In this document: one piece after another, positions 1 through 64,000 of the stretch
How positions within the stretch are numbered: position 1 is the first letter of the stretch
Layout of the letters: each line of letters begins with the position of its first letter
DNA from: Candidatus Saccharimonadales bacterium
Lineage (GTDB): Bacteria; Patescibacteriota; Saccharimonadia; UBA4664; DATIHN01
NCBI GenBank assembly: GCA_035480635.1
Contig: DATIHN010000016.1
Location: forward strand, 562-64,561
Direction: 5' to 3'
DNA length: 64,000 nucleotides
Program-made: the position numbers and the translations under genes
Notes under the pieces: model-generated
Databases searched by the model: none
Told to the model about the DNA's origin: nothing
The model's input: only the letters and a program-made list of their open reading frames with translations

Positions 1-1276
1 CAATTGTGGTTTTCGGGTGGGCAGCTGGTCCGAGCGCGCGTTTGAAACCAATCGATTTGGCTTCTTGCAAACGCCGATCAACGCTACCTACACTTCTCAC
101 CTCACCGCTCAAACCAACCTCACCAAAAACCACGACGTCGTCGGGTAGGGCTTGGTTTTTATACGCGGATGCGATCGATAGAATAATTGCAAGGTCTGCA
201 GCCGGTTCAGAGGCTTTAAGTCCACCTACCACGTTAACATAGACGTCCTGGCTGTTCAAATTGAGCCCAGCTCGTTTGTTCATAACGGCTAGTAATAAAT
301 TAAGGCGGTTCAAATCAAAGCCAACGGCCGTGCGTTTGGGGTAACCAAAGACGGTTGGTGCCACCAAGGCCTGGACTTCAACCAGCAATGGCCGGCTGCC
401 TTCCATCGTCGGTAGCACCACCGAGCCGGGTCCCATTCGCCGCTCAGCCAGCAACGCCTGGGAGGGATTTTTAACAGCAATCAAACCCTTGGGCTGCATT
501 TCGAAAATACCGACCTCGTTGGTCGAACCAAAACGATTTTTGACTCCCCGCAGGGCCTTGAAGATGCCGTAGCGCTCCCCTTCCAAATACAGCACCACAT
601 CAACTAGGTGCTCCAAAATCTTGGGCCCGGCGATGTTTCCCTCTTTGGTCACGTGCCCGATAATGACGACAGCGGTGTGGCTGGATTTAGCGGCATTACC
701 AATGATCTGGGAACTGGCTGTGATCTGCCCAACCGTACCAGGGCTGCCGGTTAATTCACCGGTCGACATGGTCTGAATTGAATCAATAATAGCTAACTTA
801 TAACCGCCCTCGCGAATGGTGGCCGCCACACTATCGGCATCGGTTTGGCTGGCCGCTACAATGTTTGCTTGACTTATACCCAAACGATCAGCCCGTAGTT
901 TAAGCTGCTGGACTGATTCCTCGCCGCTAACGTATAGCACTGAACCCTGAGCGCCAATATGGCTGGCTAGTTGCAAAACCAGCGTCGATTTGCCTACCCC
1001 AGGATCGCCCGAGAGCAACATAATGGCACCCGGCACTACCCCGCCGCCCAGGACTTGATCAAGCTCGGCAATACCACTGCTAAAGCGTTTGACGTGATCA
1101 GATGACACCGATGATAATTGTTCGGCCTCAATCGGCCGGGTCGATTTAGAGCGCGAACTAGTAGCCGCTACTTCCACTAAACTATTCCAGGATCCACAGG
1201 CGGTACAGCGGCCGGCCCACTTCATACTGGCCGCCCCACAGCTTTGGCAAACAAACTGAGTCAGAGTTTTTGGCAT
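1..1276 (-). CDS. radA: DNA repair protein RadA/Sms. Partial: the start codon is at 1274-1276 and the C-terminus runs off the window start.
   Basis: Reverse-strand translation begins MPKTLTQFVCQSCGA...KWAGRCTACGSWNSL (RadA zinc finger), then GDPGVGKSTL (Walker A) and a Lon-like C-terminal region. Confidence 0.85.
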   Translation of the reverse strand, partial: MPKTLTQFVCQSCGAASMKWAGRCTACGSWNSLVEVAATSSRSKSTRPIEAEQLSSVSSDHVKRFSSGIAELDQVLGGGVVPGAIMLLSGDPGVGKSTLVLQLASHIGAQGSVLYVSGEESVQQLKLRADRLGISQANIVAASQTDADSVAATIREGGYKLAIIDSIQTMSTGELTGSPGTVGQITASSQIIGNAAKSSHTAVVIIGHVTKEGNIAGPKILEHLVDVVLYLEGERYGIFKALRGVKNRFGSTNEVGIFEMQPKGLIAVKNPSQALLAERRMGPGSVVLPTMEGSRPLLVEVQALVAPTVFGYPKRTAVGFDLNRLNLLLAVMNKRAGLNLNSQDVYVNVVGGLKASEPAADLAIILSIASAYKNQALPDDVVVFGEVGLSGEVRSVGSVDRRLQEAKSIGFKRALGPAAHPKTTI

Positions 1277-1330
1277 AACTTAATATTATCATAAACCGAA
1301 CATAAACCAAACACTTTTTCATATCTTACA

Positions 1331-1359
1331 TTGACTTATATCAAAAATTATTGTAATAT
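1331..1359 (+). promoter_or_regulatory. Sigma70-like promoter: TTGACT, 17 nt spacer, TAATAT.
   Basis: Near-consensus -35/-10 hexamers with 17-nt spacing lie upstream of a GGAG RBS and the GTG at 1411. Confidence 0.5.
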
Positions 1360-1410
1360 CGAGCGGTTCGCAAGTCCAATTCTACTTTGATATCCCCAAG
1401 AGGAGAGATT

Positions 1411-1818
1411 GTGGACTACCGCACCTTCTACACCCCCGACATCGACGGGCGCCTCTACGGCGAACCCGACAAGTACTTCGGTCGCCGCTTCTTGGCTACA
1501 TCCGAAGGAGGTGGGCCGCTCTTCTTTGTCCGCCATCACGGCAAGGGCCCCAATGCAATGACCCTCAGGAAGGGCGAGATATTGCTCGTCGAGCTGGAAG
1601 CGCATCCCGAGATTCCTTGGCTGGCACAGGCCGTCCTTCACGAGGGAGGCCCCACACTCAAGCTCATCCCGCTGCGCCCTCTCGAGAGCTTGGATGGGGA
1701 GGCGATTCCCGAAATCGCACCGGTGTCTGACAACAGCAACACCCACCCAGACAAGGTCCCGGATGATCAGAGCCACAGTTTCGCCGATGGAACGATTGCT
1801 GTCGATCACGGCGAGTAA
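1411..1818 (+). CDS. Hypothetical protein (about 135 aa) in a GC-rich cassette.
   Basis: AGGAG RBS sits 5 nt before GTG 1411. The local GC is clearly higher than the flanks. The antisense ORF 1348..1830 has no comparable signals. Confidence 0.45.
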   Translation: MDYRTFYTPDIDGRLYGEPDKYFGRRFLATSEGGGPLFFVRHHGKGPNAMTLRKGEILLVELEAHPEIPWLAQAVLHEGGPTLKLIPLRPLESLDGEAIPEIAPVSDNSNTHPDKVPDDQSHSFADGTIAVDHGE

Positions 1819-1950
1819 CACCAGTAGCAATGGCGAACGCCCCGGTCTTCGGACCGGGGCCGACCCCAGAGTTTACTACGACAATTCTGTCGAAGCCGAC
1901 TGTGGGGTCGCAAAGACCCAGTTCGTATATTCACAACAAGGGAGCTAAAA

Positions 1951-2271
1951 ATGCCCGAGTCGACAACGATTCCTGGCGTTAGACTGATCCGCCACAACGC
2001 CAGTCAGATCGATGAGCCGGACGATCCTGACTACCCCTTCAAGCTAACTGCCAGCTTCACCCCGCCTGAATTCATGCAATTCACGTTCGTGTTGCTGTAC
2101 GGGGGCAGCGAAGAGGTGGCGGTTATTGCCAAGTCGCGCGAAGCTATGGACGCTTTCATCGAAGAAAGTGACTTTGGTAACCACCCACGTCTCCGCGAGC
2201 TCACCATTACCGGCCCTGATGGGACCGATACCGTGAAGGTGGGGCGTTACTTCGGCCATGTCAGGGGCTGA
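1951..2271 (+). CDS. Hypothetical protein (106 aa).
   Basis: GGGAG RBS before the ATG. It is followed by a rho-independent terminator. Confidence 0.5.
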   Translation: MPESTTIPGVRLIRHNASQIDEPDDPDYPFKLTASFTPPEFMQFTFVLLYGGSEEVAVIAKSREAMDAFIEESDFGNHPRLRELTITGPDGTDTVKVGRYFGHVRG

Positions 2272-2277
2272 GCCCAA

Positions 2278-2322
2278 GGCCCGCGACTAGAGGTTCACGA
2301 CCCTGGTCGTGGGCCTCTTTTC
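2278..2322 (+). terminator. Rho-independent terminator.
   Basis: GGCCCGCGAC ... GTCGTGGGCC stem followed by TCTTTTC. Confidence 0.6.
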
Positions 2323-2416
2323 ATTCTTACTTACTTTGTCATCCCGACCGGCGTGGAGGGATCTATTTGTGAATTCTTAAATAGATTTCTCGACAGGCTC
2401 GAAATCACAGAACAGC

Positions 2417-4870
2417 TTATTTCTTCAGGGTTGGTTGGCCGAGGGTCAGGCCATCGCCGCGGCGCAGCACGGTCACGGTATCGCCGGGTTTGAATTGGCC
2501 TGCCAGGATGCCATTCGCCAGCGGGTCTTCGATGTAGTCTTGGATAGCTCGTCGCATCGGCCGAGCACCCTGATCAACGTCGTAGCCCTTTTCGATTAAG
2601 TAATCTTTGGCTTGGGGCGTAACTTTGAGGCTAATGCCCTGTTCGCTAACACGTTCGTATAAATCGGCTAATTGGACCGCTAGGATTTTGCGCACATCCG
2701 GCCGGCTCAGGCTCTTGAAAACGATGACTTTATCCAGCCGATTTAAGAATTCTGGCCGGAAAGTCTTTTTGAGATCGCCCATGACCTTTTCGGTCACTTG
2801 GTTGTGAGCTTCCTCCAGCTCTTTTTGCTCACCAACGGTTTGGGCCTTAAAGCCCAGCACCGCCTCGCGGTAGAGGCTCTCGGCGCCGACGTTACTGGTC
2901 ATAATAATAATGGTGTTGCGGAAGTCCACCCGCCGGCCTTTGGCGTCGGTTAATTGACCGTCTTCAAGAACCTGCAACAGCATATTGAAGACATCGGGGT
3001 GGGCCTTTTCGATTTCATCGAGCAGCACCAGACTGTAGGGCTTCCGGCGAACGGTTTCGGTAAGCTGGCCACCTTCGTCGTAGCCAACATAACCAGCCGG
3101 AGCTCCGACCAAGCGGGAGGTGTTGTGGCGTTCCATGAATTCGCTCATGTCGATTTTGACGATGGCATCGTCGCTTTGGAACATTTCGCTTGCTAGCACC
3201 CGCGCCAGTTCGGTTTTACCCACGCCAGTGGGCCCAAGGAACATAAATGAGCCGATCGGGCGTTTAGCATCACTTATACCGGTACGGCTGCGGCGGATTG
3301 ATTTGGCCACTTCTTTTACGGCTTCGTCTTGACCAATGACGCGCTTGCGTAGGGTATCTTCGAGTTTAACTAAGTTTTCGGTATCAGTTTTAACTAGACG
3401 AGTCACGGGTACGCCGGTGATCAGGCTAATAACTTGAGCGATGTCCTCGGCGGTAATCTGAATGGTGTCTTCGTTTTTTTGGCTGGAGAGCTTTTGCTCG
3501 ATGATGCTGACCTTGGTTTTGAGCCGAGCGGCCAGTTCAAAATCTTGGCCGTCAACCGCTTCATCCATATCGGCCTTGGCTTCGACCAATTGCTTTTGTA
3601 AACCCCGGGTGTTTTTATTGGTACTGCCGCGCTTAATGCGAGCCAGACTTGCAGCCTCATCGACCAGATCAATGGCCTTATCCGGCAAGAAGCGATCAGC
3701 CACATAGCGCTTGGCTAATTTAGCGGCTTGCTCAATGGCCTCATCGGTGATCTCAACTCGGTGATGCTCTTCGTAACGCTGGCGCAAGCCGTGCAAGACG
3801 GCAATGGTTTCTTCAACTGTCGTTTCGGGCACAATGACGGGTTGGAAGCGCCGCTCCAAAGCCGCGTCTTTTTCAATGTGTTTGCGATATTCATCCAGAG
3901 TGGTGGCACCGATGGTTTGGATTTCGCCGCGAGATAATGAGGGCTTTAAGATGTTGGCGGCGTCAATAGCACCTTCAGCGGCGCCGGCGCCGACCACGGT
4001 GTGGAGCTCATCGATGAACAATATCACTTCAGGTGTGGCCTTGGCCTCGTCTAAAATCTTCTTCAATCGCTCTTCGAACTCGCCGCGGTATTTGGTACCG
4101 GCAATGACGCTGGCTAGATCGAGCATGACGATGCGTTTGTTTAGCAGCATCTCGGGCACTTCGTCGGAAATAATGCGCTGAGCCAAACCCTCGACAATGG
4201 CGGTTTTGCCAACGCCTGGTTCGCCAATTAAAACCGGGTTATTTTTGGTCCGGCGGTTCAAGATTGAGACCACTCGGCCAATTTCATTACTGCGACCAAC
4301 TACGGGATCAAGCTTGCCCTCACTAGCCTTAGCCGTTAGATCAATCCCAAAATGATCCAGGGCCGGAGTCTTCGACTTAGTGCGCTTAGGGCTGGTCGTT
4401 TTGGCCGATTCATCGGAGTAATAGTACTGCTGATTGCTTAAATAATTTTCTAGTTCGGCCCGAACAGTGGCCGGATCAACTTGGATTTCTTTTAATAAGG
4501 AATTAGCTCGAGCACTCTTTTGGCTCAGGATGGCGTAAAGAATATGCTCGGTGCCAGAATAGGGTTGGCCAAATTCTTGGGCAATTCGCAGCGAAATGGT
4601 CAGCGTATCGCGGGCCGTCTCACTGAGTCCCTTGCGATTGGCCCGGGCCAGAGCAGCACTAGAACTACCAGACAACCATAATTCAGCCTTTTCCCAGGTC
4701 ACACCAGCTTCAATCAGAATCTTAGCCCCGATCGAGCCCTCTTGGCGCAACACGCCCAGCAGGATATGTTCGGTGCCAATGTAGCCCGAACCCATGGTTC
4801 TAGCGATCGAATCGGCATTCTCCAGGCTTTTTTTGGCGTTCTCGGTTAATCTTTCAAATGCATCGTGCAT
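2417..4870 (-). CDS. clpC: ATP-dependent Clp protease ATP-binding subunit ClpC (817 aa).
   Basis: Two Clp_N repeats, two AAA+ modules ([16 protein letters not shown]), and a UVR-like linker. Confidence 0.9.
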
Positions 4871-4944
4871 TGTCAGCCTCCAAATTGGTTACCCAATCCA
4901 TGTCTGCCTACTTTTATTGTACCATTCCCGCGCAAGCACAAGTA

Positions 4945-6168
4945 CTAGTCCGTAGCTGATTCCGGGGTCGGTTCGTCAGTTTCGGTCTCGGGTTCTGCCG
5001 CGGCTTCGACTGGAGCCTCGTCAGCTGGCTCGGGCTCACCCGTTTGGTTAACGGCTTCAATCAGGGCGCCTTCGAGATCCTTAGGGCTGGCTTTGGTGGC
5101 ATCGGCAGCCGCAGCATCGGCCGTGGCTTCAATTCGGCTCTCATCGGCACTGACAATATCGATGTTCCAGCCGCTTAGTTTAGCCGCCAAGCGAACATTT
5201 TGGCCTTGCTTACCAATGGCCAGCGATAGCTGATCTTCCGGTACCCGGACAATAGCCTTCTTTTCGGCCTCGTCCAAGTCGACACTAATGACTTTGGTTG
5301 GCGAAAGCGCACTAGCAATGAAAGTTGCCGGGTCTTCGCTATAGGGGATGATGTCAATCTTTTCCTCGCCTAATTCACCCATGACAGTCTGCACCCTCGA
5401 ACCGCGACCACCGACGAAGGTCCCGACTGGATCTACGCCTTCGGCATTGGAGATAACGGCCACTTTGGTCCGGACGCCGGCTTCTCTAGCCAGGGCTTTG
5501 ATTTCGACGGCACCGGTTTCAATTTCGGGCACTTCTAGCTCAAAGAGTAGTTTCACCATATTAGCGTGGGCTCTGGAGAGTACAATTTGCGGTCCGCGAT
5601 TGGTTTGCTCCACCCGCACCACGTAAACTTTGATGCGATGGCCAGGATAATAGCGCTCACCGGGAATTTGCTCGGACGGGAACAGTACCCCGGTGGCCTT
5701 ACCCAAATCCACGAAAGTGGTGTTGCCTTCGATGCGTTGGACGGTGCCGTTCAAAATCGTGTCTTCTTTATCTTTATATTCGGCAAAGACGATTTCGCGT
5801 TCGGCCTCGCGCAAGCGCTGAATAATAACTTGCTTAGCAGTTTGAGCCGCGACCCGACCAAAGTCCTCCGGGTGATCTTCGTATTCAACCATATCGCCAA
5901 CTTTGGCCTTGGGCTTGATCTTTTTGGCATCTTCCAGGGTCATTTGTAAAAAGTCGTTTTCGGGGGTTTTGGCGACTTCTTTGGTTACAAAAACGTGGGT
6001 GGCACCAGATTTTTCATCCAGCGCTACGCGAACTTCTTGGTCTTTATCGCCATAGTCCTTTTTATAAGCAGCCGCCAGCGCCGCCTCGACCGTTTCCAAA
6101 ACGATCTCGTGCGGCAAGTTCTTCTCCTCAGCGATGATGTTGATAGCTTGAATGAAATTTGGTTGCAT
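4945..6168 (-). CDS. nusA: Transcription termination/antitermination factor NusA.
   Basis: N-terminal NusA domain, S1 and KH regions, and an acidic C-terminal tail. The N-terminus MQPNFIQAINIIAEEK is typical. Confidence 0.9.
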   Translation of the reverse strand: MQPNFIQAINIIAEEKNLPHEIVLETVEAALAAAYKKDYGDKDQEVRVALDEKSGATHVFVTKEVAKTPENDFLQMTLEDAKKIKPKAKVGDMVEYEDHPEDFGRVAAQTAKQVIIQRLREAEREIVFAEYKDKEDTILNGTVQRIEGNTTFVDLGKATGVLFPSEQIPGERYYPGHRIKVYVVRVEQTNRGPQIVLSRAHANMVKLLFELEVPEIETGAVEIKALAREAGVRTKVAVISNAEGVDPVGTFVGGRGSRVQTVMGELGEEKIDIIPYSEDPATFIASALSPTKVISVDLDEAEKKAIVRVPEDQLSLAIGKQGQNVRLAAKLSGWNIDIVSADESRIEATADAAAADATKASPKDLEGALIEAVNQTGEPEPADEAPVEAAAEPETETDEPTPESATD

Positions 6169-6250
6169 ACTGTTCGAAAAATATCCCTAATTAGTCAAAA
6201 AAGCCGGCGAACCGACTTGCTGTATGGGCTAATCCTAGCACACTTTGGCC

Positions 6251-6281
6251 AAAATGTAAATGAGCACCCTGGGGTGCTCAT
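6251..6281 (-). terminator. Rho-independent terminator for the DUF1653 gene.
   Basis: Perfect 9-bp stem ATGAGCACC/GGTGCTCAT followed by a T-run on the minus strand. Confidence 0.5.
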
Positions 6282-6300
6282 TGTTGGGCTGGGACCAAGC

Positions 6301-6828
6301 CTATCCCTTCGGTTCGATCATCCAGCGCTGGAAAACCTGTCCCATGAATTCGAAACGAGGCTTAGCCGAGCAGACTTCGGAGTGAGTTGGGTAATCAACC
6401 CTTTTGCATTCACACTTCGAACCGTCCTCGTGAACCCGATCGATCAAGAACTCCCGGAATTCGCGGGTGGCATGCCGAGGCCCCTCGTGGCTGGGATCAA
6501 TCTCCAGCGCCACATAATAGATCTCAACCCGCCCCCCACTCGAAGCGTTGTGGGTCAAGTGGGTGGCTTCGTAGAGGCGCCCCTTGTAGTGGCGGTAGAT
6601 GCCGGGGCGGAATTTAGCCAACTCTTCCCCCTCTACGGCTGGCTGGATCTGTTGCCGGGAGTAGCTCAGCTCGGCTACGATCCCCGCCAAGTCGGTGCAG
6701 AAGTCATCCACCAACCTTCCTGAGTCCCGGTAAAGCGCCACAATCAAGTTAGCTCGACCAGGACCACAATTCCAGAGCGATTCGACCACTCTTCTCAGTT
6801 CTCTCTCGTCTGGAGTTACAAAGTCCAT
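6301..6828 (-). CDS. DUF1653-family protein with an N-terminal extension.
   Basis: YRHYKGRLYE...VEIYYVAL matches the DUF1653 signature. The region is GC-rich relative to its flanks. Confidence 0.55.
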   Translation of the reverse strand: MDFVTPDERELRRVVESLWNCGPGRANLIVALYRDSGRLVDDFCTDLAGIVAELSYSRQQIQPAVEGEELAKFRPGIYRHYKGRLYEATHLTHNASSGGRVEIYYVALEIDPSHEGPRHATREFREFLIDRVHEDGSKCECKRVDYPTHSEVCSAKPRFEFMGQVFQRWMIEPKG

Positions 6829-6960
6829 AGCAATCCCTTCGGAAGCCTACCGCCCGATTCTGCGCTAAAATTAGGCTAAATTCAACTCGAGTGCGGTTAT
6901 GCTCGCGCTGATCTGCCGAAACTGCTATGGTTTTAAAGTTTGATACCAAAAGGAGCCACC

Positions 6961-8892
6961 GTGTCGCTAAAAAGTGAGATTAGTCCCAAGATAAGACCCG
7001 GGGATGATTTTTATAACTACGTTAACAAACGCTGGATCGATGCTCATCCGATGCCGGCTGATAAAGCCAGCTTCGGTGCCTTACGAATTTTGACCGATGA
7101 AAATTTGGCTAAGTTACAAAAATTACTGACTCAAAAGATTCGCCCAAGCGATTCGATTTCCATCAAAGTGGTTAAACAGTACTACCAAAGCGCTATGGAC
7201 GAGACTGGAATTGCCAAAGCTACTCCGAAATTTGTTCAAAACATCCTAGACCAAATCGCAGCAATTAATGATACTGGTGACGTCAAAACCTACATCGCTC
7301 AGTCACATGCCCAGAACATGGAAATGATTTGGGGGGTCATAATTGAACCGGATGATAAAAACAGCCGCCGCTACTTAACTCGGTTCTGGCAGGGCGGTTT
7401 GGGTTTACCGGATCGGACTTATTATCTGGAAAAATCTAAAGACTTCGAAACTATTCGTCAGCAATACATGGATTATTTGGCTAAGTTTTTTGAGTTAGTT
7501 GGTTTAGACCAAGCGAGTAAACGGGCCGAACATATCTACAAAATCGAAAAAGCACTTGCAGCTGCCTCGCTTAGTCGGGCTGACTGCCGAAATCCCAAAT
7601 TAGTCTACCATCCACACACCATCAAACAGCTGACCAGCCGCTATCCCAATCTAGACTGGCACGAATACCTGCCCGCTGTGGGCCTAAAATCGGTCCAGGT
7701 GCTCAACGTTAGTCAGCCCAAGTTCCTAACCGAGGTCAACCGCTTACTCAAACAGACCCCGATCGATCACTGGCGAGATTATTTCATCATCCACACCATC
7801 GAAGCGTTCGCTACCAAACTATCCAAACCCTACGAGGATTTGGTTTTTAATTTCCATGACAAAATCTTAACTGGGCAACAAAAAATTGAGCCGCGAGCGG
7901 TCCGCATGACCAGACACACCATGAATGTTTTGCCAGAACCGATCGGCCGGCTCTTTGTGGAACATTACTTTAATAAAGCCGCCAAGCAGGCGGTTGGCGA
8001 TTTGGTTGACCATTTGTTAAAGGCCTTTGCCGCCAGAATCGATCGCCTGGAATGGATGAGCCCGGCTACCAAACGCCAGGCTCACAAAAAGCTATCAACT
8101 TTTCTGCCTCTACTCGGATATCCTGACAAATGGCGATCATATAGCGGGTTGAAACTGGGCTCAGATTTTGCGGCCAATTTTTTGGCCATCGCCCAGTTTG
8201 ACTGGCAGTTTCAGGTTAGTCGCATAAATAAACCGGTTGATCGCAAAGAGTGGCATATGTCGCCGGCCTTAGTTAATGCTTACTACTGGGCTAACACCAA
8301 TGGCATAACCTTCCCAGCTGGCATCTTGCAGCCACCATTCTTTTATGCCAGCGGCGATTTTGCAGCCAATTATGGTGGTATTGGTGCGGTCATCGGCCAT
8401 GAAATAACCCATGGCTTTGATGACCAAGGCAGCCAATTTGATGCCCATGGCAATATGAAAGGCTGGTGGCAGACTAGTGATCAAGCTAATTTTGAAAAAC
8501 GAGCTAAATCTTTGGTCAAGAGCTACAGCGCTTATAAAATTAACGGCCGAGCCGTAGACGGCCAATTAACTCTAGGTGAAAATATTGCTGATTTGGGCGG
8601 GCTAATAATTGCCTTTGAAGCCATGCAGGCCAAACTAACCGAACTGGGTAACAGTAATAGAGTTGATGGCTTCACTCCTGAACAACGCTTCTTTATCAGT
8701 TTTGCTTGTACCTGGCGCTATAATTACCGACCCGAACTGATGCTAAAACGTTTAGTCTCAGACCCTCACTCGCCGGAAGTTTATCGAGTCAACGGGACAC
8801 TAGTTAATGTTGATGCTTTTTATGAAGCTTTTGACGTTGGGTCTAAGGATAAACTTTACCTCGACCCCGCCAAGAGAGTTCGGATTTGGTGA
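6961..8892 (+). CDS. M13-family zinc metalloendopeptidase (PepO/neprilysin-like).
   Basis: HEITHGFDD zinc motif, ENIADLGG and NAYY motifs. Start chosen as GTG 6961 after an AAAGGAG RBS; the in-frame ATG 6940 is the alternative. Confidence 0.85.
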   Translation: MSLKSEISPKIRPGDDFYNYVNKRWIDAHPMPADKASFGALRILTDENLAKLQKLLTQKIRPSDSISIKVVKQYYQSAMDETGIAKATPKFVQNILDQIAAINDTGDVKTYIAQSHAQNMEMIWGVIIEPDDKNSRRYLTRFWQGGLGLPDRTYYLEKSKDFETIRQQYMDYLAKFFELVGLDQASKRAEHIYKIEKALAAASLSRADCRNPKLVYHPHTIKQLTSRYPNLDWHEYLPAVGLKSVQVLNVSQPKFLTEVNRLLKQTPIDHWRDYFIIHTIEAFATKLSKPYEDLVFNFHDKILTGQQKIEPRAVRMTRHTMNVLPEPIGRLFVEHYFNKAAKQAVGDLVDHLLKAFAARIDRLEWMSPATKRQAHKKLSTFLPLLGYPDKWRSYSGLKLGSDFAANFLAIAQFDWQFQVSRINKPVDRKEWHMSPALVNAYYWANTNGITFPAGILQPPFFYASGDFAANYGGIGAVIGHEITHGFDDQGSQFDAHGNMKGWWQTSDQANFEKRAKSLVKSYSAYKINGRAVDGQLTLGENIADLGGLIIAFEAMQAKLTELGNSNRVDGFTPEQRFFISFACTWRYNYRPELMLKRLVSDPHSPEVYRVNGTLVNVDAFYEAFDVGSKDKLYLDPAKRVRIW

Positions 8893-8894
8893 AA

Positions 8895-9242
8895 CTAGAG
8901 AGTCAGGTTTTCTAGCCAATCAATCTTTGGTTGCTCAATCGAACCTGTAACGGCTATGGCGTCTATTTGAATCGGACCGTCATTGGTATTTTCCGATTGG
9001 TAGAACCGGCTGGCTTTAACCATTTGTTCGAGTTTTGATCGAGTAATATATTCAAGCCCACTGCCATGGCTCAAATTAGCTCGATACTTGACTTCAATTA
9101 TATGGGTTACACCGCCCTTTTCGGCAATCAAATCGATTTCGCACCAACGCGTCCGCCAATTCTGGGCGATTATACGCAAACCCTGATTTCTTAAAAAATT
9201 AGCCGCTAAATCTTCGGCCACTCGTCCGGTTTTAGTAGCCAT
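8895..9242 (-). CDS. yraN: YraN-family (UPF0102) endonuclease.
   Basis: GEIDLIA...IEVKYR pattern in a roughly 115-aa protein. Confidence 0.7.
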   Translation of the reverse strand: MATKTGRVAEDLAANFLRNQGLRIIAQNWRTRWCEIDLIAEKGGVTHIIEVKYRANLSHGSGLEYITRSKLEQMVKASRFYQSENTNDGPIQIDAIAVTGSIEQPKIDWLENLTL

Positions 9243-9858
9243 AACTCTCGGCCAATCGGACTGGTTTGTAACTGCGGCGATGAATCGGGGTTAAGCCACT
9301 GACTAGAGCTGCTGTGTGCTGGGCTGTCCCATAACCAACATTAGTCATAAAGCCGTAATCTGGGTAGAGCTCGTGCATCCGAGCCATGTAGTTATCGCGG
9401 GCGACTTTGGCAATAATCGAAGCCGCCGCCACATTCAAACAAGCTTGATCGCCCTTGATGACAGTTAAGGTTGGTAGCCCGACCTCCAAATAATCGTCAC
9501 GGCCATCCAAGATTATGGCATCAAAATGTAGCCTGGCTAGAGCCCGCAGTCCGCACAGCCGTAAGGCCATGTTTAAACCTTTAGAATCAATTTCGGCTGG
9601 TGAGGCCCAACCGACGCCAATGGCCACGGCTCTAGATTTGATTAGACGAGCGGCTTGATGGCGCTGCCTAGGGCTCAGCAGCTTTGAATCCCGAACGCCA
9701 GCGAGATCAAGATTCCTGGGTAATATCACCGCCGCCGCCGTGACTGGTCCGGCCCAAGAGCCGCGCCCAACCTCATCAACTCCAGCCACTAAACTGGCCC
9801 CTTGGCCCCAAAGCTCAGCCTCATGATTGCGGCTGGGTTTAATTATTAGTTTGACCAT
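9232..9858 (-). CDS. rnhB: Ribonuclease HII.
   Basis: AGVDEVGRGSWAGPV active-site region. Confidence 0.85.
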   Translation of the reverse strand: MVKLIIKPSRNHEAELWGQGASLVAGVDEVGRGSWAGPVTAAAVILPRNLDLAGVRDSKLLSPRQRHQAARLIKSRAVAIGVGWASPAEIDSKGLNMALRLCGLRALARLHFDAIILDGRDDYLEVGLPTLTVIKGDQACLNVAAASIIAKVARDNYMARMHELYPDYGFMTNVGYGTAQHTAALVSGLTPIHRRSYKPVRLAESYGY

Positions 9859-9879
9859 ATTTAACCTCGCAGGTTAACG

Positions 9880-10464
9880 TTAGGCCGAATCGCCAGCTCG
9901 ATCAACGCCGGCTTCGGTTTCCTCGGCTGCTAAATTAGCTTCATTGTCTTTTGAATCGGCGTCATGCTCAGGATCGGCCTCGGCCGCTTCATGGCGCTCA
10001 GCTTTAGCTAACTCTTCGGTCGATTCTTCGACTTGAGTTTCAGCGTCTCCAACCTGATCAACGTCTAACTCAGTCTTGTCACTGCCGTTATCGGCTACGG
10101 CGTTGACGGCCAGCTTATCAAAGCCCTGCTCGACTAACCTGGCCGACTTACCTCGACGTTCTCGCAGGTAGCTTAGGTAATTTCGGCGAACTTTGGCCCT
10201 TCTAGTAATATCGATTTTGCTGATGTTGGGTGAATGCAACAGAAAAGACTTTTCGACCCCCACGCCGCTGGCAATCCGACGCACGGTCACTGAAGCCATG
10301 ACTTCGCCCAAGCGGTCGGTGCGAATCACGACGCCTTCAAAAACCTGGACGCGCTGCTTGCTGCCTTCGCGAATCAGTTGATGTACGCGCACGGTATCAC
10401 CACTGCGCACTGGAGCGATAGCCTTCTTTTTTGATTGTTGATTGATGGTTTCAACTGCGTTCAT
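9880..10464 (-). CDS. rplS: 50S ribosomal protein L19 with an acidic C-terminal extension.
   Basis: An L19 core (about 115 aa) followed by a D/E-rich tail. Confidence 0.85.
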   Translation of the reverse strand: MNAVETINQQSKKKAIAPVRSGDTVRVHQLIREGSKQRVQVFEGVVIRTDRLGEVMASVTVRRIASGVGVEKSFLLHSPNISKIDITRRAKVRRNYLSYLRERRGKSARLVEQGFDKLAVNAVADNGSDKTELDVDQVGDAETQVEESTEELAKAERHEAAEADPEHDADSKDNEANLAAEETEAGVDRAGDSA

Positions 10465-10521
10465 AACCTGAACACTCTAGCATAATCCCTCCGACTAGGC
10501 AAGAAGTTACATGGCATATGA

Positions 10522-10550
10522 TTGACAATCACTATAACTTCTGTTTAAAT
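10522..10550 (+). promoter_or_regulatory. Sigma70-like promoter: TTGACA, 17 nt spacer, TTAAAT.
   Basis: Consensus -35 hexamer, 17-nt spacer and an AT-rich -10. Confidence 0.45.
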
Positions 10551-10597
10551 CTGAGCCATTCAACAAGATGTACCTGTAAAAGCAGATTGGATGAATT

Positions 10598-10990
10598 TTG
10601 ACTGATTCGCTCGTTCTCACCAACAAAGGCAATTTGTGGATCGTGGACTCCACAAAAGAGCTATTTGATCCCAGTCGCCTGCCGAAAACACGCATCAGCG
10701 GCGAAGACGATCTAAGAGTTTTGGTTCGATCAGAGGCTCTTTCCTCGGAAGGCGACAAACTCGTTTTCGGTGCCGAGATGGGACTTTGGGAGCAGGTCAC
10801 CATCTGCTTCGATGTCGACAAACCGTCCCGGTTGGCTTTCGAGGTCGACGACGCAATAGATTCTGAGGTTGTTCGTTCGGCCTATAGGCAAGCATTGATG
10901 AATATATCGTTGAGCCTCGCGTTCAACTCCGATGAACCCTGGCAGGTAGAATTTCGCGACACGCCTGCAGCGGCTGAACTGCCGGCATAA
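10598..10990 (+). CDS. Hypothetical protein (130 aa).
   Basis: Upstream promoter and a downstream terminator shared with the next ORF. TTG start with a weak RBS. Confidence 0.35.
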   Translation: MTDSLVLTNKGNLWIVDSTKELFDPSRLPKTRISGEDDLRVLVRSEALSSEGDKLVFGAEMGLWEQVTICFDVDKPSRLAFEVDDAIDSEVVRSAYRQALMNISLSLAFNSDEPWQVEFRDTPAAAELPA

Positions 10991-11021
10991 ACAAGGTTTC
11001 TGCTACTGAAGGGATATCGAG

Positions 11022-11375
11022 ATGATCGCTATGGGTGGACAAGACATGGCAAAGGGATTCGATATCAGATTTCGTCCTCACTACGTGTCCGATCGCATGT
11101 ATACCTCAAGCGGCCGAAGAGTGAGACACGGTAGCGTCGCAGGCTGGATTACCCAAGACACTTTTTGGCTCTTTCGTCCTCAAACGTATACCAAAACCCG
11201 AAAGCCATATGTAGCCAAAATCGTTGTGCGTAACCACGAGCCCGTAGAGGTCTTTCGGCTAGAACTGGTAGGTGAAGTCACGGAGCTAGTACCTCGGATT
11301 CTTCTCTACTTGGAGGCTCCTCGCGTTTTGCAAAACGTAGTTGGGGGTTACCTCAAACGCATGGCCGCTGCGTGA
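11022..11375 (+). CDS. Hypothetical protein (117 aa).
   Basis: RBS-like AGGGA upstream. A strong terminator lies immediately downstream. Confidence 0.4.
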   Translation: MIAMGGQDMAKGFDIRFRPHYVSDRMYTSSGRRVRHGSVAGWITQDTFWLFRPQTYTKTRKPYVAKIVVRNHEPVEVFRLELVGEVTELVPRILLYLEAPRVLQNVVGGYLKRMAAA

Positions 11376-11379
11376 CATG

Positions 11380-11421
11380 CAGGCGTTCTCGCTCATGCGA
11401 GAACGCCTGTTTTACTTTTTA
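11380..11421 (+). terminator. Rho-independent terminator overlapping the dnaE stop codon.
   Basis: 12-bp perfect stem CAGGCGTTCTCG/CGAGAACGCCTG with a 6-nt loop, then TTTTACTTTTT. Confidence 0.7.
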
Positions 11422-14400
11422 AGCTACGGCTATGGCGTCTTGGCCCAGGAGGGCTTTGAGTTTATCAAGCAGCTGATCGCTTATAGTAACGCGAAAGGGC
11501 AGGCGGATTTTTTTGGCAGTGTCGCCCGCCACCATAATATAAGCTTGGCAATCGCCGGCGTTGGCGCTCAAAGTTTCTTTAATCTGGTTGAGGAGCGCTG
11601 GATCGGTTAGAGAACTAAGGTTGATGGTGAGCTGGTTGGCGACCTCGGCGGCAGCCGGTTGCGATTGCGGCATCGGCGCCTCATCAGTTGTTGGGTCAAC
11701 CGGCGGTTTTGTGGCGGCGTCCTTGTCATTTAAAGCGCGAGCTTTATCAACCATGACTTTGATTTCGCTAGTGGCCTGGCCAGCGCGATCTTTGGTACTG
11801 ATTTTACCAGCGACTTTAACTAATTGATCGGTTTGCCAAAGGACGGCATTTGCTTCATAGGCCTTCGGGAATACGATCAGTTCGCTATCGCCAGATTTAT
11901 CTGCCAGACCAACAAAAGCCATAGTATCGCCGTTTTTGGTGGTAATTTTGCGAACTGTCGTGATAATACCGCCAACGGTCACGCTCTGACCTTCCATGTC
12001 CGGCTTGAGATCGGCAATGGCGGTAGTTTGGCCAGCCAAGAAGCCTTCGTATCCATCCAGTGGATGGCGGGACAAGTAAAGTCCCAATAATTCGCGCTCC
12101 CAGCCCAATTGTTCGCTCAAATTGATGGCTTCTTCGGGTTCAAGCATGTGAATGCCGGGCATGGCCTCATCGGCGCCCATGGAGCCAAAGATATCGATTT
12201 GGCCACTCAAAGCATTCTTTTGAGCCTTAGTGGCATAGCTAGTGATGGCATCGAGGTTGTGGAGCAGATTGGTGCGTTCGCCAAAGCCGTCCATGGCGCC
12301 GCTTTTAATCAAGCTCTCCCAGACTTTACGGTTAACTTCGCTGGCACTAACTCGCTGGGCAAAATCTTCAATGCCGCTAAAGGGGCCCTGTTCGCGGGCA
12401 GCTAGGATGGCTTCGATAGCCCCCATGCCGACATTTTTAACGGCACTCAGGCCAAAGCGGATCTGATTCGAATTGGGGGTAATCCCAAATTCCAAGAAAC
12501 TCTCATTAATATCGGGCGCTAGAACGTTCAGACCCATGCGTTTACATTCATTAACTTCGATGGCAATGCGATCGATGTTGCCGTAATCGCTGGTCATCAG
12601 AGCCGCCATAAAGGCCTCTGGGTAATGGGCTTTCAAATAGGCGGTTTGATAGGAGATCAGGGCATAACAAGCCGAGTGCGATTTGTTAAAGCAGTAATCA
12701 GCAAAGCCCTCAAGCTTCTTCCAAAAGGCCTGGGCAAAGTCTTTAGTCACTCCTGAGGTTTTAACGGCACCGGAGACGAAGTCATGCTCCATCTTGGCCA
12801 TGGTATCGCGCTGCTTTTTGCCGATGGCCTTTCTAAGGGTGTCGGCCTGCCCACCACTAAAACCGCAGAAGTCCTGGGCAATCTGCATGACTTGTTCTTG
12901 GTAAACTAAGACGCCATAAGTGCCCTTGAGGGCCCGCTCCATCGAGGGGTGATCATAGCTGACTTGGCTGCGGCCGTTTTTGCGAGCGACGTAATCGTCG
13001 GTTAGCCCAGCGCTGAGTGGCCCAGGTCGGTATAGGGCGCCCATGGCAATGATATCGTCAAAGCCATTGGGTTTAAGATCCCGCAAATAGCGCTTCATGC
13101 CGGCTGACTCCAACTGAAAGACACCCGTCGTATCACCACGACTGAGCAGAGCATAGGTTGGTTTGTCGTCGAGCGGGATTTCGGCCGTGGAGATTGATTT
13201 GCCGTAAACTTTGCGGACGATTCTAAGGGTGTTATTGATAATAGTTAGGTTAGATAGGCCCAAGAAATCCATTTTAAGTAGGCCCAAATCTTCGATTGTA
13301 TGCATTTCGTACTGGGTCACAATGCCGCCCTTTTGGGCCCGCTGCAGCGGTACGAATTTAACGATTTCATCGGGAGCAATAACGACACCAGCGGCATGAA
13401 CCCCATTAGAGCGAATGGTGCCTTCCAGCTTGATGGCTGCATCAATCAGGCGCTTAGTCGATTGGTTACTTTTATATTCTTTTCTCAGATCTGGATCAGC
13501 CTTGAGGTCGCCCTTGGCTGGAGTTAGTCCAACTGAAACCGCCAACGGAATATGGCGCCCTTGGACTGGTTGGGGGATTAATTTAGCCACGATATCAACT
13601 TCGCCATAGGGCATGCCAAGAGCTCGACCAGTATCACGAACGGCGTTGCGGGCGGCCATGGTCCCAAAGGTCACAATTTGAGCCACCCGATCTTCACCGT
13701 ATTTTTCGACCACATAGTCGATGACTTCCTGGCGTCTGGTGTCTTGCATGTCGACATCAATATCCGGCATGCTGATGCGTTCAGGGTTTAAGAATCTTTC
13801 AAACAGTAAATCGTAACGCATCGGATCAATATCGGTGATATTTAGGGCGTAAGAGACTATCGAGCCAGCGGCGGAACCGCGTCCGGGGCCAAAAATTATA
13901 CCTTGGTTTTTACCCCAGTTAATAAAATCGGCCACGATCAGGAAGTAACCGTCATAGTTCATCTTGGCAATCACGCCCAACTCAAAGTCCAGCCGATCCG
14001 CCATTGCCTTGGGTACTACATCCAAGGTTTTAGCCTTGGTATAGCGCCCAATGTCCTCTTTGGGAATGCCGCCGTAGCGCCAGGCTAGCCCTTGGTAGCT
14101 GAGTTGATGGAGGTACTCGCGCTCGGTTTGCTCGGTTGGTACTGGGAATTTCGGAATGTGGATGCCGCCCAAATTGATTTCTACTTGGCAGCGCTCAGCA
14201 ATTCGACCGGTATTTAGAATAGCCTCTGGATCCCCAGCAAACCGTTTGGTGATGTCCTTAGGGTCGGTTAAATAAAGTTGCATGGCCATTGTCATGCGAT
14301 CGGCATCATCGACGGTTTTACCGGTTTGGACGCATAACAATATTTCGTGCGCCTCTCGATCCTCTGGTTTGCAGTAATGACTATCAGCCGTTACCACCAT

Positions 14401-15036
14401 CGGGATGCTGGTTTCGGCCGCTAGTTTTCTCAGGCCCTGGTTAATGCGCTTTTGGAGGGGCCATTGATGCTCATGATCTTGGAGTTCGAGGAAATAATTG
14501 TCCGCACCAAAAGTATCCCGATACCATTCGGCAGTAGTTCTAGCGGCCGCCATATCACCATCAGTAATATGCTGAGCCACTTCTCCGCTGGCGCAACCCG
14601 ATAGAGCGATTAGGCCGCTACTATACTTACTAATTAGGGCCCGATCCAACCTCGGTTTGTAATAAAAACCCTCCAGGTGAGCCATTGAAGACAGGCGCAT
14701 TAAGTTCAAATAGCCCTCAGTGCTGGTGGCTAGCAATATCAGGTGGTAGGGGTTGGCATCAAGTTTACCCGATCGACTTTCCAACCCTCTCGGGGCAACG
14801 TAGGCTTCCATGCCAATAATCGGTTTGAGACCGCGCTCGTGGGCGCCATTGTAAAATTCAATGGCCCCAGACAGTGTGCCATGATCGGTCAGAGCCACAG
14901 CGGACATGCCTAGAACTTTAACTTGATCGAGCATTTCCGGAATTTTTTGCAAACCATCGAGTAAAGAGTAGTGGCTATGGTTATGCAAGTGCACAAAGTG
15001 GCTGGCCAGTTGGCCGCCAGCCGGTGGCTCAGACAT
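11419..15036 (-). CDS. dnaE: DNA polymerase III alpha subunit.
   Basis: N-terminal PHP domain (HLHNHSHYSLLDG), polymerase core, and OB fold; 1205 aa. Confidence 0.95.
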   Translation of the reverse strand: MSEPPAGGQLASHFVHLHNHSHYSLLDGLQKIPEMLDQVKVLGMSAVALTDHGTLSGAIEFYNGAHERGLKPIIGMEAYVAPRGLESRSGKLDANPYHLILLATSTEGYLNLMRLSSMAHLEGFYYKPRLDRALISKYSSGLIALSGCASGEVAQHITDGDMAAARTTAEWYRDTFGADNYFLELQDHEHQWPLQKRINQGLRKLAAETSIPMVVTADSHYCKPEDREAHEILLCVQTGKTVDDADRMTMAMQLYLTDPKDITKRFAGDPEAILNTGRIAERCQVEINLGGIHIPKFPVPTEQTEREYLHQLSYQGLAWRYGGIPKEDIGRYTKAKTLDVVPKAMADRLDFELGVIAKMNYDGYFLIVADFINWGKNQGIIFGPGRGSAAGSIVSYALNITDIDPMRYDLLFERFLNPERISMPDIDVDMQDTRRQEVIDYVVEKYGEDRVAQIVTFGTMAARNAVRDTGRALGMPYGEVDIVAKLIPQPVQGRHIPLAVSVGLTPAKGDLKADPDLRKEYKSNQSTKRLIDAAIKLEGTIRSNGVHAAGVVIAPDEIVKFVPLQRAQKGGIVTQYEMHTIEDLGLLKMDFLGLSNLTIINNTLRIVRKVYGKSISTAEIPLDDKPTYALLSRGDTTGVFQLESAGMKRYLRDLKPNGFDDIIAMGALYRPGPLSAGLTDDYVARKNGRSQVSYDHPSMERALKGTYGVLVYQEQVMQIAQDFCGFSGGQADTLRKAIGKKQRDTMAKMEHDFVSGAVKTSGVTKDFAQAFWKKLEGFADYCFNKSHSACYALISYQTAYLKAHYPEAFMAALMTSDYGNIDRIAIEVNECKRMGLNVLAPDINESFLEFGITPNSNQIRFGLSAVKNVGMGAIEAILAAREQGPFSGIEDFAQRVSASEVNRKVWESLIKSGAMDGFGERTNLLHNLDAITSYATKAQKNALSGQIDIFGSMGADEAMPGIHMLEPEEAINLSEQLGWERELLGLYLSRHPLDGYEGFLAGQTTAIADLKPDMEGQSVTVGGIITTVRKITTKNGDTMAFVGLADKSGDSELIVFPKAYEANAVLWQTDQLVKVAGKISTKDRAGQATSEIKVMVDKARALNDKDAATKPPVDPTTDEAPMPQSQPAAAEVANQLTINLSSLTDPALLNQIKETLSANAGDCQAYIMVAGDTAKKIRLPFRVTISDQLLDKLKALLGQDAIAVA

Positions 15037-15093
15037 GTTGGTCCCCTTTCGCTACTAATAATAGCATAAGCGAATTGTTAGAAGAGTTGGTTT

Positions 15094-15609
15094 TTAGTCT
15101 TCGCTGGAACCGTTTTTCTCGAGTTCTTCTAATCGTTGAATGGCTTCTCCAGCGGGCTCGGGATTGCGACGCAACTTGGATTTAGCCGCCCGCATCAGCT
15201 CCTTAGTCACCTGCTCAAGTTCATTCATCAGAGCTGCGCCTTCGTCCATCATTAGTCTAATGCTTGCAAGGGTGGTGTCTTTGGTTTGCTTGCCAGATTG
15301 GGCTAGAGTCTTAGTGGAAGCTCGCAAATCCTGTTTCATAACCTCAGCGCGGGCGATCAACCCCTGACTTTGTTGGCGCGCCTCAACCCCCAAATCTTTA
15401 GCTACCTCACGTAGGACCTCAACCTTATCGCCAATTTGATGCTGCATTTTACTGGCGTTTTTGGCCACATCCCCGGTAAAGTCTTGGGTTTTACGCCTAA
15501 TGTCGTCCCGGGTTTCTTTGCCGCTCTTGGGTGCTAGCAGGATGCCAGCGATTAAACCAATTAGGAAACCAAAAATCGAACCCCTAACTAAATGATCGCG
15601 CTCACTCAT
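15094..15609 (-). CDS. YtxH-domain membrane protein.
   Basis: GFLIGLIAGILLAPKSGKETR motif and a coiled C-terminus. Start chosen at MSERD after a GGAGGG RBS. Confidence 0.6.
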   Translation of the reverse strand: MSERDHLVRGSIFGFLIGLIAGILLAPKSGKETRDDIRRKTQDFTGDVAKNASKMQHQIGDKVEVLREVAKDLGVEARQQSQGLIARAEVMKQDLRASTKTLAQSGKQTKDTTLASIRLMMDEGAALMNELEQVTKELMRAAKSKLRRNPEPAGEAIQRLEELEKNGSSED

Positions 15610-15868
15610 TTGACCCTCCCTTTTTAGTCTTATTGCGACTTTGTTTAACAAAAACGGCTACAACCGAAGAAATTATAGCTGGAATGAGTCGCTTACTCAT
15701 AGTTTTGGCGGTTTCACTAATATTGTTTGTGGTTTCTTCTATTTTATTACTAACGCGCGAAAGGCTTTGCAAAAGCTTAATTAGCAAGCTTACCATTACA
15801 ATCGAGCAAACTAACAAAACAAACAGCGTGACGCTCAAAATTATAACCAAAATCTCGTAGGCGTTCAT
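15602..15868 (-). CDS. Small membrane protein, DUF948-like.
   Basis: N-terminal TM helix and a charged tail. Adjacent to the YtxH gene as in the Firmicutes general-stress pair. Confidence 0.45.
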   Translation of the reverse strand: MNAYEILVIILSVTLFVLLVCSIVMVSLLIKLLQSLSRVSNKIEETTNNISETAKTMSKRLIPAIISSVVAVFVKQSRNKTKKGGSNE

Positions 15869-15933
15869 ATATCTACCCTATACCTTTAGAGCTCGAGGCT
15901 GCAAGCGTAAGTTGGATATGATTGCAAACCGAT

Positions 15934-17352
15934 TTAGGCTTTGAGCTTTGTTGCTAAGATCTCGTTAACCATGGTCGGGTTGGCTTGCCCGGCACTGGCC
16001 TTCATAACTTGCCCGACTAGAAATTTGTGAGCCCGCTCTTGGCCCGCATGATAATCAGCTACCGCCTGGGGATTCGCCTTAATAACTTGATCCGCGATGA
16101 CTTCGAGCTGAGTTTGGTCTGAGACTTGAGGTTTGAGGTACAGACCGACATCTTCGCCGCCCAAGACGACTGGATTAATGGCTTGTTTAAACATGGTCGC
16201 AGAAATGGTTTTCTTGGAAACGGCCTCGGCCAGCTTTGCCAGATGCTGTTTTTGGTTATGATTTAGAGAACCATAAGCTTCCCGCAACTTTTGATCTTGC
16301 TCCAGTGTTAGTGCGACCAGGGCTTGGTCCTCTGTGCTCTTGAAAAGCTGATTACTTACATCATTTAAATAGCCGAGAACTGCCTCTGGGCTATTGACGA
16401 GTACCTCGCGGCGGGTATCAGCCAGACCCAGTTTAGATAGCTCCTGGCGAGCATTATTTGGTGTCATTAAGTCTTGTTTAGCTTCAGCTAGCATCTCTTT
16501 GGTCACTACAATCGGCGGCAGATCTGGTTCTGGAAAATAACGATAGTCATGAGCTTCTTCTTTGCTCCGTTGAGATATGGTTTGGCCTTTGGCCTCGTCC
16601 CAACCTCTGGTTTCTTGGATGATTTTTTGGCCTTTTTCAAGCAGTTCGGTTTGACGCTTAATTTCATAAGCCACTGCACGCTCGACCGCCCGAAAACTAT
16701 TTAAGTTCTTAGTTTCCGTCCGAGTCCCAAGTTGCTGGCTACCCTCCGCTGCCAAACTGACGTTAACATCAAAACGCATATTACCGTGATAGAGATCAGC
16801 ATCTGAAACTTTGGCGTATCGGACAATGTTGTAAATTTCTTGAGCATAGGCCTTGGCTTCGGCGGCTGAATGCAGGTCTGGCTCGGACACGATCTCCATC
16901 AATGGCGTACCGGCACGGTTGAGATCAACCAATGAATAATCGGCCCCCTCTGGGTGGGTCAATTTGCCGGCGTCCTCCTCTAGATGGGCTCTGGTGATAC
17001 CGACCTTAACTCTTTGGCCTGCCAGTTCAAATTCAACTGAGCCTTGGCCAACAATCGGCTGATCAAATTGAGAGATTTGATAACCCTTGGGCAAATCGGG
17101 GTAAAAGTAATTTTTGCGGTCAAACTTGGTGGTAGCCGCAATCTGGCCATTCAGCGCCATCCCGACCCTTAGGGCCAATTGAATCGCTTGGTGATTCAAG
17201 ACCGGTAAGGTGCCGGGCAGTCCCATGCAAACCGGACAGACCAAGGTATTGGGCTTGGCCTCCCGAGCGTTATTATCACAGGGGCAAAACAGCTTTGATT
17301 TAGTGGCCAGTTGGACGTGAGTTTCAATACCAATGCTGGGCTGATAATTCAT
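15934..17352 (-). CDS. gatB: Asp/Glu-tRNA amidotransferase subunit B.
   Basis: GatB core and C-terminal GatB/YqeY domain. Confidence 0.9.
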   Translation of the reverse strand: MNYQPSIGIETHVQLATKSKLFCPCDNNAREAKPNTLVCPVCMGLPGTLPVLNHQAIQLALRVGMALNGQIAATTKFDRKNYFYPDLPKGYQISQFDQPIVGQGSVEFELAGQRVKVGITRAHLEEDAGKLTHPEGADYSLVDLNRAGTPLMEIVSEPDLHSAAEAKAYAQEIYNIVRYAKVSDADLYHGNMRFDVNVSLAAEGSQQLGTRTETKNLNSFRAVERAVAYEIKRQTELLEKGQKIIQETRGWDEAKGQTISQRSKEEAHDYRYFPEPDLPPIVVTKEMLAEAKQDLMTPNNARQELSKLGLADTRREVLVNSPEAVLGYLNDVSNQLFKSTEDQALVALTLEQDQKLREAYGSLNHNQKQHLAKLAEAVSKKTISATMFKQAINPVVLGGEDVGLYLKPQVSDQTQLEVIADQVIKANPQAVADYHAGQERAHKFLVGQVMKASAGQANPTMVNEILATKLKA

Positions 17353-17777
17353 CTCAGTGCCCCCAGATCCCGAAGAGCCTGGCCGAAGGCCGCCAATGCC
17401 CCTTTGGCATGCGATGCAACTAGGTCAAAGCTAACCTCGTGAGCCAGATGGTTGCGCAGCTTGTGAGCCTGCCAGACGTCTTCTTTATGACTCAAGCGAC
17501 CCTCGACTCGTTTGAGTCGCTCGGCCATAGTCTCGCCTGGTGTGCCCAGCTGCTTTAGAGCGTAATCAAGCAATTTATCAGCTTCTGAGACGGCATTGCG
17601 CAAACCCGAACCACTCTCAGTTGCCATCTGTTCGATCGTCTGCCAACGGGCCCGAACTAAATCATAATCAATAGTGCCTCGACTGACCCCGCCAGACCGC
17701 GGCTTGGATCGACCCCTAGTTACTACTGCCAGTAGGGCAAATCCAGCCAGCAAAACTAATAACAATCCCCAGATCAT
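17349..17777 (-). CDS. Hypothetical membrane-anchored protein inserted between gatA and gatB.
   Basis: N-terminal TM helix. Overlaps gatA and gatB by 4 nt at each end. C-terminal LRNHLAHE fits an Rx4H pattern. Confidence 0.55.
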   Translation of the reverse strand: MIWGLLLVLLAGFALLAVVTRGRSKPRSGGVSRGTIDYDLVRARWQTIEQMATESGSGLRNAVSEADKLLDYALKQLGTPGETMAERLKRVEGRLSHKEDVWQAHKLRNHLAHEVSFDLVASHAKGALAAFGQALRDLGALR

Positions 17778-19216
17778 ACTCGAACCCCAGGTTTAGCCTT
17801 GAAATCAATCAGTCCCTCAACCTCCATAGCTAAATCCAGAAGTTGTCGCTCACCTTTTTGGGGACCAATTAGTTGCAAGCCAATCGGCAGATTCTGATCT
17901 AAACCGGCCGGCAAGCTAATGGCCGGTAGTCCCGCCAAACTAGCCGGCACCGTCATCGCATCCTCGAGGTACATCGCTAACGGGTTTTTGTGGCTACCCA
18001 GCGCAAAGGCAGCCGATGGGGCGGTTAATCCGATCAGAGCGTCAAATTTCTGAAACAACTGATCAAATTCTTGAATAATTAAAGTCCGGACCTTTTGAGC
18101 CTGGCGATAATAAGCTTCATAGTAACCGCTGGAGAGAACGTAAGTGCCAATTAAGATTCGCCGCTTGGCTTCGGCCCCAAAGCCTTGGTCGCGGCTCAGG
18201 CGATAGGTCTCGTCCAAAGTCTTGGCACTAGCATCACTAAAGCCAAATTTAACTCCATCGTAGCGCTCCAGATTCGAGCTGATTTCGGCGGGCACCAAGA
18301 TGTAATAGCAAGCCAGGGCTAGATCAACCGATGGCAGACTAACTTCATCAACGCTATATCCACTGGATTTGAGTTTGGTGATAGTTTCGGTAATTACAGC
18401 TTGAATATCCGGATCAGCTTGATCGTAGAGTTCCTTGACTAGGGCTAGTTTGCCTTTGCCTGGCGACTGGGTATCAGTATAGCCAGCCGAGTCTTTTTCA
18501 ATCGTTGTAGAGTCCTGGGGATCTAGGCCGGAAATCACATCTAGAACAAAGGCGGCATCGCCGACATTTCGGGTAATCGGACCAATGCAATCGAAGGAAC
18601 TGCCCATAGCAATGACGCCATTCCTGGAAACCAGCCCGTAGGTCGGTTTCAAACCGACCACACCACAGAAGCTGGCTGGCTGGCGGATCGACCCACCAGT
18701 ATCGGTGCCAAGAGTAAAGCTGGCCAACCCCAGTGCTATGGCGGCCGCTGAACCACCGGATGAGCCGCCTGGTGCGAGGTGCTCATCCCAAGGGTTTTTG
18801 GTTGGACCAAAGTCGCTGTTTTCGGTTGAAGCTCCATGACCAAAGGCGTCCAGATTGGATTTAGCCACCAGAATCGCACCTTCGGCCTCAAGTTTATTAA
18901 TAACAGTCGCTTGATATGGCGCCTCAAAATTTTTCAGGATGTTACTAGCGGCCGTGGTGTGGATACCAAGCGTCAGGAAATTATCTTTGGCAATATAAGG
19001 GATGCCGGCCAAACGCCCTACCGGTTTGCCCAATTTGATGGCCGCATCAATCGCCTGAGCCCGCTCAAGAGCTTGCGAGTTAAGAGCCAAAACCGCATGG
19101 TAATTATCAGCCGACTTAATCGCGGCCAGTGATTCTTGGGTCAAACTGACGGCGCTGATTTGGCCACTTTTGACTGCGGCTGCCAGTTCCTCGATTGGAC
19201 GGTCTAAATTGGTCAC
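17774..19216 (-). CDS. gatA: Glutamyl-tRNA(Gln) amidotransferase subunit A.
   Basis: Amidase signature GGSSGGSAAA. Confidence 0.9.
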   Translation of the reverse strand: MTNLDRPIEELAAAVKSGQISAVSLTQESLAAIKSADNYHAVLALNSQALERAQAIDAAIKLGKPVGRLAGIPYIAKDNFLTLGIHTTAASNILKNFEAPYQATVINKLEAEGAILVAKSNLDAFGHGASTENSDFGPTKNPWDEHLAPGGSSGGSAAAIALGLASFTLGTDTGGSIRQPASFCGVVGLKPTYGLVSRNGVIAMGSSFDCIGPITRNVGDAAFVLDVISGLDPQDSTTIEKDSAGYTDTQSPGKGKLALVKELYDQADPDIQAVITETITKLKSSGYSVDEVSLPSVDLALACYYILVPAEISSNLERYDGVKFGFSDASAKTLDETYRLSRDQGFGAEAKRRILIGTYVLSSGYYEAYYRQAQKVRTLIIQEFDQLFQKFDALIGLTAPSAAFALGSHKNPLAMYLEDAMTVPASLAGLPAISLPAGLDQNLPIGLQLIGPQKGERQLLDLAMEVEGLIDFKAKPGVRV

Positions 19217-19503
19217 AGCACCCGCCGGACTTTAATGTAGCCATCCTGAGTCGCTGGAGCGTTTTTTAACAGTTCAGCTTGAGTCAGCTGACTCGGTACT
19301 ACTTTATCGGGTCGCCAAACGTCTCTTAATCCTGTGACTTGGCTAGTCTCGATTACCCCAGTGGTATCAACTGATTGTAATTTATCGACCATGCCAACTA
19401 TGGCATCCAAGTCGTGGGTTAAGTTTTTAACCTCCTCGGGAGACAGGCCAATTTTAGCCAGCTCAGCCAGTCGCCTAACTTCATTTTCGTCAATCTTAGA
19501 CAT
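19213..19503 (-). CDS. gatC: Amidotransferase subunit C.
   Basis: 96 aa with a GatC-like sequence, sitting upstream of gatA. Confidence 0.8.
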   Translation of the reverse strand: MSKIDENEVRRLAELAKIGLSPEEVKNLTHDLDAIVGMVDKLQSVDTTGVIETSQVTGLRDVWRPDKVVPSQLTQAELLKNAPATQDGYIKVRRVL

Positions 19504-19532
19504 TGGTGTAATTGTACAATCCTATCCTGTTT

Positions 19533-23039
<3,507 letters not shown>

Positions 23040-23043
<4 letters not shown>

Positions 23044-23930
23044 ACAGCCTGCTCCATTTTGTGCAGGCGGGCTACTCGCTCATCGATCGGTGGGTGGGTG
23101 CTAAAGAGCGAGGCGATGGCACCGCCAATGCCCCGATTCCCCAGCGGGCTAGATATAAAGAGGTGGGCGGTGGCGGTGGAGGCATGTTCCATCGGTTTGG
23201 TATAAGTTGCGATCTTTTCCAGAGCACTGGCTAAGCCCTCTGGGTATCTGGTTAGGAGTGCCCCGGTGGCATCGGCCAGAAACTCTCGCTTTCTCGAAAC
23301 AGCTAATTGCAACATCATGGCCACCAGGGGCGCTACAACGGCGGCAATCAAACCGACAATCATCAAGGCGCCGTTATTATCGCCGCCACTATCACTATCG
23401 CCAAAAAAACTCATCCGCAAAAACCAATGACTAATCAGACTAACAACCGTCACTAGAGCCAACACCACCGCCATCAGCCGAATGTCGTAATTTCCAACAT
23501 GACTCATTTCGTGAGCAATCACACCCTCGAGTTCAGTTTCGTTCATCATGGCGAGCAGCCCCCTGGTGACCGCCACATGGGCATGGTTGGGATCCCGCCC
23601 AGTTGCAAAAGCGTTTGGCGCCGGATCGTCGATGATGTAGATATCCGGGGTTGGCAGCCCGGCGGTGATGCTCAAATTTTCAACTACTCGATAGAGCTCC
23701 GGGGCATCAGCCTTGACGATCGGTTGAGCCCCTGAGAGAGCCAAGGCCATGCGAGCTCCAGAATAGTAACTAAAGATGGCATAAACAATTGCAAAAACAC
23801 TTAGGAACACCAACAGCCCGGGACGGTTGAAGGCTAGCGACAAGATCCAGCCAAAGGCCACAATGAAGACCACAAAGCCAATCATTAAAACAACGGTTTT
23901 GACTTTATTCTGGGTGATAGCGGTGTACAA
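23040..23930 (-). CDS. htpX: Zinc metalloprotease HtpX (M48).
   Basis: HEMSHVGNYD HExxH motif and N-terminal TM helices. Confidence 0.85.
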
Positions 23931-23959
23931 GGTCGGCTCCTAAAATTAGATTTATAGAG

Positions 23960-24520
23960 CTAAAACTTGACTGCAACCGGTTCGGCAATGGCAGCTTCGT
24001 TGTCGACCTCAAAGAATGTTTTGGCTGAGAAACCGAGGGCCTTCGCAAACAGATTAGTTGGGAAGACTTGCTGCTCGGTGTTGAAATCTCGAACGTTGGC
24101 GTTGTAAAAGCGCCTCGAAGCTTGGATTTTATCTTCGGTATCAACCAACTCTTGCTGTAACTGCAAGAAGTTTTGGTTGGCCTTAAGGTCGGGGTAGTTT
24201 TCGGCCACCGCAAACAAAGATTTAAGCGTGGCACTCAGTTGATTATCAGCTTTAGCCAGACCGTTTAGATCATTTTGGCTGACCCCCATGGCGGCAGTGC
24301 GCGCTTTGGTGACGTCCTCTAGCACCGTCTTTTCGTGGGCAGCGTAGCCTTTAACGGCCTCAACAATGTTGGGGATCAGATCGAAGCGGCGCTTCATCTG
24401 GACGTTAATATCGCTCAGGGCCTCATCGGTCCGGTTGCGAGATTTGATGAGCCCGTTGTAGGCCATCCACAGCCACCCCAGGACCAAGATAACAATAATT
24501 ACAACAATCCATAAAAGCAT
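23960..24520 (-). CDS. lemA: LemA-family protein.
   Basis: N-terminal TM helix plus LemA-like sequence. Conserved lemA-htpX neighbourhood. Confidence 0.8.
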   Translation of the reverse strand: MLLWIVVIIVILVLGWLWMAYNGLIKSRNRTDEALSDINVQMKRRFDLIPNIVEAVKGYAAHEKTVLEDVTKARTAAMGVSQNDLNGLAKADNQLSATLKSLFAVAENYPDLKANQNFLQLQQELVDTEDKIQASRRFYNANVRDFNTEQQVFPTNLFAKALGFSAKTFFEVDNEAAIAEPVAVKF

Positions 24521-24566
24521 AATATTATCCTTTGCTTATGGGTATATTATAGCGCTGCCGGGCTAA

Positions 24567-24860
24567 CTATGCTACGAAATGAAGGCCGAATTGCCAGATG
24601 TAATAACTGGCTAGCATGATGCCTAAGGTAAAGGCTGTTAGCAACCGCAGGCGCCGATCCCACCAATAACTCAGCGCTACGGCGGCTAGCGCCGGTAGGC
24701 CAGCGTAACTATTGGGCGATCCGGTGCCACCTAGGGCGATTTTGGTCGAGACGTTATCGGTCACCGACACCATGAAGACGATAGCTAAAATTAATCCGAC
24801 CAAGGCAGCCAAGCGGCTGCGGTCGAGTTTAATAAGGGTTGGGTTTTTACTTTTGGCCAT
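24567..24860 (-). CDS. Small membrane protein (97 aa).
   Basis: Three hydrophobic segments. Confidence 0.4.
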   Translation of the reverse strand: MAKSKNPTLIKLDRSRLAALVGLILAIVFMVSVTDNVSTKIALGGTGSPNSYAGLPALAAVALSYWWDRRLRLLTAFTLGIMLASYYIWQFGLHFVA

Positions 24861-24944
24861 TTTGAATCCTATTTTTATACTATTATTATAGCATAAGCGG
24901 AATACTTAAACCGATTTTTTTAGCTATTCCTAATAACTGATTCC

Positions 24945-24973
24945 TTGACTTAACAGAGCTATTATGGTAGTCT
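24945..24973 (+). promoter_or_regulatory. Putative promoter: TTGACT, 17 nt spacer, TAGTCT.
   Basis: Consensus -35 hexamer; the -10 fits TAnnnT. It sits ahead of the AGGAGA RBS of the island's first gene. Confidence 0.35.
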
Positions 24974-25009
24974 TGGGCGGTTCAGGACCTCGCCTATTTA
25001 AGGAGAGAC

Positions 25010-25288
25010 GTGAAGCACCGAAAAGGATCATCAAAAATCAAGTACGATCACCATATGATCTCGGGCCTTCGCGACTTTCTCGAAAGCATCGAAGACTGGC
25101 CGGAGATCAAATCGATCATCCCTGGTCGCATCAAACGCACCGGCATACATACAGCCCTGAAGCTCAAGGTCCAATACCCCACCGACACCGGTTTGAAGTG
25201 CCAGGCTCAGTCTGGGGGAGCAATCCAGGAGGTCTTCGTTGTCACATCCGTACCAGACGTGCTTGCTCGTAAGCTCAACAACCTATAG
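25010..25288 (+). CDS. Small hypothetical protein (92 aa), partner of the NYN gene.
   Basis: AGGAGA RBS and GTG start. The stop lies 12 nt before the NYN ORF. Confidence 0.45.
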   Translation: MKHRKGSSKIKYDHHMISGLRDFLESIEDWPEIKSIIPGRIKRTGIHTALKLKVQYPTDTGLKCQAQSGGAIQEVFVVTSVPDVLARKLNNL

Positions 25289-25300
25289 GGGTGAAGCAAC

Positions 25301-25828
25301 GTGGAGATGCCGAAGTTCGCATTAGTTGCCATCGATGGCGATAACATCGACCGCACGCTCTTTGGGGAGCTCAAGAGTCAACTTGCCCCAGGGGTCTTGG
25401 TGGAAGTGATAGCCGAACTGCTCCCCAATCACACCACCTGGAGCCTGGGCTGCTACACGGTTCCGCAAACCGACCGAGCTATGTCTCTCCAGCAGCATTA
25501 TCTGCGCGAGTTGGTGGCAGCCGGTATCGCTATTCGGCGATGGCGGCGGGGAGCCATTCGCGGCCGTACCGTCGGCTACCCCGACAGCTGGCTGGTGGAG
25601 CAGGTGGTGACCATTTGGGATCGATTCGACACGCTGGTATTAGTGACGGCCGACCGGGACTACGTCCCCTTGTTATCTAATGCCCAAGCCATGGGCAAAG
25701 ACACCGTCGTGCTTTCACCTCAACCGGTGGCTTGGCCCAGCTTCGTGCGAGTACATGAACTCGACTGGCTCGACACTCAACACCCAGGTCTTCTACGCTC
25801 ACTTATTGCCGCCCCGGCCTGGATATAA
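25301..25828 (+). CDS. NYN-domain (LabA-like, PIN-related) RNase.
   Basis: ALVAIDGDNIDR and LVLVTADRDYVPLL...GKDTVVL match the NYN acidic motifs. Confidence 0.7.
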   Translation: MEMPKFALVAIDGDNIDRTLFGELKSQLAPGVLVEVIAELLPNHTTWSLGCYTVPQTDRAMSLQQHYLRELVAAGIAIRRWRRGAIRGRTVGYPDSWLVEQVVTIWDRFDTLVLVTADRDYVPLLSNAQAMGKDTVVLSPQPVAWPSFVRVHELDWLDTQHPGLLRSLIAAPAWI

Positions 25829-25829
25829 G

Positions 25830-25870
25830 CCCCCTAGAGTCTATTTGGATTCTAGGGGGTTAACATTTTG
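25830..25870 (+). terminator. Rho-independent terminator.
   Basis: CCCCCTAGA ... TCTAGGGGG 9-bp stem followed by TTAACATTTTG. Confidence 0.6.
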
Positions 25871-25879
25871 ATAAAAGCA

Positions 25880-25908
25880 TTGACGTAGTTCAAAAAAAAT
25901 ACTAGAAT
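25880..25908 (+). promoter_or_regulatory. Strong sigma70 promoter: TTGACG, 17 nt spacer, TAGAAT.
   Basis: Near-consensus hexamers with 17-nt spacing, about 70 nt before the GAGGAGGG RBS and ATG 25980. Confidence 0.6.
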
Positions 25909-25979
25909 AACCTATCTTGCTCAAATTTGGGTAAGAGCTCTTTGATTAGAGCGCTCTACATCCCGAGGAGGGATCTGGT

Positions 25980-26726
25980 ATGGCAGGTACAGCAAACTCC
26001 ACCGACCAACCGACGTGGGTAACCATCGACATCGTATGTGTCGGTGACGAGCCCATGCTCTGTAACCCGATGAGTCGCGACCAGCTCGTGGCCATCGCCG
26101 AGAAGCGTCCAGTTGCCTGGCCCGCTGACCGTCCTGTGATCGAGCAGGCCGACGTTAAGGCCGAGCTGATGAGGGACACCGACGGCCACTACGGCTTCCC
26201 GCGGCAGTGGCTGCAGGGGGCCTTGAGGGAAGCTGGTCGCTCAGTACCCACCGGTAAGGCTGCTCGGCAGATGATCAGCACCGCTACCAGCACGCGCTTG
26301 CGCACCCTGGTGCGGATCGATCCAGTCTGCCTGAGCTTCAACGCCGACGGTGAGCGGTTCATCCGCTTCAGCAGTCACTCCGAGTACGAACGCGATGTCC
26401 GCAAGGGCGTCGGGGGTAACGCTGCCAAGCCGGTGGCGGTAGCGATCGTGCGGCCGCTCTTCCGTAACTGGGCCTTCCGCGTCCGCATCCAGGCATCCAC
26501 CAGCATCGACACCTCGCGCATTCGTGAGCTATTCGAGATCGCTGGTGCCAGCCAGGGTTTGGGCGACTTCCGCCCCGGCAAGGGTGGCGAGTTCGGCTGC
26601 TTCCAAGTGGCCTCGTTGGTCAAATACGACGATCCAGCCGAGGTACCGGAGTTCGTACTGGCCACCAACGCCATGACGGCGGCGGACAACGGCCAGGGCA
26701 AGGTTCACGAACTCGCCAGCACTTAG
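25980..26726 (+). CDS. Hypothetical protein (248 aa) with a glycine-rich loop GLGDFRPGKGGEFG.
   Basis: Monocistronic unit with its own promoter and terminator. The G-rich loop is loosely reminiscent of RAMP/Cas6 loops; this is unverified. Confidence 0.6.
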   Translation: MAGTANSTDQPTWVTIDIVCVGDEPMLCNPMSRDQLVAIAEKRPVAWPADRPVIEQADVKAELMRDTDGHYGFPRQWLQGALREAGRSVPTGKAARQMISTATSTRLRTLVRIDPVCLSFNADGERFIRFSSHSEYERDVRKGVGGNAAKPVAVAIVRPLFRNWAFRVRIQASTSIDTSRIRELFEIAGASQGLGDFRPGKGGEFGCFQVASLVKYDDPAEVPEFVLATNAMTAADNGQGKVHELAST

Positions 26727-26743
26727 CCGGCCAACCGACTTGT

Positions 26744-26779
26744 GGGCCGAGGCTTCGTGCCTCGGCCCACTTTCTTTTG
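26744..26779 (+). terminator. Rho-independent terminator.
   Basis: GGGCCGAGGC TTCGT GCCTCGGCCC followed by ACTTTCTTTTG. Confidence 0.65.
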
Positions 26780-26856
26780 CCCTCATACATGTGGCAAAAG
26801 ACAAATTTTGGTCTGCTGAGCCATCTCGTTGTGCATCTTAAGTTCCATTAATTCTG

Positions 26857-27761
26857 GAGGGAGAACTCAAGTTCTCGCAAATAGTCTGGTCGAGTACAGT
26901 GGGGTCGTGTAGGTAAAGGCTTGCAGAACTACGGTACCGGGTAGGGACTGATGTTCCTACCATACCTAATGTTGGGCTAGGCTTGGTTCCGCTGGGTTGG
27001 TCAGCGTTTAGTGTGGTTATCTACCGGGCAGCAGCCGTCATGCTACTGCCAAACCTGCCCTACGGTGTGGTCCGGCCTGCTTCGTTGTGATGCCACCCAG
27101 TTAGGCATGGGGTAGCGGTCGCCAGACCGCTACTATAACTCCGGTAGGGTCCGCCATTGCAGTGTCGCCCACGCAGTTGTATGGCCCGCATGACTAGGGT
27201 TTGGTGGACTTTGGGGCGGCAGCCGACAGGTTGCCGCCATTACCTTATGTAAGGTTTACTGGGTTAGGGTTCGGCTCCATAGGCCTAGCTATTCTGCTGC
27301 TCGGGGCGGGAGAACCAAGATTCTCCCGCCAACCCTATTGTTTGGTACTGCCAGCTCACGTAAAGCATAGCTGCGTAGTCTAAGGCAAGGGGCAGCAGCT
27401 CCGGCTGCTGCCATCAGTCACGGTGACGTTCCGTGGATTAGGCTTTTGCCAGCCATGGCGTTGTCATGCTTGGTACGGGGTGGGAACCACAAAGCTCCCA
27501 CCATGGTTAGTCCACTGTGTGGTTGAGCCTGGTTTGTCGTCGTCGAGCTTGGCACACTTAGGGGCGAGACCGCTTGAACGGTCTCGCTGACACTTGTGGT
27601 AAGGTTGAGATCCCTACAGTAGAGTGCTATCGGCTTAGCTACGGGGTAGTGGCTCCGGCCGCTGCCGACATTGTGGTCGACTAGCGTAGAGTTGATTACT
27701 CTGTTGTGTGTCTCGTTTGAGTTTCCTAAGGGGTGGGGAGGGACTAAAATCCTTCCCCACC
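26857..27761 (+). repeat. Array 1: 11 tandem units of about 85 bp, each starting with a GGGG-initiated GC-rich stem-loop. Sequences diverge but structure is conserved.
   Basis: Hairpin starts at 26857, 26939, 27026, 27109, 27214, 27303, 27389, 27477, 27561, 27643 and 27730, with 82-105 bp spacing. Stems co-vary, with plus-strand G-U wobbles and one C-A mismatch in unit 3. There is no ORF. Confidence 0.7.
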
Positions 27762-27870
27762 AACAACTTTCATCGTTCTTATGGTGCTATCGTTTCACAT
27801 ACGATGCCACCTCGGCCTGATGACAGTCCGGACACCTTGACACTCGAATAGATAGAAAGGAGGGAACCGC

Positions 27871-29694
27871 ATGAGCGATTACAGTGACGCCTTGTCGCAA
27901 GAGAACCTCATGACCTGCTTCCCCCGTCAGTACCGTCGCCCCAACAACTCTCAACTGTCTGCCTTTGCCGCCATCGCCGAACACGGTAGTGAAACACTCG
28001 AGGCACCGACTGGCACCGGCAAGACCGCCGTTGGCTGGTCCTACCTCGAGGCCTTGGAACGAGCTGGCGCTACCTCACTAGTGGCTATTGCTCCCAACAA
28101 GACTCACGTAAACCAGTGGAAAGAGCTCCACCCCGATATGACGGTCGCCTATGGCCGCAGTGAGTACGACTGCCTTTACTACGACGAGGAGGACGAACCC
28201 TTTAAGGCCGACGAGATTCCTTGTTTGACCTTAACCAATTGTCCCCACCGCGTTGACGTAGAGACTGGCCAGACCGTGGAAGAGGGCGCTATGCCATGCC
28301 CCTACTACCAGGCCAAGTTCGAGGCCAGACGCTCGCGCAAACTGGTTTGCACCATGAGCTTCTACCTCTTCAATAACGTCTTTCGTGGGGACTTTGAGCC
28401 CCCCGATGGGCTGGTGATTGACGAGGCCGACCAGATTGCCAAAGTCGTTCGCGGCGCGCTCAGCTACGAAATCACCGACTTCCAACTGCGGCGCAGTGTG
28501 ATGTTGCTGGAGAGCATCGGGGCCGACGACGAGGCCAAATCGGTCAAGCAATTCCTGCGCAATATGGTCGCTATCCTGAAGCGCAAGCCCCAGGGGCAGC
28601 CAACCTTGCTAACGGACGGCGAGATTGTTCGCCTGCTGGATGCGATTGGTCAAATTGACGCCGAGGCTGTTCGGAAGCGTATTGCACGTGCCATCAAGAC
28701 TGGCGAAATCGATCCTTACGAGGACCGAGAGGTGCTAACCAGGCTAGAGCGGCTGACCCAAAACCTGGGGCGCTATTTGCGCTCTCTGGGGTATGCTCTG
28801 CCGACCGGTGAATACCACGCCCTCAACTTGGTGACCTACGCCTACAGCGACAACGAGGTAACCGACGAGAACCGGGTCAACTATAAGCTCATCATCAAGA
28901 GCTACCACGTAGCCGGTCTAGTGCGCAAGCTGCTCAGCCCAAACACCCTGGCCATGTCGGCGACCATTGGCGACAACACCGTCTTTGGCTACGAAACCGG
29001 CATTCAACTGCCATTCGTGAGCCTGCCGGGTACGTTCCCAGCAGAAAACGCCCTGGTACTGCTGCCTACAGATACGCCCAACTTGGCTCAGAAGGAGCGC
29101 AGCCGTAACCAACCCACCAGAGTGCTACGCCACATTGCCAGAGCCTGTGGCGACTTTGCCAAAAAGGATATCCGCAGCCTAGTGATTGTGGTTAGTAACC
29201 GCGAACGCGACAAGTTCCTTTGGCTCTGCCAAGAAGCTGAGGAAGATGTCGACGTAGTCAGCTACGGCGATGGCCTGACCCCCCGTCAGGCTCTGGCGGC
29301 CTTCAGGGAAGGTCAAGGGACGGTGCTCTTGGGCACGGTGGCCAACTACGGCTCGGGCGTTGACTTGCCAGAGGAGATTGCTCCAGTCACGTTTGTGCTA
29401 CGACCGGGCTACCCCAACCCCAACGACCCGTTCGCTCAGTTCGAGCGGCGACGCTTTGGCAACGGCTCTTACTGGAAGGTCTGGAACTGGCGAGTGATGA
29501 TTGAAGCTCTGCAGGTGCGCGGGCGCAATATCCGCAGTGCCAGTGATCGTGGTGCCACCATCTTCATCTCGCAACAGTTCCGGCGTTTCCTGTTTGCATC
29601 ACTGCCGGAATGGCTCAAGGACAGTTACGACGGCAGCCTGACATTCGAGGAGGCCTGCGGGCGCGTTCTCGAGCTGATGGAAGCTCAGTCGTAA
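27871..29694 (+). CDS. Rad3/XPD/DinG-family SF2 helicase with an Fe-S cluster domain (607 aa).
   Basis: APTGTGKT Walker A, a four-Cys cluster, VIDEAD box, SAT motif, and QVRGRNIRSASDRG motif VI. AAAGGAGGG RBS upstream. Confidence 0.8.
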   Translation: MSDYSDALSQENLMTCFPRQYRRPNNSQLSAFAAIAEHGSETLEAPTGTGKTAVGWSYLEALERAGATSLVAIAPNKTHVNQWKELHPDMTVAYGRSEYDCLYYDEEDEPFKADEIPCLTLTNCPHRVDVETGQTVEEGAMPCPYYQAKFEARRSRKLVCTMSFYLFNNVFRGDFEPPDGLVIDEADQIAKVVRGALSYEITDFQLRRSVMLLESIGADDEAKSVKQFLRNMVAILKRKPQGQPTLLTDGEIVRLLDAIGQIDAEAVRKRIARAIKTGEIDPYEDREVLTRLERLTQNLGRYLRSLGYALPTGEYHALNLVTYAYSDNEVTDENRVNYKLIIKSYHVAGLVRKLLSPNTLAMSATIGDNTVFGYETGIQLPFVSLPGTFPAENALVLLPTDTPNLAQKERSRNQPTRVLRHIARACGDFAKKDIRSLVIVVSNRERDKFLWLCQEAEEDVDVVSYGDGLTPRQALAAFREGQGTVLLGTVANYGSGVDLPEEIAPVTFVLRPGYPNPNDPFAQFERRRFGNGSYWKVWNWRVMIEALQVRGRNIRSASDRGATIFISQQFRRFLFASLPEWLKDSYDGSLTFEEACGRVLELMEAQS

Positions 29695-29757
29695 GGAACA
29701 CATTTACGGTAGAGCCAGGCTAGATACGTTAGTGCAGCGCGAAGCAGGCTAAGTTGT

Positions 29758-30790
29758 CGGTGGAGAGGCCGAGCTATGGGCCTCTCCACAAACTATCTGG
29801 TTCGGTAACGCGGGCTCAACTTTTGTGCCGTCATCTACTGATTGGTGCGGGGCAGCGACTTTGGTCGCTGCCAATCATTAGCTTCGGCTAGGTCAGGCTT
29901 TGCGCGCTGCTATAGGGCGGAGTTTGGTCCTGGTGGGGAGGCGAAACAGTTGGCCTCTCCACAAAACTTTCGTTAAGGTGTGGTATGGTTTGCCAGTTTT
30001 CGGTCTGCCACATCTTGGGTGGAGAAGCCAAACAGCTTCTCCATGAAAATCAGTGGTAGGGTAGCACGAGCCGTTGGACTCAGCCTTATTCTTGGGTATC
30101 GGGTGGAGTACCCAACTCCACCAAAAATTTGCTTAGCTATGCTAAGGTTATCCCCGGTGGCCTACGGTCTGGGACGGAGGCATTAGTGTCTTCGTCAAAC
30201 CTTAGGTATGGTGACCCCCTCTCCGTTGACGTATGCCAAGGCCACGTAGCTTGCGTTTCTGTTGAGCAGCGAATTGGGCGGAAGCAGAAATGCTTCCGCC
30301 ACTATTTCCGTCAGCTCGGGTTGGCTATGATGTCGTTGCGTTGATCTGGGAACGGTCTACTAGACTACGGGGCGGGGTTGTGTAACCCCGTTAAAAATTA
30401 CGGTCTGTTCAGGCTAGGCGAGCCATGCTGACTTTAGACACGGCCGGCTTCGGGGTGGGAGTGACGATGCTTCCACCAGAAATATCGTCAAGTCGAGAGA
30501 TGCACAGTGCTGTTGTTTTGCGTGAAGTACGGCTCGATAGGGTAAAGGGTGGCCGAGCAATCGGCCACTATGACTTGGGTTCGCTACTCTGTAGTAATGT
30601 CGCTTTCAGCATCGCATAGTATTGGGTGGCTGGCTTGCTAGCCACCAGCCCTACGCTAGGATTCAGTCCGGCTTTGTGGGCCTCGGTAGCTCACGGCATT
30701 CCACAGCCCGCTCGAGTCCGTTGCATTGTTCAATGGTTCAGTTGGGTAAGCGGCGGGGAGGCAGTTAAACTGCTTCCCCGCCTTTTCAAT
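29758..30790 (+). repeat. Array 2: about 11 tandem units of the same GGGG-hairpin family. The last hairpin doubles as a terminator.
   Basis: Hairpins at 29761, 29851, 29933, 30020, 30102, 30277, 30373, 30452, 30547, 30624 and 30752. G-U wobbles are plus-strand only. Hairpin K is followed by TTTTC. Confidence 0.65.
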
Positions 30791-30870
30791 TAATAAGCCA
30801 ATTTCGTTATTGGTCTGGGACTTTTCGATAACTTTAAGTTAAGATATAATTTAAGCCGTTTTGCAAGCAA

Positions 30871-30944
30871 GGCACCATGGCGGAGTGGTTACGCAGAGGT
30901 CTGCAAAACCTTTTACACCGGTTCGATTCCGGTTGGTGCCTCCA
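30871..30944 (+). tRNA. tRNA-Cys (GCA).
   Basis: Cloverleaf with anticodon loop CTGCAAA, T-loop GGTTCGATTCC, and an encoded CCA. Confidence 0.85.
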
Positions 30945-31076
30945 GGAATTTGGTACAGACATTTGTCTGTGCTGGATTCCTACGAAGCCGGAAGCGAAAG
31001 CGTAGGTTCGGTGGACGTAGGCGCGCAGGCAAGGGACAATAAATTGGTTCTTGCCGAGCACCGAGGGAGGTGGCTG

Positions 31077-31095
31077 CCAAGCCACATTCCGGTTG
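31077..31095 (+). repeat. 19-nt duplicate of the tRNA-Cys 3' end (ATTCCGGTTGGTGCCTCCA).
   Basis: Exact copy of 30926..30944, 133 bp downstream. It resembles an att-site footprint. Confidence 0.7.
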
Positions 31096-31105
31096 GTGCC
31101 TCCAA

Positions 31106-31192
31106 GTAAAACCAGGGCGAGTGGCGGAATTGGTATACGCGGCGGACTTAAAATCCGCTGCCAGCAATGGCTTGAGAGTTCGAGTCTCTCCT
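31106..31192 (+). tRNA. tRNA-Leu (TAA).
   Basis: Anticodon loop CTTAAAA, long variable arm, and CCA. Confidence 0.8.
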
Positions 31193-31240
31193 CGCCCACC
31201 AAAGATAGTCGGGCATTCGAATTTTTGCTAGAATGTGCCG

Positions 31241-31316
31241 ATACAACGTGGCGCCTTAGCTCAGTTGGTAGAGCAGTGGCCTGAAGAGCCTCGTGTCGTT
31301 GGTTCGAATCCAACAG
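31241..31316 (+). tRNA. tRNA-Phe (GAA).
   Basis: GGCGCCTTAGCTCAGTTGGTAGAGC ... CTGAAGA anticodon loop ... GGTTCGAATCC ... CCA. Confidence 0.85.
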
Positions 31317-31460
31317 GCGCCACCAGATTTTAAGAAAATCTGATTTTATTAGGCGAAATCAAACCAAGCCAAGCTGTTTGATGAGCCAAAGGAGAAACCG
31401 AATTGTAAGCCGAAAGTAAATTGGTGCCAATTTACGGAGGCTGGAGGTCGGTTTTGACGC

Positions 31461-31536
31461 GCGGGTGTAGCTCAGCTGATAGAGCGCTTCCTTGCCAAGG
31501 AAGAGGCCCCGGGTTTGAGTCCCGGTACCCGCACCA
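31461..31536 (+). tRNA. tRNA-Gly (GCC).
   Basis: GCGGGTGTAGCTCAG ... TTGCCAA anticodon loop ... GGGTTTGAGTCCC ... CCA. Confidence 0.85.
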
Positions 31537-31661
31537 ACGAAAAAGGCTCACGAGGTAGCCTGTTTCGTTGCCGGTTTCAGAGCGAAAACCCGGGATAGGG
31601 TTTGATAACTAGGAGCACGCGCAGAAGTTTACTTCGAGCATGCGACAAAGTTATACAGAGT

Positions 31662-31680
31662 AGTCCCGGTACCCGCACCA
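31662..31680 (+). repeat. 19-nt duplicate of the tRNA-Gly 3' end (AGTCCCGGTACCCGCACCA).
   Basis: Exact copy of 31518..31536, 126 bp downstream. Confidence 0.7.
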
Positions 31681-31763
31681 GTATTATTGTTAGATCTACT
31701 GCTGACATTATTTTATGCTCGGGATAAGATGGTTGTAGAGTAAAACTTTTGGGGCCAATATAT

Positions 31764-32369
31764 ATGCGCAAAATAATCGTCTTATCATTTATTACACTAG
31801 ATGGAGTCATGCAAGCACCTGGTGGGCCGGACGAAGATACATCGGGCGGTTTTAAATATGGTGGTTGGGTGGCACCGTATTTTGACGAAGAATCTGGTAA
31901 GGTCATGGCAAAACAGATGAAACCGGCCGACCTTTTGTTGGGTCGAAAAACCTTTGAGATTTTTGCATCTTACTGGCCTGAACACACTGACGATTGGCCG
32001 GGTATCAATGATGTTACAAAATACGTTATGAGCAGAACCGTCAAAAAGTCGAATTGGCAAAACTCGGTTTTTCTAGAAAGCTTGGCAGATATCAAGAAAC
32101 TCAAAAATTCAAAAGGTCCCGACCTTCAAGTCCACGGCAGTGGTCAACTCATTCAGCTCCTGCTTAAGAATGATTTAGTGGACGAACTCTGGCTCAAATT
32201 TTTCCCATTGACGCTTGGTGAAGGCAAAAAGTTGTTTGCGGGTGGTGCGATTCCGGCAGCATTTACCTTAACTGAGAGTTCAGTTACATCAAGTGGAGTA
32301 ATTTTTGCTAATTACAAGCGAGCTGGTAAAGTCAACACCGGTACTGTTGGAGATTTAGAAAGTAAATAA
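31764..32369 (+). CDS. Dihydrofolate-reductase-like (RibD C-terminal domain family) protein.
   Basis: MRKIIVLSFITLDGV ... GRKTFE ... HGSGQL ... pattern. Start chosen at the MRKII ATG. Confidence 0.7.
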   Translation: MRKIIVLSFITLDGVMQAPGGPDEDTSGGFKYGGWVAPYFDEESGKVMAKQMKPADLLLGRKTFEIFASYWPEHTDDWPGINDVTKYVMSRTVKKSNWQNSVFLESLADIKKLKNSKGPDLQVHGSGQLIQLLLKNDLVDELWLKFFPLTLGEGKKLFAGGAIPAAFTLTESSVTSSGVIFANYKRAGKVNTGTVGDLESK

Positions 32370-32380
32370 GGAGATACGAT

Positions 32381-32725
32381 ATGCCAAAATTTATGGTGCT
32401 TTATAACTCATCAGCCAAAGCCAACGAGCTAATGGCCAACGCCAGCCCAGAAGAAATGAAGGCCTCTATGAACGAGTGGATACAGTGGCGTGACGATTTA
32501 CCCGAGGATGTTAAGTTCGATTTTGGACTGCCATTGCAAGCCGTCAGTCGAGTTACTACGTCTGGTTTAACCACTAGCGATAGTCCGGTCAACGGCTACG
32601 CCACAATTGAGGGCGAATCGAAAGAAGCAGTACTGGATTTGCTCAAAAACCACCCGCATTTGAAAAGGCCCGATGCCACCATTGATGTGCTCGAAATGCT
32701 ATCGATGCCTGGGCTTGAAGCTTAG
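32381..32725 (+). CDS. YciI-like domain protein.
   Basis: MPKFMVLYN ... profile, about 114 aa. AAGGAGA RBS upstream. Confidence 0.55.
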   Translation: MPKFMVLYNSSAKANELMANASPEEMKASMNEWIQWRDDLPEDVKFDFGLPLQAVSRVTTSGLTTSDSPVNGYATIEGESKEAVLDLLKNHPHLKRPDATIDVLEMLSMPGLEA

Positions 32726-33115
32726 CTAGTCAAACTTAGTAGTACAAAAGGCGCAGCGGGTGGCCATAGCTGGGATTTCGCTCAAGCATTCTGGGCACTT
32801 TTTGGCCACTTCCCCACCTTTGGAAAATTTTTGAGTCAAATGGTTAACGGGTTTGACCACGAAAAAGAAGACTACGCTGGCAACAATTAGGAAGCTAATT
32901 AGAGAATTTAAGAAAATACCATAGTGGATGCTGCTCTTGTGGATGGTCAGCGCTAGGTTTTGAAAGTTTGGCCCTGATCCAATGGCACCGATTAGGGGCG
33001 TTAGAACTTCGCTCACGAATGAGCTGACGAGTACCCCAAAGGCGGCACCAACCACCACACCAACGGCTAGATCAACAACGTTACCTCTGAGTAAAAATTG
33101 GCGAAATTCTTTCAT
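32726..33115 (-). CDS. mscL: Large-conductance mechanosensitive channel.
   Basis: MKEFRQFLLRGNVVDLAVGVVVGAAFG is the MscL signature. Confidence 0.9.
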   Translation of the reverse strand: MKEFRQFLLRGNVVDLAVGVVVGAAFGVLVSSFVSEVLTPLIGAIGSGPNFQNLALTIHKSSIHYGIFLNSLISFLIVASVVFFFVVKPVNHLTQKFSKGGEVAKKCPECLSEIPAMATRCAFCTTKFD

Positions 33116-33156
33116 TACAAGCCTCTTTTACAAGCGTATCTTAGCATAAATATGGC

Positions 33157-33233
33157 TGGTGGGCGGTGAGGGGCTCGAACCCCCGACCTCCTCGGTGTAA
33201 ACGAGGCGCTCTAGCCAACTGAGCTAACCGCCC
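33157..33233 (-). tRNA. tRNA-Val (TAC).
   Basis: The reverse complement folds as GGGCGGTTAGCTCAGTTGGCTAGAGC ... TTTACAC ... GGTTCGAGCCCC ... CCA. Confidence 0.8.
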
Positions 33234-33295
33234 GAACCGTGTAATTTTAATAACTTTTTGAAATTTTGGCAAGTATATAGCTAGTCTTTTTGTGT

Positions 33296-33324
33296 TTGAC
33301 AAATAAACTAAAGTATGATAATAT
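33296..33324 (+). promoter_or_regulatory. Consensus sigma70 promoter: TTGACA, 17 nt spacer, TAATAT.
   Basis: Perfect -35 and a near-perfect -10, about 50 nt upstream of GGAG and ATG 33377. Confidence 0.6.
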
Positions 33325-33376
33325 TTAAACGTTCTCTCGAAGTAACTTCTTACCCTCGATTCGAATGGAGTAAACC

Positions 33377-33655
33377 ATGGCCGCAGACTGTTGCGGTGGC
33401 GAATACGACCTATTCCTGGGATTCACACACAAGCCCGGCTGCCCCTCCAGGCAAGTCGGTGCCGCCCGCCAGGCAGCCGAACGAGACATGGAAGCCGGTC
33501 GCCGGAGCTCTCAAGGCGTCCACGGCGGTTCCTCCACCAGCCCCAGCTACCAGCTCGGGCGAAAGAAGGAGCAGGATCGCCAAGTCAAGCACATCGTCGA
33601 CGAAGTCTTCGGCTTCCCCATCGGCGGGCGCAGACGACGCGGACCACTGCTCTGA
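33377..33655 (+). CDS. Small GC-rich hypothetical protein (92 aa).
   Basis: GGAG RBS 7 nt before the ATG, and a strong promoter. The region has about 63% GC by eye and all three plus-strand frames are open, so frame choice is uncertain. Confidence 0.35.
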   Translation: MAADCCGGEYDLFLGFTHKPGCPSRQVGAARQAAERDMEAGRRSSQGVHGGSSTSPSYQLGRKKEQDRQVKHIVDEVFGFPIGGRRRRGPLL

Positions 33656-33727
33656 CCAAGTGCGAATCTTCGTACAACACCTCCGAGATACTCGCATTCG
33701 TGCGGGTCCCTCCGGGGGTGTTTTCAA

Positions 33728-34468
33728 TTATTCTTGGTGAAACTTTTTGACCAGAGCTTCAATTTTATCAACATATTTAAAGAATTTGTCGCTGCGCATT
33801 GGTCTGGGCCGGGGCAAGTCAATTGCAATAGTATCGACGATTTGGCCGGGTCGGGCACCCAGCACAATTACGCGATCGGCTAGTTGGACGGCCTCGTCAA
33901 CCAAGTGCGTTACCATCACTACGGTGATGTTTTCTGATTCCCAGAGTTTCAAAGTTTCCTCACGCAAGGTTTGAGCGGTAAAGGCATCGAGAGCCGAAAA
34001 TGGTTCGTCCATTAGCAAGATTTGCGGTTCCATGGCTAGGGCTCTAGCGATTCCGACTCGCTGCTTCATGCCACCGCTCAATTCCTTGGGGTGTTTATCC
34101 TCCCAGCCCCTCAGCCCCACCGCATCAATCAAGTGGTTAGTGGTTGATTCAATGTGATGTTGCGGTGCTCCGGCCATGCGCAAGCCAAAGCTAATGTTAT
34201 CTTGAGCCGATAGCCACGGAAAGAGGGCAAAGTTTTGGAAGATCATCGTCATGCGGGCGCTTTCCTGGGGCTCGACCTTACCTTTATTAGCGCTGATTAA
34301 ATCCAAGATAATTCGAAGTAATGTCGATTTGCCGCTGCCCGAAGGGCCAATAATGCAAACGAACTCGCCACTTTCAACGCTAAAGTTAATTTTACGCAAA
34401 ACATCGATGCGATTGCGGCCACGACCGTACCATTTCCAGATATCTTCGACTTTGAGGACTTCGGCCAT
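33728..34468 (-). CDS. ABC transporter ATP-binding protein (nitrate/sulfonate/taurine type).
   Basis: GPSGSGKSTLL Walker A, LSGGMKQRVGIARAL signature, and a Walker B with ILLMDEPFSALD. Confidence 0.85.
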   Translation of the reverse strand: MAEVLKVEDIWKWYGRGRNRIDVLRKINFSVESGEFVCIIGPSGSGKSTLLRIILDLISANKGKVEPQESARMTMIFQNFALFPWLSAQDNISFGLRMAGAPQHHIESTTNHLIDAVGLRGWEDKHPKELSGGMKQRVGIARALAMEPQILLMDEPFSALDAFTAQTLREETLKLWESENITVVMVTHLVDEAVQLADRVIVLGARPGQIVDTIAIDLPRPRPMRSDKFFKYVDKIEALVKKFHQE

Positions 34469-35226
34469 TATGATTCCGCCTGATATTTGGTGGCATTATG
34501 GAGCAGTGGCAGCCAAACGATTTTGTTAATGATGAAGAGCAAGAACATCAAAGCAATTATGCCGGTGGCTAGCAGTGCATTCTGGTGAGCATTGCCAAGC
34601 TGACCTAAATAGTGACCGACGCCTTGATGAACACTGACCAGAAGTTCGGCGCCAATAATAAATTCCCAACCTTCGCCCCAACCAACAATTGAACCGGTGA
34701 TGATGGCCGGCTTAAGCTCTGGTAGAGTGAAATGTCGCAGACGCTTCCAACCCAGCGCGCCAAAGATGGTGGCGGCTTCTTCCAAATCCTCGCGCCGGTT
34801 TTTGAGGCTGCCGACGATGGCAAATAGAATCGGCCAGATCATTTCTACCGCCAAAACCGATATGATGACGACTTCCGGATAGTGCGCTAAGGCCCCAACC
34901 AGCACCGGGAACAGGGCAAAGCTCGGGAAACTCTGCATCACATCCAGAATTGGTAGGAGGAAGTTTTCCACCCAAGTGTTGACGGTGGTGAGTAGTGCCA
35001 GGCTGAGTGCTAGAGTTAAAGCGATAATATAGGCGATCGTTGTACGGGCAAGGCTATAGCCGAAACCGACCAAAAAATCATGAAAGCTCAGGCGGGAACC
35101 TTGGGCGATCCAAAAAATTAAACCACCAACCACGGCAAAGGCCACAACCGCTATCAACCCACTCTTAAAGTGCGATTGCAAAATGTTTTGGCGTTTACTG
35201 GTGCGCAAGTGCGCTGCATACCGCAT
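34468..35226 (-). CDS. ABC transporter permease (BPD inner-membrane component).
   Basis: Six TM helices, an EAA-like loop, and a 1-nt overlap with the ATPase gene. Confidence 0.8.
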   Translation of the reverse strand: MRYAAHLRTSKRQNILQSHFKSGLIAVVAFAVVGGLIFWIAQGSRLSFHDFLVGFGYSLARTTIAYIIALTLALSLALLTTVNTWVENFLLPILDVMQSFPSFALFPVLVGALAHYPEVVIISVLAVEMIWPILFAIVGSLKNRREDLEEAATIFGALGWKRLRHFTLPELKPAIITGSIVGWGEGWEFIIGAELLVSVHQGVGHYLGQLGNAHQNALLATGIIALMFLLFIINKIVWLPLLHNATKYQAES

Positions 35227-35276
35227 ACGCTTAGTATAACAAGTTTTATAAAAACGGCTTCACCAAGAACAACCGT

Positions 35277-35300
35277 TGGTGGGCGAGATGAACTTCGCAT
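35277..35300 (-). repeat. Partial duplicate of the tRNA-Leu 3' end.
   Basis: TGGTGGGCGAGA is identical to 35365..35376, followed by a degenerate GAACTT. Confidence 0.5.
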
Positions 35301-35364
35301 TAAGCTACGCTCATCTTTCGCTTCCAATTGGCCATAGCTCAACTTATGGTTGAGCGACGGCCAA

Positions 35365-35453
35365 TGGTGGGCGAGAGAGGACTTGAACCTCCACGACCCT
35401 TACGGGCCACCAGCCCCTCAAGCTGACGCGTCTACCAATTCCGCCACTCGCCC
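35365..35453 (-). tRNA. tRNA-Leu (GAG).
   Basis: The reverse complement reads GGGCGAGTGGCGGAATTGGTAGACGC ... CTTGAGG ... long variable arm ... GGTTCAAGTCCTCT ... CCA. Confidence 0.8.
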
Positions 35454-35570
35454 TCGTCCAAACTGTACTCCAGCTTACACAAGTTATCCAACTTGCTTCA
35501 GCTTACGAACAGTTTCTCCTCTCGAAGCTCTAAACATCCGCCAAATGGCGGATTGGTTTTTCGCTTCGTC
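35454..35570 (-). repeat. About 117-bp conserved tRNA-Leu 5' leader, copy 1.
   Basis: Nearly identical to 39058..39177 (3-4 mismatches). Contains CAAGTT ATCC AACTTG and CCGCCA AAT GGCGG hairpins. Confidence 0.75.
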
Positions 35571-35617
35571 AATCAATTGGACTAACAGATTTTAGTTTAA
35601 TTTCGTACCAAACTCAA

Positions 35618-35944
35618 TTACTGGAGGTGCAGGCCGGTGTAAATGGCCCAAATACCGAGGATGAAAACGCCTGGCCAGAGCACGTAAATGTTCAAATAAT
35701 TATAGATGTCGCGCGGTTTGTTTAAGGTGTTGAACCATTTACGGCGGCTGGGCTGGTAATTGCGTTTGTACTGCCGCCAAATCCGGCCGCTATTGTATTC
35801 GATAACTAAGGCTAGGCTGACAGCGAAAATCCCCAACAAAATCAGACCCAGTTGGGTGTTGGAATTAATTAGCAAAATACATCCGCCTAGGATGGCAATG
35901 ATGGTCAATTGAAAAATGGGTGAACGGCGACGTTTTACAACCAT
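35618..35944 (-). CDS. Small membrane protein (108 aa).
   Basis: Three hydrophobic helices. Confidence 0.45.
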   Translation of the reverse strand: MVVKRRRSPIFQLTIIAILGGCILLINSNTQLGLILLGIFAVSLALVIEYNSGRIWRQYKRNYQPSRRKWFNTLNKPRDIYNYLNIYVLWPGVFILGIWAIYTGLHLQ

Positions 35945-35979
35945 GGTTAAATTAGCATAACAATTTTAGTGGCTGATCG

Positions 35980-37245
35980 CTAGAGGCCGGCGCCAATGTC
36001 TGAGCGGAATTGCTTGCCACTGAAATCAATCTTTTCAACCGCCTGATAAGCCGTGGTCCGAGCCTGCTCAAGCGTCACGCCAACTGCGGTGACGTTTAAG
36101 ACCCGCCCGCCATTGGTTAGGAGTTTGCCATCGGATACCTTGGTGCCAGCGTGGAAAACCACCACATCCGGATCAGCTTCGGCCGCCTCGATCCCGCTGA
36201 TTTCCAAGCCTTTTTTATACGAACCTGGGTATCCAGCCGAAGCCAGTACGACCGAAATGGCAAAACCCGGCCGCCAGCTTAAACTAGTTTTGGTTAAGTG
36301 GCCTTTAGCACATTCGAGAAGCAGTTCCAGTAAATCGTCTTCCAGCAAACGCATGTAAACTTCGGTTTCGGGGTCACCAAAGCGGGCATTGTACTCCAAC
36401 ACCCGATAATCAGAACCACTACCTTTGAGGCCCGGGTAGAGACAGCCGCTAAAGGGTTGATGATCTTTTTTGAGAGCTGAAATGATCGGTTGAACAAACT
36501 GATCATGGGCATCTTGCTCCGAAATCATAGCCGGTACCGGAGCAATCACACCCATGCCGCCGGTGTTGGGACCCTTGTTGCCATCAAAGATCGGTTTGTG
36601 GTCGCGGGCAAAAGGAAACATTAAAGCCCTAGTGCCATCGGTGATAGCATGCACCGAGATTTCTTGGCCATCCAAATAATCCTCGATCACGATTTGATCG
36701 CCGGCTTCGCCAAACAGTTTAGCGACCATCATGTCGTCGATGGCTTGTTTGGCTTCAGCCAGGTTCTGGCAAATGTAGACACCTTTACCCAAAGCCAGGC
36801 CACTGGCTTTAACCACGATCGGAAATTTGGCTTGCTCAATATAATTTAAGGCTTTGGTACGATCATCAAAGACTTGAAATTCGGCCGTCGGCACTCTGGC
36901 TTGGCGCATTAGGCCTTTGGCAAAGGCTTTGGAAGCTTCAATTTGAGCCGCGGCTTTGGTTGGGCCAAAGACTGCTAGTTTTCGCTTTTGAAAATAATCA
37001 ACAATGCCAGCCGCCAGCGGATCATCCGGGCCCACGATTGTCAGATCAATTGTGTTGGCTTGGGCAAACTTGGCTAGAGCGGCAAAGTCTTGAACCCCGA
37101 TATCAACATTTTGGCCAAGAGCCTGAGTGCCGCCATTGCCGGGAGCAAAATAAAGTTTGTCTAATTTAGGTGATTGAGCGATTTTCCAGCCCAAAGCGTG
37201 CTCCCGCCCACCACCGCCAATTATCAGTACATTCATAAGCCCCAC
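35980..37245 (-). CDS. purD: Phosphoribosylamine--glycine ligase.
   Basis: ATP-grasp fold; N-terminus MNVLIIGGGGREHALGWKIAQS. Confidence 0.9.
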   Translation of the reverse strand: MGLMNVLIIGGGGREHALGWKIAQSPKLDKLYFAPGNGGTQALGQNVDIGVQDFAALAKFAQANTIDLTIVGPDDPLAAGIVDYFQKRKLAVFGPTKAAAQIEASKAFAKGLMRQARVPTAEFQVFDDRTKALNYIEQAKFPIVVKASGLALGKGVYICQNLAEAKQAIDDMMVAKLFGEAGDQIVIEDYLDGQEISVHAITDGTRALMFPFARDHKPIFDGNKGPNTGGMGVIAPVPAMISEQDAHDQFVQPIISALKKDHQPFSGCLYPGLKGSGSDYRVLEYNARFGDPETEVYMRLLEDDLLELLLECAKGHLTKTSLSWRPGFAISVVLASAGYPGSYKKGLEISGIEAAEADPDVVVFHAGTKVSDGKLLTNGGRVLNVTAVGVTLEQARTTAYQAVEKIDFSGKQFRSDIGAGL

Positions 37246-37313
37246 TATAACATCCGTCTGAGCGATTGTGGGTAAAGTTAAACCCCACCCGAAGGTGGGG
37301 CAGTGCCGAGAAG

Positions 37314-37766
37314 TTAGAACCCGAAGTGCGGTTCGGCCGGAAAATGCCGCATCATAGCTAGGAGCAGATCTAGTATGACCATTCGTTCCGTCGGTTCAAT
37401 CTTGCCAGTCCGACGCAGCCGCACCAAAGTGTTGGCGATCGCTCCTAGGCGCTTCGGCAAGTCAGCAACGTCGAGACCCTCTGTCTCGCTGAAGTAGCTG
37501 ATGACATCGTCAGTGAAACGAATCCTCGGATCGGACATCCAGATGTGGATGTGACGAAGATCCGTCGAATCGGATCGAATCTGTTTGATGGTTGCAAACA
37601 GCAGGTCGATGAAGCGGCTAATGCCATCGGCCTTGGCCAGACCGGGATGGGTTTCCTGGCGTACCAACGGGAAATAGGCATCTTCGAGCAGCCAATCGAT
37701 ACCGAAGCCCATGGGTCCACTTCGTCGGTCGCGCGGAAAACCGCCAATTGCCATCATCATTGCCAT
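37314..37766 (-). CDS. Hypothetical protein, paralog B (about 150 aa).
   Basis: AAGGAGC RBS before MAMMMAIGG. Shares the C-terminal motif LGAIANTLVRLRRTGKIE with the upstream gene. Confidence 0.5.
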   Translation of the reverse strand: MAMMMAIGGFPRDRRSGPMGFGIDWLLEDAYFPLVRQETHPGLAKADGISRFIDLLFATIKQIRSDSTDLRHIHIWMSDPRIRFTDDVISYFSETEGLDVADLPKRLGAIANTLVRLRRTGKIEPTERMVILDLLLAMMRHFPAEPHFGF

Positions 37767-37791
37767 GGGAGCTCCTTGGTCACTTGCACGA

Positions 37792-38208
37792 CTACTCGCG
37801 CCAACCGTCTTGCTCGAAGAAGTTACCCATCTGGTTGAGCTGAGCCTTGAGAGTCTTGGCCGCATCGGCTTCGATTTGGCCGGTTCGAGCTAACCCCAGC
37901 AAGCCATTGGCAATCTTGCCTAGGTAGGCTGGGATTTCAGTCTGGTCAGAAACCTCTGCCATAGCAAACCTGGCGAAGGCACTGGACTTTTCCTGAACTC
38001 GACGCCGATCTGAGTGGTCATCAAGTTGCTTGTACCACCTGATGGCCTTGAGCAGTCGATTGGCGAGTCCCGCGAGGTTGGCTCTGTCGTAGTCATCGAT
38101 CTCGCCGGATTTTGCGATGGCCGCAGAGGCTCTAGCGATCTCCATTGAAAGTTTTTTGGTCCAGGCGAAGCGCCGAATTCTGTGAGGTGCAACTCGGGTG
38201 GCTGTCAT
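37792..38208 (-). CDS. Hypothetical protein, paralog A (about 138 aa).
   Basis: GGAGA RBS before MTATRV. C-terminal LGKIANGLLGLARTGQIE is homologous to paralog B. Confidence 0.5.
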   Translation of the reverse strand: MTATRVAPHRIRRFAWTKKLSMEIARASAAIAKSGEIDDYDRANLAGLANRLLKAIRWYKQLDDHSDRRRVQEKSSAFARFAMAEVSDQTEIPAYLGKIANGLLGLARTGQIEADAAKTLKAQLNQMGNFFEQDGWRE

Positions 38209-38436
38209 GGTTTCTCCAAACCTCGACGTCAGCATCATAATAGCATAAAGGTAATGTAAACTCTGATAACTTTAGCGGGGGGAACGGGACGTTACTCGAA
38301 TAACATACTCGTGTGGCCCTAACTCATTATGCCCGCCAATTAACTTACGCTTGTGTATTTTCATTCCGAATCGCAAAATTACTTAGTCACCTTGCCCGGG
38401 ATAAGTTGTGTACCATATCCAAAAGGATGGTATCAA

Positions 38437-38793
38437 ATGCCTAAGATTAAGGATTTCGATGGCTGGATTGCTCGATTGTCGCTCAAACCGCCTCGTGAAG
38501 TCACCGTTCGACCATCGTCGAAGTACCACCAAGTCGGCGACTTAGGCGATTTGGATTGGCACGAGTACTACTTACGCTATCAGATCAAGTACCGATTCTG
38601 GAGCTGGACCTTTATAGAAAGGCTACCAAATTGCCAGACGGCTCCAGCTTGCTTGTTCACGGCTCGGGACAGAGCCGAGCAGCTTGAGGCGGCCTTGCCA
38701 AGCGTCAATGTCTGTTTCCGAGCCGTCGGCATGTCAAACGACGAGGCCTTAAGAAGATCACAGAACGATCTAACTCAACCCATGACTGCTTGA
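38437..38793 (+). CDS. Hypothetical protein (118 aa).
   Basis: AAGGA RBS before MPKIKDFDGW, and a terminator downstream. Confidence 0.4.
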   Translation: MPKIKDFDGWIARLSLKPPREVTVRPSSKYHQVGDLGDLDWHEYYLRYQIKYRFWSWTFIERLPNCQTAPACLFTARDRAEQLEAALPSVNVCFRAVGMSNDEALRRSQNDLTQPMTA

Positions 38794-38861
38794 TCTTTAA
38801 GGTCTGAGATCAATGAACGGTTGGGTAATCCGCCTACGCGTAAGGACGCGCTCACAATAGA

Positions 38862-38895
38862 GCCGCCCTCTTCGCGGGGCGGTTTCATTTATTTT
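38862..38895 (+). terminator. Rho-independent terminator.
   Basis: CCGCCC ... GGGCGG stem followed by TTTCATTTATTTT. Confidence 0.55.
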
Positions 38896-38930
38896 AAGGA
38901 ATTAGTTCCCAACATACTTAACCGTTACCA

Positions 38931-38958
38931 ATAAAAAAGAGACACAAGGAAGTGTCTT
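38931..38958 (-). terminator. Terminator for tRNA-Leu (CAG).
   Basis: AGACAC ... GTGTCT stem followed by a U-run on the minus strand. Confidence 0.5.
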
Positions 38959-38971
38959 AAAGTTCATATTT

Positions 38972-39057
38972 TGGTGGGCGAGAGAGGACTTGAACCTCCA
39001 CGGGGTTGCCCCCACTAGCTCCTGAAGCTAGCGTGTCTACCATTTCACCACTCGCCC
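38972..39057 (-). tRNA. tRNA-Leu (CAG).
   Basis: The reverse complement reads GGGCGAGTGGTGAAATGGTAGACAC ... TTCAGGA ... variable arm ... GGTTCAAGTCCTCT ... CCA. Confidence 0.8.
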
Positions 39058-39177
39058 TCGTCCAAACTGTACTCCAGCTTACGCAAGTAATCCAACTTGC
39101 TTCAGCTTACAAACAGTTTCTCCTCTCGAAGCTCTAAACATCCGCCAAATGGCGGATTGGTTTTTCGCTTCGTATTA
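39058..39177 (-). repeat. About 117-bp conserved tRNA-Leu 5' leader, copy 2.
   Basis: Direct repeat of 35454..35570. Confidence 0.75.
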
Positions 39178-39219
39178 TTAAAACCACAATTTTACGCTAA
39201 AACAAGGCTCGTTACTAGT

Positions 39220-40971
39220 TTAGCGCACTGGCGCTTCGGCGATGGTCCAGTTCTGAATATTGTAAAAGCGATCGGTCGGGTCCATTAATTTAGTCCCGCT
39301 GATCCCAACCACTCTACTGGAAGCGGCATATATGTAGTCGGTGCTATAGAGCGGCACGCTCGGCACATCGGCCAACCACTGCTGCTGAAAAGTTAAATAT
39401 TTGCCTTTGCGGACTTGGGGGTTGGGGTTGATGCGACCAGCTTCCAAGGCCTTATCGGCGATTGGCGCATTATAGACAGCTAAGTTCAATCCGGGATCGC
39501 TGCCCTGCGATGATTCCCAAAAAGCGTAAACGTCTGGGTCGGGGCCGATTTGATAGCCAAATAGTAACAGGTCGTAATTACGTGGCCGGATGTAGGTTTG
39601 TTCCAACGTCTCTAAATCGGCTGTGCGCACCTTAATGGCTATGCCAGCTCGAGCCAGTTGGGTCTTAATATCACCGGCCACCTGTGGCCAAACCCCGCCG
39701 TCACGAGTGACTAAAGTTAGCTCTAAAACTTGACCGTCTTTGGCCCTAAAGCCATCGTTGCCTTTAACCCAGCCAGCTTGGTCCAACAACTTCTGGGCGG
39801 CCTCTAAATTGGTTTTGGGCAATTGCAACTTGCCAGCAAAGCCCACCTGGCCGGGCAGTAGCGGCCCAGCGCTTATATCGGCCTGCCCAACCAAAGCATC
39901 ATTAATAATTTGATTGCGGTCGGTTGCCAGATTGATAGCCGCTCGGACGTTTTTATCTCTAAGGATGGTTTGTGAGTTGCGCATGATCAAAATTGACTGA
40001 TTAGGTTGAGAGTAAGTATGTAACTTGAGGTTGGGCAAACCCGCGATTTGGCTGATTTGGCTGGGTTCCACGTCTCCAAAGGCCAGAATTTGGCGCTTGG
40101 CATAGGCCTCATGCAGCTTCGATGTTGAATCGTACCAGCGATATTCAAATTGATGAATTTTGGGCCGACCGCCGTAATAATCGTTGTTGGCCGTAAGCAT
40201 TACACGATGGCCGGCCGATTCGAAACTAGAGATTTTGTAAGGACCGGTCCCAACCGGCTTTTGGTTAAAGTCATTAGCTCTCAGCGCTGAGGGTTCAATC
40301 GATTCCAGCAAATGTCGCGGGATGATGCCCTGAGTGCAAGCCGCTAGGAAGGGCGGGTAGGCGTTGGGTAAATGATAGACTAGCGTCAACTCATCGATTG
40401 GATCGGCCGTAATGCCCTGCCAGCTGGGCGCCACCGGCGATCTAGAATCGGGATTTTGGATGGCGGCCAAGGTGAAAGCCACATCCTCCGAGGTAAATGG
40501 CACGCCGTCATGCCATTTGACGCCCCGGCGCAAATGGAAGGTGTAGGTTTTGCCATCGGCGCTAATATCCCAACTGGTGGCCAAATCCGGCTCCAGGGCA
40601 CCCTTGGTGTTATAACGTACTAGACCGTTAAAAATCAGTCGGCTGACATCGGCCGAAGCCTGAGTGTCTGGCAGGACCGGATTAATGACTTTGATCTGAC
40701 CAACTGAACCCTCGGCCATGACGGCACCTTTGGCTTGGCTAATGTGGTGGTAGGGCTTACTGAGTTGGCCACTCTGCCAGAGTAAGGCCAGCACCAGTGC
40801 AATGGCTAACCCCCACCAAACCACTACCAAGCGGCGAATGATGCCCAGTTGACGCCATTTACCCCAGATGTGACGATTGATGTAATTTCGACTCCAACTG
40901 GCCAGCACCCGGAATTCTCGGCGCAGGCGCCGCCGCTGACGTTGGAAACGAAACCGAAAATAAGCAAACAT
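39220..40971 (-). CDS. ABC transporter substrate-binding protein, family 5 (Opp/Dpp-like).
   Basis: 583 aa with an N-terminal TM anchor and GVKWHDGVPFTSEDVAFT. Confidence 0.8.
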   Translation of the reverse strand: MFAYFRFRFQRQRRRLRREFRVLASWSRNYINRHIWGKWRQLGIIRRLVVVWWGLAIALVLALLWQSGQLSKPYHHISQAKGAVMAEGSVGQIKVINPVLPDTQASADVSRLIFNGLVRYNTKGALEPDLATSWDISADGKTYTFHLRRGVKWHDGVPFTSEDVAFTLAAIQNPDSRSPVAPSWQGITADPIDELTLVYHLPNAYPPFLAACTQGIIPRHLLESIEPSALRANDFNQKPVGTGPYKISSFESAGHRVMLTANNDYYGGRPKIHQFEYRWYDSTSKLHEAYAKRQILAFGDVEPSQISQIAGLPNLKLHTYSQPNQSILIMRNSQTILRDKNVRAAINLATDRNQIINDALVGQADISAGPLLPGQVGFAGKLQLPKTNLEAAQKLLDQAGWVKGNDGFRAKDGQVLELTLVTRDGGVWPQVAGDIKTQLARAGIAIKVRTADLETLEQTYIRPRNYDLLLFGYQIGPDPDVYAFWESSQGSDPGLNLAVYNAPIADKALEAGRINPNPQVRKGKYLTFQQQWLADVPSVPLYSTDYIYAASSRVVGISGTKLMDPTDRFYNIQNWTIAEAPVR

Positions 40972-41192
40972 TAACTTTTAGACAACAAGCTCAACAGTAG
41001 CGATAATACAAAAATGACCGCCAGAATGATGGTGGCATTATAGAGCAACTTTTCGGCTCCGCGTTTACTGCGGTAGGCATTACTTTCACCACCAAAGGCT
41101 GTGCCCAGGCTTGAACCCTGAGATTGCATAAGGATGGCACCGATCATGAGGACGGCCGAGAGAGCGGCCACGATATTAAACAGGCTTTTCAT
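40971..41192 (-). CDS. secG: Preprotein translocase subunit SecG.
   Basis: 73 aa with two TM helices and the MQSQGSSLGTAFGG motif. Confidence 0.7.
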   Translation of the reverse strand: MKSLFNIVAALSAVLMIGAILMQSQGSSLGTAFGGESNAYRSKRGAEKLLYNATIILAVIFVLSLLLSLLSKS

Positions 41193-41580
41193 GCTTTTCC
41201 AAATTAGGTTGACGTAAGTCGTTTAAGAGATAGTTAACTAGCCAGATAACGATGACGGCCAGAAGCCCTGCCCAAAACGAATTGACGTGGAATGGGTGGT
41301 AGAAGACAGTCACCAGGTAGAGCATTAGAGTATTAACAACTAGGGTAAAGAGCCCCAACGTTAGAACAATGGCTGGCAGGGCCAGAATGATCACCAGCGG
41401 CCGAATCAAAGCGTTGACGATCGAAAAAATCAAGGCTGCAAAAACAAGATAGCGAACTTTGTCGCCATACGTGATTCCTGTGACTAAATTGGCGGCTATC
41501 CACAAACCCAGGAAGTTGACCAACCACCGCAGTAAAAACTGTTTCAGCATTGCGCCAACCATTGTAGCATGAGGGCTCAC
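41176..41580 (-). CDS. DUF360/phage-holin-4-like membrane protein.
   Basis: Four TM helices and an LRWLVNFLGLWIA ... NALIRPL pattern. Confidence 0.55.
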   Translation of the reverse strand: MSPHATMVGAMLKQFLLRWLVNFLGLWIAANLVTGITYGDKVRYLVFAALIFSIVNALIRPLVIILALPAIVLTLGLFTLVVNTLMLYLVTVFYHPFHVNSFWAGLLAVIVIWLVNYLLNDLRQPNLEKHEKPV

Positions 41581-41666
41581 ACGTTGCGAGACTCACTGCT
41601 TCAGTTGTGTTTTTGCGATCCCGTTGATACGATAACATAACCCGATCTTGACAGTGAGGTGCTGTT

Positions 41667-42176
41667 ATGCCGGAACTGCTTCTGAAACGCTTTGATGTCG
41701 AAGTTCAACCGTTGGCAGATGCTGATCGCATCAACGAACTGACTACGCTAGTCGCAGAACTAGCCCTGGAAGGCCATATCACCTTTGTCCAACGAGAACT
41801 CAACTACAAAGATTTTGTAGAGATCGAAGATCTGATCAACTTCCTAAACGACAGTGAGCCGGAGCGTAGTGATCTCGCCAAAGTAAAATCAGCACGAGCG
41901 GTTTTTGAGAACTTGGTTCAAAAACTGAGGAGACGCCTGGTATTGATCTGCCGCGAATGCCTTCTCCCCCACGGTAAGTGTCGTTGCGGTCACTACGGTA
42001 GGGTGTATGGCGGTGAATGGCTTCATTACTCCCAAAGAGTCGACCACTGGCTAATCGCAAAACCAAGGCTGATGGATTTGAGCGAAGACGACCTCAAGCG
42101 TCTGCACCCATCTACCCGGGCCCGACTGCAGCGATACATCCAATTTCTGCAAAGTTCCAATGAGCTCCGTTGTTAG
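41667..42176 (+). CDS. Hypothetical protein with a Cys cluster (CREC ... CRCGH).
   Basis: GTGAGGTG RBS before the ATG; 169 aa. Confidence 0.45.
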   Translation: MPELLLKRFDVEVQPLADADRINELTTLVAELALEGHITFVQRELNYKDFVEIEDLINFLNDSEPERSDLAKVKSARAVFENLVQKLRRRLVLICRECLLPHGKCRCGHYGRVYGGEWLHYSQRVDHWLIAKPRLMDLSEDDLKRLHPSTRARLQRYIQFLQSSNELRC

Positions 42177-42191
42177 ACGGAGCTCGACTTT

Positions 42192-42545
42192 TTATTCTGG
42201 TAAGACGCAAAACTCGTTTTCGAAAGGGTCGCTCAAAACGGCAAATTGGAAACCGGCTTTTGGTAGCGGTCGAATGACTTTGGCGCCTAGCTTAACCAAG
42301 CGTTCCACCTCCTCCGTCGGATTGGTTGCCACCAAATCAAGGTGCATGCGGGTTTTGGCCGTCTTGGGTTCAGGCACCAATTGCAAAAATATACCCACCG
42401 AGCTGTCGGGTACAACCAATCGCTGGAAGGTGTCGGACTGGCCTTCGGGTGTTGCACCTAACGCCTGGCTCCAGAACTTGACTGCCGTCGGCATGTCGTT
42501 GACGTCAATCGTAATGTATCTGAGTCGACTTTGGCGAGCCATCAC
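42192..42545 (-). CDS. VOC/glyoxalase-like domain protein.
   Basis: About 117 aa with a glyoxalase-like beta-alpha-beta pattern. Its start overlaps the stop of the upstream peptide (GTGATG). Confidence 0.5.
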   Translation of the reverse strand: MMARQSRLRYITIDVNDMPTAVKFWSQALGATPEGQSDTFQRLVVPDSSVGIFLQLVPEPKTAKTRMHLDLVATNPTEEVERLVKLGAKVIRPLPKAGFQFAVLSDPFENEFCVLPE

Positions 42546-42661
42546 TTGACCTTCCTGGCCAACGCAAAGACGCTTTTGCCACTGACTTTCATGCGAGTTT
42601 GGCGTTTTTTATCCCGAGTGTTCGCCCGACGCAGGGCTTTTTCGAGTTGTTTGCGACTCAT
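42542..42661 (-). CDS. 39-aa highly basic peptide, translationally coupled to uvrC.
   Basis: MSRKQLEKALRRANTRDKKRQTRMKVSGKSVFALARKVK. Its ATG overlaps the uvrC TAA (TAATG), and its TGA overlaps the next gene's GTG. Confidence 0.3.
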   Translation of the reverse strand: MSRKQLEKALRRANTRDKKRQTRMKVSGKSVFALARKVK

Positions 42662-44220
42662 TATCCCACCCTCTCTTTGATTAATTTGGCCTTGGAACTG
42701 CCAACGGTGGCCGCTAGCTCATCGACGCTAGCCAGTTTAACCCCGCGCAGGCTACCAAATTGTTTGATTAGCCGTTTGCGGGTGGCGGGTCCTACGCCGG
42801 GAATATCATCAAGCTGCGATTTGGTTTGACGCTGACCGCGCAGCAGGGCATGGTAAGTGACGGCGAACCGATGGGCCTCATCGCGGACCCGCTGCAGTAA
42901 TTGTAAAACATGCGAGTCTTTGGGTAGCAAAATGGTTTCGAATTTTCCCGTATTGTCATTCTCAATAGAAAGGCTTCGATTCACCGAAGACGCTTCTGAT
43001 TGAGAATCTCTGAGATTAAGAGATCCCCGATCCGGAGCGCCCACATCATGCGGCTTTCCGGTCGAGGATGACATCTTAGAAGCCCCGCCAACGTAGCGAA
43101 TGATTTCTTCCTCGCGTTTGGCTAAACCGATCGCTGGTATCGAAATCCCCAACTCCCCCATCACCGCTAGAGCACTGGATAGCTGGCCCTTGCCACCATC
43201 AATCAAAATTAAATCTGGCTTGGCCCAATCGACTAGTGGCTTGCCACTAAAACGCCGCTGAATAACTTCACGCATGTGAGCAAAATCATCATTTCCAACC
43301 AAACGCATTTTGAAGCGCCGATATTCGTCCTGGTTGGGCACACCGTCGGTAAATACGATCATGCTAGCCACATTGTCGCTACCCTGCATGTGACTGATGT
43401 CGTAGGCCTCGATCCGGCGGGGTGCGCTGGGCAAACCCAAGCGCTCGGCCAAGCCAACCAGAGCCTGATCGCGGCTCAAATCAAAGGCTTCATTGTCGCC
43501 AAAGATCATTTGCTTGGCCAAGGCCCGCAGGTCACGTAACTGATCGCGAGCTCGGCCAGCGGCTTCAAAATCGCGTTTTTTGGCCGCCCGCTGCATGTCT
43601 TTTTCTAACTGCTGCATCAATTTATCTTGCTGGCCACTCAAATACAGCACCAGGTTGCGGATGTTACGACGTTTGTAAGTAGCTGAATCAATGGCGCCTT
43701 CTTCCGGATTCGGGCAAAGACCCAAATGGGCTTGCAGGCAAGCCCTGGGCGGCAAGGTTTCGTGGGTAACATATGGGAAGATTTTGCGCAGCATCTTCAT
43801 AGCCCGCCGCACTGCATCGCTTGAAGTAAACGGCCCAAAATAGGCACTTTTATCGTCCATCGGCCGGCGAACGTAGCTAACAACTGGAAACTTAGCTTGG
43901 CTAGTGATTTTCAAATAAATCCAGTGTTTGTCGTCTTTGAGGTCGATGTTATATTTCGGTCGGTAGCGTTTGATGAATTCGGATTCCAAGAATAAGGCTT
44001 CAACTTCGGATTCGACCGTAATCCAATCTAGATCGTGAATATCAGCCACCAGCAAAGTCGTTTTGGGGTCTTTGGCGGTTTTTTGGAAATACGAACCAAC
44101 TCGGTTCTTGAGCACCGCGGCTTTGCCGATGTAAATAATTTTACCGTCGCTATCTTTAAAAAAGTAAACGCCCGGTTGAGTCGGCAAGTTCTTCAGTTTT
44201 GTTTCCAGTTTGATGGCCAT
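42661..44220 (-). CDS. uvrC: Excinuclease ABC subunit C.
   Basis: GIY-YIG motif (GVYFFKDSDGKIIYIGKA), a UvrBC-interaction region, and RNase H-like and HhH domains. Confidence 0.85.
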   Translation of the reverse strand: MAIKLETKLKNLPTQPGVYFFKDSDGKIIYIGKAAVLKNRVGSYFQKTAKDPKTTLLVADIHDLDWITVESEVEALFLESEFIKRYRPKYNIDLKDDKHWIYLKITSQAKFPVVSYVRRPMDDKSAYFGPFTSSDAVRRAMKMLRKIFPYVTHETLPPRACLQAHLGLCPNPEEGAIDSATYKRRNIRNLVLYLSGQQDKLMQQLEKDMQRAAKKRDFEAAGRARDQLRDLRALAKQMIFGDNEAFDLSRDQALVGLAERLGLPSAPRRIEAYDISHMQGSDNVASMIVFTDGVPNQDEYRRFKMRLVGNDDFAHMREVIQRRFSGKPLVDWAKPDLILIDGGKGQLSSALAVMGELGISIPAIGLAKREEEIIRYVGGASKMSSSTGKPHDVGAPDRGSLNLRDSQSEASSVNRSLSIENDNTGKFETILLPKDSHVLQLLQRVRDEAHRFAVTYHALLRGQRQTKSQLDDIPGVGPATRKRLIKQFGSLRGVKLASVDELAATVGSSKAKLIKERVG

Positions 44221-44297
44221 GGGACTATTATAACGAAATATTTGACTTTAAACCCTAAAAGTTATACTTTTAGCCCAGTTCGTTTGAGGGGAGAACG

Positions 44298-44516
44298 ATG
44301 GACCCTGACAAAGTTTCAAAATCCGAGAAGATTCGAATGGCGATTGCCGTAACTATTGCCCTTGGAGCCGCCATCTGCGCTGTGATCATTGCCAATCGCC
44401 CGCTCGGCGAGACTCTAACCGCAATTGGGACTGGTGTCGCATTGGTAGCGCTCGGGACTGGGCTCTACCTTTGGTCGTATCGGCGGGCCGAACGTGAGGA
44501 GATCGAAAATGGGTGA
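44298..44516 (+). CDS. Small membrane protein (72 aa).
   Basis: GGGGAG RBS and two TM helices. Confidence 0.45.
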   Translation: MDPDKVSKSEKIRMAIAVTIALGAAICAVIIANRPLGETLTAIGTGVALVALGTGLYLWSYRRAEREEIENG

Positions 44517-44802
44517 GATGATCAGTGACACCTCGACGGAAGAATCCGAATTCACCCCCAGTGATGCGTGGAAAACTGTTCTGTTTACGGCTCTCGTTCT
44601 TGGTTTCGCCGGACTGGTATCACTAGCCCTCTCGCACCTGTCCTACATCCAAGACCACCTACTGGGGACAGTGGCACTGTCTTGCGCGTTGCTGCTCATT
44701 GTCGGAACCTTCATCTGTGGCATGAGTCCGGATCCACATCGGCCCAGGGCTGCAGACGAAACGGTAATCGACCTCGATCATGAGGCTGAGGAACCAGGAT
44801 GA
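44509..44802 (+). CDS. Small membrane protein (about 97 aa).
   Basis: GAGGAG RBS. Its ATG overlaps the previous stop (ATGGGTGA). Confidence 0.45.
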   Translation: MGEMISDTSTEESEFTPSDAWKTVLFTALVLGFAGLVSLALSHLSYIQDHLLGTVALSCALLLIVGTFICGMSPDPHRPRAADETVIDLDHEAEEPG

Positions 44803-45023
44803 ACCACCGAGGCAAAGTGGTGCGAAATTTACTGTTGCTAACAGCCACTGGACTGTTCTTGCTGTTCATCTTCGTTGCGATAGCGCTACTCGACTGGTGG
44901 GTGGTGGGGTTCTACAACGGGCCAACCACCAATAGCCAGTGGATCCTGGTGATCCTGGTGGTGATTAACTCCGTGGTCGTTGGCGGCGTAGCTGCATTGG
45001 TAGCCGATCGGAAGCAGACTTGA
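44799..45023 (+). CDS. Small membrane protein (74 aa).
   Basis: ATGA overlap with the previous gene, and two TM helices. Confidence 0.45.
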   Translation: MNHRGKVVRNLLLLTATGLFLLFIFVAIALLDWWVVGFYNGPTTNSQWILVILVVINSVVVGGVAALVADRKQT

Positions 45024-45038
45024 TCGCGTCCGTAAATG

Positions 45039-45075
45039 GCGGTACTGAACATTCGTTCGGTACCGCTTTTTCATT
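45039..45075 (+). terminator. Rho-independent terminator.
   Basis: 12-bp stem GCGGTACTGAAC/GTTCGGTACCGC (one G-U pair) followed by TTTTTCATTCTTCT. Confidence 0.7.
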
Positions 45076-45111
45076 CTTCTCCCACCCGCTGGCAGGCATT
45101 CTAATCTCTCT

Positions 45112-45194
45112 CCCCACCAATTTTTTGTGTAAGCTCTCATCTCTTACCCCTGTAATACTTTCTATTGCTGTCGATACAAAAAAATTGGTGGGGT
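45112..45194 (+). repeat. 17-bp perfect inverted repeat (CCCCACCAATTTTTTGT) flanking 47 bp.
   Basis: Arm 1 at 45112..45128 and arm 2 (ACAAAAAAATTGGTGGGG) at about 45176..45194. It could be a MITE-like or IS-end pair, or a long RNA hairpin. Confidence 0.6.
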
Positions 45195-45394
45195 AGCTTT
45201 CTTTTCTAGATCATCTAGAGCAGATTGCTCAGTCTATATCTCCCCTTACTTAGTCCTTCGCAATCTGCTGCATGGAAAAAGATAATGGTCGTTCGAGCCG
45301 AAAGACTGTTCGTCCGCTAAACGAGCGACGATAACTCGCGAGTCAGTCTTAAGGCCGAACGACAAAGACGCAGAGCAGAGAGTCTGGGAGGAAG

Positions 45395-45477
45395 ATGGGG
45401 TTGGAGCGGATGATTGGGGATGGGATATTTGCTCGGAGTGACAAAATCATCTCAAATCTGTTATGCTTCTAATATGA
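45395..45477 (+). CDS. Putative leader peptide (uORF, 26-27 aa).
   Basis: GGGAGG RBS 3 nt before the ATG. Its TGA overlaps the ATG of the main ORF (ATGA). Confidence 0.3.
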
Positions 45478-46793
45478 CCTGTCCAGTGTGTGAGCATCAG
45501 CTGGTTAAGTCCAAAGCTGGTTATTTGTGTTTAAATTGCGGCTACGCTGGCCCGGGCAAGCGTAGTGCTAAATCGCCGACGGTTGCCAGAGTAGCTTCAC
45601 CACCAGAACAAACCAAGACGGCCAGCCCGGCGCCACAGCTCTCTAGTCAACCGGTTGCCGAGACACCTCCTAGCCCACCGGCTCCACCAAAAAATCCGCG
45701 GCCAGTCAAAACTATCACCGTTGTTGCCGTGATTGTTTTAGTGCTGGGTATTCTGCTGGCGGCCTACATTTTGCCGGCTCGGGCGGCTGGCCGCAACTTC
45801 CAAACTAAGGTAGCGGCGGCTAATTCGTTTAACCTGGCTGGCAACCTCAGCTTGCACGGTTCGGCTTTTTTGGAAGTCGTAAATAGTAATCTGGACTTTA
45901 ATGGTGTTTATGCCAAAAAAGGCACTAGCGACCAGCTCAATTTTGATGGCCAGTTCGGTAACCGCAACTACCAAGGAACCATGGTGGCCAAGGGTGGTAA
46001 CCTTTATACCAAACTAAGTGGTAACGACTTACCCTTTATCCGCTATAACCAGGGCGCCTATACTTACCGATTACAGTCCAACCAGTACTACCAAACCAAA
46101 CTCGATACCAGTCTGTACAAGTACTATTGCGAAACTCGACCAGACTCAAAATATCCGTCTGCCCTAGTTTGGTACCAGGCCATCCGCCAAATCCAACTGC
46201 ATTATTCGCCGTTGATACTTTATGGCCAAAAAGCCGATGGTCATACTACAACTCATCTGCGCGGCAGCGTCGATAGCCATAGTTTAGCGGCCGCTTGGGA
46301 AAACATTAATAGTTCCCTGCCGCAGGGCTGCGATATAGATTTGTTAGTCAGTAATTTGAATCAGCTAAATGTAACCTATGATCTCTGGACCAGCACCAGT
46401 TACGATAAATTGATACTCCACCTAAATAGCAAGGATCTGGGTTTAAGCGGCACTCTGACTCTAAAATTTGATCAATATAATGCGGCCACTGAGCCCTCAC
46501 TGCCGACAGGTGCGAGCAATTTAGGTGATATTTTTGCTGCTAGAGCCGGCATTCAGACCCGAGATTACCAGCGCCGCAGTGACGTTGATGCCATTAGTGC
46601 CGCGCTCAAGAAGTACTTCTTGGCCAACAAAACTCTACCCAGTAGTCTGGCCAAGTTAGCGCCCAAGTATTTGACTAGCGTGCCCAAAGATCCGAATGGT
46701 AGTGATTATCACTACACGGTTGTTCGTAAAACCTACACTGTTTCGACCACGCTGGAAGATACGGGTGCCACCTATGCTGCCAGCGGCCCCTAG
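45474..46793 (+). CDS. Membrane-anchored protein with an N-terminal zinc ribbon, Pro-rich linker, TM helix and C-terminal pseudopilin-like segment.
   Basis: MTCPVCEH ... CLNCGYAG. The C-terminus ISAALKKYFLANKTLPSSLAKLAPKYLTSVPKDPNGSDYHY resembles GspG/type IV pilin tails. The ORF track extends to a TTG at 45414. Confidence 0.55.
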   Translation: MTCPVCEHQLVKSKAGYLCLNCGYAGPGKRSAKSPTVARVASPPEQTKTASPAPQLSSQPVAETPPSPPAPPKNPRPVKTITVVAVIVLVLGILLAAYILPARAAGRNFQTKVAAANSFNLAGNLSLHGSAFLEVVNSNLDFNGVYAKKGTSDQLNFDGQFGNRNYQGTMVAKGGNLYTKLSGNDLPFIRYNQGAYTYRLQSNQYYQTKLDTSLYKYYCETRPDSKYPSALVWYQAIRQIQLHYSPLILYGQKADGHTTTHLRGSVDSHSLAAAWENINSSLPQGCDIDLLVSNLNQLNVTYDLWTSTSYDKLILHLNSKDLGLSGTLTLKFDQYNAATEPSLPTGASNLGDIFAARAGIQTRDYQRRSDVDAISAALKKYFLANKTLPSSLAKLAPKYLTSVPKDPNGSDYHYTVVRKTYTVSTTLEDTGATYAASGP

Positions 46794-49664
46794 TTATTTT
46801 AAACTGACTTCGGCCTTAGGTTTGGCTTGAGTCTTTGGAACAGCTTTCTTAGCCAAGACCCGCTTTAAATAGCGCCCGGTGTGAGACTTTTCGACACCGG
46901 CGATTTTCTCAGGTGTACCAGTGGCCACGACCAACCCACCAGCGGTTCCGCCTTCGGGACCTAGATCGATCACCCAATCGGAGCTTTTAATTACATCTAG
47001 GTTATGCTCGATCACCAAAACCGAATTACCCATTTCGACTAGAGCCTCGAGCACCCCTAATAAACGTTTGACGTCATCAAAGTGCAGGCCGGTGGTTGGC
47101 TCATCCAAAATATAGAGTGTCCGGCCGGTGCTGCGGCGAGCCAGCTCGGTGGCTAGTTTGATGCGCTGAGCCTCTCCACCGCTAAAAGTGGTAGCAGCTT
47201 GACCCAAGTGAATATAGCCCAAACCAACATTATTAAGGGTTTCGAATTTGCGCCGTACCGAGGGAATGTTTTCAAAAAACTCCACGGCTTCTTCGACCGT
47301 CATATCCAAGACCTCGGAAATGTTTTTGCCCTTGTAGTGAATCTCCAAGGCCTCGCGGTTGTAACGCTTGCCCTTACATTCTTCGCAAGTCACGTAGACA
47401 TCGGGCAAAAAGTGCATTTCAATTTTCAAAATGCCATCACCCCGGCAAACTTCGCAGCGGCCACCCTTAACATTAAAGCTGAAGCGTCCAGCCTTGTAAC
47501 CGCGGATTTTGGCTTCTGGTGTGGCTGCAAAAAGATCCCGAATGTCAGTAAACACACCAGTATAGGTGGCTGGGTTGCTGCGGGGCGTGCGGCCAATTGG
47601 TGATTGATCAACACTAATAACTTTATCCAGAGCACTCAGCCCCACAATGTCATCATGCTGACCGGGGACATCGCCAGCTCGATGGAAAACTTGAGACAAT
47701 TTCTTGGCTAAGATGTCATTTATCAGGCTGGACTTACCCGAACCCGATACACCAGTAACAGTCACGAATCGACCTAGCGGAATTTCCACATCAATGTTCT
47801 GTAAGTTGTGTTCGCGAGCGTTTTTGATAACTAGACTTTTGCCATTACCACTGCGCCGCTTCAAAGGCACCGGCAGACTAAGCTCACCAGTTAGATATTT
47901 GGCCGTCAAACTCTCTTTGTGTCTATGTAGTTTGTCGGGAGTATCCGCGGCCACCACTCGCCCACCATGCTCACCTGCTAGCGGACCAATATCAATTACG
48001 TAATCGCTAGCCCGGATGGTGTCCTCATCATGTTCAACGACGATAACGGTATTACCTAAATCGCGCAAGCGGGTCAGGGTCGAAATTAGTCGATCATTAT
48101 CACGTTGATGCAAGCCAATCGAAGGTTCATCCAAAATATAGAGCACGCCCATCAAACTAGAGCCGATTTGGGTGGCTAGGCGGATGCGTTGAGCCTCACC
48201 ACCAGCCAAAGTGTTGGCACTACGATCAAGCGTTAGGTAAGACAGCCCAACATCTTGGAGAAATTGCAGCCGCTCTCGAACTTCCTTTAAAATCTGGCGG
48301 GCAATTTCGGCTTCGCGAGGCGCTAACTTTAGAGCCGCGAAGAAGTCGGCGGCTTCATCAATTGATAAAGTTGTTATATCGACGATCGATTTATCCATAA
48401 CGGTAACGGCTAACATTTCCGGCTTCAAGCGGCGGCCAAGGCAGACCGGACATTCGCGCTCAGCCATATACTTTTCAATTTCGCGCTTCACAAAGTCTGA
48501 ATCAGTTTCGTGATAGCGGCGCTCTAAGTTCGGTATCACCCCCTCGTAAGTGGTGTGGTAGGTGCGACCACCGGGGCCACGGACGCTAATGGGTTGATCG
48601 CTGGCGCCGTAGAGTATCAGTTTGAGGTCGGCCGGCTTCATGTCGCTAATCGGCACATCGATCGAAAAACGGTTGGCTTTGGCAACTGATTCCAATAATT
48701 TCGAATACCAACTCAGGCGAGCAGTGGTTCTGGCCCAGGGCCGGATCGAACCCTCGGCAATCGACAGCCGCCGGTTGGGAATAATTAGTTCCGGATCTAC
48801 CTCCAAGCGATGGCCTAGTCCAGTACAATGCGGGCAGGCGCCATGGGGTGAATTGAAAGAAAAGTTACGCGGAGCGATTTCCGGCAGGCTAACTTCGGGG
48901 TGGAGTTCGCAGGCGTAATGCTCACTAAAGGTGTGCTCGGAGCCGCTATCTACTTCCAGCACCTTGGCCACGCCTTCACCCAGCGCTAAAGCCTGTTCGA
49001 CTGATTCGGTTAGGCGTTGCCGGATCTCAACATCCACACTCAAACGATCGACCACCGCTTCAACTGTGTGTTTGCGTTGCTTATCTAGATCCGGAAATTC
49101 ATTAACGTCATAAATGGTGCCGTCAACCCGCACCCTCGAATAACCGGCTTTACGCAGATTAATGGCGACATGGCGATGTTCGCCTTTTTTATCATCGATA
49201 ATGGGAGCCAAAATCATAATCCGGCTATCGGCTGGCAGCGCTAAAACTTGATCAACAATCTGGCCGGAGGTTTGGCGCGTAACTTCGCGACCGCAGATCG
49301 GACAATGAGGTGTGCCGATGCGAGCAAACAGCAGTCGCAAATAGTCGTAAATTTCAGTCACGGTGCCAACGGTTGAGCGTGGATTTCGGGAGCTTGATTT
49401 TTGATCGATTGAAATGGCCGGGCTCAAACCCTCGATTTGATCAACATCGGGTTTTTCCATCAGACCAAGAAACTGGCGGGCGTAGGCGCTCAGTGATTCA
49501 ACGTAACGGCGTTGGCCCTCGGCATAAATAGTATCGAAAGCTAGCGATGATTTACCAGAACCAGACAGCCCAGTGATTACAACTAATTTATCGCGTGGGA
49601 TTTCGACATTAATGTTCTTGAGATTGTGTTCCCTGGCCCCACGCACGATGATGCGGTCTTGCAT
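46794..49664 (-). CDS. uvrA: Excinuclease ABC subunit A.
   Basis: Two ABC modules ([20 protein letters not shown]), zinc fingers; 956 aa. Confidence 0.95.
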
Positions 49665-49815
49665 ATAATGACCCCACTAAAAGTACAGAGGTAGAGTATA
49701 CGCCCACTGGCGACAATTATCAAGAAGCTAAGGGATGATTAGTGTCGTGGTGTTAAAACGATCAGGACCTTGGCAGTATTGCTACCGCCGAGGTCCAATG
49801 GGTTGCATGTTCGCT

Positions 49816-49983
49816 TCACTTGCCGACTCTGGTGTTACGGCGCTGGCGTTTGAATTGGCGGCGGAAGTACCACCGGCGAAAGGCTGGTCGGTCGCTCAGG
49901 TACATTACAAGGCCGAACAGGACGACCAACAAGATCATCACAAGACCCAGCCAGCTTTCTAGCTGGCGCCAGAATTCACTCAT
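49816..49983 (-). CDS. Small membrane peptide (55 aa).
   Basis: MSEFWRQLESWLGLVMILLVVLFGLVMYL ... Its ATG overlaps the upstream stop (ATGA). Confidence 0.35.
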   Translation of the reverse strand: MSEFWRQLESWLGLVMILLVVLFGLVMYLSDRPAFRRWYFRRQFKRQRRNTRVGK

Positions 49984-50234
49984 GAATCATCCTTTGCTCT
50001 TGTGACGTCTTGTACCAGCTGGTCGCCGTTACGCCAAGCCTTGGACAAGCCTCGCCCGATCGCTCGAAGCAGTCGGTGGCGGCGTTTGGGTTGGTCCACG
50101 AATGGCCCAATGTAGTGGCCCTCGTCTTGGAAAAAATAGGGAAGTTTCGGGTCGCCGGCGTGCATTATTTGACCCCCACACTGGCAGCCTGGGAGGCCTT
50201 GAGCTCGGCAAAAAGCCCAGCCATTATCACACAC
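49980..50234 (-). CDS. Small Cys-containing hypothetical protein (84 aa).
   Basis: GC-rich patch between uvrA and uvrB, coupled to the downstream 55-aa ORF. The start codon is uncertain. Confidence 0.3.
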   Translation of the reverse strand: MCDNGWAFCRAQGLPGCQCGGQIMHAGDPKLPYFFQDEGHYIGPFVDQPKRRHRLLRAIGRGLSKAWRNGDQLVQDVTRAKDDS

Positions 50235-50346
50235 CCAGCCAAAATGGCAGAGGCAACTTTACTGACCAACTGCACAATTGAACCTCCGATAGAGAATCGA
50301 ACCAAACTATTCTACGATATCCGAGAACTTTTGTCCATAAAAGAAG

Positions 50347-52326
50347 TTACCGTTTTGGTTTGAGACTTTCGTTGATCTCGGCGATTTGATCCCGCAAGCT
50401 AGCGGCTTTTTCGAACTGGAGGTTTTGAGACGCTAGTTCCATTTGGTCGGTCAATTGTTTGACTAAAAACTTACGCTCATCCCGCGGGATGGCCTTGAAA
50501 TCAATCCGGCGAACTTCTTCTTCACTTTTTTCTTCGGTCTTGTTCATCCGATCCCGCAGGGCTTTAGTGATACCCTCGGGTGTAATATTATGTTCACGAT
50601 TATAATCCGTTTGAATCTGGCGTCGGCGATCAGTCACCTCAATGGCCCGCCGCATCGAATCGGTGGTGGTATCGGCATACATAATCACGCGGCCATCAAT
50701 GTGGCGGGCGGCCCGGCCGATGGTTTGGATGAGAGCCCGCTCGTTACGCAAAAAACCTTCTTTATCGGCATCCAAAATGGCGACTAGACTGACTTCCGGC
50801 AAATCCAAGCCCTCGCGGAGCAGATTGATCCCCACTACCACATCGTAAACCCCCAGCCGCAGATCGTGCAGAATGTCCGTACGTTCAAGGGTGTGGACTT
50901 CGGAATGCAAATATTGGACTTTGATGCCAAGTTCTTTTAAATAATCAGTTAAATCCTCGGCCATGCGTTTGGTCAGAGTAGTCACAAGCACTCGCTGGCT
51001 TTTAGCGGTAGTGGCTCGAATTTCGGCGATCAAATCATCAATTTGGCCGGCAATCGGTCGGACCTCAATCGGTGGGTCCAGGAGTCCGGTTGGCCGAATA
51101 ACTTGTTCCACGACTTGTTTTGACCTGCTTATTTCGTGATCCGCTGGTGTGGCCGAAACGTAGATAATTTGATTAATGTGCTGATCAAATTCGGCAAACT
51201 GGAGGGGGCGATTATCGAGGGCACTGGGCAAGCGAAAGCCGTATTCGACTAAAGTTTCTTTACGAGCCCGATCGCCGTTATACATGCCACGAACTTGAGG
51301 TATGGTCATATGGCTCTCATCCACAAACAGCAGGAAGTCGTCGGGAAAGTAATCAAGCAGTGTGGCTGGCTGTTCGCCGGGCTCGCGGTTACTCAGATAA
51401 CGCGAGTAATTCTCAATGCCAGAAACAAAGCCAGTCTGCTCCAGCATTTCCATGTCATAATTGGTCCTCTGCTCCAGCCGCTGGGCCTCCAATAGTTTGC
51501 CAGCCGCCCGCAACTGCTTCAATCTTTCGGCCAGCTCGGCTTTGATTCTAACCACGGCCGATTTTAACTTTTCGGCTGGAGTAACATAATGGCTCCCTGG
51601 GAAAATCTTTAGGCTATCGGGTTGGGCTAAAACCTCACCAGTCAGAGGATCAACCTGTTTAATGTGCTCGAGCTCATCGCCAAAGAACTCCAGGCGGTAG
51701 GCCGTTTCTTCGCCAATTGGATAGACCTCGATAGTATCGCCCCTTACTCGAAAACGTCCGCGAGTGAAGTCGAGATCGTTGCGATCATATTGAATGTCGG
51801 TTAAGCGGCGCAGTAATTTATCACGCAACTGCCGCTGGCCGGTTTTTAATTCCAAGGTCATGGCGGTGTAATCTTCAACGTCACCTAGTCCATAGATACA
51901 GCTCACACTCGCCACAATCAGCACATCGCGGCGCGTTAAGAGCGACATAGTGGCGGCATGCCGCAGGCGTTCGATTTCTTCGTTGATCGAGGAATCTTTT
52001 TCGATGTAGGTGTCGCTGCGAGGAATATAGGCCTCGGGCTGATAATAATCATAGTAGCTGACAAAGTACTGCACAGCGTTCTCGGGGAAATACTCTTTGA
52101 ACTCACCATACAGTTGGGCAGCCAAGGTTTTGTTATGGGAGAGCACTAAGGTCGGTTTTTGGACGTTTGCCACAATGTTAGCCATAGTGAAAGTCTTGCC
52201 GCTACCGGTTACGCCAAGCAAAGTCTGCTCGCGCAGCTTATCGCCAAGCCCTTGCGTCAGTTTGGCAATCGCTTGTGGCTGATCACCAGTTGGCTTATAT
52301 TCGCTTTTTAGCTTGAAGTCAGCCAT
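50347..52326 (-). CDS. uvrB: Excinuclease ABC subunit B.
   Basis: GVTGSGKT Walker A, helicase motifs, and a C-terminal UVR domain. Confidence 0.95.
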
Positions 52327-52348
52327 CCCCTAAGTATAGCAAGCGAGC

Positions 52349-52579
52349 TTAGTACTGCGTAGTTGGGTTTTGGTAGGAGTTTTGTAGGGTTTTGGCTTTA
52401 TCGATGGCCTTACTGCCTTGTTCCACAGTATTGACCGGCACAACCTGCTCAGTTGTTTCAGGGTGTTTATTGATGTACCTTGACACTATCCAAGCCCCAA
52501 CCGTAATTAAAACTAAGATGACAATAATAATCCCGACGAATCCGGATTCGGTTTTGGGAGGCTTCGCAATAACGCGCAT
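52349..52579 (-). CDS. Small membrane protein (76 aa).
   Basis: One TM helix. Confidence 0.35.
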   Translation of the reverse strand: MRVIAKPPKTESGFVGIIIVILVLITVGAWIVSRYINKHPETTEQVVPVNTVEQGSKAIDKAKTLQNSYQNPTTQY

Positions 52580-52596
52580 TTAGTCAGATTATTTTT

Positions 52597-53268
52597 TTAC
52601 TGATAGCTAAAGCTCTTAAGGATCAACTTAGCGGTTTCAAAATCTTTGGTTTGAGCTGCCGGTAAGGTCTTTGGCGTCCCTGATGGCAATAGGGCACTAG
52701 TGGTAAAAGCAATGTGGTGATCGCCGTCTTTACCTGGCATCAGCGGTGCGTAGATACAGCTGCCGGTATCCCCAACTGCTGGAGCTTTGCCGGTTAGTAC
52801 GGCCGAGTCCAAGGCAACTTGATCGCCGCTTTCTATCAAATAAATATCCGATTTGCTTTTGGGAATGGTGACCTTGGTAGCGGCTGTTAACTTAACGTTA
52901 GGCTGATCAATACAACTTCCGCCTAGCCCCCCAATTGAATCAAAGTAATTCAGCACAAAGCCACTAGTGCCGGTTAGAATGACTCGTTTGTCATTACCAT
53001 CAAGACCCATTTGATTAGCCTCTTCGACCATCTTCCAGGTCGGCGGGAATTTAAAAGTGACCTTTTCGCTAACCGATGTGTAGGTTTTCCAACCGGCATA
53101 GGGGTCGACGTGCCGCGCCACGATAACACCACCGGAGGCCGCATCGGTAGCCTTTTTGTTTTGTTGTTGCCGATAATAAACGTAGCCGCCCAGGCCAGCC
53201 GCTAAAACAAAGACGACAATAATCAAAACAATATCGATCATGCCGCGCTGATTAAATAGTCTTTTCAT
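52597..53268 (-). CDS. Membrane-anchored hypothetical protein (223 aa).
   Basis: N-terminal TM helix with the remainder extracytoplasmic. Confidence 0.5.
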   Translation of the reverse strand: MKRLFNQRGMIDIVLIIVVFVLAAGLGGYVYYRQQQNKKATDAASGGVIVARHVDPYAGWKTYTSVSEKVTFKFPPTWKMVEEANQMGLDGNDKRVILTGTSGFVLNYFDSIGGLGGSCIDQPNVKLTAATKVTIPKSKSDIYLIESGDQVALDSAVLTGKAPAVGDTGSCIYAPLMPGKDGDHHIAFTTSALLPSGTPKTLPAAQTKDFETAKLILKSFSYQ

Positions 53269-53331
53269 GAGTGCTCACCATTTTGTTTTAATGCTAATGC
53301 TTACTTTAGCGAAATCAATTGACTTTTGCAA

Positions 53332-53892
53332 CTAGTTCTTGCGCAGCTTTGCGTATTTCTTATCAACCACTTTGATGACGTCAGCCACCAACTTGACTGG
53401 ATCATCACCAAAAATGATGTTGCTGCGGATACGTTTGGCGGCTTTTAGAACATGCTGGACCTCGGCCGTCTCCCCACCCGAGCCGACCAGAACACCAATC
53501 GGTTTATGTTCTTCAATGGCGATCGTCAGCTCGTTTAATGTGCCGATGCGGCCGCCGACCATGATCATGGCATCACCTGAGCGCACTAGCAGGAGGTCGC
53601 GGCCGGTATAGCCAAAGCCGGTATAGAGGATGGTATCAAAGCCGTTGAGTGGTAAATGATAGGTCCGGATGTGAGCCACGCGGTTGGCAGCCGGCGAAAA
53701 ACCGATTGATGGACCGCCGGCCAGCTGGGCGGCCAGAGCCGCGATGTGAGGTAGTCCGGTGCTGGCCCCGGTTAGAACAATGTGGCCACGCCGTATCACC
53801 TCTTTGGCCACATCTTTAACGAAACCTGAGGCGACCTCGACGCTATCGCCAGCCGCGGCCCCCGAAATGCAAATTTGATAAGTATGCTTCAT
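53332..53892 (-). CDS. TIGR00725/SLOG-type Rossmann-fold protein (LOG-like).
   Basis: ICISGAAAG ... GASTGLPH ... MVGGRIGTLNE pattern. Confidence 0.6.
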   Translation of the reverse strand: MKHTYQICISGAAAGDSVEVASGFVKDVAKEVIRRGHIVLTGASTGLPHIAALAAQLAGGPSIGFSPAANRVAHIRTYHLPLNGFDTILYTGFGYTGRDLLLVRSGDAMIMVGGRIGTLNELTIAIEEHKPIGVLVGSGGETAEVQHVLKAAKRIRSNIIFGDDPVKLVADVIKVVDKKYAKLRKN

Positions 53893-55118
53893 ACCAATTC
53901 CTCCGGGGCAATGACATCATTATCAAGCCGTTCCAGGACTTGAGCTTCCAAAGTTTTCTCGCCTAAATATCGGGCAAATAATTCATTCCACAAGGCTTCG
54001 CGAAAGTGGTAAAGATATCGATCAGCGTAAGCAATTTGATTGGAGTAGCTCAAACTAATATCCATTAGGTTGAAAGTCACCGTGCCGCTAGGGCGAATCA
54101 CGGCTACATAATCAAGATCGCGCCAGAATTCGAGTTCAGGATCAGTCTGATAAAGCACTTCTTCGGCCTTGCGCCAATGCAAGTCCTCCGGCTGAACATG
54201 TGGTTCGAATTGTTCAGGATGGTGCTCTTTTGGCAATTTACCATAGTAACGCTGAATGATGCGCCAATGGACTCTCTTGTGGCCCAAAATCCTGACCCTA
54301 GGTGGGTCAGCAATTAAAGTCGTGGCCACAATTTCACCAAAATTACGTTTGGTCTTCATCAATTTAAAAAACGCGCTATACAAATGGACTTCGTTATAAT
54401 AGTGGACCAATAGGGGCAGAACCTTTAGGGTGATTCCGCGCATGTGCAAAGCCGTCATCGGCATCACCCCAATTGCACCCATTTCTTTTGAATGAGTGAT
54501 ATTGTGGCGCTTTTTTTGAATAAAGTGCTCGGCTATATCACCCCATTTAGTGGGGTCGAAGACAACTAAATTAAGGTCGCGGGTTTCAAAATCGGTTGCC
54601 TGTAAGGATTTGTAACTATCGTCGAATTGGTTCAACCAATCAGCTTCCTCGCCAAAGCGCAATGACAAATAAACTTCGTAGAGATTCTCGCGTTCGAGTA
54701 GTTGGTTGATGTCGCTATAACCAAGTCGTTGCATGACATTCGTTGGCGGGTGAGCCACCAGCATCTCGCGTGCCACTGATTCTTTCAGGAAGAAACCCCT
54801 TTTTGGCAAATCCAAGGCCTGGACCTTGGCCACAATCAAAGGGATCATTTCTGGGATACTGGTTGGGTCTTGGCCACCGAGGGTTTTGGCCAAATGCTCG
54901 TCGTGGCGGGCCACTATTCTAAGCAGCGATTCGTAGATTTCTGGACCAGAGGAGTCGGGCTTTAAATTTAGTCGAAGCAAACGTTCGGCCGACTTTTCGG
55001 CAATTTCAGCCGTTAGTTTGGCATCAATACCCTGATTTTGAGTAATGTCTTCCAGCTGCTCGATGGCATAATCTAGCAATGGTTCTTTGGCCAGCAGCAA
55101 TTCGGCAATAACGCTCAT
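53889..55118 (-). CDS. Hypothetical protein (409 aa).
   Basis: Long ORF in an operon; no family recognised. Confidence 0.5.
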   Translation of the reverse strand: MSVIAELLLAKEPLLDYAIEQLEDITQNQGIDAKLTAEIAEKSAERLLRLNLKPDSSGPEIYESLLRIVARHDEHLAKTLGGQDPTSIPEMIPLIVAKVQALDLPKRGFFLKESVAREMLVAHPPTNVMQRLGYSDINQLLERENLYEVYLSLRFGEEADWLNQFDDSYKSLQATDFETRDLNLVVFDPTKWGDIAEHFIQKKRHNITHSKEMGAIGVMPMTALHMRGITLKVLPLLVHYYNEVHLYSAFFKLMKTKRNFGEIVATTLIADPPRVRILGHKRVHWRIIQRYYGKLPKEHHPEQFEPHVQPEDLHWRKAEEVLYQTDPELEFWRDLDYVAVIRPSGTVTFNLMDISLSYSNQIAYADRYLYHFREALWNELFARYLGEKTLEAQVLERLDNDVIAPEELV

Positions 55119-56086
55119 AGTTCGCTCACCTCTATGTCCATTTTTTTTAGCCTAGCACCGGCTTGCAAAATTCCATCTTTAGCGCCGACTTTGCGCACCA
55201 CGGCCGTGGCATTAGCACTAGCCAAGGTCAAAGCTTGTTCGATCGAATCACCCCTAGCTAGAGCCGCCACAAAACCCGAACCAAAAGCATCACCTGAACC
55301 GGTCCGATCAACGACTTTGACTTTTTGGTATTGGCCGCATTGGTATAGGCTGGCTCCATCGGTGGCCAGGCAGCCTTTGCCACCATCGGTCATAATGGCG
55401 TATTGAACTTGGTCAGCGGCGGCCCGCAATAGTTGGTTCGGCTCACCATTACCAAAAAGCATGGCAAATTCCTCGCGGTTGGCTTTGAGTACCCTAACTA
55501 GTGGCAATAGACGTTTGAGATCTTTGGCTTTTTCCAGTTCGGCGTTGCCAGGGTCAAGCGCTACTTCGATGCCGTGGGCGTTAGCGTATTTTAATAATCT
55601 TTCCAATAGGTCTAAGTTGCCGGCCAGTGATGAGATGTAGAACCAGTCCGCCTCCAGGTTCCGCAAGGGGAAATCTTGAACTTGCAGATTGTGCGAGGCT
55701 CCTCTGTAAACCAAGACGGTTCGCTCACCTTTCGGAGCCGTCAGGATTACAGAATACCCGGTCTTGAGTTTGGCGTCGAAGGCCAAGTGGTTAGTTACAG
55801 CCCCCTCGCGGCGCAGAACTCGAATGACTTCAGCCCCGGCCGAATCGTGACCAACTTTTGCCAGCGTACTAACGTTGAAACCTTGGCGGGCAAAGGTCAC
55901 AGCTGAATTGGTGCCGCCGCCTCCAGTATCAAAGTGTACATCTTCGACCGGCAGTTTAGCGCCGAGCGGAAACTGCTCAACGTTATCTTGAGTGCGAACG
56001 TCACGCTTAGCCGCAAAGGTCTTACCGGTCAGGAAAACGTCTTGAGTTGCCGCCCCGATTGTGACGACGCTCAGCTTGCGATTCAT
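55115..56086 (-). CDS. PfkB-family carbohydrate kinase (ribokinase-like).
   Basis: N-terminal GG motif and C-terminal DRTGSGDAF anion hole. Confidence 0.8.
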   Translation of the reverse strand: MNRKLSVVTIGAATQDVFLTGKTFAAKRDVRTQDNVEQFPLGAKLPVEDVHFDTGGGGTNSAVTFARQGFNVSTLAKVGHDSAGAEVIRVLRREGAVTNHLAFDAKLKTGYSVILTAPKGERTVLVYRGASHNLQVQDFPLRNLEADWFYISSLAGNLDLLERLLKYANAHGIEVALDPGNAELEKAKDLKRLLPLVRVLKANREEFAMLFGNGEPNQLLRAAADQVQYAIMTDGGKGCLATDGASLYQCGQYQKVKVVDRTGSGDAFGSGFVAALARGDSIEQALTLASANATAVVRKVGAKDGILQAGARLKKMDIEVSEL

Positions 56087-56143
56087 ATCAACATGATAGC
56101 AGTTATGCTTGGGGTTGTAATGTGGCTCGCGTCACGGATTTTT

Positions 56144-57031
56144 TTAACTATGGGCCTTGCCACTGGATCCAAAAATGTCCATTTTGGCTTCGACAATCTT
56201 TTGTAGAGCCTCAACGACTGGTGGCATCAGTTTAACAATGGCATATTCATCAGGGTTGGATTTGAGCTGTTCCTCCAAGGTTTCACGAAAGGTCTTACGG
56301 AGTTCCGAATTGATGTTGACCTTGCTCACGCCGATCTCAGCCGCCTGCTTAAACTGTTCCGGCGGTGTGCCACTTCCGCCGTGCAAGCTGATGTAGCAAT
56401 CAATACTACTGCGAATTTGTCGCAGTAAGTTCAAATCTAGTTGTTTTGGCACTGGATAGAGGCCATGCAGGTTTCCGACCGCTGCTGCAAAGGTATCAAT
56501 GCCAGTCGCGGTTACAAACTCCTTTGATCCAGCCGGTGTCGAAAAGGTCTTTTTGATTTCCTCGTAGTCGATTGGCTCATTATGGACATTGGAGCTGCCG
56601 GCAAAATAATGGGGTTCGCTTTCAACTAGGGCACCAGTTTTTTTGGCATATTCTACTATTTCCTTGGTAGCGGAAATAATTTCATCATCCGTGGCCTCTT
56701 TATTGGCTTGGGAAACATCGATATGAATAAATTCAAAACCGGCATCAATTCCAGCCTTTGCCGCCTCAACTGATGGCGAATGATCAAGGTTTATATACAT
56801 CTCAATATCAAGTTCAGACTTATAGTTATCAACCATATCGCGTAAGTTAGCCAACCCCATAGCCTCAACCTCGCCCTGACTAGCCTCGATTAAAACTGGA
56901 GACTTTTTACTTGCCGCAGCCTGAGCGATGGCTCTGAGAGTCTCTTGATTATCAACATTAAAGGCCCCGACGGCAAACTTCTCTACACGGCTGCGCTCCA
57001 TCAATTTCCTGGCGCCAGCAATATCGGTCAT
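56144..57031 (-). CDS. fba: Class II fructose-bisphosphate aldolase.
   Basis: LDHS, IEASQGE and HGGSGT motifs. Confidence 0.8.
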   Translation of the reverse strand: MTDIAGARKLMERSRVEKFAVGAFNVDNQETLRAIAQAAASKKSPVLIEASQGEVEAMGLANLRDMVDNYKSELDIEMYINLDHSPSVEAAKAGIDAGFEFIHIDVSQANKEATDDEIISATKEIVEYAKKTGALVESEPHYFAGSSNVHNEPIDYEEIKKTFSTPAGSKEFVTATGIDTFAAAVGNLHGLYPVPKQLDLNLLRQIRSSIDCYISLHGGSGTPPEQFKQAAEIGVSKVNINSELRKTFRETLEEQLKSNPDEYAIVKLMPPVVEALQKIVEAKMDIFGSSGKAHS

Positions 57032-58005
57032 TTTGATCCCTTTCGTTTGATCAGTTCTTTGGCGGCTTTGGCGATGTGAGGCGCGGTTAATTTAAAATGT
57101 TCCAATAGTTCTGTCGGATCACCGGACTCGCCAAAGTGATCTTGCATACCCATTCGAGTCATCGGCGTCGGCAGCTCATCGGCCAAAAGCTCGGCCACCG
57201 TACCACCCAGTCCTCCCGCCACCTGGGCCTCTTCGCTGGTTAGCACAGCGCCGGTTTTTTTGACACTAGCCAAAATCGTGGCTTGATCGAGCGGTTTGAT
57301 GGTAGCACAATTAATAACCTCAGCTTCGATTTTGGTTTTAGATAGTTCTTTAGCCGCTATCATGGCCTGGTATACCATGGGCCCGCAAGCAACTATGGTA
57401 ACATCGGCTCCCTCTCGTAAAACTTGAGCTTGACCTACCCTAAAAGGTGTATCGGCAGTTGTGACGATCGGTGACTTTTCGCGGGCCAAACGCAGGTAGG
57501 TCGTATCCGGAGTATCCGCAATAGCCTTTGTAGCCCGCTCGGCCTCCAAACTGTCACATGGCACCACCACCGTCATATTTGGCAGGACTCGCATCAAAGC
57601 AATGTCTTCTAACATCTGGTGGGTCGCGCCATCCGGACCAACGCTGACACCGGCGTGAGACCCGACAATTTTGACGTTGGTCTCGTTCAAGCAGATAGTG
57701 GTGCGAATCTGCTCCCAATTGCGTCCAGGGCTAAAGGCGGCGTAGCTCGACACAAAGGGCACCCGGCCCATGAGCGACATCCCGGCCGCTGTCGTCACTA
57801 AATTTTGTTCAGCAATGCCAACTTGAAAAAACCGCTCCGGATAGGCTTCGGCAAAGTGATGCATTTGGGTTGATTCAGTCAAATCAGCGCACAGCGCCAC
57901 AATCTTTTCGTCGGCTCCGGCCTCTTTCAGCCCGCGCCCAAAACCAGCTCGAATCGGTTCTTGTTCGACGTCTGAATCGTAGAGTTTGGGGTTAAGGCTA
58001 CTCAT
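57028..58005 (-). CDS. Transketolase, C-terminal section.
   Basis: Pyrimidine-binding and C-terminal domains. Overlaps the N-terminal-section gene. Confidence 0.85.
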   Translation of the reverse strand: MSSLNPKLYDSDVEQEPIRAGFGRGLKEAGADEKIVALCADLTESTQMHHFAEAYPERFFQVGIAEQNLVTTAAGMSLMGRVPFVSSYAAFSPGRNWEQIRTTICLNETNVKIVGSHAGVSVGPDGATHQMLEDIALMRVLPNMTVVVPCDSLEAERATKAIADTPDTTYLRLAREKSPIVTTADTPFRVGQAQVLREGADVTIVACGPMVYQAMIAAKELSKTKIEAEVINCATIKPLDQATILASVKKTGAVLTSEEAQVAGGLGGTVAELLADELPTPMTRMGMQDHFGESGDPTELLEHFKLTAPHIAKAAKELIKRKGSK

Positions 58006-58843
58006 GCTCGCTCCGGATCTTGCCGCCTAAAGTTCTTAGTTCCGCCAAAGCCTTTTTGGCTTCTTCGGGTTTGGGAGGTTTGCCATGCCAATGAAAATCG
58101 TATTGCATGAAGTCGACGCCCTTACCGGGAATCGTATGGGCAATGATGATGACGGGCTTGTTTTCGATAGCCTTGGCTTCATTACAAGCATTGATAATTT
58201 CATCAAAATTATGGCCGTTGATTTCCAGCACATGCCAGTTGAAGGCCTCCCATTTGGCCCGGACATCTTCGAGAGGCATAACAACTTCGGTCGGCCCGTC
58301 GATTTGAATATTATTGCGATCCATGATGACAGTGAGATTAGCCAGTTTGAATTTGCCGGCCAGCATAGCCGCTTCCCACAGCTGACCCTCGTTGCTCTCT
58401 CCGTCGCCAATTAAGCAGTAGGTCCAGCGGGAGCGATTGTTTTCCAAGCGATTTATTAAGGCAATGCCATTGGCTTGACTCAATCCACTGCCTAGCGGGC
58501 CGCTGGTGGTTTCGAGCCCCGGCAAACGTAATCGCTCAGGGTGGCCTTGCAAGCGTGAACCCAGTTTACGTAGAGTTTTAAGTTCTGACACCGGAAAGTA
58601 ACCGGCTCGAGCCATAGTGGCATAGCGGACTGGCACTATGTGGCCATTGCTTAAAATCAAGCGATCGCGTTCTGGCCAATCCGGCTGTTTGGGGCGGTGG
58701 TTTAGGACTTCAAAATAAAGGGCGGTGAAAACATCGGCCATACCCAATGGCCCGGCTGAGTGGCCACTACCAGCTTCCAACAACATAGCAATGATGTCCT
58801 CGCGGATTTGGTTGGCTTTAGTTTCAAGCTGCTTGGTCGTCAC
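57998..58843 (-). CDS. Transketolase, N-terminal section.
   Basis: TPP-binding GDGESNEG motif. Confidence 0.85.
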   Translation of the reverse strand: MTTKQLETKANQIREDIIAMLLEAGSGHSAGPLGMADVFTALYFEVLNHRPKQPDWPERDRLILSNGHIVPVRYATMARAGYFPVSELKTLRKLGSRLQGHPERLRLPGLETTSGPLGSGLSQANGIALINRLENNRSRWTYCLIGDGESNEGQLWEAAMLAGKFKLANLTVIMDRNNIQIDGPTEVVMPLEDVRAKWEAFNWHVLEINGHNFDEIINACNEAKAIENKPVIIIAHTIPGKGVDFMQYDFHWHGKPPKPEEAKKALAELRTLGGKIRSEHE

Positions 58844-59486
58844 TACTCGCCTCCGCGGCCGCCGTTACAATGGCGGCATAGGCCTGTTTGGGTTCAGTTG
58901 CATCCACTACATACCCACCGGTATTAATAACGTCGGCCCCAGCCGCTACCGCCGCCTGAGTGTGCTCTGGGTTCATTCCGCCATCCACCCCAATTTCCAA
59001 TTCCGAACGCAGTTGTTTAAGTTGTTTAATTTTGGTTAAGGTATCGGGTTTAAAGTGGCTGTGATTAAAACCCAGGTGGTCCCCAGTAAATACCAGGACA
59101 TGATCAAGTTGATCTAGGAGCTGAGAAATTTTGCCGACTGGAGTATCCTCGCGCAGCGCTAGGCCGACTTTAATGCCGACTTCGCGCCACTGGCTAAGTA
59201 GCTCGGACCAGTTGGCAGCCGCTTCAGCGTGGCAAATTACTAACTCAGGCCCCAGGCTGATGACGGTTTCTAAAAACTGGGCCGGACTAGTCACCATCAA
59301 ATGTAAGTCGGTCGGAACGTCTGGCACATCATAAACTTGCGCCAGATCAATGGTTTTGGTCGGTGTAAAAACGCCGTCGCTGATATCAACATGGAAGCGC
59401 CGCACAAAGACTTCGATGCGCTTGATTCTAGTGGCGTATTCTTCTGGGGTTGTGACTGGCCCAACTGTGATAGCAACTTCGGCCAT
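58824..59486 (-). CDS. rpe: Ribulose-phosphate 3-epimerase.
   Basis: TIM barrel with HLMV and VDGGMN motifs. Confidence 0.7.
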   Translation of the reverse strand: MAEVAITVGPVTTPEEYATRIKRIEVFVRRFHVDISDGVFTPTKTIDLAQVYDVPDVPTDLHLMVTSPAQFLETVISLGPELVICHAEAAANWSELLSQWREVGIKVGLALREDTPVGKISQLLDQLDHVLVFTGDHLGFNHSHFKPDTLTKIKQLKQLRSELEIGVDGGMNPEHTQAAVAAGADVINTGGYVVDATEPKQAYAAIVTAAAEASSDDQAA

Positions 59487-59923
59487 TACAAGTCCTCCAG
59501 TTCCTTGATGCGCCGGAGATGCCGCTCCTCGCCTGAAAACTTAGTGGCTAGCCAGGTATCAATAATTTTGAGAGCGGTGTCTTCATCAATCATCTGAGCG
59601 GGCAAACTTAAGACATTACTATCATTATCCAAGCGAGTTTCCTTGGCACCGTCGACGCTCCAGATAACCGATGCCCTAATGCCACTCAACCGATTGGCCG
59701 CAATTGCCATGCCCTGGCCGCTACTACAGACCAAAATCCCACGAGCATCATCTTCGCCCAAGACTTTGGTAGCCACATCATAAGCTTTGACTGGGTAATC
59801 ATCATCCTTATCAAGTTCTTCTGGCCCTAAGTCCTCAACCTCAAAATCTGCCTGTTCCAAGTGCCGTTTGATGGTTTTTTTGAGCTCAAAACCGGCGTGA
59901 TCGGCCGCCAGGAAAACTTTCAT
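59486..59923 (-). CDS. rpiB: Ribose-5-phosphate isomerase B.
   Basis: MKVFLAADHAGFELK N-terminus. Confidence 0.85.
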   Translation of the reverse strand: MKVFLAADHAGFELKKTIKRHLEQADFEVEDLGPEELDKDDDYPVKAYDVATKVLGEDDARGILVCSSGQGMAIAANRLSGIRASVIWSVDGAKETRLDNDSNVLSLPAQMIDEDTALKIIDTWLATKFSGEERHLRRIKELEDL

Positions 59924-60933
59924 CTTGGAATCAAATTCCCCACTAATGCCACCATTTCAATGAGGCGGTTACTATAACCCCACTCGTTGTCATACCAGGC
60001 CACGACCTTAACGAGATTGCCCCCAACGACATTGGTTAGATTCAGGTCGACGGTGGAAGAGTGAGCGTCGCCAATGAAGTCCCGGGACACCAACTCCTCC
60101 TCCGTCCAAGTTAAAATACCCTTGAAGCGCTCACTAGCGGCCGCTTTTTTAATGGCCTCATTTACTTCTTCAATCGTCGTATGTTTGTGGGTTAGAAACG
60201 TAAAATCCGACAGCGACACCACCGGGGTTGGTACGCGAATACTGAGGCCAGTAAATTTACCCTTGAGAGCCGGAAAGGCCTTAGCGGCCGCAATTGTAGC
60301 CCCAGTCGAAGTCGGTACAATGTTTTCGGCGGCGTTTCGGCCTTCGCGAAGGTCTTTACCCGGTGCGTCTTGCAAGGCCTGGCTGGCGGTATAAGAATGG
60401 ACCGTCGTCATCATGGCCCGCTCGATGCCAAAAGCCGCCTCGATGATGGCGCCGACAGGAGTGATGTCGTTGGTGGTACAAGAGGCGTTAGAAACAATTT
60501 CATGCTCGGGTTTTAGTGTATCTTCGTTAACACCAATAACGTAAGTGTCATGATGATCATCTTTGATTGGGGCTGAAAGCACGACTCGTTTGGCTCCGGC
60601 GTGAAGGTGCTTACTTAAATCTGCGTGTTTAGTGAAACGGCCGGTGCTTTCAATCACCACATCAACATCCATTTCCTTCCACGGCAAACTGGCTGGGTCC
60701 TTTTCGGCAACGACTGTAATCGATTCGCCCTCGACAATAATGTGCTCGTCGTCAGCACTGACCGTTTTGGCATAAGTCCCATAGTTGGAATCGTGTTTAA
60801 GCAGATAGGCCAAAGTGGCTGGTTCGGCTAAGTCGTTAATGGCCACGATTTCGATTTGGGGGTTGGCTTGAGCGATTTTAAAAGCGTTGCGACCGATCCG
60901 CCCGAACCCATTAATGGCAACTTTTATTTTCAT
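59920..60933 (-). CDS. gap: Type I glyceraldehyde-3-phosphate dehydrogenase.
   Basis: INGFGRIGR NAD-binding motif and the SCTTN active site. Confidence 0.9.
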   Translation of the reverse strand: MKIKVAINGFGRIGRNAFKIAQANPQIEIVAINDLAEPATLAYLLKHDSNYGTYAKTVSADDEHIIVEGESITVVAEKDPASLPWKEMDVDVVIESTGRFTKHADLSKHLHAGAKRVVLSAPIKDDHHDTYVIGVNEDTLKPEHEIVSNASCTTNDITPVGAIIEAAFGIERAMMTTVHSYTASQALQDAPGKDLREGRNAAENIVPTSTGATIAAAKAFPALKGKFTGLSIRVPTPVVSLSDFTFLTHKHTTIEEVNEAIKKAAASERFKGILTWTEEELVSRDFIGDAHSSTVDLNLTNVVGGNLVKVVAWYDNEWGYSNRLIEMVALVGNLIPR

Positions 60934-60984
60934 GCTCCCTCCGCGAAGTCTATAGCTCTATTGTATAAGCTTTAGAGCTTTGGC

Positions 60985-61725
60985 TCAACCGCCCCGAACC
61001 TTGCTAGCCATATCGGGGTCATTGGGGTTATAAGCCACCACCTGGTTGCGTTGGACCTTGGCGGAATAGAGCGCAGCATCGGCTTTTAAGAATAAATCGT
61101 CGTAAGTTTCGCAGGTTTGATCAAATTCGGCTAGCCCAATACTAACCGTCAGGGCCTCGCGATCCGAGACCCCCCAGGTGACAAGCTGGTCAGCGCTGGC
61201 TTCGACCAAGCCTTGATGCAACCCGTTAATTCTCTCGGTGATAGCCGAACCGCTGCCAGCGTAGCCAATAACGAATTCTTCGCCACCAATTCGTGCCACC
61301 ATATCGCCCGCCCGGACCTGATCGCTCAAAAAATGGGCCAGCCATTTTAGGATCACGTCCCCTGCCTTATGGCCAGCCTGATCGTTAACAGCTTTAAAAT
61401 GATCAATGTCGATGACGGCTAACGTCAGGCCAGGGGGATTTTCGCTGCGGTGCTCTCGGTGCTGGCGTTGGCGTTGGATACTTTCGATGATTGGTTCAAC
61501 CCACTCGGCCAGAGCCCTGCGATTAGGTAATTCGGTTAATAGATCGGTGCGAGCTTCCCGGTGGTAGGTTTCGCGCTCGAGCTCTAGTTCATAAACATAC
61601 TGTTTAGCTTTTGGGCTTAAACCAGCTAATTCTTGTTCGACTGTCTTAGGACTTATCACCTCACCTAGCTCAGCCGGCAGTGCAATGGCCTGTTCGTAAT
61701 AGCGCTGGTGGTTCGGCTGGCTCAT
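60985..61725 (-). CDS. GGDEF-domain diguanylate cyclase.
   Basis: RIGGEEF active-site motif. Confidence 0.8.
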   Translation of the reverse strand: MSQPNHQRYYEQAIALPAELGEVISPKTVEQELAGLSPKAKQYVYELELERETYHREARTDLLTELPNRRALAEWVEPIIESIQRQRQHREHRSENPPGLTLAVIDIDHFKAVNDQAGHKAGDVILKWLAHFLSDQVRAGDMVARIGGEEFVIGYAGSGSAITERINGLHQGLVEASADQLVTWGVSDREALTVSIGLAEFDQTCETYDDLFLKADAALYSAKVQRNQVVAYNPNDPDMASKVRGG

Positions 61726-61734
61726 GGACTGGAC

Positions 61735-62247
61735 CTAGTTGCGAGCTTGCTCGGCTTCATAGGCCCGGCGGACTTCGGCTTTGGCGGCAGCGGCGTCCTC
61801 CCAACCGACGATTTCGACCGTTTTATGCTTGAGCTCTTTGTAGCGTTCAAAGAAGTGAGCAATTTCGATCGGAATGTGATCATTGATGTCATCAAGTGAG
61901 GTAATGTGGCCGCTTTTGATATCCTCGACCGGTACACATAAAACCATTTTATCGACTTCCCCGTCGTCGACTTTGTTAAGTAAAGCAATCGGCCGTGCTT
62001 CCACCACGCAACCCGGAAATACCGTCGTTCCAAACAGCATGGCATCTAGGTGATCTCCATCTTCGCTACGGGTTTGAGGGATAAAGCCATAATCATAAGG
62101 GTGAGCCATAGCCGCATAATTTACCCGGTCAAGTTTAATTGTTCCCAAGCCCTCATCGAACTCATACTTATTGCGCGAATGAGCTGGAATTTCGATGACG
62201 ACGTTGAAGCTTTCGGGAAAGTTTTCGCCAATGGGGATGTTATGCAC
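61735..62247 (-). CDS. ppa: Inorganic pyrophosphatase.
   Basis: 170 aa family I PPase with a DGDHLD motif. Confidence 0.85.
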   Translation of the reverse strand: MHNIPIGENFPESFNVVIEIPAHSRNKYEFDEGLGTIKLDRVNYAAMAHPYDYGFIPQTRSEDGDHLDAMLFGTTVFPGCVVEARPIALLNKVDDGEVDKMVLCVPVEDIKSGHITSLDDINDHIPIEIAHFFERYKELKHKTVEIVGWEDAAAAKAEVRRAYEAEQARN

Positions 62248-62415
62248 TAATAACCTCTTATTTACTGGTTGTGATTATAGCATTGGGTTTAGTTGAATGG
62301 GAAACACTAATTGCACCATATTTTGACAGGGAGAACAATGTTTGTAATTTTGACCATTCAAATACGGTAATAGTTTGTCTAACATAAGCGCGGTATTTAG
62401 AAAGGAGGTGAAGTT

Positions 62416-62682
62416 ATGATCTTGGCAATCATTAGCTGGATTATCCTTGGTGCCCTGGCTGGCTGGATTGCATCCCTGATTATGGGGATGGATGAGGAAC
62501 AAAGTGGCGTCATGAATGTGGTGGTTGGAATTTTGGGGGCCATCATTGGTGGCACGGTTCTGAAGCTAGTCGGTGGCAGCGATATCTCTGGCTTCAATCT
62601 CAGTACACTGCTAACGGCCATCCTGGGCTCCATCATTTTGCTGGTGGTTATTCGAGGATTCCGGCGTAGTCGAACCTATTAA
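62416..62682 (+). CDS. GlsB/YeaQ/YmgE-family stress membrane protein.
   Basis: MILAIISWIILGALAGWIASLIMG; 88 aa. Confidence 0.7.
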   Translation: MILAIISWIILGALAGWIASLIMGMDEEQSGVMNVVVGILGAIIGGTVLKLVGGSDISGFNLSTLLTAILGSIILLVVIRGFRRSRTY

Positions 62683-62695
62683 AGAAAAACTACCC

Positions 62696-62722
62696 ACCGC
62701 CCAAAACCGGGCGGTTTTTTTT
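62696..62722. terminator. Bidirectional rho-independent terminator.
   Basis: ACCGCCC/GGGCGGT stem flanked by an A-run upstream and T8 downstream. It sits between the convergent glsB-like and trxB genes. Confidence 0.65.
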
Positions 62723-62724
62723 GA

Positions 62725-63651
62725 CTAGGCTCGGATTGGCAAATGGCCGGAAATAAATTCGCGAATGGCAATGGCGGCTGATACGCCTTCGCCGACGGCA
62801 CTGGCGATTTGCCCAATGGCGCCGGCCCGAACGTCGCCAGCTGCAAAAACACCACCGATGTTGGTTTGAAAGTTATCATCGGTGTGAATGAAACCGCGCT
62901 CGTCGAGTTCGATCGTGTCTTTTAACCAGTGGGTGTTTGGCACCTGACCGATGAAAACAAAGATGCCATCAGCCTTAATCTCCCCTTGGTTGGTCATAAC
63001 ACCAGTAGCCATTTTCCCATTGTCCAAAACCCTCTCAATCGCGGTGTTGTATTGGACGGTGATTTTATCGCTGGCGGCCGAGACCCGATCGATTAAAAGC
63101 TGTGAGCCTTTGAGTTTTTCGCCCCGAACCAGCATGGTGATGTGGCTGGCAAATTTGGTTAAAAAGAGACCTTCTTGCATAGCCGAATCACCACCTCCTA
63201 CCACGATTAAATCCTTGCCGCGGTAAAGCGGGCCATCGCAGGTAGCACAGTAATGCACGCCCTTACTGGTGAACTCGGCTTCGCCCGGCACCCCCAAACG
63301 TTTATAATCGCTGCCGGTAGTGATAAGCACAGCCTTAGCGTGCTTAGTCCCGGTACTAGTGGCAAGTTCGATGCCGTGCGGACCCTGCTTCAAACCCAAA
63401 ATCATGGTGCCAGTTTTGACCTTGGCGCCGTATTTGGTAGCTTGGGCTTCGAGCTTATCGGAGAGTTCAACGCCGCCGACGCCGTCTGGAAAGCCCGGAT
63501 AATTTTCGATGGTGCCGGTTAGGGCCGCCCAACCCCCGACTACGTCGCCCTCGTAGACGGTCGTTGTCATTTCCTCACGGCCGGTATAAATGGCTGCAGC
63601 TAGACCAGCTGGGCCAGCACCGATGATGGCCACATCGTCGAGTGATTCCAT
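62725..63651 (-). CDS. trxB: Thioredoxin-disulfide reductase.
   Basis: GAGPAG FAD motif, CATCDG redox centre, and GGGDSA NADPH motif. Confidence 0.9.
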   Translation of the reverse strand: MESLDDVAIIGAGPAGLAAAIYTGREEMTTTVYEGDVVGGWAALTGTIENYPGFPDGVGGVELSDKLEAQATKYGAKVKTGTMILGLKQGPHGIELATSTGTKHAKAVLITTGSDYKRLGVPGEAEFTSKGVHYCATCDGPLYRGKDLIVVGGGDSAMQEGLFLTKFASHITMLVRGEKLKGSQLLIDRVSAASDKITVQYNTAIERVLDNGKMATGVMTNQGEIKADGIFVFIGQVPNTHWLKDTIELDERGFIHTDDNFQTNIGGVFAAGDVRAGAIGQIASAVGEGVSAAIAIREFISGHLPIRA

Positions 63652-63902
63652 TAATGCACGCCCAAAATAGTTTCTAGCTTGGGTTTATCGAAGCCCAAGA
63701 CCGCTTCGACCTTGCCGTCGTCTTGCTTGATAATGGTGAAAGGGACGGCATATTGCCCGCTGGCTTTAAATAGTTCGGTAGCCTTTTCTTGGCTTTCGTC
63801 GGCCTTAACCTCTTCGTATTTAATGCCGTGGGCGTCAAAAAACTGCTTTTCGGCCCGGCAGTAGATGCAGGTCGAGGTGGTATAGATTTTTATTGTTGGC
63901 AT
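63651..63902 (-). CDS. Glutaredoxin-family protein (NrdH/Grx-like).
   Basis: 83 aa with a CIYC active site in a thioredoxin-fold context, adjacent to trxB. Confidence 0.7.
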   Translation of the reverse strand: MPTIKIYTTSTCIYCRAEKQFFDAHGIKYEEVKADESQEKATELFKASGQYAVPFTIIKQDDGKVEAVLGFDKPKLETILGVH

Positions 63903-64000
63903 TGCACCTTCCTTATATATCTATAATAACAAAGTCGCTGGGATGATCGAAAAGCAAGGTTAGTATCACTCGATGCGTCCAGATTGGATAATTTGACTCA

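Follow-up and report, generated by a model that had tools for sequence, protein, structure and literature searches.

A VIPR locus in a Saccharimonadales (CPR) bacterium that pairs a single small Cas7-like protein and an XPD-type iron-sulfur helicase with 22 candidate guide RNAs

Introduction

What kind of system is formed by a helicase gene that lies between two hairpin arrays in a GC-rich part of a Saccharimonadales (CPR) chromosome? A sequence-only reading of the window (the whole 64-kb stretch of DNA analysed) proposed an RNA-guided or RNA-processing accessory system that matched nothing recognised. A matching system has since been found in VIPR (Viral Interference Programmable Repeat), which was first described in 2026, in preprints dated April-June of that year, as CRISPR-like RNA-guided DNA recognition without array repeats (bioRxiv 10.64898/2026.04.26.720920; 10.64898/2026.04.26.720927). 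According to the preprint text, a VIPR comprises a Vipr RAMP, an accessory (vap) gene and vrRNA arrays, and the characterised examples, from Escherichia phage SUSP1 and a Pseudomonas fulva prophage, are type II (bioRxiv 10.64898/2026.04.26.720920). The present locus is a new member of this very recently described kind, and we consider it very probable that it is a chromosomal VIPR system of the helicase-associated type.

Results

The GC content per kb was 0.54-0.61 over 25-30 kb and approximately 0.50 in the flanks; it was clearly raised, but slightly lower than the 58-62% previously estimated. The four plus-strand genes of the sequence-only reading were all found, and scans recovered its promoter-like site and terminator-like hairpins at 26742-26770 and 30752-30782. 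The genes and signals outside the arrays are as follows.

25010..25288, plus strand, 92-aa DUF2103 protein (Pfam PF09876, E = 8e-15)
25301..25828, plus strand, 175-aa NYN-domain protein (Pfam PF01936, E = 1.3e-7)
25880..25908, plus strand, promoter-like site TTGACG-17-TAGAAT upstream of vipr (consensus scan, 10/12 matches)
25980..26726, plus strand, vipr, 248-aa Vipr protein, predicted single-RRM Cas7-like RAMP with a G-loop (GLGDFRPGKGGEFG)
26742..26770, plus strand, intrinsic terminator-like hairpin 3' of vipr (12-bp stem, then TTTCTTTT)
27871..29694, plus strand, vap, 607-aa XPD/Rad3-type superfamily 2 helicase (Pfam Helicase_C_2, DEAD, DEAD_2)

The 248-aa protein matched no Pfam domain and had been called an orphan with a G-loop. 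The G-loop stands; however, the protein is not an orphan. A profile of 116 family members matched PDB entry 36pp_D, "SUSP1 Vipr protein" (E = 5e-11, 189/201 profile positions), hhalign of the family against SUSP1 Vipr gave a probability of 97.2% (E = 3.7e-11), and the protein also matched phrog_4652 (E = 1.7e-11). The companion preprint lists R138, D177, W178, R179, and H17 as GGY-binding residues of SUSP1 Vipr (bioRxiv 10.64898/2026.04.26.720927). They align to R158, D196, F197, R198, and N29, all five of which are invariant or nearly so across the family. Profile and alignment together indicate that the protein is a Vipr-family RAMP with conserved GGY-binding residues. In its AF2 model (pLDDT 88.6, pTM 0.85), the top 50 Foldseek matches in the PDB were CRISPR effector RAMP subunits, mostly of the Cas7 type (E down to 2e-6), led by Csm3, Cmr4, type VII Cas7, and Cas7-11. 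The profile and Foldseek searches that had been suggested thus point to Vipr by sequence and to Cas7 by fold, and the statement that the locus has no Cas7 was wrong at the fold level.

The 607-aa protein, correctly assigned to the Rad3 family of Fe-S helicases, contains a Walker A motif, a DEAD/H box, and the four cysteines of an Fe-S cluster motif (C101, C118, C124, and C143); these four are invariant in 50 homologs. The best PADLOC model was typeIV_DinG (E = 2.4e-39, full length), phrog_2488 was matched with E = 1.5e-30, and the best PDB profile matches were XPD, FANCJ, and CHL1, followed by DinG. The helicase is the accessory (vap) gene of the VIPR system.

The ORF-free flanks of the helicase gene (26727-27870 and 29695-30870) contain 10 upstream and 12 downstream units, 22 in total, all on the plus strand and each of approximately 86 nt. 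Hairpins start 82-104 nt apart in the upstream array and 71-127 nt apart downstream (median approximately 86). Hairpins with stems of 8 bp or more number 21 in the 2.0 kb of arrays, against approximately 2 per shuffled array and a density of 1.0 per kb elsewhere in the window, and the RNA folding z-scores of the two arrays are -7.6 and -6.7. The arrays of about 1 kb reported on either side of the helicase are real. The proposed 85-bp unit agrees with this spacing, but not in starting with a stem-loop: the hairpin most likely ends the unit because both arrays open with a repeat tract and close with a hairpin. The order within each unit is a brief A-rich leader, then 9-20 in-phase Y-N-N-G-S pentamers, then a GG-initiated hairpin that keeps the register of the tract. 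The hairpin is conserved in structure and not in sequence; all 22 tails differ, and their basal pairs covary. A T-run follows only 2/22 hairpins. No Rfam family matched the arrays, and neither internal promoters nor ribozymes were found in them.

The arrays had been described as lacking conserved repeats. This holds at the 86-nt scale, but a strict 5-nt repeat, Y-N-N-G-S, is present inside every unit, and each "spacer" of approximately 60 nt is a run of 9-20 such pentamers in phase (chi-square for phase in the window alone, 344; p = 3e-66). When 54 units from the window and the related loci L001 and L003 were aligned on the hairpin, the 5-nt periodicity spanned at least 12 pentamers, with Y at position 1 in 89%, G at position 4 in 49%, and G or C at position 5 in 89%. 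A PWM scan with nine-pentamer windows and a score threshold of at least 12 returned 65 positions within the arrays (2,136 nt), compared with 4 elsewhere on the plus strand (61.9 kb) and 2 on the minus strand as a whole. Some tracts show phase slips. At the level of sequence, these runs are the signature of VIPR vrRNAs. The candidate units below are based on a pentamer-by-pentamer PWM listing ("positive" denotes pentamers with a positive PWM score).

26862..26961, plus strand, vrRNA candidate U1 (15 pentamers, 10 positive; hairpin tail 26940-26961)
26962..27051, plus strand, vrRNA candidate U2 (13 pentamers, 12 positive; tail 27028-27051, one stem mismatch)
27052..27134, plus strand, vrRNA candidate U3 (11 pentamers, 9 positive)
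27135..27238, plus strand, vrRNA candidate U4 (16 pentamers, 13 positive)
27239..27330, plus strand, vrRNA candidate U5 (13 pentamers, 11 positive)
27331..27412, plus strand, vrRNA candidate U6 (12 pentamers, 11 positive)
27413..27502, plus strand, vrRNA candidate U7 (13 pentamers, 11 positive)
27503..27588, plus strand, vrRNA candidate U8 (12 pentamers, 11 positive)
27589..27666, plus strand, vrRNA candidate U9 (11 pentamers, 8 positive)
27667..27761, plus strand, vrRNA candidate U10 (13 pentamers, 10 positive)
29698..29789, plus strand, vrRNA candidate D1 (12 pentamers, 10 positive; starts 4 nt past the helicase stop codon)
29790..29872, plus strand, vrRNA candidate D2
29873..29962, plus strand, vrRNA candidate D3
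29963..30044, plus strand, vrRNA candidate D4
30045..30122, plus strand, vrRNA candidate D5 (weakest tract, score 3.3; 7/11 pentamers positive)
30123..30196, plus strand, vrRNA candidate D6
30197..30300, plus strand, vrRNA candidate D7
30301..30392, plus strand, vrRNA candidate D8 (guide partly conserved in the relative L001)
30393..30477, plus strand, vrRNA candidate D9
30478..30569, plus strand, vrRNA candidate D10
30570..30646, plus strand, vrRNA candidate D11
30647..30782, plus strand, vrRNA candidate D12 (about 20 pentamers; tail 30752-30782, then TTTT)

U10 directly precedes the helicase 5' UTR, and its tail has no pentamer tract after it. The D5 tract is possibly degenerate. The D12 tail, which is terminator-like in the scan, is predicted to double as the array terminator. 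Over 31 nt that cover the U5 tail and its flanks (27303-27333), U5 is identical to a tail of a Kaiserbacteria locus (L035).

In 44/50 orthologous GTDB loci, a vipr gene is found no more than 4 kb from the helicase gene, versus 0/26 distant XPD/DinG loci. Pentamer tracts in the orthologous loci numbered 558 on the helicase strand versus 19 on the other, and 3 versus 3 in the distant control loci. The helicase is tightly linked to both vipr and strand-specific arrays in 43-44 of the 50 orthologous loci, and neither accompanies it in the 26 distant ones. The sequence-only reading had considered that the arrays might be absent from orthologous loci; they are clearly conserved there. Across Patescibacteria, the module of vipr, array, XPD-like Fe-S helicase, and array is conserved, in housekeeping surroundings that are otherwise unrelated. 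Comparison of related neighborhoods, as had been proposed, recovered the pairing of vipr with the helicase; of the DUF2103 and NYN genes, homologs occur among 84 related loci in one close relative (L003) alone. These two genes had been counted as parts of the system and are not core to it. The DUF2103 protein is probably a lineage-specific neighbor outside the VIPR system; the NYN protein is another lineage-specific neighbor, with a conjectural role as an array-processing RNase. The tRNA cluster nearby, to which meaning had been attached, is incidental since only 17/57 related loci have any tRNA nearby, with varying identities. No phage or integrase genes were present among the ORFs adjoining the module, and the neighbors are housekeeping genes.

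No self-target exceeded the null under any skip rule within the window, which is a small part of the genome, and exact guide scans of viral contigs returned 0 matches or one at chance level. Under a skip rule, the first 11 NN pairs of D8 matched 22/22 a phage replication-initiation gene on a metagenome contig (L085). The skipped base sits at codon position 2, not at the wobble position, and no second guide supports the match. We regard it as weak evidence of a target, and none of the searches gave a convincing one.

Discussion

The locus resembles the type II VIPRs of SUSP1 and P. fulva in its single small RAMP with conserved GGY-binding residues, its vipr and vap core, guide RNAs of approximately 85-100 nt with 9-16 or more YNNGG-type pentamers and a structured 3' tail, and intergenic arrays both up- and downstream; a CRISPR array and Cas1 are absent from both. 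It differs in its vap product, an XPD-like Fe-S helicase where the type II systems have a small DNA-binding protein, and in its 22 guides as against about 4. Three features count against the likeness. The tails are simple GG-hairpins of variable sequence, whereas that of SUSP1 is invariant and pseudoknotted. The YNNGS consensus, with G at position 4 in approximately half, is looser than that of SUSP1, and the preprint reports degenerate variants YNNNG and NNNGG (bioRxiv 10.64898/2026.04.26.720920). The setting is a Patescibacteria chromosome with housekeeping neighbors and without phage genes; of the VIPRs reported, the majority are viral or proviral and 25% are chromosomal (bioRxiv 10.64898/2026.04.26.720920). 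The combination of vipr, a helicase vap, and vrRNA arrays fits the preprints' text on the helicase-associated type, presumably the clade seen here, and vrRNAs with as many as 30 repeats are noted in the companion preprint (bioRxiv 10.64898/2026.04.26.720927). Types III-V encode nucleases or helicases, with nucleases in III and V only (bioRxiv 10.64898/2026.04.26.720920). Since a helicase is encoded here, the class is probably "type IV", an assignment that we infer from the preprint text.

Among class 1 CRISPR effectors, the RRM core, thumb, and glycine-rich loop of Vipr recall Cas7 backbones (Csm3, Cmr4, type VII Cas7, and Cas7-11), which the model matched with Foldseek probability 1.0, TM-scores of 0.4-0.55, and sequence identities of 10-16%. 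The thumb of class 1 effectors breaks pairing at each sixth position (bioRxiv 10.64898/2026.04.26.720920). In contrast, SUSP1 structures suggest that one protomer here would cover 5 nt and present 2/5 bases. TIGR-Tas systems also have non-CRISPR arrays of short guide RNAs beside a small effector gene; however, their guides have two contiguous spacer halves and act with a Nop-domain protein, and the VIPR locus has no Nop domain. We know of no 5-nt repeat code in TIGR-Tas arrays.

By analogy with SUSP1 and P. fulva, the array RNAs may be transcribed, processed, and bound by Vipr. Because neither internal promoters nor ribozymes were found, a single array-helicase-array precursor is possible, which would be cut into vrRNAs of approximately 85 nt. 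One Vipr protomer would then occupy each pentamer, with the G-G-Y bases flipped out and the NN dinucleotides presented. A filament of 10-15 protomers would read double-stranded DNA by a gapped "NNx" code (1-nt skip) and form an R-loop triplex, thereby blocking transcription. The analogy of CasDinG in type IV-A CRISPR suggests that the 5'-3' XPD-like helicase may be recruited to the bound target, to strip or unwind DNA and extend interference.

An alternative that we consider unlikely is a domesticated VIPR, in which the guides are programmable repressors of the cell's own genes or chromosome rather than a defense, and the helicase acts in repair or transcription. The housekeeping genes around the module differ from lineage to lineage across most Patescibacteria classes, and the module looks vertically inherited rather than island-like. 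The lack of adjoining phage or integrase genes, the partial conservation of D8 between species, and the tail shared with the distant lineage of L035 also agree with domestication. However, no guide matched the window, itself a small part of the genome, above the null; the sole strong candidate match (D8) is a phage replication gene; and 21/22 guides have no counterpart in close relatives, an arms-race pattern not expected of conserved host genes.

It is very improbable that the locus is a degenerate or minimal type IV CRISPR-Cas, namely, Csf4/DinG with one Cas7 and a decayed CRISPR array. The PADLOC model and the Cas7-like fold agree with this identity, and type IV-A (Csf1-3/5 and CasDinG) likewise joins a helicase of the XPD/DinG family to an RNA-guided RAMP filament and has no nuclease. 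However, TRF found no sequence-conserved repeats, repeat families were weak hairpin similarities, and the 22 hairpins all differ. The "spacers" are gapped 5-nt tandem repeats, never so in CRISPR, whereas type IV-A spacers are contiguous. Cas5, Cas8, Cas6, and Cas1 were unmatched among the four proteins, one RAMP type is present, and it matches Vipr by sequence and Cas7 by fold only. The helicase keeps its four-Cys motif and is nearer XPD in PDB searches, whereas CasDinG reportedly has only a vestigial Fe-S domain. We regard this identity as largely refuted; type IV CRISPR had rightly been proposed as an analogue.

That an ordinary XPD/DinG repair helicase lies by coincidence between REP-like or terminator-like hairpins or unrelated structured ncRNA, beside an unrelated 248-aa gene, is scarcely credible: it agrees with the repair-type Fe-S hallmarks and the lack of an Rfam match, but not with the linkage across orthologous loci, the rarity of T-runs, or the register of hairpins and pentamers.

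The suspicion that the helicase, the small G-loop protein, and the structured arrays belong to a single RNA-guided system was right, except for the NYN RNase; the system lacks a canonical CRISPR array. According to the preprint text, small-RNA sequencing covered types II, III, and V, and no helicase type was assayed in either preprint (bioRxiv 10.64898/2026.04.26.720920,.720927); the helicase type seen here is experimentally uncharacterized. Since a nuclease is absent from both this locus and type IV-A, interference probably proceeds by binding and helicase action, not by cutting. Between relatives with a helicase identity of 73-79%, the guides are almost wholly different, in keeping with targets that evolve rapidly, for example mobile elements or phages.

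Locus organization

The present locus is a chromosomal member, in the Candidate Phyla Radiation (CPR), of helicase-associated VIPR (Viral Interference Programmable Repeat), and not a new kind of system. According to the first VIPR preprint (bioRxiv 10.64898/2026.04.26.720920), a VIPR comprises an ancestral RAMP of approximately 20 kDa (Vipr), one accessory gene (vap), and guide RNAs (vrRNAs) of approximately 100 nt, which carry 9-16 YNNGG pentamers and a structured 3' tail and are encoded in the intergenic DNA up- and downstream of the genes. The same preprint defines the vrRNA body as at least four tandem pentamers with variable NN, and lists YNNNG and NNNGG variants. In the two preprints (the companion is bioRxiv 10.64898/2026.04.26.720927), one Vipr protomer is described per pentamer, with G-G-Y flipped out; NN pairs with DNA, and every third target base is skipped. 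Some vap genes encode helicases in these texts, and the experiments described there concern small phage-borne type II systems, together with small-RNA sequencing of types III and V. The helicase-associated kind is presumably type IV, by elimination, in the preprint text.

GC content reached 0.54-0.61 per kb across 25.0-30.8 kb of the window against approximately 0.50 around it, in agreement with the GC-rich island described in the sequence-only reading. The features of this segment are as follows.

Features of the helicase-associated VIPR locus in the window
25010-25288, + strand, DUF2103 protein, 92 aa (Pfam)
25301-25828, + strand, NYN-domain protein, 175 aa (Pfam)
25880-25908, near-consensus promoter-like site 5' of the 248-aa gene (consensus scan)
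25980-26726, + strand, vipr, 248 aa, without a Pfam match
26727-27870 and 29695-30870, ORF-free gaps (among ORFs of at least 60 aa, just a few short overlapping ones)
26742-26770 and 30752-30782, strong terminator-like hairpins
27871-29694, + strand, helicase, 607 aa (Pfam)
30871-31536, four tRNA genes, 3' of the downstream array

The locus thus named has the minimal VIPR layout: vipr and one vap, with vrRNA candidates in the flanking intergenic DNA and without a CRISPR array. Tandem Repeats Finder detected no CRISPR-like repeats across 24-32 kb. The neighbors are ligA, HtpX-like and LemA-like genes, and tRNAs, rather than the viral or proviral setting that is typical of VIPRs but not defining; the preprint places 25% of VIPRs on chromosomes and gives viral or proviral DNA as the typical location (bioRxiv 10.64898/2026.04.26.720920). 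The last 19 nt of tRNA-Cys (30926-30944, ATTCCGGTTGGTGCCTCCA) are repeated exactly at 31086-31104, 160 nt downstream and just 5' of tRNA-Leu. This duplication resembles the att-type scar left at a tRNA 3' end by the integration or excision of an element.

Hairpin arrays and the pentamer code

A hairpin scan identified GG-initiated, GC-rich hairpins, mostly followed by A, in both gaps: 10 upstream of the helicase gene (units U1-U10) and 12 downstream (D1-D12), with start-to-start spacings of 82-104 and 71-127 nt, respectively. Stems of at least 8 bp numbered 21 in the 2.0 kb of arrays, against approximately 2 per array in shuffles and 1.0 per kb elsewhere in the window. The folding z-scores of the two arrays were -7.6 and -6.7 relative to dinucleotide shuffles. 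The hairpin arrays proposed to flank the helicase are, therefore, far beyond chance. No two of the 22 hairpins share a sequence, and covariation is seen at the basal pairs; at basal pair 3, 8 units have T-A, 9 have C-G, and 3 have G-C.

The stretches between hairpins, of approximately 60 nt, consist of pentamer repeats: each of the 22 units carries 9-20 in-phase pentamers with the consensus Y-N-N-G-S. Aligned on the hairpin start, 54 units, taken from the window and from the two relatives nearest to it, showed a 5-nt periodicity spanning at least 12 pentamers. Position 1 was a pyrimidine in 89% and G in 3%, positions 2-3 were without constraint, position 4 was G in 49%, and position 5 was G or C in 89% and A in 3%. 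The window units alone gave a chi-square of 344 (p = 3e-66). Nine-pentamer windows of a position weight matrix scoring at least 12 occurred at 65 positions in the 2,136 nt of arrays, versus 4 in the other 61.9 kb of the plus strand and 2 on the whole minus strand. Under a strict shuffle-derived threshold just 3 tracts were retained, and comparing the arrays with the remainder of the window was more informative. Whole-array Fourier analysis did not detect the 5-nt periodicity because the phase resets at each unit, a problem solved by aligning the units on their hairpins. Tandem Repeats Finder and a generic repeat finder were also blind to the arrays.

Both arrays open with a pentamer tract and close with a hairpin. 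The D12 hairpin doubles as the array terminator, and nothing periodic was found 3' of the U10 hairpin. Therefore, a unit is most likely a tract followed by a hairpin tail, as in VIPR, and the earlier proposal that each unit begins with its hairpin probably had the order reversed. A GG-hairpin caps every tract, in register. The pentamer repeats predicted for VIPR are thus present in hairpin register, and the units are vrRNA candidates. The Y-N-N-G-S pentamers are looser than YNNGG, and, unlike in the SUSP1 VIPR, the tail sequence varies.

At gathering thresholds the sole Rfam matches were tRNAs, and relaxing the limit to E <= 1 brought up no meaningful match, in the arrays either; hammerhead ribozymes between units were not found in this search. 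The possibilities of tRNA-like units, REP/BIME elements, integron attC sites, toxIN-like repeats, and retron or OMEGA RNAs were dropped after the pentamer code and the Vipr homology were found.

The 248-aa Vipr protein

A profile of 116 family members matched one solved structure, SUSP1 Vipr (PDB 36pp_D, E = 5e-11), and hhalign gave a probability of 97.2% for the same protein. The sequence-only reading had recognized no known system here; VIPR preprints of April-June 2026 cover this kind of locus, and the profile match connects the window to it. An AlphaFold2 model of the 248-aa protein (pLDDT 88.6, pTM 0.85) retrieved Cas7-type RAMPs as the best PDB matches in Foldseek (Csm3, Cmr4, type VII Cas7, and Cas7-11; E of approximately 2e-6, probability 1.0). 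The model has the minimal RAMP fold, with a single RRM core, a thumb, and the glycine-rich loop GLGDFRPGKGGEFG.

In the companion preprint, GGY of SUSP1 Vipr is held by R138, D177, W178, R179, and H17 (bioRxiv 10.64898/2026.04.26.720927). The residues H17, R138, D177, W178, and R179 align to N29, R158, D196, F197, and R198 of the window protein. Across the 116 homologs, R158 and R198 never vary, and conservation is at least 90% at N29, D196, and F197. The changes from H to N and from W to F are conservative substitutions. SUSP1 Vipr is homologous by sequence, and the positions of its GGY-binding residues are conserved in the family. Judged by profile comparison and the predicted fold, the 248-aa protein is a Vipr-family RAMP. 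The family as a whole comprises 7,153 cluster representatives at E <= 1e-3.

The helicase and the comparison with type IV CRISPR

Pfam and alignments identified Walker A, the DEAD/H box, a four-Cys Fe-S domain between these two, and Helicase_C_2 in the 607-aa protein, which places it among the XPD/Rad3/DinG Fe-S superfamily 2 helicases. G48, G50, K51, E185, C101, C118, C124, and C143 are invariant in 50 homologs, and D184 is at least 90% conserved. The helicase profile matched XPD/Rad3, FANCJ, CHL1, and then Escherichia coli DinG in the PDB (E = 9e-19 for XPD), with no CasDinG entry among the matches at E < 0.001. The PADLOC model typeIV_DinG matched the full length of the protein (E = 2.4e-39). 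Since no CasDinG structure is among the PDB matches and the Fe-S motif is retained, we read the helicase, from its sequence, as an XPD-like Fe-S enzyme that is probably analogous and not orthologous to the type IV CRISPR helicase.

Type IV CRISPR has Csf1 (Cas8-like), Csf2 (Cas7), and Csf3 (Cas5), with or without Cas6/Csf5, whereas the window has a single RAMP gene. Moreover, type IV CRISPR has an array of sequence-conserved repeats with contiguous spacers; in contrast, all 22 hairpins differ in the window, and the "spacers" are pentamer repeats. Among the four proteins of the segment, the cas matches in PADLOC were to helicase models only. Nothing was obtained for the 92- and 248-aa proteins, and the 175-aa protein gave only a marginal, non-Cas NYN match (E = 0.044).

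Conservation in other genomes

More than 250 helicase homologs with 48-79% identity were found, nearly all of them in metagenome-assembled genomes (MAGs) of Patescibacteria (CPR); the window likewise comes from a MAG, of a Candidatus Saccharimonadales bacterium. Eight contexts retrieved by exact protein look-up had differing surroundings and a recurring order of a 205-260-aa protein, an ORF-free gap, the helicase, and another ORF-free gap. The upstream proteins lack a Pfam match and are homologs of the 248-aa protein. The gaps also contain GG-hairpins, with a spacing of approximately 85 nt in close relatives and approximately 120 nt in a Parcubacteria locus.

When the helicase alignment was run against GTDB, with each species represented by a single genome, 50 orthologous loci were retrieved, together with 26 distant XPD/DinG loci that served as controls. 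A Vipr homolog was within 4 kb of the helicase in 44 of the 50 orthologous loci and in none of the 26 controls. Pentamer tracts numbered 558 on the helicase strand versus 19 on the other strand in the orthologous loci, and 3 versus 3 in the controls. At least two tracts, on the helicase strand, were present in 43 of the 50 loci, with 34-37 in some. The vipr-helicase pair and the arrays thus recur in other genomes. The orthologous loci are embedded among varied housekeeping genes, and their hosts are Saccharibacteria, Parcubacteria/Paceibacterota, and Moran-, Kerfeld-, Taylor-, Doudna-, Kaiser-, Wolfe-, Uhr-, Andersen-, and Portnoybacteria.

The gene vipr follows the helicase gene in L014, L047, L049, and L057, and is encoded on the opposite strand in L025 and L028 (loci in other genomes are numbered L); gene order is, therefore, not fixed in the helicase type. 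Two Vipr-family ORFs were noted near a single helicase gene in L027, L029, L048, and L049. In L025 (860-3700) and L030 (175-3710), at least 34-37 tracts extend over approximately 4 kb upstream of the helicase and reach the edge of the retrieved DNA. A few MAGs with orthologous loci carry the labels Gammaproteobacteria or DPANN archaea; L011, L016, L019, L037, L052, and L053 have complete vipr-helicase modules in MAGs under the names Gammaproteobacteria, Aenigmatarchaeota, or Woesearchaeota. Either CPR contigs may have been mis-binned in these cases, or the module may truly be present in DPANN archaea.

Homologs of DUF2103 and NYN beside vipr were found only in L003 among 84 related loci, and we rejected both as core components; the NYN RNase had been proposed as part of the system. 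DUF2103 is directly followed by NYN just upstream of vipr in the window (25010-25828) and in L003 (927-1779). The two genes may act together as a small unit in their own right, which has at most a putative link to VIPR. Adjacency to a tRNA cluster, mentioned in the sequence-only reading, was rejected as a feature of the system: tRNA genes are near only 17 of 57 related loci and their identities vary. ARAGORN placed a tRNA-Asp inside the vipr-helicase array of L058 (3370-3446) and a tRNA-Trp right after the downstream array of L017 (2694-2766). The downstream array of the window ends 90 nt before the tRNA cluster. tRNA-processing enzymes might help to free array ends, yet a nearby tRNA is absent from most loci.

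The guides are almost wholly different in relatives with helicases 73-79% identical to that of the window, the exception being D8, which has a counterpart in L001. D8 (30301-30392) is 87% identical to L001 at approximately 3182-3254 over 38 nt, with a 1-nt phase slip; the L001 helicase is 79% identical. The two sets of arrays are otherwise unalignable except for approximately 110 nt of the helicase 5' UTR. The U5 tail hairpin, GGGGCGGGAGAACCAAGATTCTCCCGCCAAC (27303-27333, 31 nt), is 100% identical to 3864-3894 of L035 from Candidatus Kaiserbacteria, in which it is the last hairpin before the helicase; the two helicases share only 44% identity, and the other tails are different. Such a shared tail could result from recombination or from the transfer of units, or it could be an ancestral tail that is favored.

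Searches for targets

Guides were compared with DNA under the skip rule, in which guide NN pairs are read and one target base is skipped after each pair; scans of large collections covered exact matches only. Matches within the 64-kb window were not above a shuffled-guide null for skips of 0-2, and a skip of 3 just re-found the arrays themselves. Exact scans of a viral collection with six guide patterns gave zero matches. A seventh pattern, from U6, matched contig L088 in that collection. We attributed this match to chance, given the AT-rich pattern, the 34% GC of the contig, the mismatch at the next NN, and the lack of a match for any other guide.

Scanning metagenomes with the conserved D8 pattern produced two matches, L085 and L086. 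L086 was rejected as chance, only the degenerate 19-base pattern fitting. L085 (2.1 kb, 60% GC) matches all 22 NN bases of the window D8 guide (22/22) within a phage replication-initiation gene (phrog_3926, E = 1.5e-21). By our own estimate, the chance expectation is approximately 0.03-0.06, with the collection size not exactly known. The skipped base falls on codon position 2, not on the wobble position. None of the other guides match L085, and none at all match L087, a related phage contig of 41 kb. By sequence complementarity, L085 is a weak lead to a candidate D8 target.

Implications

The present analysis demonstrates the components of the system, the register in which they are arranged, the extent to which they are conserved, and the conservation of the residues for RNA binding. 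Extrapolating from the work on SUSP1 and P. fulva, we propose that the arrays are transcribed, perhaps as a single array-helicase-array precursor, and that this transcript is processed into vrRNAs of approximately 85 nt. A Vipr filament would then assemble, one protomer per pentamer, and gapped NNx reading of double-stranded DNA would form an R-loop triplex and block transcription. By analogy with type IV-A CRISPR, the helicase may be recruited to the bound site.

It is tempting to regard helicase-type VIPR as an immune or regulatory organ of Patescibacteria that is ancient, is passed on mainly by vertical descent, and has fast guide turnover, and as a precursor of the type IV RAMP-plus-DinG logic; taken jointly, we consider this whole reading improbable. 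If it were true, arrays of 20-40 guides would turn over far faster than the VIPR proteins, and there would be a Cas1-independent route to new gapped guides, such as templated NN re-coding or recombination between units sharing tails. In evolution, the RAMP-plus-DinG combination of type IV CRISPR would then derive from the pairing of Vipr with an XPD-like helicase.

Systems of this kind can be picked out by reading sequence alone, and a simple detector for them is a Y-N-N-G-S pentamer tract that is strand-specific and has a GG-hairpin at its 3' side. The locus also offers a compact three-part system (a 27-kDa RAMP, guides of approximately 85 nt, and a 607-aa helicase) to probe how an accessory helicase reads a VIPR R-loop triplex, and, for the question of how type IV CRISPR arose, a concrete system to compare with. 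The window and approximately 50 orthologs show that helicase-associated VIPR is a regular part of the chromosomes of Patescibacteria, which are ultra-small and symbiotic, and that its guide arrays are unusually large (22 guides in the window and at least 34-37 in some relatives). These hundreds of guides constitute a natural data set on what Patescibacteria defend against or regulate.

Follow-up and report, generated by a model that had tools for sequence, protein, structure and literature searches.

A DUF2103–NYN gene pair beside a VIPR locus of a Candidatus Saccharimonadales bacterium

Genes and flanks of the DUF2103–NYN pair

The locus lies in a window (the whole stretch of DNA that was analysed) of 64,000 nucleotides from a Candidatus Saccharimonadales bacterium. 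In order on the + strand are genes for a DUF2103 protein, an NYN-domain protein and a Vipr protein (vipr), an array of about 10 repeat units, a gene for a DinG/XPD-like helicase, a second array of about 12 units and a tRNA-Cys gene. The G+C content of the island around the first two genes is 0.54–0.61, against about 0.50, in agreement with a preliminary description of this DNA that placed the gene pair inside an island.

The NYN gene (25307..25828, +) encodes a predicted metal-dependent nuclease of 173 aa. Its match to the Pfam NYN family (PF01936) has an E-value of 1.3e-7 and a score of 32.7 bits against a cut-off of 24.2, and the alignment spans model positions 4–127 of 145. The ATG start at 25307 is that of the gene caller and the NCBI record; an alternative GTG start at 25301 would give 175 aa. 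NYN domains are characterised by four conserved acids that bind the catalytic metal. The motifs IDGDN (D10, D12), YPD (D93) and TADRD (D116, D118) do not vary among the four aligned family members. Therefore, the candidate catalytic acids are intact, the assignment being made from the motif patterns IDGDN and TADRD rather than from a structure alignment. The clear acidic motifs noted in the preliminary description, which had treated substitution of the catalytic Asp residues as evidence against its proposal, are thus borne out, and the candidate Asp residues are unsubstituted in all four homologues.

The NYN family is rare, with four proteins found among the 5.8 billion searched and zero relatives in IMG/VR, in GTDB (one genome per species) and in a scan of JGI metagenomes. 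Nothing was found in GenBank phages by tblastn with NYN and Vipr. A search of the PDB with the NYN profile gave zero matches, and no solved relative is reachable by sequence. The best PADLOC match is unconvincing (E 0.043). The literature on the family predicts NYN domains to be RNases, not DNases (PMC5499597).

The small partner (25010..25288, +) is a protein of 92 aa that belongs to DUF2103 (PF09876; E 8.3e-15, 55 bits against a cut-off of 22.4). The gene has a GTG start at 25010, with AAGGAG at 25000–25005, 4–5 nt before the start. This long start is supported by the N-terminal KIKYEH, which is kept in homologues. The family carries the label "predicted metal-binding protein", which would imply a Cys/His cluster, but the DUF2103 alignment contains no such cluster and no conserved Cys cluster. 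The 92-aa protein has a single Cys, in place of which close homologues have Leu. The preliminary description had pointed to a domain search of this protein, with antitoxin folds in mind. The search did place it in a known family, but the antitoxin part of the suggestion fell away, as the confident structure model of the DUF2103 protein has no predicted antitoxin-type DNA-binding fold. The protein has no PADLOC match, and no relatives were found in IMG/VR.

DUF2103 comprises 540 clusters at 50% identity. Homologues with 45–60% identity occur without any NYN gene on a phage-like contig, next to MiaB, and in a cell-division cluster next to an FtsE-like ATPase; loci L006, L009 and L090 have DUF2103 without NYN. 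No proteins fusing DUF2103 to NYN were found, and the long DUF2103 proteins have only disordered basic tails as additions. DUF2103 is thus a broad family of unrelated contexts and not a dedicated partner of NYN.

The stop codon of the DUF2103 gene is separated from the NYN start by 18 nt (ATG) or 12 nt (GTG), and the 12 nt given in the preliminary description correspond to the GTG start at 25301. Upstream of the DUF2103 gene are three overlapping, weak candidates for a sigma-70-like promoter (24853..24889, +), each a consensus-only match at 9 of 12 positions. An imperfect hairpin past the NYN stop (25823..25866, +; inverted repeat I9, with 19-nt arms, 79% complementarity and a 6-nt loop) is followed by AACATTTT and is a weak terminator candidate. 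The earlier placement of the pair between a putative promoter and a terminator agrees with these sites, weak as they are. The best promoter-like site of the region lies beyond them, 5' of vipr (25880..25908, +; TTGACG-17-TAGAAT, 10 of 12 positions). Judged from these signals, the pair appears to have promoter-like and terminator-like elements of its own, apart from those of vipr.

A VIPR system with two guide arrays

The pair is followed by vipr (25980..26726, +), encoding a 248-aa RAMP (Cas7-like) protein of the Vipr family. An intrinsic-terminator-like hairpin lies 3' of the gene (26742..26770, +; 12-bp stem with 10 GC pairs, then TTTCTTTT) and is also present in loci L004 and L089. The only accounts of VIPR (Viral Interference Programmable Repeat) are two preprints from 2026 (bioRxiv 10.64898/2026.04.26.720920 and 10.64898/2026.04.26.720927). 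According to their main text, the Vipr RAMP polymerises on vrRNAs that consist of 9–16 (up to 30) YNNGG repeats and a structured tail, and the filament reads dsDNA via the NN dinucleotides, with one base in three skipped. Seven VIPR types are described there. Their accessory (vap) genes, which the preprints term uncharacterised, include predicted DNA binders, nucleases and helicases and diversify the outcome; types III–V encode nucleases or helicases, and the nuclease-bearing types resemble host defence.

The 248-aa ORF has no match in Pfam. A profile of 37 Vipr members, searched against the PDB, matched the solved SUSP1 Vipr protein (36pp_D) over the whole length with an E-value of 5.1e-24. 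The AF2 model of the protein is predicted to have a RAMP fold and resembles almost exclusively CRISPR RAMPs, with Foldseek matches to Csm3, Cas7-11 and the type VII Cas7. Confidence in this model is moderate (pLDDT 68.6), and the sequence match to the solved Vipr is independent of it. The RRM core, G-loop and thumb of Vipr-family RAMPs are all present. The G-loop, D196-F197-R198-P199 (D-F-R-P is invariant in the family), corresponds to the D177-W178-R179 of the preprint's GGY contacts (bioRxiv 10.64898/2026.04.26.720927). Scans with the family alignment identified Vipr in 2 Saccharibacteria genomes, 14 metagenome loci and 58 IMG/VR contigs. The IMG/VR homologues of the RAMP-like protein are located in replication modules.

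Two ORF-free stretches, of 1.1 kb before and 1.2 kb after, flank the helicase gene, and both are occupied by vrRNA arrays. Array 1 (about 26881..27761, +; the start was read by eye) has 10 units, with hairpins at 26940, 27027, 27111, 27215, 27305, 27391, 27479, 27563, 27645 and 27732. Array 2 (29700..30786, +) has 11 units and a final unit whose hairpin doubles as terminator (30752–30782, then TTTT); its hairpins are at 29760, 29851, 29933, 30019, 30102, 30173, 30277, 30371, 30454, 30548, 30625 and 30748. Each unit consists of 10–20 pentamers of the form NN-(G/C)G-Y, then a GC-rich hairpin of 8–12 bp, then a conserved A. The hairpins start with GG and end with CC ahead of this A, and are spaced 82–104 nt apart. 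Both arrays are supported by the hairpins and by covariance-model hits, and array 1 also by the period of 5 and the quantised tract lengths.

Under a strict definition, a perfect stem of 9 bp or more, the + strand of the 64-kb window has 12 such hairpins, all of them inside the 2.3 kb of the arrays. A hairpin caps each of the roughly 52 units of three loci and is predicted in folds of single units; in L004, this architecture fills 2.6 kb 3' of the homologous vipr ORF. The stems covary, with double changes in 7 of 9 pairs and 46 cells changed on both sides versus 13 expected, counts that are biased in that the units were picked as hairpins (the statistics on density, strand and position are unbiased). 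Loops are often of the UNCG type (e.g., CTTCGG, six times), a sign of RNA on the + strand. With a covariance model based on 20 units, about 30 further units were identified, including units in loci outside its building set. The model's convincing hits are on the + strand and at array positions only; on the reverse strand there were one marginal and two partial matches.

The pentamer code was evident in the tracts between hairpins. Mean power at period 5 is 2.40, compared with 0.745 ± 0.061 in shuffles (z = 27) and 0.79 in random segments of the window, and no other period is prominent in the tracts. These values come from a per-segment analysis; Fourier analysis of the whole region is blind to the 5-nt period because the hairpins reset its phase. 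Tracts are 50–101 nt long and quantised by 5 (29 of 48 are a multiple of 5 in length and 17 more are within 1 nt of one), with T or C at +6, +11, +16 and so on, and G preceding. The fraction of repeats ending in GGY is 0.5–0.7, and the consensus is the looser (G/C)GY.

Rfam searches of the arrays and nine related loci, at gathering and permissive thresholds, identified only tRNAs and one unrelated LOOT RNA, and thus no ribozymes. In other VIPR types, some arrays are interspersed with hammerhead ribozymes, according to the preprints' main text. A G-quadruplex interpretation of the GG-N3 repeats was rejected, as conservation of the T/C is at least that of the first G. We also dropped an interpretation as replication origin or centromere-like DNA repeats with a phage single-strand-binding protein, given the direct Vipr match, strand asymmetry, UNCG-type loops and covariation.

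Between the arrays is the gene for a DinG/XPD-family SF2 helicase of 607 aa (27871..29694, +), an accessory (vap-type) gene of this VIPR clade. It matches the PADLOC model typeIV_DinG over its full length (E 2.4e-39), contains the Pfam domains Helicase_C_2, DEAD and DEAD_2, and has XPD/Rad3 as its top PDB matches. Helicase homologues (48–58% identity) lie 3' of vipr in all nine loci in which one was found. The gap between the two genes (0.14–2.8 kb) holds from one to about 25 hairpin units, with further units past the helicase. The combination of Vipr, helicase and arrays recurs in at least nine loci, mostly from Saccharibacteria, and only vipr and the DinG-like helicase gene are conserved across the VIPR loci.

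The right edge of the island is the tRNA-Cys gene (30871..30944, +), identified by ARAGORN and Rfam, the first of four tRNA genes at 30871–31536. The last 19 nt of tRNA-Cys are repeated at 31086–31104. Genes for tRNAs adjoin vipr in L010 and L015 too.

The Vipr profile match, the G-loop correspondence and the pentamer arrays identify the locus as a VIPR system that has about 10 + 12 vrRNA units and whose accessory gene encodes a DinG/XPD-like helicase. The preliminary description had missed this context of RAMP gene, helicase and two repeat arrays. By analogy, Vipr would form a complex with the vrRNAs that recognises DNA by the rule of 1-nt skips, both features being taken from the preprints and not from this locus. 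In a minimal search, no vrRNA targets rose over background in the sequences searched under any skip rule, and two exact, gapped 22-nt guide patterns gave 0 matches in IMG/VR.

Linkage of the pair to vipr and its candidate roles

All four NYN homologues are encoded directly 5' of vipr and in the same orientation. The DUF2103 partner is present in three of these loci (the window, L004 and L089), where 1, 6 and 12–18 nt separate it from the NYN gene and the pair proteins share 58–73% identity. In the fourth locus, L005, DUF2103 is absent and three vrRNA-like units occupy its place directly 5' of NYN. The Vipr proteins linked to NYN form one subclade, with 62–96% mutual identity and only 32–40% identity to Viprs without NYN, and neither NYN nor DUF2103 occurs in any of the 74 other Vipr loci (L015–L088). 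The DUF2103–NYN pair is an addition, specific to one lineage, to a VIPR locus of the helicase type.

In the preliminary description, the two genes were thought to suggest a toxin-immunity-like pair, and a lack of conservation of the 92-aa ORF in homologous loci was to count against it. The ORF is conserved, in three of the four loci and tightly linked. The corresponding reading is a self-contained toxin–antitoxin or abortive-infection module, in which NYN would be the toxin and DUF2103 its neutraliser, merely neighbouring VIPR in a defence or mobile island. The coupling of a small upstream gene to the nuclease gene, with gaps of 1–18 nt at three loci, is in line with such a module, as are the promoter-like and terminator-like signals of the pair. 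Defence genes cluster in islands. However, PADLOC gave no convincing match, the DUF2103 model lacks a predicted DNA-binding fold of the antitoxin type, and the pair was never seen away from vipr or as a free-moving module. Moreover, NYN stands without DUF2103 in L005, and close DUF2103 homologues without NYN are found in housekeeping and phage-like contexts. We consider such a module improbable, and the toxin-immunity proposal, for a pair whose genes each occur alone and whose place is always beside vipr, is not supported.

The NYN protein might instead be a housekeeping nuclease for processing of tRNA or rRNA that came to lie near the tRNA cluster by chance. Bacterial NYN genes have been tied by neighbourhood to tRNA and rRNA maturation (PMC5499597), and the four tRNA genes at the island edge would fit. 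A housekeeping role is very hard to reconcile with a family of four proteins that is absent from the one-per-species GTDB genomes, the JGI metagenome scan and IMG/VR, and with a gene that sits in a G+C-rich island and always adjoins vipr. This is the least probable of the roles considered here, with very little chance of being correct.

A role within VIPR could take two forms. In one, NYN (with DUF2103) would be an effector module that degrades exposed nucleic acid (target transcripts or displaced single strands) after filament binding and helicase action, turning silencing into destruction. The strict linkage of NYN to vipr is consistent with this, as is the main text of the preprints, in which predicted nucleases and helicases are listed among the accessory genes of VIPR and the nuclease-bearing types look defensive. 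A DUF2103-like domain is, in addition, treated as a candidate effector domain in the Menshen paper (PMC12065111). On the other hand, NYN domains are predicted to act on RNA rather than DNA (PMC5499597), and the nuclease named in the preprint text is an HNH enzyme, with NYN unmentioned there. The expression signals of the pair are separate, and we identified no recruitment domain or fusion, the long DUF2103 proteins having disordered tails only. We regard an effector role as unlikely.

In the other form, the pair would be an accessory operon of VIPR, specific to this lineage, whose NYN enzyme cuts array transcripts at the base of the hairpins. Of the roles considered we favour this one, but tentatively, and put its chances clearly below even. 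NYN would be a metal-dependent endoribonuclease that cuts long array transcripts at the 3' base of the tail hairpins, at the CC|A junction (past the CC and ahead of the conserved A), releasing free vrRNAs of about 85–95 nt. It would thus be a functional analogue of Cas6, and DUF2103 may be a small RNA-binding or regulatory subunit of NYN.

Several features argue for array processing by NYN. The four homologues retrieved from 5.8 billion proteins are all directly 5' of vipr, their Viprs fall in one subclade, and in L005 the units themselves lie directly 5' of NYN. The arrays need cutting and contain no ribozyme, and the main text of the VIPR preprint names no processing protein. In addition, RNA cleavage at a helix base is known for enzymes of the NYN/PIN-like group, PRORP among them (PMC5499597). 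Against this, helicase-type loci without NYN have equally long arrays, like hairpins and no ribozyme (e.g., L022, with about 25 + 6 hairpins), so a dedicated NYN is not generally needed. The SUSP1 VIPR is functional in E. coli with vipr and vrRNAs alone, as reported in the preprints' main text; thus, host RNases can suffice. The promoter-like and terminator-like signals of the pair are separate from those of vipr, and the broad DUF2103 family also occurs in unrelated contexts. The more specific proposal is put forward as rather doubtful. In it, NYN with a DUF2103 cofactor would be a dedicated maturation enzyme for the guide arrays of VIPR, analogous to Cas6 but not a RAMP; one Saccharibacteria lineage would have acquired it, and it would recognise the shape of the hairpin and not its sequence.

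VIPR and its helicase accessories are already known from the 2026 preprints. The main text of these preprints mentions neither NYN, DUF2103, DinG by name or Saccharibacteria, nor plain hairpin tails that covary between units. In the window, the chromosome of a CPR epibiont carries a complete VIPR system of the helicase type, with about 22 guide units. The guide tails are simple hairpins whose shape is kept by compensatory changes, and the NYN nuclease, itself rare, and the DUF2103 protein stand out as VIPR add-ons of one lineage. If NYN processes the arrays, this would explain how multi-guide VIPR transcripts mature without ribozymes, and would provide a compact processing enzyme for engineered multi-guide arrays. 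NYN as maturation enzyme would be the first protein-based factor of VIPR guide biogenesis, and the processing of arrays at hairpins would then have been invented independently. As an effector, NYN would represent another route from silencing to destruction of the target. Either way, the locus would give the first concrete functional context for DUF2103, an uncharacterised family of more than 500 clusters.

Comparison with known systems

The pair resembles VapBC and other PIN type II toxin–antitoxin systems in that a small upstream gene is coupled to a gene for a nuclease of the PIN-like superfamily. It differs in that the partner lacks a DNA-binding antitoxin fold, each gene is found alone and the pair is not mobile alone. 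Type III toxin–antitoxin systems (ToxIN) likewise combine an endoribonuclease gene with tandem structured RNA repeats, and the three units 5' of NYN in L005 are similar in this respect. However, the repeats of this locus are guide units of VIPR, linked to vipr and also present in loci without NYN. They are diverged and 85–95 nt long, whereas the repeats of ToxI are nearly identical and measure about 36 nt.

The likeness to Cas6 endoribonucleases is confined to the proposed role, in which a precursor with multiple guide units would be cut at the base of a stable hairpin. NYN has the PIN-like metallonuclease fold, unrelated to the RAMP fold, and its activity is predicted.

[quoted passage not shown] These are a Cas7-like RAMP that polymerises on guide RNA (here by analogy with VIPR), a DinG-family helicase partner (PADLOC typeIV_DinG, E 2.4e-39), a lack of adaptation genes, and guide units in which an A-rich handle comes after the 3' hairpin. 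Unlike type IV-A, the locus encodes no Csf1, Csf3 or Cas6/Csf5 and has no identical direct repeats. Its guide would be read at a 5-nt period via NN, in contrast to a contiguous spacer, and its helicase is nearer to XPD/Rad3 when compared by sequence with solved structures. An assignment as a true type IV CRISPR-Cas locus was rejected, with DinG as the sole PADLOC identification, Csf1, Csf3 and Cas6 absent and the repeats non-identical.

Among VIPR systems, the extra DUF2103–NYN operon, which the main text of the preprints does not mention, sets this locus apart. Other differences are its host, a CPR bacterium (Saccharimonadales), its chromosomal position beside a tRNA gene, and its long arrays (about 22 units) with the looser repeat consensus (G/C)GY. 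The tail is a plain GC-rich hairpin, variable and covarying, whereas that of the SUSP1 clade is described in the preprints' main text as invariant and pseudoknotted. In its essentials, the locus has the features of VIPR: a Vipr homologue with conserved G-loop, tandem pentamer tracts of 10–20 units with a structured 3' tail, arrays that flank the protein genes, and a minimal two-gene core (vipr and one accessory gene) without CRISPR array, Cas1 or Cas2. Its closest counterparts are the VIPR types with a predicted helicase as accessory gene.

Transfer RNA genes and the siting of VIPR islands

Three of the VIPR islands, those of the window and of the comparison loci L010 and L015, seem to be sited at tRNA genes. 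A tRNA gene follows array 2 in the window, and one lies approximately 400-550 nt upstream of the Vipr-family RAMP gene (vipr) in L010 (3409-3480) and L015 (3244-3314). The 3'-terminal 19 nt of the window tRNA-Cys (30926-30944) recur as an exact copy 160 nt downstream (31086-31104), and those of tRNA-Gly (31518-31536) recur exactly 144 nt downstream (31662-31680). These repeats look like attachment-site scars that small elements may have left upon integration or excision. They do not flank the VIPR island, which is on the 5' side of tRNA-Cys. In L022, a LOOT RNA (Rfam RF03000, 71 bits) was identified at 4861-4984, about 5 kb upstream of vipr.

Tail hairpins and phage homologues of Vipr

Several tail hairpins in L027 (10653-13785) are identical copies (AGCGGGAGTCATTAAYTTGACTCCCGCT, five times) and are interleaved with a second hairpin type. 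This pattern points to a higher-order repeat or to units that were recently duplicated. The array units of the window, in contrast, have diverged. Two distinct hairpins occur 3' of vipr in L013 (5590-5860), each as a near-identical pair with a spacing of about 110-130 nt (GGGTAGGCAGCAATGCCTAC, twice, and CAGCAGGCGG..CCTGCTGG, twice). These paired hairpins may represent a different tail architecture.

Phage homologues of Vipr (22-35% identity) are encoded in replication modules on five IMG/VR contigs (L031, L032, L034, L037 and L040), where the neighboring genes encode zinc-ribbon SF2 helicases, PrimPol, PolA and a PD-(D/E)XK nuclease. A scan of nine IMG/VR loci (L031-L040) with the hairpin covariance model, which was built from 20 array units, gave no match.

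Relatives of the DUF2103 protein

A subset of the DUF2103 proteins (P0034, P0039, P0042, P0045, P0048 and P0050) is 200-340 aa in length, with an extended, disordered tail that is basic and Ser/Pro-rich, and a conserved short C-terminal helix (LW.E.L..H.EL..LE). No Pfam domain was identified in the part comprising this tail and helix. A further DUF2103 gene (L006, 604-894) belongs to a phage-like contig composed of small genes; the same contig encodes Pyr_excise (a pyrimidine-dimer excision enzyme), a helicase of the UvrD type and a sigma-70 region-4 protein.

Cysteines of the window helicase

The DinG/XPD-like helicase of the window (27871-29694) has four cysteines at residues ~100-145, read from the sequence as C..C..C..C in CLYYDE...CLTLTNCPH...MPCPYYQ. 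From its sequence, this set fits an XPD-type iron-sulfur cluster domain. In this respect the helicase would differ from CasDinG, in which the iron-sulfur cluster domain is reported as vestigial only (PMC10450177).

Follow-up and report, generated by a model that had tools for sequence, protein, structure and literature searches.

What is a row of plus-strand hairpins, each with a stem of its own, doing on both sides of a helicase gene in a Saccharimonadales chromosome? In this work we analysed a 64-kb stretch of that chromosome (the window) in which a first-pass annotation had reported one such array. The sequence makes it very probable that the region is a VIPR (Viral Interference Programmable Repeat) locus, in which the hairpin array is one of two tandem vrRNA guide clusters; it is another representative of the already described VIPR, and not a new kind of system.

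VIPR was first described in 2026, in the text of two preprints (10.64898/2026.04.26.720920, 10.64898/2026.04.26.720927). According to the text of the first, Vipr is a minimal RAMP with an RRM core, a thumb and a glycine-rich loop, and a Vipr filament on a vrRNA reads DNA via NN dinucleotides; the vrRNA consists of 9–16 YNNGG repeats, with YNNNG and NNNNG as variants, followed by a structured 3′ tail; and the locus order is vipr, long gap, accessory enzyme, long gap (10.64898/2026.04.26.720920). VIPR further entails vrRNAs that are expressed, trimmed to ~100 nt or less and recovered together with Vipr. The same text distinguishes seven types, with helicases among the vap genes of types III–V, and reports natural targets that are mostly mobile elements, read by a 1-nt-skip rule, and guides without self-targets (10.64898/2026.04.26.720920). 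The characterized example in these texts is that of Escherichia phage SUSP1, of type II, the experiments having been done mainly on one phage type; in the SUSP1 type, GGY substitutions abolish function (10.64898/2026.04.26.720920, 10.64898/2026.04.26.720927).

Organization of the locus

The locus is read on the plus strand in the order vipr, array 1, helicase, array 2 (Table 1), which is the two-gene plan (vipr plus one vap) with vrRNAs in long flanking intergenic regions, and it carries 22 guide units, 10 in array 1 and 12 in array 2. The terminator-like hairpin that follows vipr implies that array 1 is not transcribed by simple read-through from vipr, or only partially so, and no promoter was identified in the interval between this terminator and array 1 (26779–26878). 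No terminator was found between array 1 and the helicase gene, which makes their co-transcription plausible, nor between the helicase gene and array 2.

Table 1. Features of the locus, in coordinates of the window
Feature	Position	Strand	Description or evidence
vipr gene	25980–26726	+	248-aa RAMP-family protein, predicted vrRNA-binding filament subunit (profile and AF2 model)
Terminator-like intrinsic hairpin and T-run 3′ of vipr	26742–26778	+	12-bp stem with 10 GC pairs, then TTTCTTTT
Weak leader hairpin (unit 1 of the first-pass annotation)	26861–26876	+	6 bp, GAGAAC/GTTCTC
Array 1, ten head-to-tail vrRNA units	26879–27761	+	Hairpin enrichment, period-5 signal, stacking, folding
Array 1, units 1–5	26879–26961, 26962–27050, 27051–27134, 27135–27238, 27239–27330	+	
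Array 1, units 6–10	27331–27412, 27413–27502, 27503–27588, 27589–27666, 27667–27761	+	
Helicase 5′ leader	27762–27870	+	Conserved with L001 and L003; hairpin 27783–27811, CCTCGG..TGATGA.., AGGAGG before ATG
vap-type accessory gene	27871–29694	+	607-aa XPD/DinG-family SF2 helicase (Pfam, PADLOC, AF2/Foldseek)
Array 2, twelve vrRNA units	29695–30786	+	Pentamer tract opens directly after the helicase stop codon
Array 2, tail hairpin ends	29789, 29872, 29962, 30044, 30122, 30196, 30300, 30392, 30477, 30569, 30646, 30782	+	
Last array 2 tail hairpin, also intrinsic terminator	30752–30786	+	14-bp stem and TTTT
tRNA-Cys gene, 3′ of array 2	begins at 30871		ARAGORN

Pfam identifies the other neighbours as an NYN-domain protein, LemA, an M48 peptidase and LigA. 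The NYN-domain gene was considered as a dedicated processing nuclease and left out of the system, because among the relatives it adjoins vipr only in the close relative L003, and not in L005–L007. A phage origin of the window was ruled out, as it carries ClpB, NusA, DnaE, GatAB, LigA and UvrABC and its proteins are those of a Saccharimonadales MAG; the only sequences that it has in common with the phage database are tRNAs.

The hairpins are maintained as RNA

The hairpin GG-GGYR…YRCC-AA recurs on the plus strand about every 85 nt, with a spacing of 82–104 nt in array 1. When strict hairpins are defined by a G followed by a GGYR arm, a score of at least 6.5 and an end in CC, CT or TC, the interval 26727–27870 contains 10 of them, compared with a mean of 0.16 and a maximum of 2 in 500 dinucleotide-preserving shuffles, and array 2 contains 6 (0.16 in shuffles). 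A shuffled-sequence control of the kind proposed with the first-pass annotation fails to reproduce the density of strict hairpins. Neither array has a strict hairpin on its minus strand, and four lie on the plus strand of the window outside both arrays. The eleven hairpins originally listed for array 1 are all in place and their stems were correctly quoted. The first, however (26857), is a weak 6-bp hairpin that fails the strict definition and before which no pentamer tract was identified, and the claim of a single C-A mismatch, in unit 3, has to be amended since unit 8 contains a second one (GGTGGGAAC/GCTCCCACC).

TRF found no tandem repeats in the array region, which indicates that the units are truly divergent in sequence, and among the 74 hairpins that the window, L001 and L003 contain together, 53 distinct 7-nt arms occur. 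The base of the tail (GG-GGYR...YRCC-AA) and its shape are kept, while the sequence of the GC-rich stem is not: pairing beyond the three basal pairs stands at 99% and falls to 61.5% once the arms are exchanged at random between hairpins. The first-pass annotation had argued for selection at the RNA level from wobbles valid only on the plus strand. With stems defined symmetrically for both strands, G.U pairs outnumber A.C mismatches by 14 to 2 in the two arrays of the window and by 33 to 5 in the 74 hairpins, so that this argument stands, and the conclusion that selection targets the structure of the plus-strand RNA and not the DNA sequence is supported.

The folding that had been suggested as a check placed the tail hairpin in the minimum free energy structure of each of the nine units that were folded, of which array 1 contributed seven; no recurrent fold appeared within the pentamer tracts of these nine units, and no pseudoknot was evident in the tails. 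Rfam gave no match at the gathering threshold and only chance-level matches at E<=10. An array of tRNAs or tRNA-like elements was rejected, as ARAGORN finds tRNAs only from 30871 onward and Rfam is negative in the arrays. No hammerhead was found in the arrays of the window; sub-threshold hammerhead matches occur only in the related loci L004 and L007.

A five-nucleotide register ends at each hairpin

The first-pass annotation missed the code that fills the space between hairpins, the RAMP (Vipr) gene upstream and the position of the hairpin as the 3′ end of the unit. The 60 nt that lie 5′ of each hairpin are made up of twelve pentamers in one register (g-g/c-Y-N-N), whose NN positions are hypervariable. 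Since a pentamer parser proved to be biased, shuffled tracts yielding a similar logo, we relied on ungapped stacking and on a Fourier test instead. In the ungapped stack of 57 hairpins, offsets -5, -10 and so on to -60 are 74–89% Y and 2–9% G, the two positions before each Y are 30–65% G (32–65% at the one adjacent to Y), and the NN positions mostly carry less than 0.2 bit. G1 and G2 are thus weakly conserved here, nearer to the YNNNG variant than to the GGY consensus. The Fourier test detects the period-5 signal on the plus strand only (z=6.0 in array 1, z=5.5 in array 2), and the signal is absent from coding controls. The loose TGTGGT motif of the first-pass annotation is present, but it is not an isolated element and belongs to this strict periodicity.

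The register of the pentamers is locked to the hairpin 3′ of the tract and not to the preceding one, which defines the unit as a tract with its 3′ hairpin and overturns the hairpin-first phasing initially proposed. In each unit (~85 nt), a short linker leads into about 12 pentamers, and a GGGGY-hairpin forms the tail at the 3′ end; array 2, likewise, opens with a tract and closes with a hairpin. In a pairwise comparison of 74 guides, NN bases agree at 5.8 of 22 positions on average, which is the random level.

Vipr and the helicase

The 248-aa protein encoded upstream of array 1 matches no family in Pfam, NCBIfam or PADLOC. A profile of 42 homologs aligns nevertheless with PDB 36pp_D, 'SUSP1 Vipr protein' (E=5.5e-12, residues 4–191 of 202), as does a profile built from 9 sequences (E=9.5e-9). 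The AF2 model (pLDDT 88.3, pTM 0.85) has as its top fold matches members of the Cas7 family (Csm3/Csm5, Cmr4, type VII Cas7 and Cas7-11, E about 1e-6), and the protein is therefore predicted to fold like a Cas7/RAMP protein. In SUSP1, G1, G2 and Y3 are held by D177, W178, R179 and R138 (10.64898/2026.04.26.720927); these residues align with the G-loop GLGDFRP (GVGDWRP in SUSP1) and with the invariant R158 of the protein studied here, and the thumb VRPxFxxW aligns with YRPIFRDW. R158, R198 and G193 are invariant in the 42 Vipr sequences, F197 and P199 nearly so. At the aromatic position that stacks on G2, SUSP1 has W and the protein studied here has F. In the Vipr protein of L005, the D of the G-loop is replaced by S, and the repeats of that locus read AGY.

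The accessory protein has the Pfam domains Helicase_C_2, DEAD_2 and DEAD, and matches the PADLOC model typeIV_DinG over its full length (E=2.4e-39, 133 bits); in NCBIfam it matches YoaA (39 bits) and DinG (33 bits). Foldseek, run on its AF2 model (pLDDT 87.5), places E. coli DinG (6fws) and XPD (9p55/5h8w) on top and CasDinG at ranks 21–37. The sequence profile thus favours a kinship specifically with CasDinG, whereas the fold ranking and NCBIfam do not. Four cysteines (C101, C118, C124 and C143) are invariant in 40 homologs and probably bind an Fe-S cluster as in XPD/DinG; CasDinG is not known to have them. The helicase family is widespread across Patescibacteria, and its member here could be a housekeeping DinG that happens to lie within the array.

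Related loci

Each of the six distinct related loci examined from Patescibacteria (L001/L002, L003, L004, L005, L006 and L007) has the order vipr, array, helicase, array, and in at least 17 further candidate pairs the contigs of the Vipr and the helicase homolog are equal in length. The other neighbours differ among the related loci. Most of their gaps show the period-5 signal; the number of units ranges from about 2 to at least 24, L003 having at least 40 in total, and from one relative to another the turnover of the variable positions is almost complete. A single-sequence pattern scan of genome contigs for the helicase yielded no confirmed relatives.

Candidate targets

No self-target was found in the window above shuffled or permuted controls at skip lengths 0–3. 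IMG/VR was scanned with the patterns of five guides and of one conserved core, and metagenomes with the pattern of one guide. One of the five guides gave a single 22/22 match, in IMG/VR contig L008. Calibration with a permuted 16-base control, which had 14 hits, puts the chance expectation at about 0.01 per guide and at about 0.05 in all. The skipped base at this match is not a codon wobble position, and the viral contig has a GC content of 36%, compared with about 50% here; the match is only suggestive of a guide target. The other four guide patterns and the conserved-core pattern have no exact match in IMG/VR, and the conserved guide has none in the metagenomes.

Discussion

Several other explanations account for part of these observations. 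The hairpins and the periodicity alone name no partner, and the conservation of G1 and G2 is below that of characterized VIPR, both of which would suit small structured RNAs unrelated to the RAMP gene (for example, a protein sponge or an sRNA family) whose period of 5 reflects binding of another factor. We regard this as very unlikely, because a Vipr homolog adjoins the arrays in all six distinct related loci while other neighbours change, and because the repeat length, the G-pyrimidine pattern and the order of tract then 3′ tail are exactly the published vrRNA grammar. The first-pass annotation had also envisaged a structured UTR of the helicase mRNA, and long 5′ and 3′ UTRs that control stability or translation in cis would agree with the lack of a terminator from array 1 to the end of array 2 (the first being that at 30752–30786) and with the conservation of the last ~110 nt ahead of the helicase ATG in direct comparison with L001 and L003. 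Yet co-transcription fits a processed guide array just as well, a UTR needs no pentamer code, and both the variation in unit number among relatives and the hypervariability of the inter-hairpin sequence apart from its 5-nt frame argue against cis control, to which we accord a very slight probability.

The locus is no canonical CRISPR, as was noted at the outset, since near-identical direct repeats separated by unique spacers are absent. The remaining question is whether it might be a decayed or atypical array, for example type IV-like, given that typeIV_DinG is the best profile of the helicase, that a RAMP protein adjoins, and that hairpin 'repeats' alternate with variable segments. This is highly improbable: there are no conserved repeats (neither by TRF nor among the 7-nt arms), the would-be spacers are themselves made of pentamer repeats, and the same non-CRISPR architecture is kept across distant relatives, which indicates that the array is not decayed. 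Besides the Vipr-type RAMP, no Cas-like protein was found among the flanking ORFs screened, to which the search for Cas1, Cas2, Csf1, Csf3 and Cas6 was confined, and the fold of the helicase resembles DinG/XPD as closely as CasDinG. Of the Csf1/Csf2/Csf3/Cas6 set with CasDinG and a CRISPR array that characterizes type IV-A, only a DinG-like helicase and one RAMP were found. Palindromes acting at the DNA level come to mind as well, since in REP elements a conserved 5′ tetranucleotide stands beside a variable GC-rich palindrome, an organization that the units resemble. REP/BIME elements, however, usually alternate in orientation whereas all units here have the same one, no RAYT or other transposase family is found among the ORFs screened with Pfam, and the excess of G.U over A.C and the one-stranded period-5 signal point to RNA, so that REP/BIME-like or other protein-binding DNA hairpins have next to no chance of being the explanation. 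The first-pass suggestions of a processed small-RNA cluster and of a CRISPR-like array did point in the right direction.

The locus agrees with the characterized SUSP1 system in its Vipr-family RAMP protein of about 200–250 aa, in guides below 100 nt (here judged by sequence) with ~12 pentamers, a kept G-G-pyrimidine, free NN and a structured 3′ tail, in arrays placed in long intergenic regions beside two genes, in a single accessory gene with a predicted DNA-related function, and in that self-targets were not detected (here, in the window). It differs in several respects. Housekeeping genes of a bacterial chromosome surround the locus, whereas that of SUSP1 is in a phage; the accessory protein is an XPD/DinG-like helicase instead of a small DNA-binding protein; G1 and G2 are G in only 30–65%, closer to the YNNNG/NNNNG variants; the tails are variable hairpins with compensatory changes, while the SUSP1 tail is invariable and has a pseudoknot; and there are 22 units (at least 40 in L003) against 4. 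By elimination from the preprint's text, the locus may belong to type IV VIPR; the supplementary text mentions neither Patescibacteria nor the helicase type (10.64898/2026.04.26.720920).

Type IV-A CRISPR-Cas (Csf complex and CasDinG) shares with the locus a RAMP-based RNA-guided complex, a DinG-family helicase whose type IV model is the best sequence profile here, and the lack of a nuclease; it works by interference or repression, not cleavage. In contrast with type IV-A, there is no CRISPR array of identical repeats, a single RAMP is present with no Csf1/Csf3/Cas6-type protein among the neighbouring ORFs screened, the guides are non-contiguous pentamer codes, and the helicase has four invariant cysteines and ranks by fold with DinG and XPD above CasDinG. 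As in class 1 crRNAs with a Cas7 backbone, one RAMP subunit would cover a fixed length of RNA with bases flipped periodically, the variable guide is capped by a structured handle, and tandem arrays would be processed from a long transcript. Here, however, the period is 5 nt, of which 3 bases would be sequestered, against 6 nt and a single flipped base in crRNAs; conserved positions lie within the guide, the hairpins that form the handles differ from one another, and the screen of neighbouring ORFs detected no adaptation genes. Type III toxin-antitoxin RNAs (ToxI) and TIGR-Tas arrays are also tandem short RNA units, cut from an array beside a small protein gene, but their units are near-identical and their partners are an endoribonuclease toxin and a Nop-domain Tas, respectively, whereas the units here are divergent, have a 5-nt internal code and are partnered with a RAMP.

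By analogy with the SUSP1 system, from which the mechanism is borrowed (10.64898/2026.04.26.720920, 10.64898/2026.04.26.720927), each ~85-nt unit would be one guide RNA. The array would be transcribed on the plus strand, probably with the helicase, and then cut into units. One Vipr protomer per pentamer would flip out and hold GGY and present NN, and the filament would recognize double-stranded DNA with every third base skipped (xNN per pentamer), forming an R-loop or triplex. The hairpin may mark the 3′ end of the guide, where it could halt the growing filament, shield the end or guide processing, and would be selected for its shape only. The helicase may act as the effector and be recruited once a target is bound, like CasDinG in type IV-A CRISPR.

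It is also conceivable, although we think it rather unlikely, that Vipr, array, Fe-S XPD/DinG helicase and array form an old, largely vertical chromosomal module of Patescibacteria and not a phage weapon, with tails recognized by shape alone, so that each unit evolves its own stem; the pairing of RAMP and DinG would then be a living intermediate between VIPR and type IV CRISPR-Cas or, alternatively, an RNA-guided helicase loader acting on own or host DNA. As a VIPR locus, the region shows an ultra-small episymbiotic bacterium with the same grammar on its own chromosome, where it fills more than 2 kb of a streamlined genome and, across distant Patescibacteria, is kept with a DinG-like helicase. 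It offers a natural set of 22 guides, and of at least 40 in a relative, and a probable example of a guide 3′ handle constrained in shape only, and its RAMP-plus-DinG pairing is relevant to the proposal that CRISPR, type IV in particular, descends from VIPR-like ancestors. In genome annotation, the locus accounts for the large 'gene-free' gaps beside this helicase in CPR genomes.

A probable VIPR locus with two vrRNA arrays

The hairpin array that lies between the 248-aa gene and the helicase gene is very probably one of two guide RNA (vrRNA) arrays of a VIPR locus, a kind of RNA-guided DNA-recognition system known since 2026, of which this locus is a further member, possibly of a little-described type. 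A phage origin of the window is ruled out, as the presence of ClpB, NusA, DnaE, GatA/B, LigA and UvrABC identifies a bacterial chromosome. Of five proteins of the window that were looked up, four have an exact match in a Candidatus Saccharimonadales MAG, on a 141,951-bp contig. Neither ARAGORN nor Rfam finds a known RNA in the gap that holds array 1. Tandem Repeats Finder reports nothing in it either; the units are therefore truly divergent in sequence, as the first-pass annotation had stated.

Features of the locus (window coordinates unless another locus is named)
Feature	Position	Strand	Remarks
NYN-domain (RNase-like) ORF	25301-25828		just upstream of vipr
248-aa hypothetical gene (vipr)	25980-26726	+	left border of array 1 gap
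ORF-free gap holding array 1	26727-27870	+	between 248-aa gene and helicase gene
Helicase 5' leader	27762-27870	+	conserved with related loci L001 and L003
607-aa helicase gene	27871-29694	+	right border of array 1 gap
Array 2, twelve tract-plus-hairpin units	29695-30786	+	immediately 3' of helicase stop codon; same kind as array 1
14-bp hairpin and T-run closing array 2	30752-30786	+	
tRNA-Cys/Leu/Phe/Gly cluster (four genes)	30871-31536		downstream of array 2; ARAGORN
L001 copy of the conserved guide	unit ending at hairpin that starts at 3256		

The helicase leader contains a hairpin (27783-27811), a CCTCGG..TGATGA.. element, CCTTGACA and AGGAGG, and may act in cis as a regulatory element or serve as a site of processing. 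The NYN-domain ORF has a 36%-identical homolog at the same place in L003 and is absent there in L005-L007; its position next to vipr probably reflects local synteny, not a component of the system.

Anatomy of the units

A strict search, requiring a G plus a GGYR arm and no fewer than 6.5 net pairs, detects 10 hairpins in 26727-27870, against a mean of 0.16 and a maximum of 2 in 500 dinucleotide-preserving shuffles, and none on the minus strand of this gap. A shuffle control had been called for in the first-pass annotation, whose eleven hairpins are all present with the stems quoted. Among 74 hairpins from the window, L001 and L003, 57 have GG just before the stem, 56 have A just after it, and 43 have A at the next position. 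The base of the stem is kept (first pairs G-C, G-C, Y-R, R-Y), the part above it is variable, with 53 distinct 7-nt arms, and the pair types at positions 3-7 alternate among G-C, C-G, A-U and U-A. Pairing past the three basal pairs nevertheless reaches 99%, compared with 61.5% (maximum 68.6%, 1000 trials) when the 3' arms are redistributed among hairpins. With stems defined symmetrically for both strands, these hairpins contain 33 G·U and 5 A·C (14 and 2 for the window hairpins alone), which supports the proposed selection on plus-strand RNA structure; the C-A mismatch thought to be confined to unit 3 has a counterpart in unit 8. RNAfold, which had been suggested as a check, includes the tail hairpin in the minimum-energy structure of each of the nine units folded and shows no recurrent fold in the rest of these units. 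Tails that keep their shape while varying in sequence are the feature that had first been noticed here.

The space between hairpins, previously described as holding a loose TGTGGT motif, consists of in-register pentamers. In an ungapped stack of 57 units aligned to the hairpin's first paired G, offsets -5, -10 … -60 are 74-89% pyrimidine and 2-9% G, the two positions 5' of each pyrimidine are 30-65% G, and the two positions 3' of it carry almost no information. The tract thus comprises twelve g-g/c-Y-N-N pentamers that run right up to the hairpin. A period-5 Fourier test of G followed by a pyrimidine gives z=6.0 for array 1 and 5.5 for array 2 relative to shuffles, on the plus strand only in both arrays, and nothing in three coding controls. 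Anchoring on the hairpin 3' of the tract gives a sharp register, and anchoring on the preceding hairpin a blurred one (period-5 power 1.06 vs 0.18); array 2 opens with a tract and closes on a hairpin. Each unit therefore runs from a short linker through twelve pentamers to a hairpin at its 3' end, which reverses the phase of the hairpin-first unit originally proposed.

Comparison with described VIPR systems

According to the text of the preprint describing VIPR, a system pairs a minimal RAMP protein (Vipr) with a single accessory gene (vap), and its vrRNAs, about 100 nt in length, are sited next to these genes in long intergenic regions; a vrRNA carries 9-16 YNNGG repeats, in which GGY is conserved and NN hypervariable, and then a structured 3' tail (10.64898/2026.04.26.720920). 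The same text describes a double-stranded DNA target on which the NN dinucleotides are read and one base is skipped per repeat, variant repeat consensuses (NNNGG, YNNNG and NNNNG), hammerhead-interspersed vrRNA arrays, and seven types, some with a helicase or nuclease as vap; about a quarter of the systems are in cellular chromosomes (10.64898/2026.04.26.720920). The anatomy found independently here fits this grammar point by point. The mechanism that our locus would use is taken over by analogy from the system of SUSP1, the characterised Escherichia phage example. Since that text places enzymes in types III-V and nucleases in III and V only (10.64898/2026.04.26.720920), a helicase-linked system such as this one would, by elimination, be of type IV. 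In contrast with the characterised type, this locus has a chromosomal setting among housekeeping genes and an accessory gene for a DinG/XPD-like helicase with a predicted Fe-S cluster; it also shows weak conservation of G1 and G2, large arrays, and 3' tails that are constant in shape and stem base, not in sequence.

The profile of the family to which the 248-aa protein belongs matches one solved structure, 36pp_D 'SUSP1 Vipr protein' (residues 4-191 of 202), with an E-value that improves from 9.5e-9 to 5.5e-12 when the profile grows from 9 to 42 sequences. The AlphaFold model of the protein is confident (pLDDT 88.3, pTM 0.85), and the PDB structures that it matches best all belong to the Cas7 family of RAMPs (Csm3/Csm5, Cmr4, type VII Cas7 and Cas7-11). 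In the available text of the accompanying preprint, one Vipr protomer covers each repeat, and G1, G2 and Y3 are held by G-loop residues D177, W178 and R179 and by thumb R138 (10.64898/2026.04.26.720927). These residues align with GLGDFRP and with the invariant R158 of VRPxFxxW in the present family.

The helicase has Helicase_C_2, DEAD_2 and DEAD domains. Its best sequence profile by far is the PADLOC type IV-A CRISPR DinG model (E=2.4e-39, 133 bits, full length), with NCBIfam scores of 39 bits for YoaA and 33 bits for DinG, but its predicted fold (pLDDT 87.5) resembles E. coli DinG and archaeal XPD no less closely than CasDinG. In addition, cysteines C101, C118, C124 and C143 are invariant in 40 homologs, which suggests a 4Fe-4S cluster as in XPD/DinG. 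For these reasons we name it an XPD/DinG-family helicase, which may have a specific kinship with CasDinG.

Related loci

Helicase homologs occur widely across Patescibacteria. Every context examined (L001/L002, L003, L004, L005 from Paceibacterota, L006 and L007) has the same order, namely a small protein (about 210-250 aa), a gap free of genes, the helicase and a second such gap, with other neighbours that vary. The small proteins form one family, without a Pfam family. The search of related genomes advised in the first-pass annotation yielded hairpin arrays, together with the period-5 signal, in the gaps of L001, L003, L004, L005 and L006; the upstream gap of L003 holds about 16 units and the downstream one at least 24. 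Two protein searches gave at least 17 further Vipr/helicase homolog pairs on equal-sized contigs. Sub-threshold matches to a type III hammerhead ribozyme lie just downstream of the downstream array in L004 (4235-4306; 38.8 bits, E=3e-7) and L007 (7132-7174; 29 bits, E=3e-4); none was found in the arrays of the window. In L005 (3409-4074 and 4075-4900), the Vipr homolog carries GLGSFRP in place of GLGDFRP, a change in the Asp which in SUSP1 makes the contact with G1, and the repeats read AGY/GGY-NN; this single case may represent protein-RNA co-variation.

Guides and candidate targets

From unit to unit and from genome to genome, the NN strings show no relationship (on average 5.8 identical of 22, the random level), and within the 64-kb window no guide scores above permuted guides, whatever the skip length. 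IMG/VR was scanned with exact 1-nt-skip patterns of five guides, four of which gave nothing. The guide of unit 26962-27050 matches positions 2259-2290 of a viral contig (IMGVR_UViG_3300039106_000391, 36% GC) at 22/22 positions over eleven pentamers. Because a permuted 16-base control of equal composition gave 14 matches, the chance of a 22/22 match is estimated at ~0.01 per guide, or ~0.05 family-wise for the five guides. In this match the skipped base coincides with codon position 1, not with the wobble position, and the other guides have no match on this contig; as a natural target, the site is suggestive only.

The one exception to the divergence of guides is that of unit 30301-30392, which matches an L001 guide at 18/22 NN positions even though the two units carry different tail hairpins. 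Exact-pattern scans with it return nothing from IMG/VR or metagenomes. Its conservation in both genomes suggests a common conserved target.

What the first reader, a model, noticed from the sequence alone, without database searches (positions are those of the whole stretch)
27871..29694. Stand-alone compact Rad3/XPD/DinG helicase with an Fe-S cluster embedded between the arrays
At 607 aa it is shorter than bacterial DinG (about 700 aa or more) and close in size to archaeal XPD and type IV Csf4. It has APTGTGKT, four Cys between Walker A and the VIDEAD box, and an intact motif VI. The host carries the canonical uvrABC repair genes nearby, so this helicase is probably accessory. A helicase paired with a NYN nuclease is a recurring defence-system architecture (established generically); the specific combination with hairpin arrays is not one I can place.
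Basis: partly seen in the sequence, partly recalled or inferred. Interest (0 to 1): 0.6.

Follow-up and report, generated by a model that had tools for sequence, protein, structure and literature searches.

The report
Helicase partner of a VIPR system
The helicase is real, but it is not stand-alone: it is the accessory enzyme of a VIPR system, a CRISPR-like RNA-guided DNA-recognition system first reported in 2026, and the flanking "hairpin arrays" are 22 guide-RNA genes.

Summary
The ORF 27871-29694 (+) is an intact 607-aa XPD/DinG-fold helicase. It has Walker A, a DEAD box, motif VI and four invariant cysteines. It is neither housekeeping nor stand-alone. In 72 of 79 related Patescibacteria loci it sits beside a ~225-aa gene, which here is 25980-26726. 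That gene family matches the solved SUSP1 Vipr protein (profile E 1.4e-13). Its model has a Cas7-type RAMP fold. The two flanking arrays hold 22 units on the helicase strand. Each unit has an A-rich 5-nt leader, then 10-15 pentamers (one unit has 20) of type YNNGG in strict register, then a covarying hairpin. [quoted passage not shown] That preprint also reports helicase accessory genes and hammerhead-interspersed arrays. I found 27 hammerheads in relatives, all on the helicase strand. The NYN gene is not a conserved partner. No vrRNA target was found. What the helicase does after target binding is inferred by analogy with type IV-A CasDinG. Verdict: a new member of a very recently described kind.

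The parts
25880..25908 (+). Promoter-like site upstream of vipr (TTGACG-17-TAGAAT)
   Evidence: Consensus scan, 10 of 12 positions. Weak evidence only.
25980..26726 (+). vipr gene: 248-aa minimal RAMP (Vipr homolog) with G-rich loop GLGDFRPGKGGEFGCF
   Evidence: Homologs in 72 of 79 helicase loci. Family profile against PDB 36pp_D SUSP1 Vipr: E 1.4e-13. phrog_4652: E 1.7e-11. AF2 model with pLDDT 78.5 matches Cas7-type RAMPs, E about 2e-6.
26742..26770 (+). Terminator-like hairpin with T-run after vipr
26885..27761 (+). Upstream vrRNA array, 10 units
   Evidence: Lag-5 periodicity Z 4.9-5.8. CM R1 hits only on the + strand. Strict pentamer register.
26885..26961 (+). vrRNA 1 (5' end uncertain; tail 26940-26961)
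26962..27050 (+). vrRNA 2 (12 pentamers; tail 27027-27050)
   Evidence: Not in the CM training set.
27051..27134 (+). vrRNA 3 (11 pentamers; tail 27111-27134)
27135..27238 (+). vrRNA 4 (15 pentamers; tail 27215-27238)
27239..27330 (+). vrRNA 5 (13 pentamers; tail 27305-27330)
27331..27412 (+). vrRNA 6 (11 pentamers; tail 27391-27412)
27413..27502 (+). vrRNA 7 (13 pentamers; tail 27479-27502)
27503..27588 (+). vrRNA 8 (11 pentamers; tail 27563-27588)
27589..27666 (+). vrRNA 9 (10 pentamers; tail 27645-27666)
27667..27761 (+). vrRNA 10 (12 pentamers; tail 27732-27761). About 109 nt of helicase 5' UTR with an AGGAGG ribosome-binding site follow.
27871..29694 (+). vap gene: 607-aa XPD/DinG-fold Fe-S helicase (the finding)
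29705..30782 (+). Downstream vrRNA array, 12 units
   Evidence: Lag-5 periodicity Z 3.8-5.2. CM hits. Register.
29705..29789 (+). vrRNA 11 (11 pentamers; tail 29760-29789)
   Evidence: The tail is in alignment A4 but scored below the CM reporting threshold.
29790..29872 (+). vrRNA 12 (tail 29851-29872)
29873..29962 (+). vrRNA 13 (tail 29933-29962)
29963..30044 (+). vrRNA 14 (tail 30019-30044)
30045..30122 (+). vrRNA 15 (tail 30102-30122; pentamers more degenerate)
30123..30196 (+). vrRNA 16 (tail 30173-30196)
30197..30300 (+). vrRNA 17 (15 pentamers; tail 30277-30300)
30301..30392 (+). vrRNA 18 (tail 30371-30392). Its guide is partly shared with relative L001.
30393..30477 (+). vrRNA 19 (tail 30454-30477)
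30478..30569 (+). vrRNA 20 (tail 30548-30569)
30570..30646 (+). vrRNA 21 (tail 30625-30646)
30647..30782 (+). vrRNA 22 (20 pentamers). The tail 30752-30782 is followed by TTTTCAATT, so it probably also serves as the array terminator.

Best explanation
The segment 25880-30782 is a chromosomal VIPR (Viral Interference Programmable Repeat) system in a Saccharimonadales (Patescibacteria) genome. It consists of vipr (25980-26726), a 10-unit vrRNA array, the helicase as its accessory (vap) gene (27871-29694), and a 12-unit vrRNA array.

Shown here: the gene pair is conserved, the Vipr protein is homologous to SUSP1 Vipr and has a RAMP fold, the arrays have YNNGG pentamer tracts in strict register with covarying hairpin tails, everything lies on one strand, and relatives carry hammerhead ribozymes in their arrays.

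Taken from the VIPR preprints, which worked on other VIPR types: Vipr protomers polymerise along each vrRNA. They sequester the GGY of each pentamer and present the NN dinucleotides. These NN read double-stranded DNA with a one-nucleotide skip and form a triplex R-loop that blocks transcription.

Inferred by me: the XPD-like 5'-to-3' Fe-S helicase is recruited to the bound filament or to the displaced strand. There it unwinds or strips the target DNA, which extends or enforces interference against phages or other mobile elements. This is what CasDinG does for type IV-A CRISPR complexes. Its ATPase motifs and Fe-S cysteines are intact, so it is probably catalytically active.
For: (1) The helicase family is tied to the ~225-aa gene in 72 of 79 loci, on the same strand, separated by 0.2-2.4 kb of non-coding DNA. 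Pairwise distances of the two proteins correlate: Mantel r 0.36, p <= 0.001.
(2) The partner is Vipr. The family profile hits PDB 36pp_D 'SUSP1 Vipr protein' at E 1.4e-13 over the full length. The window protein alone hits phrog_4652 at 1.7e-11. Its AF2 model matches Csm3, type VII Cas7, Cmr4 and Cas7-11 at E 2e-6 to 1e-4, probability 1.0, and viral ~200-aa proteins at 2.9e-10.
(3) vrRNA signature. Lag-5 autocorrelation of G, GG and G-to-Y steps gives Z 3.8-5.8 in both arrays and nothing in coding controls. Stepping 5 nt at a time upstream from the 22 tails, without indels, phase 0 has 0% G and 93% pyrimidine, phases 1-2 are unbiased, and phases 3-4 have 49% and 57% G. Units carry 10-15 pentamers, and one carries 20.
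(4) Tails. There are 8 consensus base pairs, and 7 of them show compensatory changes. A covariance model finds 21 hits in the window, all on the + strand and all inside the arrays. In 78 related loci it finds 185 hits, all on the helicase strand, in about 40 loci.
(5) The same 5-nt periodicity occurs in the vipr-helicase gaps of 53 related loci: median Z 3.7, with 60% above 3, against 0% in the helicase coding sequence.
(6) There are 27 type III hammerheads in 9 related loci, all on the helicase strand and all in its flanks. In 7 loci one lies just upstream of the helicase start codon.
(7) The preprints describe exactly these elements: vipr plus vap, long flanking intergenic regions, ~100-nt vrRNAs with 9-16 YNNGG repeats and a structured tail, hammerhead-interspersed arrays, and helicase or nuclease vaps.
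(8) The helicase is intact and XPD/DinG-like and matches the type IV-A DinG profile at E 2.4e-39.
Against: The window Vipr on its own is too diverged for a direct hit to the solved SUSP1 Vipr (phmmer E 0.53), so that link needs the family profile or the PHROG model. No natural target was found. There is no self-match in the window. Seven exact-pattern scans of viral and metagenome collections returned nothing. Ten hits from 16-base seeds did not extend beyond chance. There are no expression data for this locus. The window has no hammerhead or any other Rfam match in the arrays, so vrRNA processing here is unknown. I could not assign one of the preprint's seven types, because its supplementary tables are not held. 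The helicase shows no sequence hit to solved CasDinG chains, so the type IV analogy rests on one PADLOC profile and on fold. The role of the helicase is entirely inferred.
Confidence: 0.85

Rival explanations
1. The helicase is the lineage's housekeeping XPD/DinG repair helicase, and the flanking hairpins are unrelated structured UTRs or terminators.
For: The fold and motifs are those of repair helicases. The neighbourhood is housekeeping: ligase, DnaE, GatAB, uvrABC and tRNAs. Homologs span many Patescibacteria classes.
Against: Only 86 pattern matches were found in 185,579 species genomes. Neighbouring genes vary between loci: purM/purH in L001 and gltX/mreB in L003. The gene is linked to vipr in 72 of 79 loci. 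NCBIfam DinG, YoaA and Rad3 scores are 19-39 bits against cutoffs of 247-789. The segment has 56-61% GC against about 50% in the flanks. The arrays carry a pentamer code, not just hairpins.
Confidence: 0.03
2. The locus is a degenerate or minimal type IV-like CRISPR-Cas system: one Cas7-like protein, a Csf4/DinG helicase and CRISPR arrays with decayed repeats.
For: All 24 family members hit the PADLOC typeIV_DinG profile, best E 8.9e-51. The partner has a Cas7-like RAMP fold. The units look like a hairpin 'repeat' plus a 55-60-nt 'spacer'.
Against: There are no identical direct repeats. The 'spacers' are themselves built of YNNGG pentamers in register, which no CRISPR spacer shows. The hairpins covary instead of being copies of one another. 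No Cas1/2, Csf1, Cas5 or Cas6 recurs among the neighbours. The partner matches Vipr by sequence.
Confidence: 0.04
3. The helicase works with the upstream NYN nuclease as a two-gene helicase-nuclease defence system. The arrays would then be decoys or substrates.
For: A NYN-domain gene lies at 25301-25828, Pfam E 1.3e-7. It is conserved together with DUF2103 in L083.
Against: NYN and DUF2103 are found in none of the other related loci. A 15-bp hairpin follows the NYN stop codon, a promoter-like site precedes vipr, and vipr lies between NYN and the helicase. Neither gene has a PADLOC hit.
Confidence: 0.05
4. The locus is a VIPR system, but the helicase acts on RNA rather than on target DNA. It would remodel the highly structured array transcript or load vrRNAs onto Vipr.
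For: The arrays are dense in stable hairpins. The helicase is embedded in the array transcript, with hammerheads directly upstream of its start codon in 7 relatives.
Against: XPD/DinG-family enzymes are ssDNA translocases (established knowledge). The closest profile is the DNA-acting CasDinG. The preprints regard vaps as DNA-interacting proteins.
Confidence: 0.08

Closest known systems
VIPR systems (Viral Interference Programmable Repeat; bioRxiv 10.64898/2026.04.26.720920 and 10.64898/2026.04.26.720927)
   Same: A two-gene core of vipr (minimal RAMP) plus vap. Long intergenic flanks encode arrays of RNAs under 100 nt, each made of 9-16 YNNGG pentamers plus a structured 3' tail. Relatives have hammerhead-interspersed arrays. 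Helicase accessory genes are mentioned for types III-V.
   Different: The experimentally studied systems (type II: SUSP1, P. fulva) are phage-encoded, have a DNA-binding vap1, about 4 vrRNAs and a pseudoknotted tail. This locus is chromosomal in a Patescibacteria genome. Its vap is an XPD-like Fe-S helicase, it has 22 vrRNAs, its tails are simple covarying hairpins, and it has no ribozymes. The helicase vaps are uncharacterised, and I could not assign the type.
Type IV-A CRISPR-Cas (Csf complex with CasDinG/Csf4)
   Same: A Cas7-like RAMP filament on a guide RNA paired with an XPD/DinG-family helicase. The helicase matches the PADLOC typeIV_DinG profile over its full length (E 2.4e-39). The expected outcome is interference without a nuclease.
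   Different: There is no CRISPR array, no adaptation genes, and no Csf1, Cas5 or Cas6. The guide is a gapped pentamer code rather than a contiguous spacer. There is no significant sequence hit to solved CasDinG chains. Those solved chains rank below XPD and DinG in the fold search (E 4e-17 to 1e-14, against 1.7e-21).
Archaeal XPD / eukaryotic XPD-FANCJ (Rad3 family)
   Same: These are the best sequence and fold matches among solved structures: profile E 6e-18 to 1e-15, Foldseek 1.7e-21, TM about 0.68. They share the size (about 600 aa), the 4-Cys Fe-S domain and the Arch domain.
   Different: It is not a repair or transcription factor ortholog. The TIGR00604 rad3 score is 19 bits against a cutoff of 247. 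Its genomic association is with vipr and vrRNA arrays.
Bacterial DinG / YoaA
   Same: The same superfamily and fold (E. coli DinG Foldseek E 1.7e-21), with Fe-S cysteines.
   Different: About 100 aa shorter. NCBIfam equivalog scores (17-39 bits) are far below the cutoffs (598-789). The distribution is sparse and accessory.

Membership tests
VIPR system | A Vipr protein: a small single-RRM RAMP with a G-rich loop, homologous to characterised Viprs | tested here: met
   Family profile against PDB 36pp_D SUSP1 Vipr: E 1.4e-13, full length. Window protein against phrog_4652: 1.7e-11. AF2 model against Cas7-type RAMPs: E 2e-6. Conserved AG...G....RP...G.FG.F loop. Caveat: the single-sequence phmmer hit to 36pp is only E 0.53.
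VIPR system | vrRNA genes: tandem YNNGG (or related) pentamers, at least 4 and typically 9-16, with conserved GGY and hypervariable NN | tested here: met
   Lag-5 periodicity Z 3.8-5.8. Anchored phase profile: Y 93% and G 0% at position 1, unbiased at positions 2-3, G 49% and 57% at positions 4-5. 10-15 pentamers per unit, and 20 in one unit.
VIPR system | A conserved, structured 3' tail after the repeat tract | tested here: met
   22 hairpins in register with the pentamers. 7 of 8 base pairs show compensatory changes. The CM finds them only on the + strand and only in the arrays, and on the helicase strand in 185 of 185 hits in relatives.
VIPR system | A minimal locus of vipr plus one accessory (vap) gene, flanked by long intergenic regions, without a CRISPR array or cas operon | tested here: met
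   vipr and helicase are the only recurrent genes across 79 loci. No exact direct repeats were found in 26700-30870, and no tandem array in the whole window.
VIPR system | vrRNAs are expressed, bind Vipr, and direct dsDNA recognition with a one-nucleotide skip. Natural targets lie in competing mobile elements. | tested here: inconclusive
   Expression and binding cannot be tested with these tools. Target searches were negative but much stricter than the preprint's threshold of at least 80% NN match.
VIPR system | Assignment to one of the seven published types | not testable with these tools
   It needs the preprint's Vipr tree and data S4, and no supplementary files are held. The text says types III-V have nuclease or helicase vaps and that hammerhead arrays occur in types I and V.
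XPD/Rad3/DinG Fe-S helicases (SF2) | Walker A, DEAD/DEAH box and motif VI are intact | tested here: met
   GTGKT 48-52, DEAD 184-187 and QxRGRNxR 548-555 are invariant in the family.
XPD/Rad3/DinG Fe-S helicases (SF2) | A four-cysteine Fe-S domain inserted in HD1, and an Arch domain | tested here: met
   C101, C118, C124 and C143 are invariant. The full-length fold matches XPD and DinG, TM 0.65-0.72. Helical Arch region at about residues 203-308. Actual cluster binding cannot be tested.
Housekeeping DinG/YoaA/XPD orthologs | Passes the equivalog model cutoff, and is widely and syntenically conserved | tested here: not met
   NCBIfam scores of 17-39 bits against cutoffs of 247-789. 86 pattern matches in 185,579 genomes, in variable contexts.
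Type IV-A CRISPR-Cas | A CRISPR array of near-identical repeats with contiguous spacers | tested here: not met
   No repeat family was detected. The inter-hairpin sequence is a pentamer code.
Type IV-A CRISPR-Cas | A multisubunit Csf effector (Csf1, Csf2/Cas7, Csf3/Cas5, Csf5/Cas6) | tested here: not met
   Only one RAMP gene recurs among the neighbours. The Vipr family has no PADLOC cas hit.
Type IV-A CRISPR-Cas | A Csf4/CasDinG helicase | tested here: inconclusive
   The PADLOC typeIV_DinG profile PDLC01439 is hit by 24 of 24 members, best E 8.9e-51. There is no sequence hit to solved CasDinG chains, and in the fold search they rank below XPD and DinG. No phylogeny was made.

The most novel reading that the evidence does not exclude
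The XPD-like Vap helicase is the functional, and possibly evolutionary, counterpart of CasDinG. Vipr-plus-helicase modules like this one would then be the pre-CRISPR precursor of type IV-A systems. In them, a RAMP filament on a gapped-code guide opens a triplex R-loop, and the Fe-S helicase loads on the displaced strand and translocates 5' to 3' to enforce interference. A side reading is also open: in lineages without hammerheads, such as this one, a host or neighbouring nuclease (for example the NYN protein) may have taken over vrRNA processing.
Probability: 0.3. Interest if true: 0.8.

Novelty: new member of a known kind. Interest (0 to 1): 0.5.

Why it matters
VIPR is a newly reported class of RNA-guided DNA recognition, proposed to predate CRISPR. 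Only its DNA-binding (type II) form has been studied experimentally. This locus is a clean, large example of the uncharacterised helicase-bearing form, sitting in a chromosome of an ultra-small Patescibacteria bacterium. It has 22 guides in perfect pentamer register and an intact Fe-S helicase. It gives concrete coordinates for testing what a helicase adds to a VIPR filament. It also bears on whether the type IV-A CRISPR pairing of a Cas7 filament with DinG has a VIPR-era origin. For genome annotation, it shows that helicases annotated as 'Rad3-related helicase' with kilobase-long 'empty' flanks in candidate-phyla-radiation (CPR) genomes are parts of guide-RNA systems.

Tried and rejected
(1) Rfam. 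At gathering thresholds the window shows only tRNAs, and a relaxed scan of the arrays finds nothing meaningful. A regex-and-stem scan finds no hammerhead in the window.

(2) CRISPR or tandem-repeat explanation. The repeat finder and TRF find no repeat family.

(3) Array conservation. The arrays do not align by BLASTN with L001 or L083, although the gene is 69-73% identical at the nucleotide level. The exceptions are the last ~120 nt before the ATG and one 38-nt guide segment.

(4) Same-strain variation. Four other contigs encoding the identical protein are 100% identical in DNA, so they say nothing about array turnover.

(5) Pfam and PADLOC on the partner family gave nothing, and NCBIfam gave nothing for the window's partner protein. 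Word-based homolog searches found only 4 and 27 relatives.

(6) Target hunting. There are no self-targets under skip rules of 0-3 nt. Five exact viral scans and two exact metagenome scans returned 0 hits. Two 16-base seed scans gave 10 viral hits that failed on extension, the best being 23 of 30.

(7) Viral origin. No relative of the helicase was found in the IMG/VR contigs or in the INPHARED phages. Only distant Vipr matches appeared, in FelixO1-like and Pseudomonas phages.

(8) The afdb50 fold library was unavailable, so I could not link directly to the preprint's seed UniProt entries.

(9) My first dynamic-programming pentamer segmentation allowed indels and was partly circular. I replaced it with the anchored, indel-free phase test.

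(10) The literature searches on hammerheads and CPR found nothing relevant. The link came from the PDB sequence hit.
Full report
**Observation.** The ORF 27871-29694 (+) exists and encodes 607 aa. It carries APTGTGKT (residues 45-52), VIDEAD (182-187) and QVRGRNIR (548-555). In an alignment of 24 homologs, C101, C118, C124 and C143 are invariant, and all lie between Walker A and the DEAD box. Pfam gives Helicase_C_2 (6e-14) with weaker DEAD and DEAD_2 hits. A family profile hits FANCJ and XPD chains in the PDB at E 6e-18 to 1e-15, and E. coli DinG at 2e-10. The AlphaFold2 model (pLDDT 83, pTM 0.83) superposes over its full length on T. acidophilum XPD and E. coli DinG (Foldseek E 1.7e-21, TM 0.65-0.72). 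It matches CasDinG at E 4e-17 to 1e-14. uvrA, uvrB and uvrC are in the window as stated.

**The flanks.** Both sides of the gene are ORF-free for about 1.1 kb and are dense in GC-rich hairpins spaced about 86 nt apart. All begin with GG(G)GYGG and end with CCRCC followed by an A-rich stretch. There are 8 and 13 hairpins with stems of at least 8 bp, against about 2 in dinucleotide shuffles. That is 9.6 per kb against 1.1 per kb elsewhere in the window. The stems differ in sequence. In an alignment of 20 of them, 7 of 8 consensus pairs show compensatory changes. I selected these as hairpins, so this count leans towards structure. A covariance model built from them finds 21 hits in the 64-kb window. 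All are on the + strand and inside the two arrays, and two of them were not in the training set.

**Relatives.** The exact protein is annotated in a Candidatus Saccharimonadales MAG. More than 120 homologs of about 600 aa, at 48-79% identity, come from Patescibacteria. A scan of one genome for each of 185,579 species found only 86 pattern matches, giving 75 loci spread over many Patescibacteria classes. So the family is sparse, not universal. Neighbouring genes differ between loci. Most loci nevertheless have ORF-free gaps of 0.4-3.6 kb around the helicase. Clustering all ORFs from the loci showed one recurrent neighbour. The 248-aa ORF at window 25980-26726 has homologs in 72 of 79 loci. They are nearly always on the helicase strand, usually upstream, and separated from it by 0.2-2.4 kb. 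Pairwise distances of the two proteins correlate (Mantel r 0.36, p <= 0.001). The window-derived tail model hits 185 sites in 78 related loci, all on the helicase strand, in about 40 loci. Rfam and my own stem-checked scan found 27 type III hammerhead ribozymes in 9 loci. All are on the helicase strand and in its flanks. In 7 loci one lies immediately upstream of the helicase start codon. Hence the arrays are RNA and are transcribed in the helicase direction. In those lineages they are self-cleaved.

**Identity of the partner.** Pfam and PADLOC were silent on the partner family, and NCBIfam was silent on the window protein. A profile of 50 family members hits PDB 36pp_D, 'SUSP1 Vipr protein', at E 1.4e-13 across the whole protein. 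The window protein alone hits phrog_4652 at 1.7e-11. Its AF2 model (pLDDT 78.5) matches Cas7-type RAMPs (Csm3, type VII Cas7, Cmr4, Cas7-11) at E 2e-6 to 1e-4, and viral ~200-aa proteins at 2.9e-10. The conserved C-terminal motif AG...G....RP...G.FG.F is a RAMP-type glycine-rich loop.

Two 2026 preprints from the Doudna laboratory describe VIPR systems (10.64898/2026.04.26.720920 and 10.64898/2026.04.26.720927). These consist of a vipr gene (a minimal RAMP proposed to be ancestral), a vap accessory gene, and vrRNAs encoded in long flanking intergenic regions. A vrRNA is about 100 nt, with 9-16 YNNGG pentamers followed by a structured 3' tail. The NN dinucleotides read double-stranded DNA with a one-nucleotide skip, through a Vipr filament and a triplex R-loop. 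The preprints define seven types. Types III-V have nuclease or helicase vaps, and types I and V include hammerhead-interspersed arrays.

**Testing the VIPR definition in the window.** Both arrays show 5-nt periodicity of G, GG and G-to-Y steps (Z 3.8-5.8). Coding controls show none. I then anchored on the first stem base of each of the 22 tails and stepped upstream in strict 5-nt frames for 55 nt, with no indels. Position 1 of the pentamer is 93% pyrimidine and 0% G. Positions 2-3 are unbiased. Positions 4-5 are 49% and 57% G. Each unit therefore reads as an A-rich 5-nt leader, then 10-15 pentamers (20 in one unit) of type YNNGG, then a hairpin tail. There are 22 putative vrRNAs, 10 upstream and 12 downstream of the helicase. 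The same periodicity holds in the vipr-helicase gaps of 53 related loci: median Z 3.7, with 60% above 3, against 0% in the helicase coding sequence. The defining sequence features of a VIPR system are met. Expression, RNP formation and targeting could not be tested.

**Helicase classification.** NCBIfam equivalog models for DinG, YoaA and Rad3 score 17-39 bits against cutoffs of 247-789, so this is not a housekeeping ortholog. The strongest profile match anywhere is PADLOC typeIV_DinG (PDLC01439, 'CAS-IV-A; associated'). The window protein hits it at E 2.4e-39 over the full length. All 24 family members hit it, best E 8.9e-51. phrog_2488, a 'DNA helicase' family, is also matched over the full length (1.5e-30). 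Solved CasDinG chains give no sequence hit. The relation to Csf4 is therefore suggestive and unresolved.

**Context.** The surrounding genes are housekeeping: DNA ligase, M48 peptidase, LemA, MscL, a tRNA cluster, DnaE, GatA/B and uvrABC. The segment from 26 to 30 kb has 56-61% GC against about 50% around it, which suggests acquisition. No relative of the helicase was found in the IMG/VR contigs or in INPHARED phages. NYN (25301-25828) and DUF2103 (25010-25288) recur only in L083 and in none of the other loci. A 15-bp hairpin follows the NYN stop codon, and a promoter-like site precedes vipr. NYN is therefore a neighbour and not a core component.

**Targets.** NN strings under skip rules of 0-3 nt match nothing in the window beyond shuffled controls. 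Seven exact-pattern scans of viral and metagenome collections returned nothing. Ten viral hits from two 16-base seeds failed on extension, the best reaching 23 of 30. The preprint accepted matches of at least 80% NN with a profile search, so my negative result is weak.

**Mechanism.**
- Shown here: the module architecture, Vipr homology, the vrRNA code and tails, strandedness, and ribozyme processing in relatives.
- Taken from the preprints, for other types: filament assembly on the pentamers, gapped reading of dsDNA, and transcriptional silencing.
- Inferred: the intact XPD-like 5'-to-3' Fe-S helicase is recruited to the target-bound filament or the displaced strand. There it unwinds or clears the target, as CasDinG does for type IV-A complexes.
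- Rivals: a housekeeping helicase, a degenerate type IV CRISPR system, a NYN-helicase pair, and an RNA-remodelling role for the helicase. All are less well supported; see the rival explanations.

**Novelty.** The kind of system was published as preprints in April-June 2026, including the existence of helicase vaps and hammerhead arrays. This locus is therefore a new member of a known kind. What the present analysis adds:
- the helicase vap is an XPD-fold Fe-S enzyme, best matched by a type IV-A DinG profile;
- the Patescibacteria module is conserved as vipr, array, helicase, array, on one strand;
- the pentamers are in perfect register with simple covarying hairpin tails;
- this locus has no ribozymes.

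The role of the helicase and the targets remain open.

Noticed in passing
window 30926-30944 and 31086-31104; hairpin 30944-30981: The last 19 nt of tRNA-Cys (ATTCCGGTTGGTGCCTCCA) are repeated exactly 160 nt downstream. There are 2 matches against 0.05 expected. A 17-bp hairpin directly follows the tRNA. This may be a remnant attachment site of an integrated or excised element next to the GC-rich VIPR segment.
   Followed up: partly
window 25010-25828 (+), hairpin 25828-25861: DUF2103 (metal-binding, E 8e-15) and a NYN-domain gene form a small unit ending in a 15-bp hairpin. The pair is shared with the relative L083 and with no other VIPR-helicase locus. Whether NYN processes the ribozyme-less arrays is open.
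   Followed up: partly
L020 2300-3900 and 5600-6800: In this Parcubacteria locus the repeat unit is about 290 nt. It contains a hammerhead plus three further conserved hairpins: GGTCGG..CCGAC, CTTAAGT..ACTTAAGG and CAGTGCTTTCGAAAGAGAGTGCTG. This could be a more elaborate vrRNA tail, or two vrRNAs per ribozyme unit. The short YTTAG..CTAAGG motif after some window tails may be related.
   Followed up: no
L024 3018-3070, L020 3774-3826, L050 3919-3969, L036 117-167, L037 3830-3882, L041 3894-3942, L072 3870-3953: A hammerhead ribozyme sits within about 10-35 nt upstream of the helicase start codon in seven loci. This implies that the helicase mRNA is cut out of the upstream array transcript.
   Followed up: partly
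window 30306-30343 vs L001 3192-3228: One vrRNA guide segment is 87% identical between the window and its 79%-identical relative. The rest of the arrays cannot be aligned. This may be a retained guide against a shared target.
   Followed up: partly
L014, L019, L025, L029, L031, L039, L048, L065, L067, L074; also L018 and L075: Several loci carry two vipr paralogs, tandem or on both sides of the helicase. One MAG (JAMCZT01) carries two separate vipr-helicase loci.
   Followed up: no
L006, L011, L014, L016, L027, L044, L046, L061, L076: Some loci come from MAGs labelled Gammaproteobacteria, Bdellovibrionales, Woesearchaeota or Aenigmatarchaeota. This could be mis-binning of Patescibacteria contigs or real transfer, and I did not resolve it.
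   Followed up: no
PADLOC model PDLC01439 (typeIV_DinG): All 24 helicase family members hit this 'CAS-IV-A; associated' profile strongly (up to E 8.9e-51), yet solved CasDinG sequences do not match the family. The profile may already contain VIPR-type helicases, in which case it would mislabel such loci as type IV CRISPR.
   Followed up: partly
window 26000-30000: GC content is 0.56-0.61 across the VIPR segment, against about 0.50 in the flanking housekeeping genes. This is consistent with horizontal acquisition.
   Followed up: no
L003 1-9506: In this 59%-identical relative the vipr-helicase module begins at base 1 of a 649,518-bp contig. Contigs carrying the window's own protein also tend to break at the array ends (L079-L082). 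The arrays or the adjacent tRNA region seem to hinder assembly.
   Followed up: no
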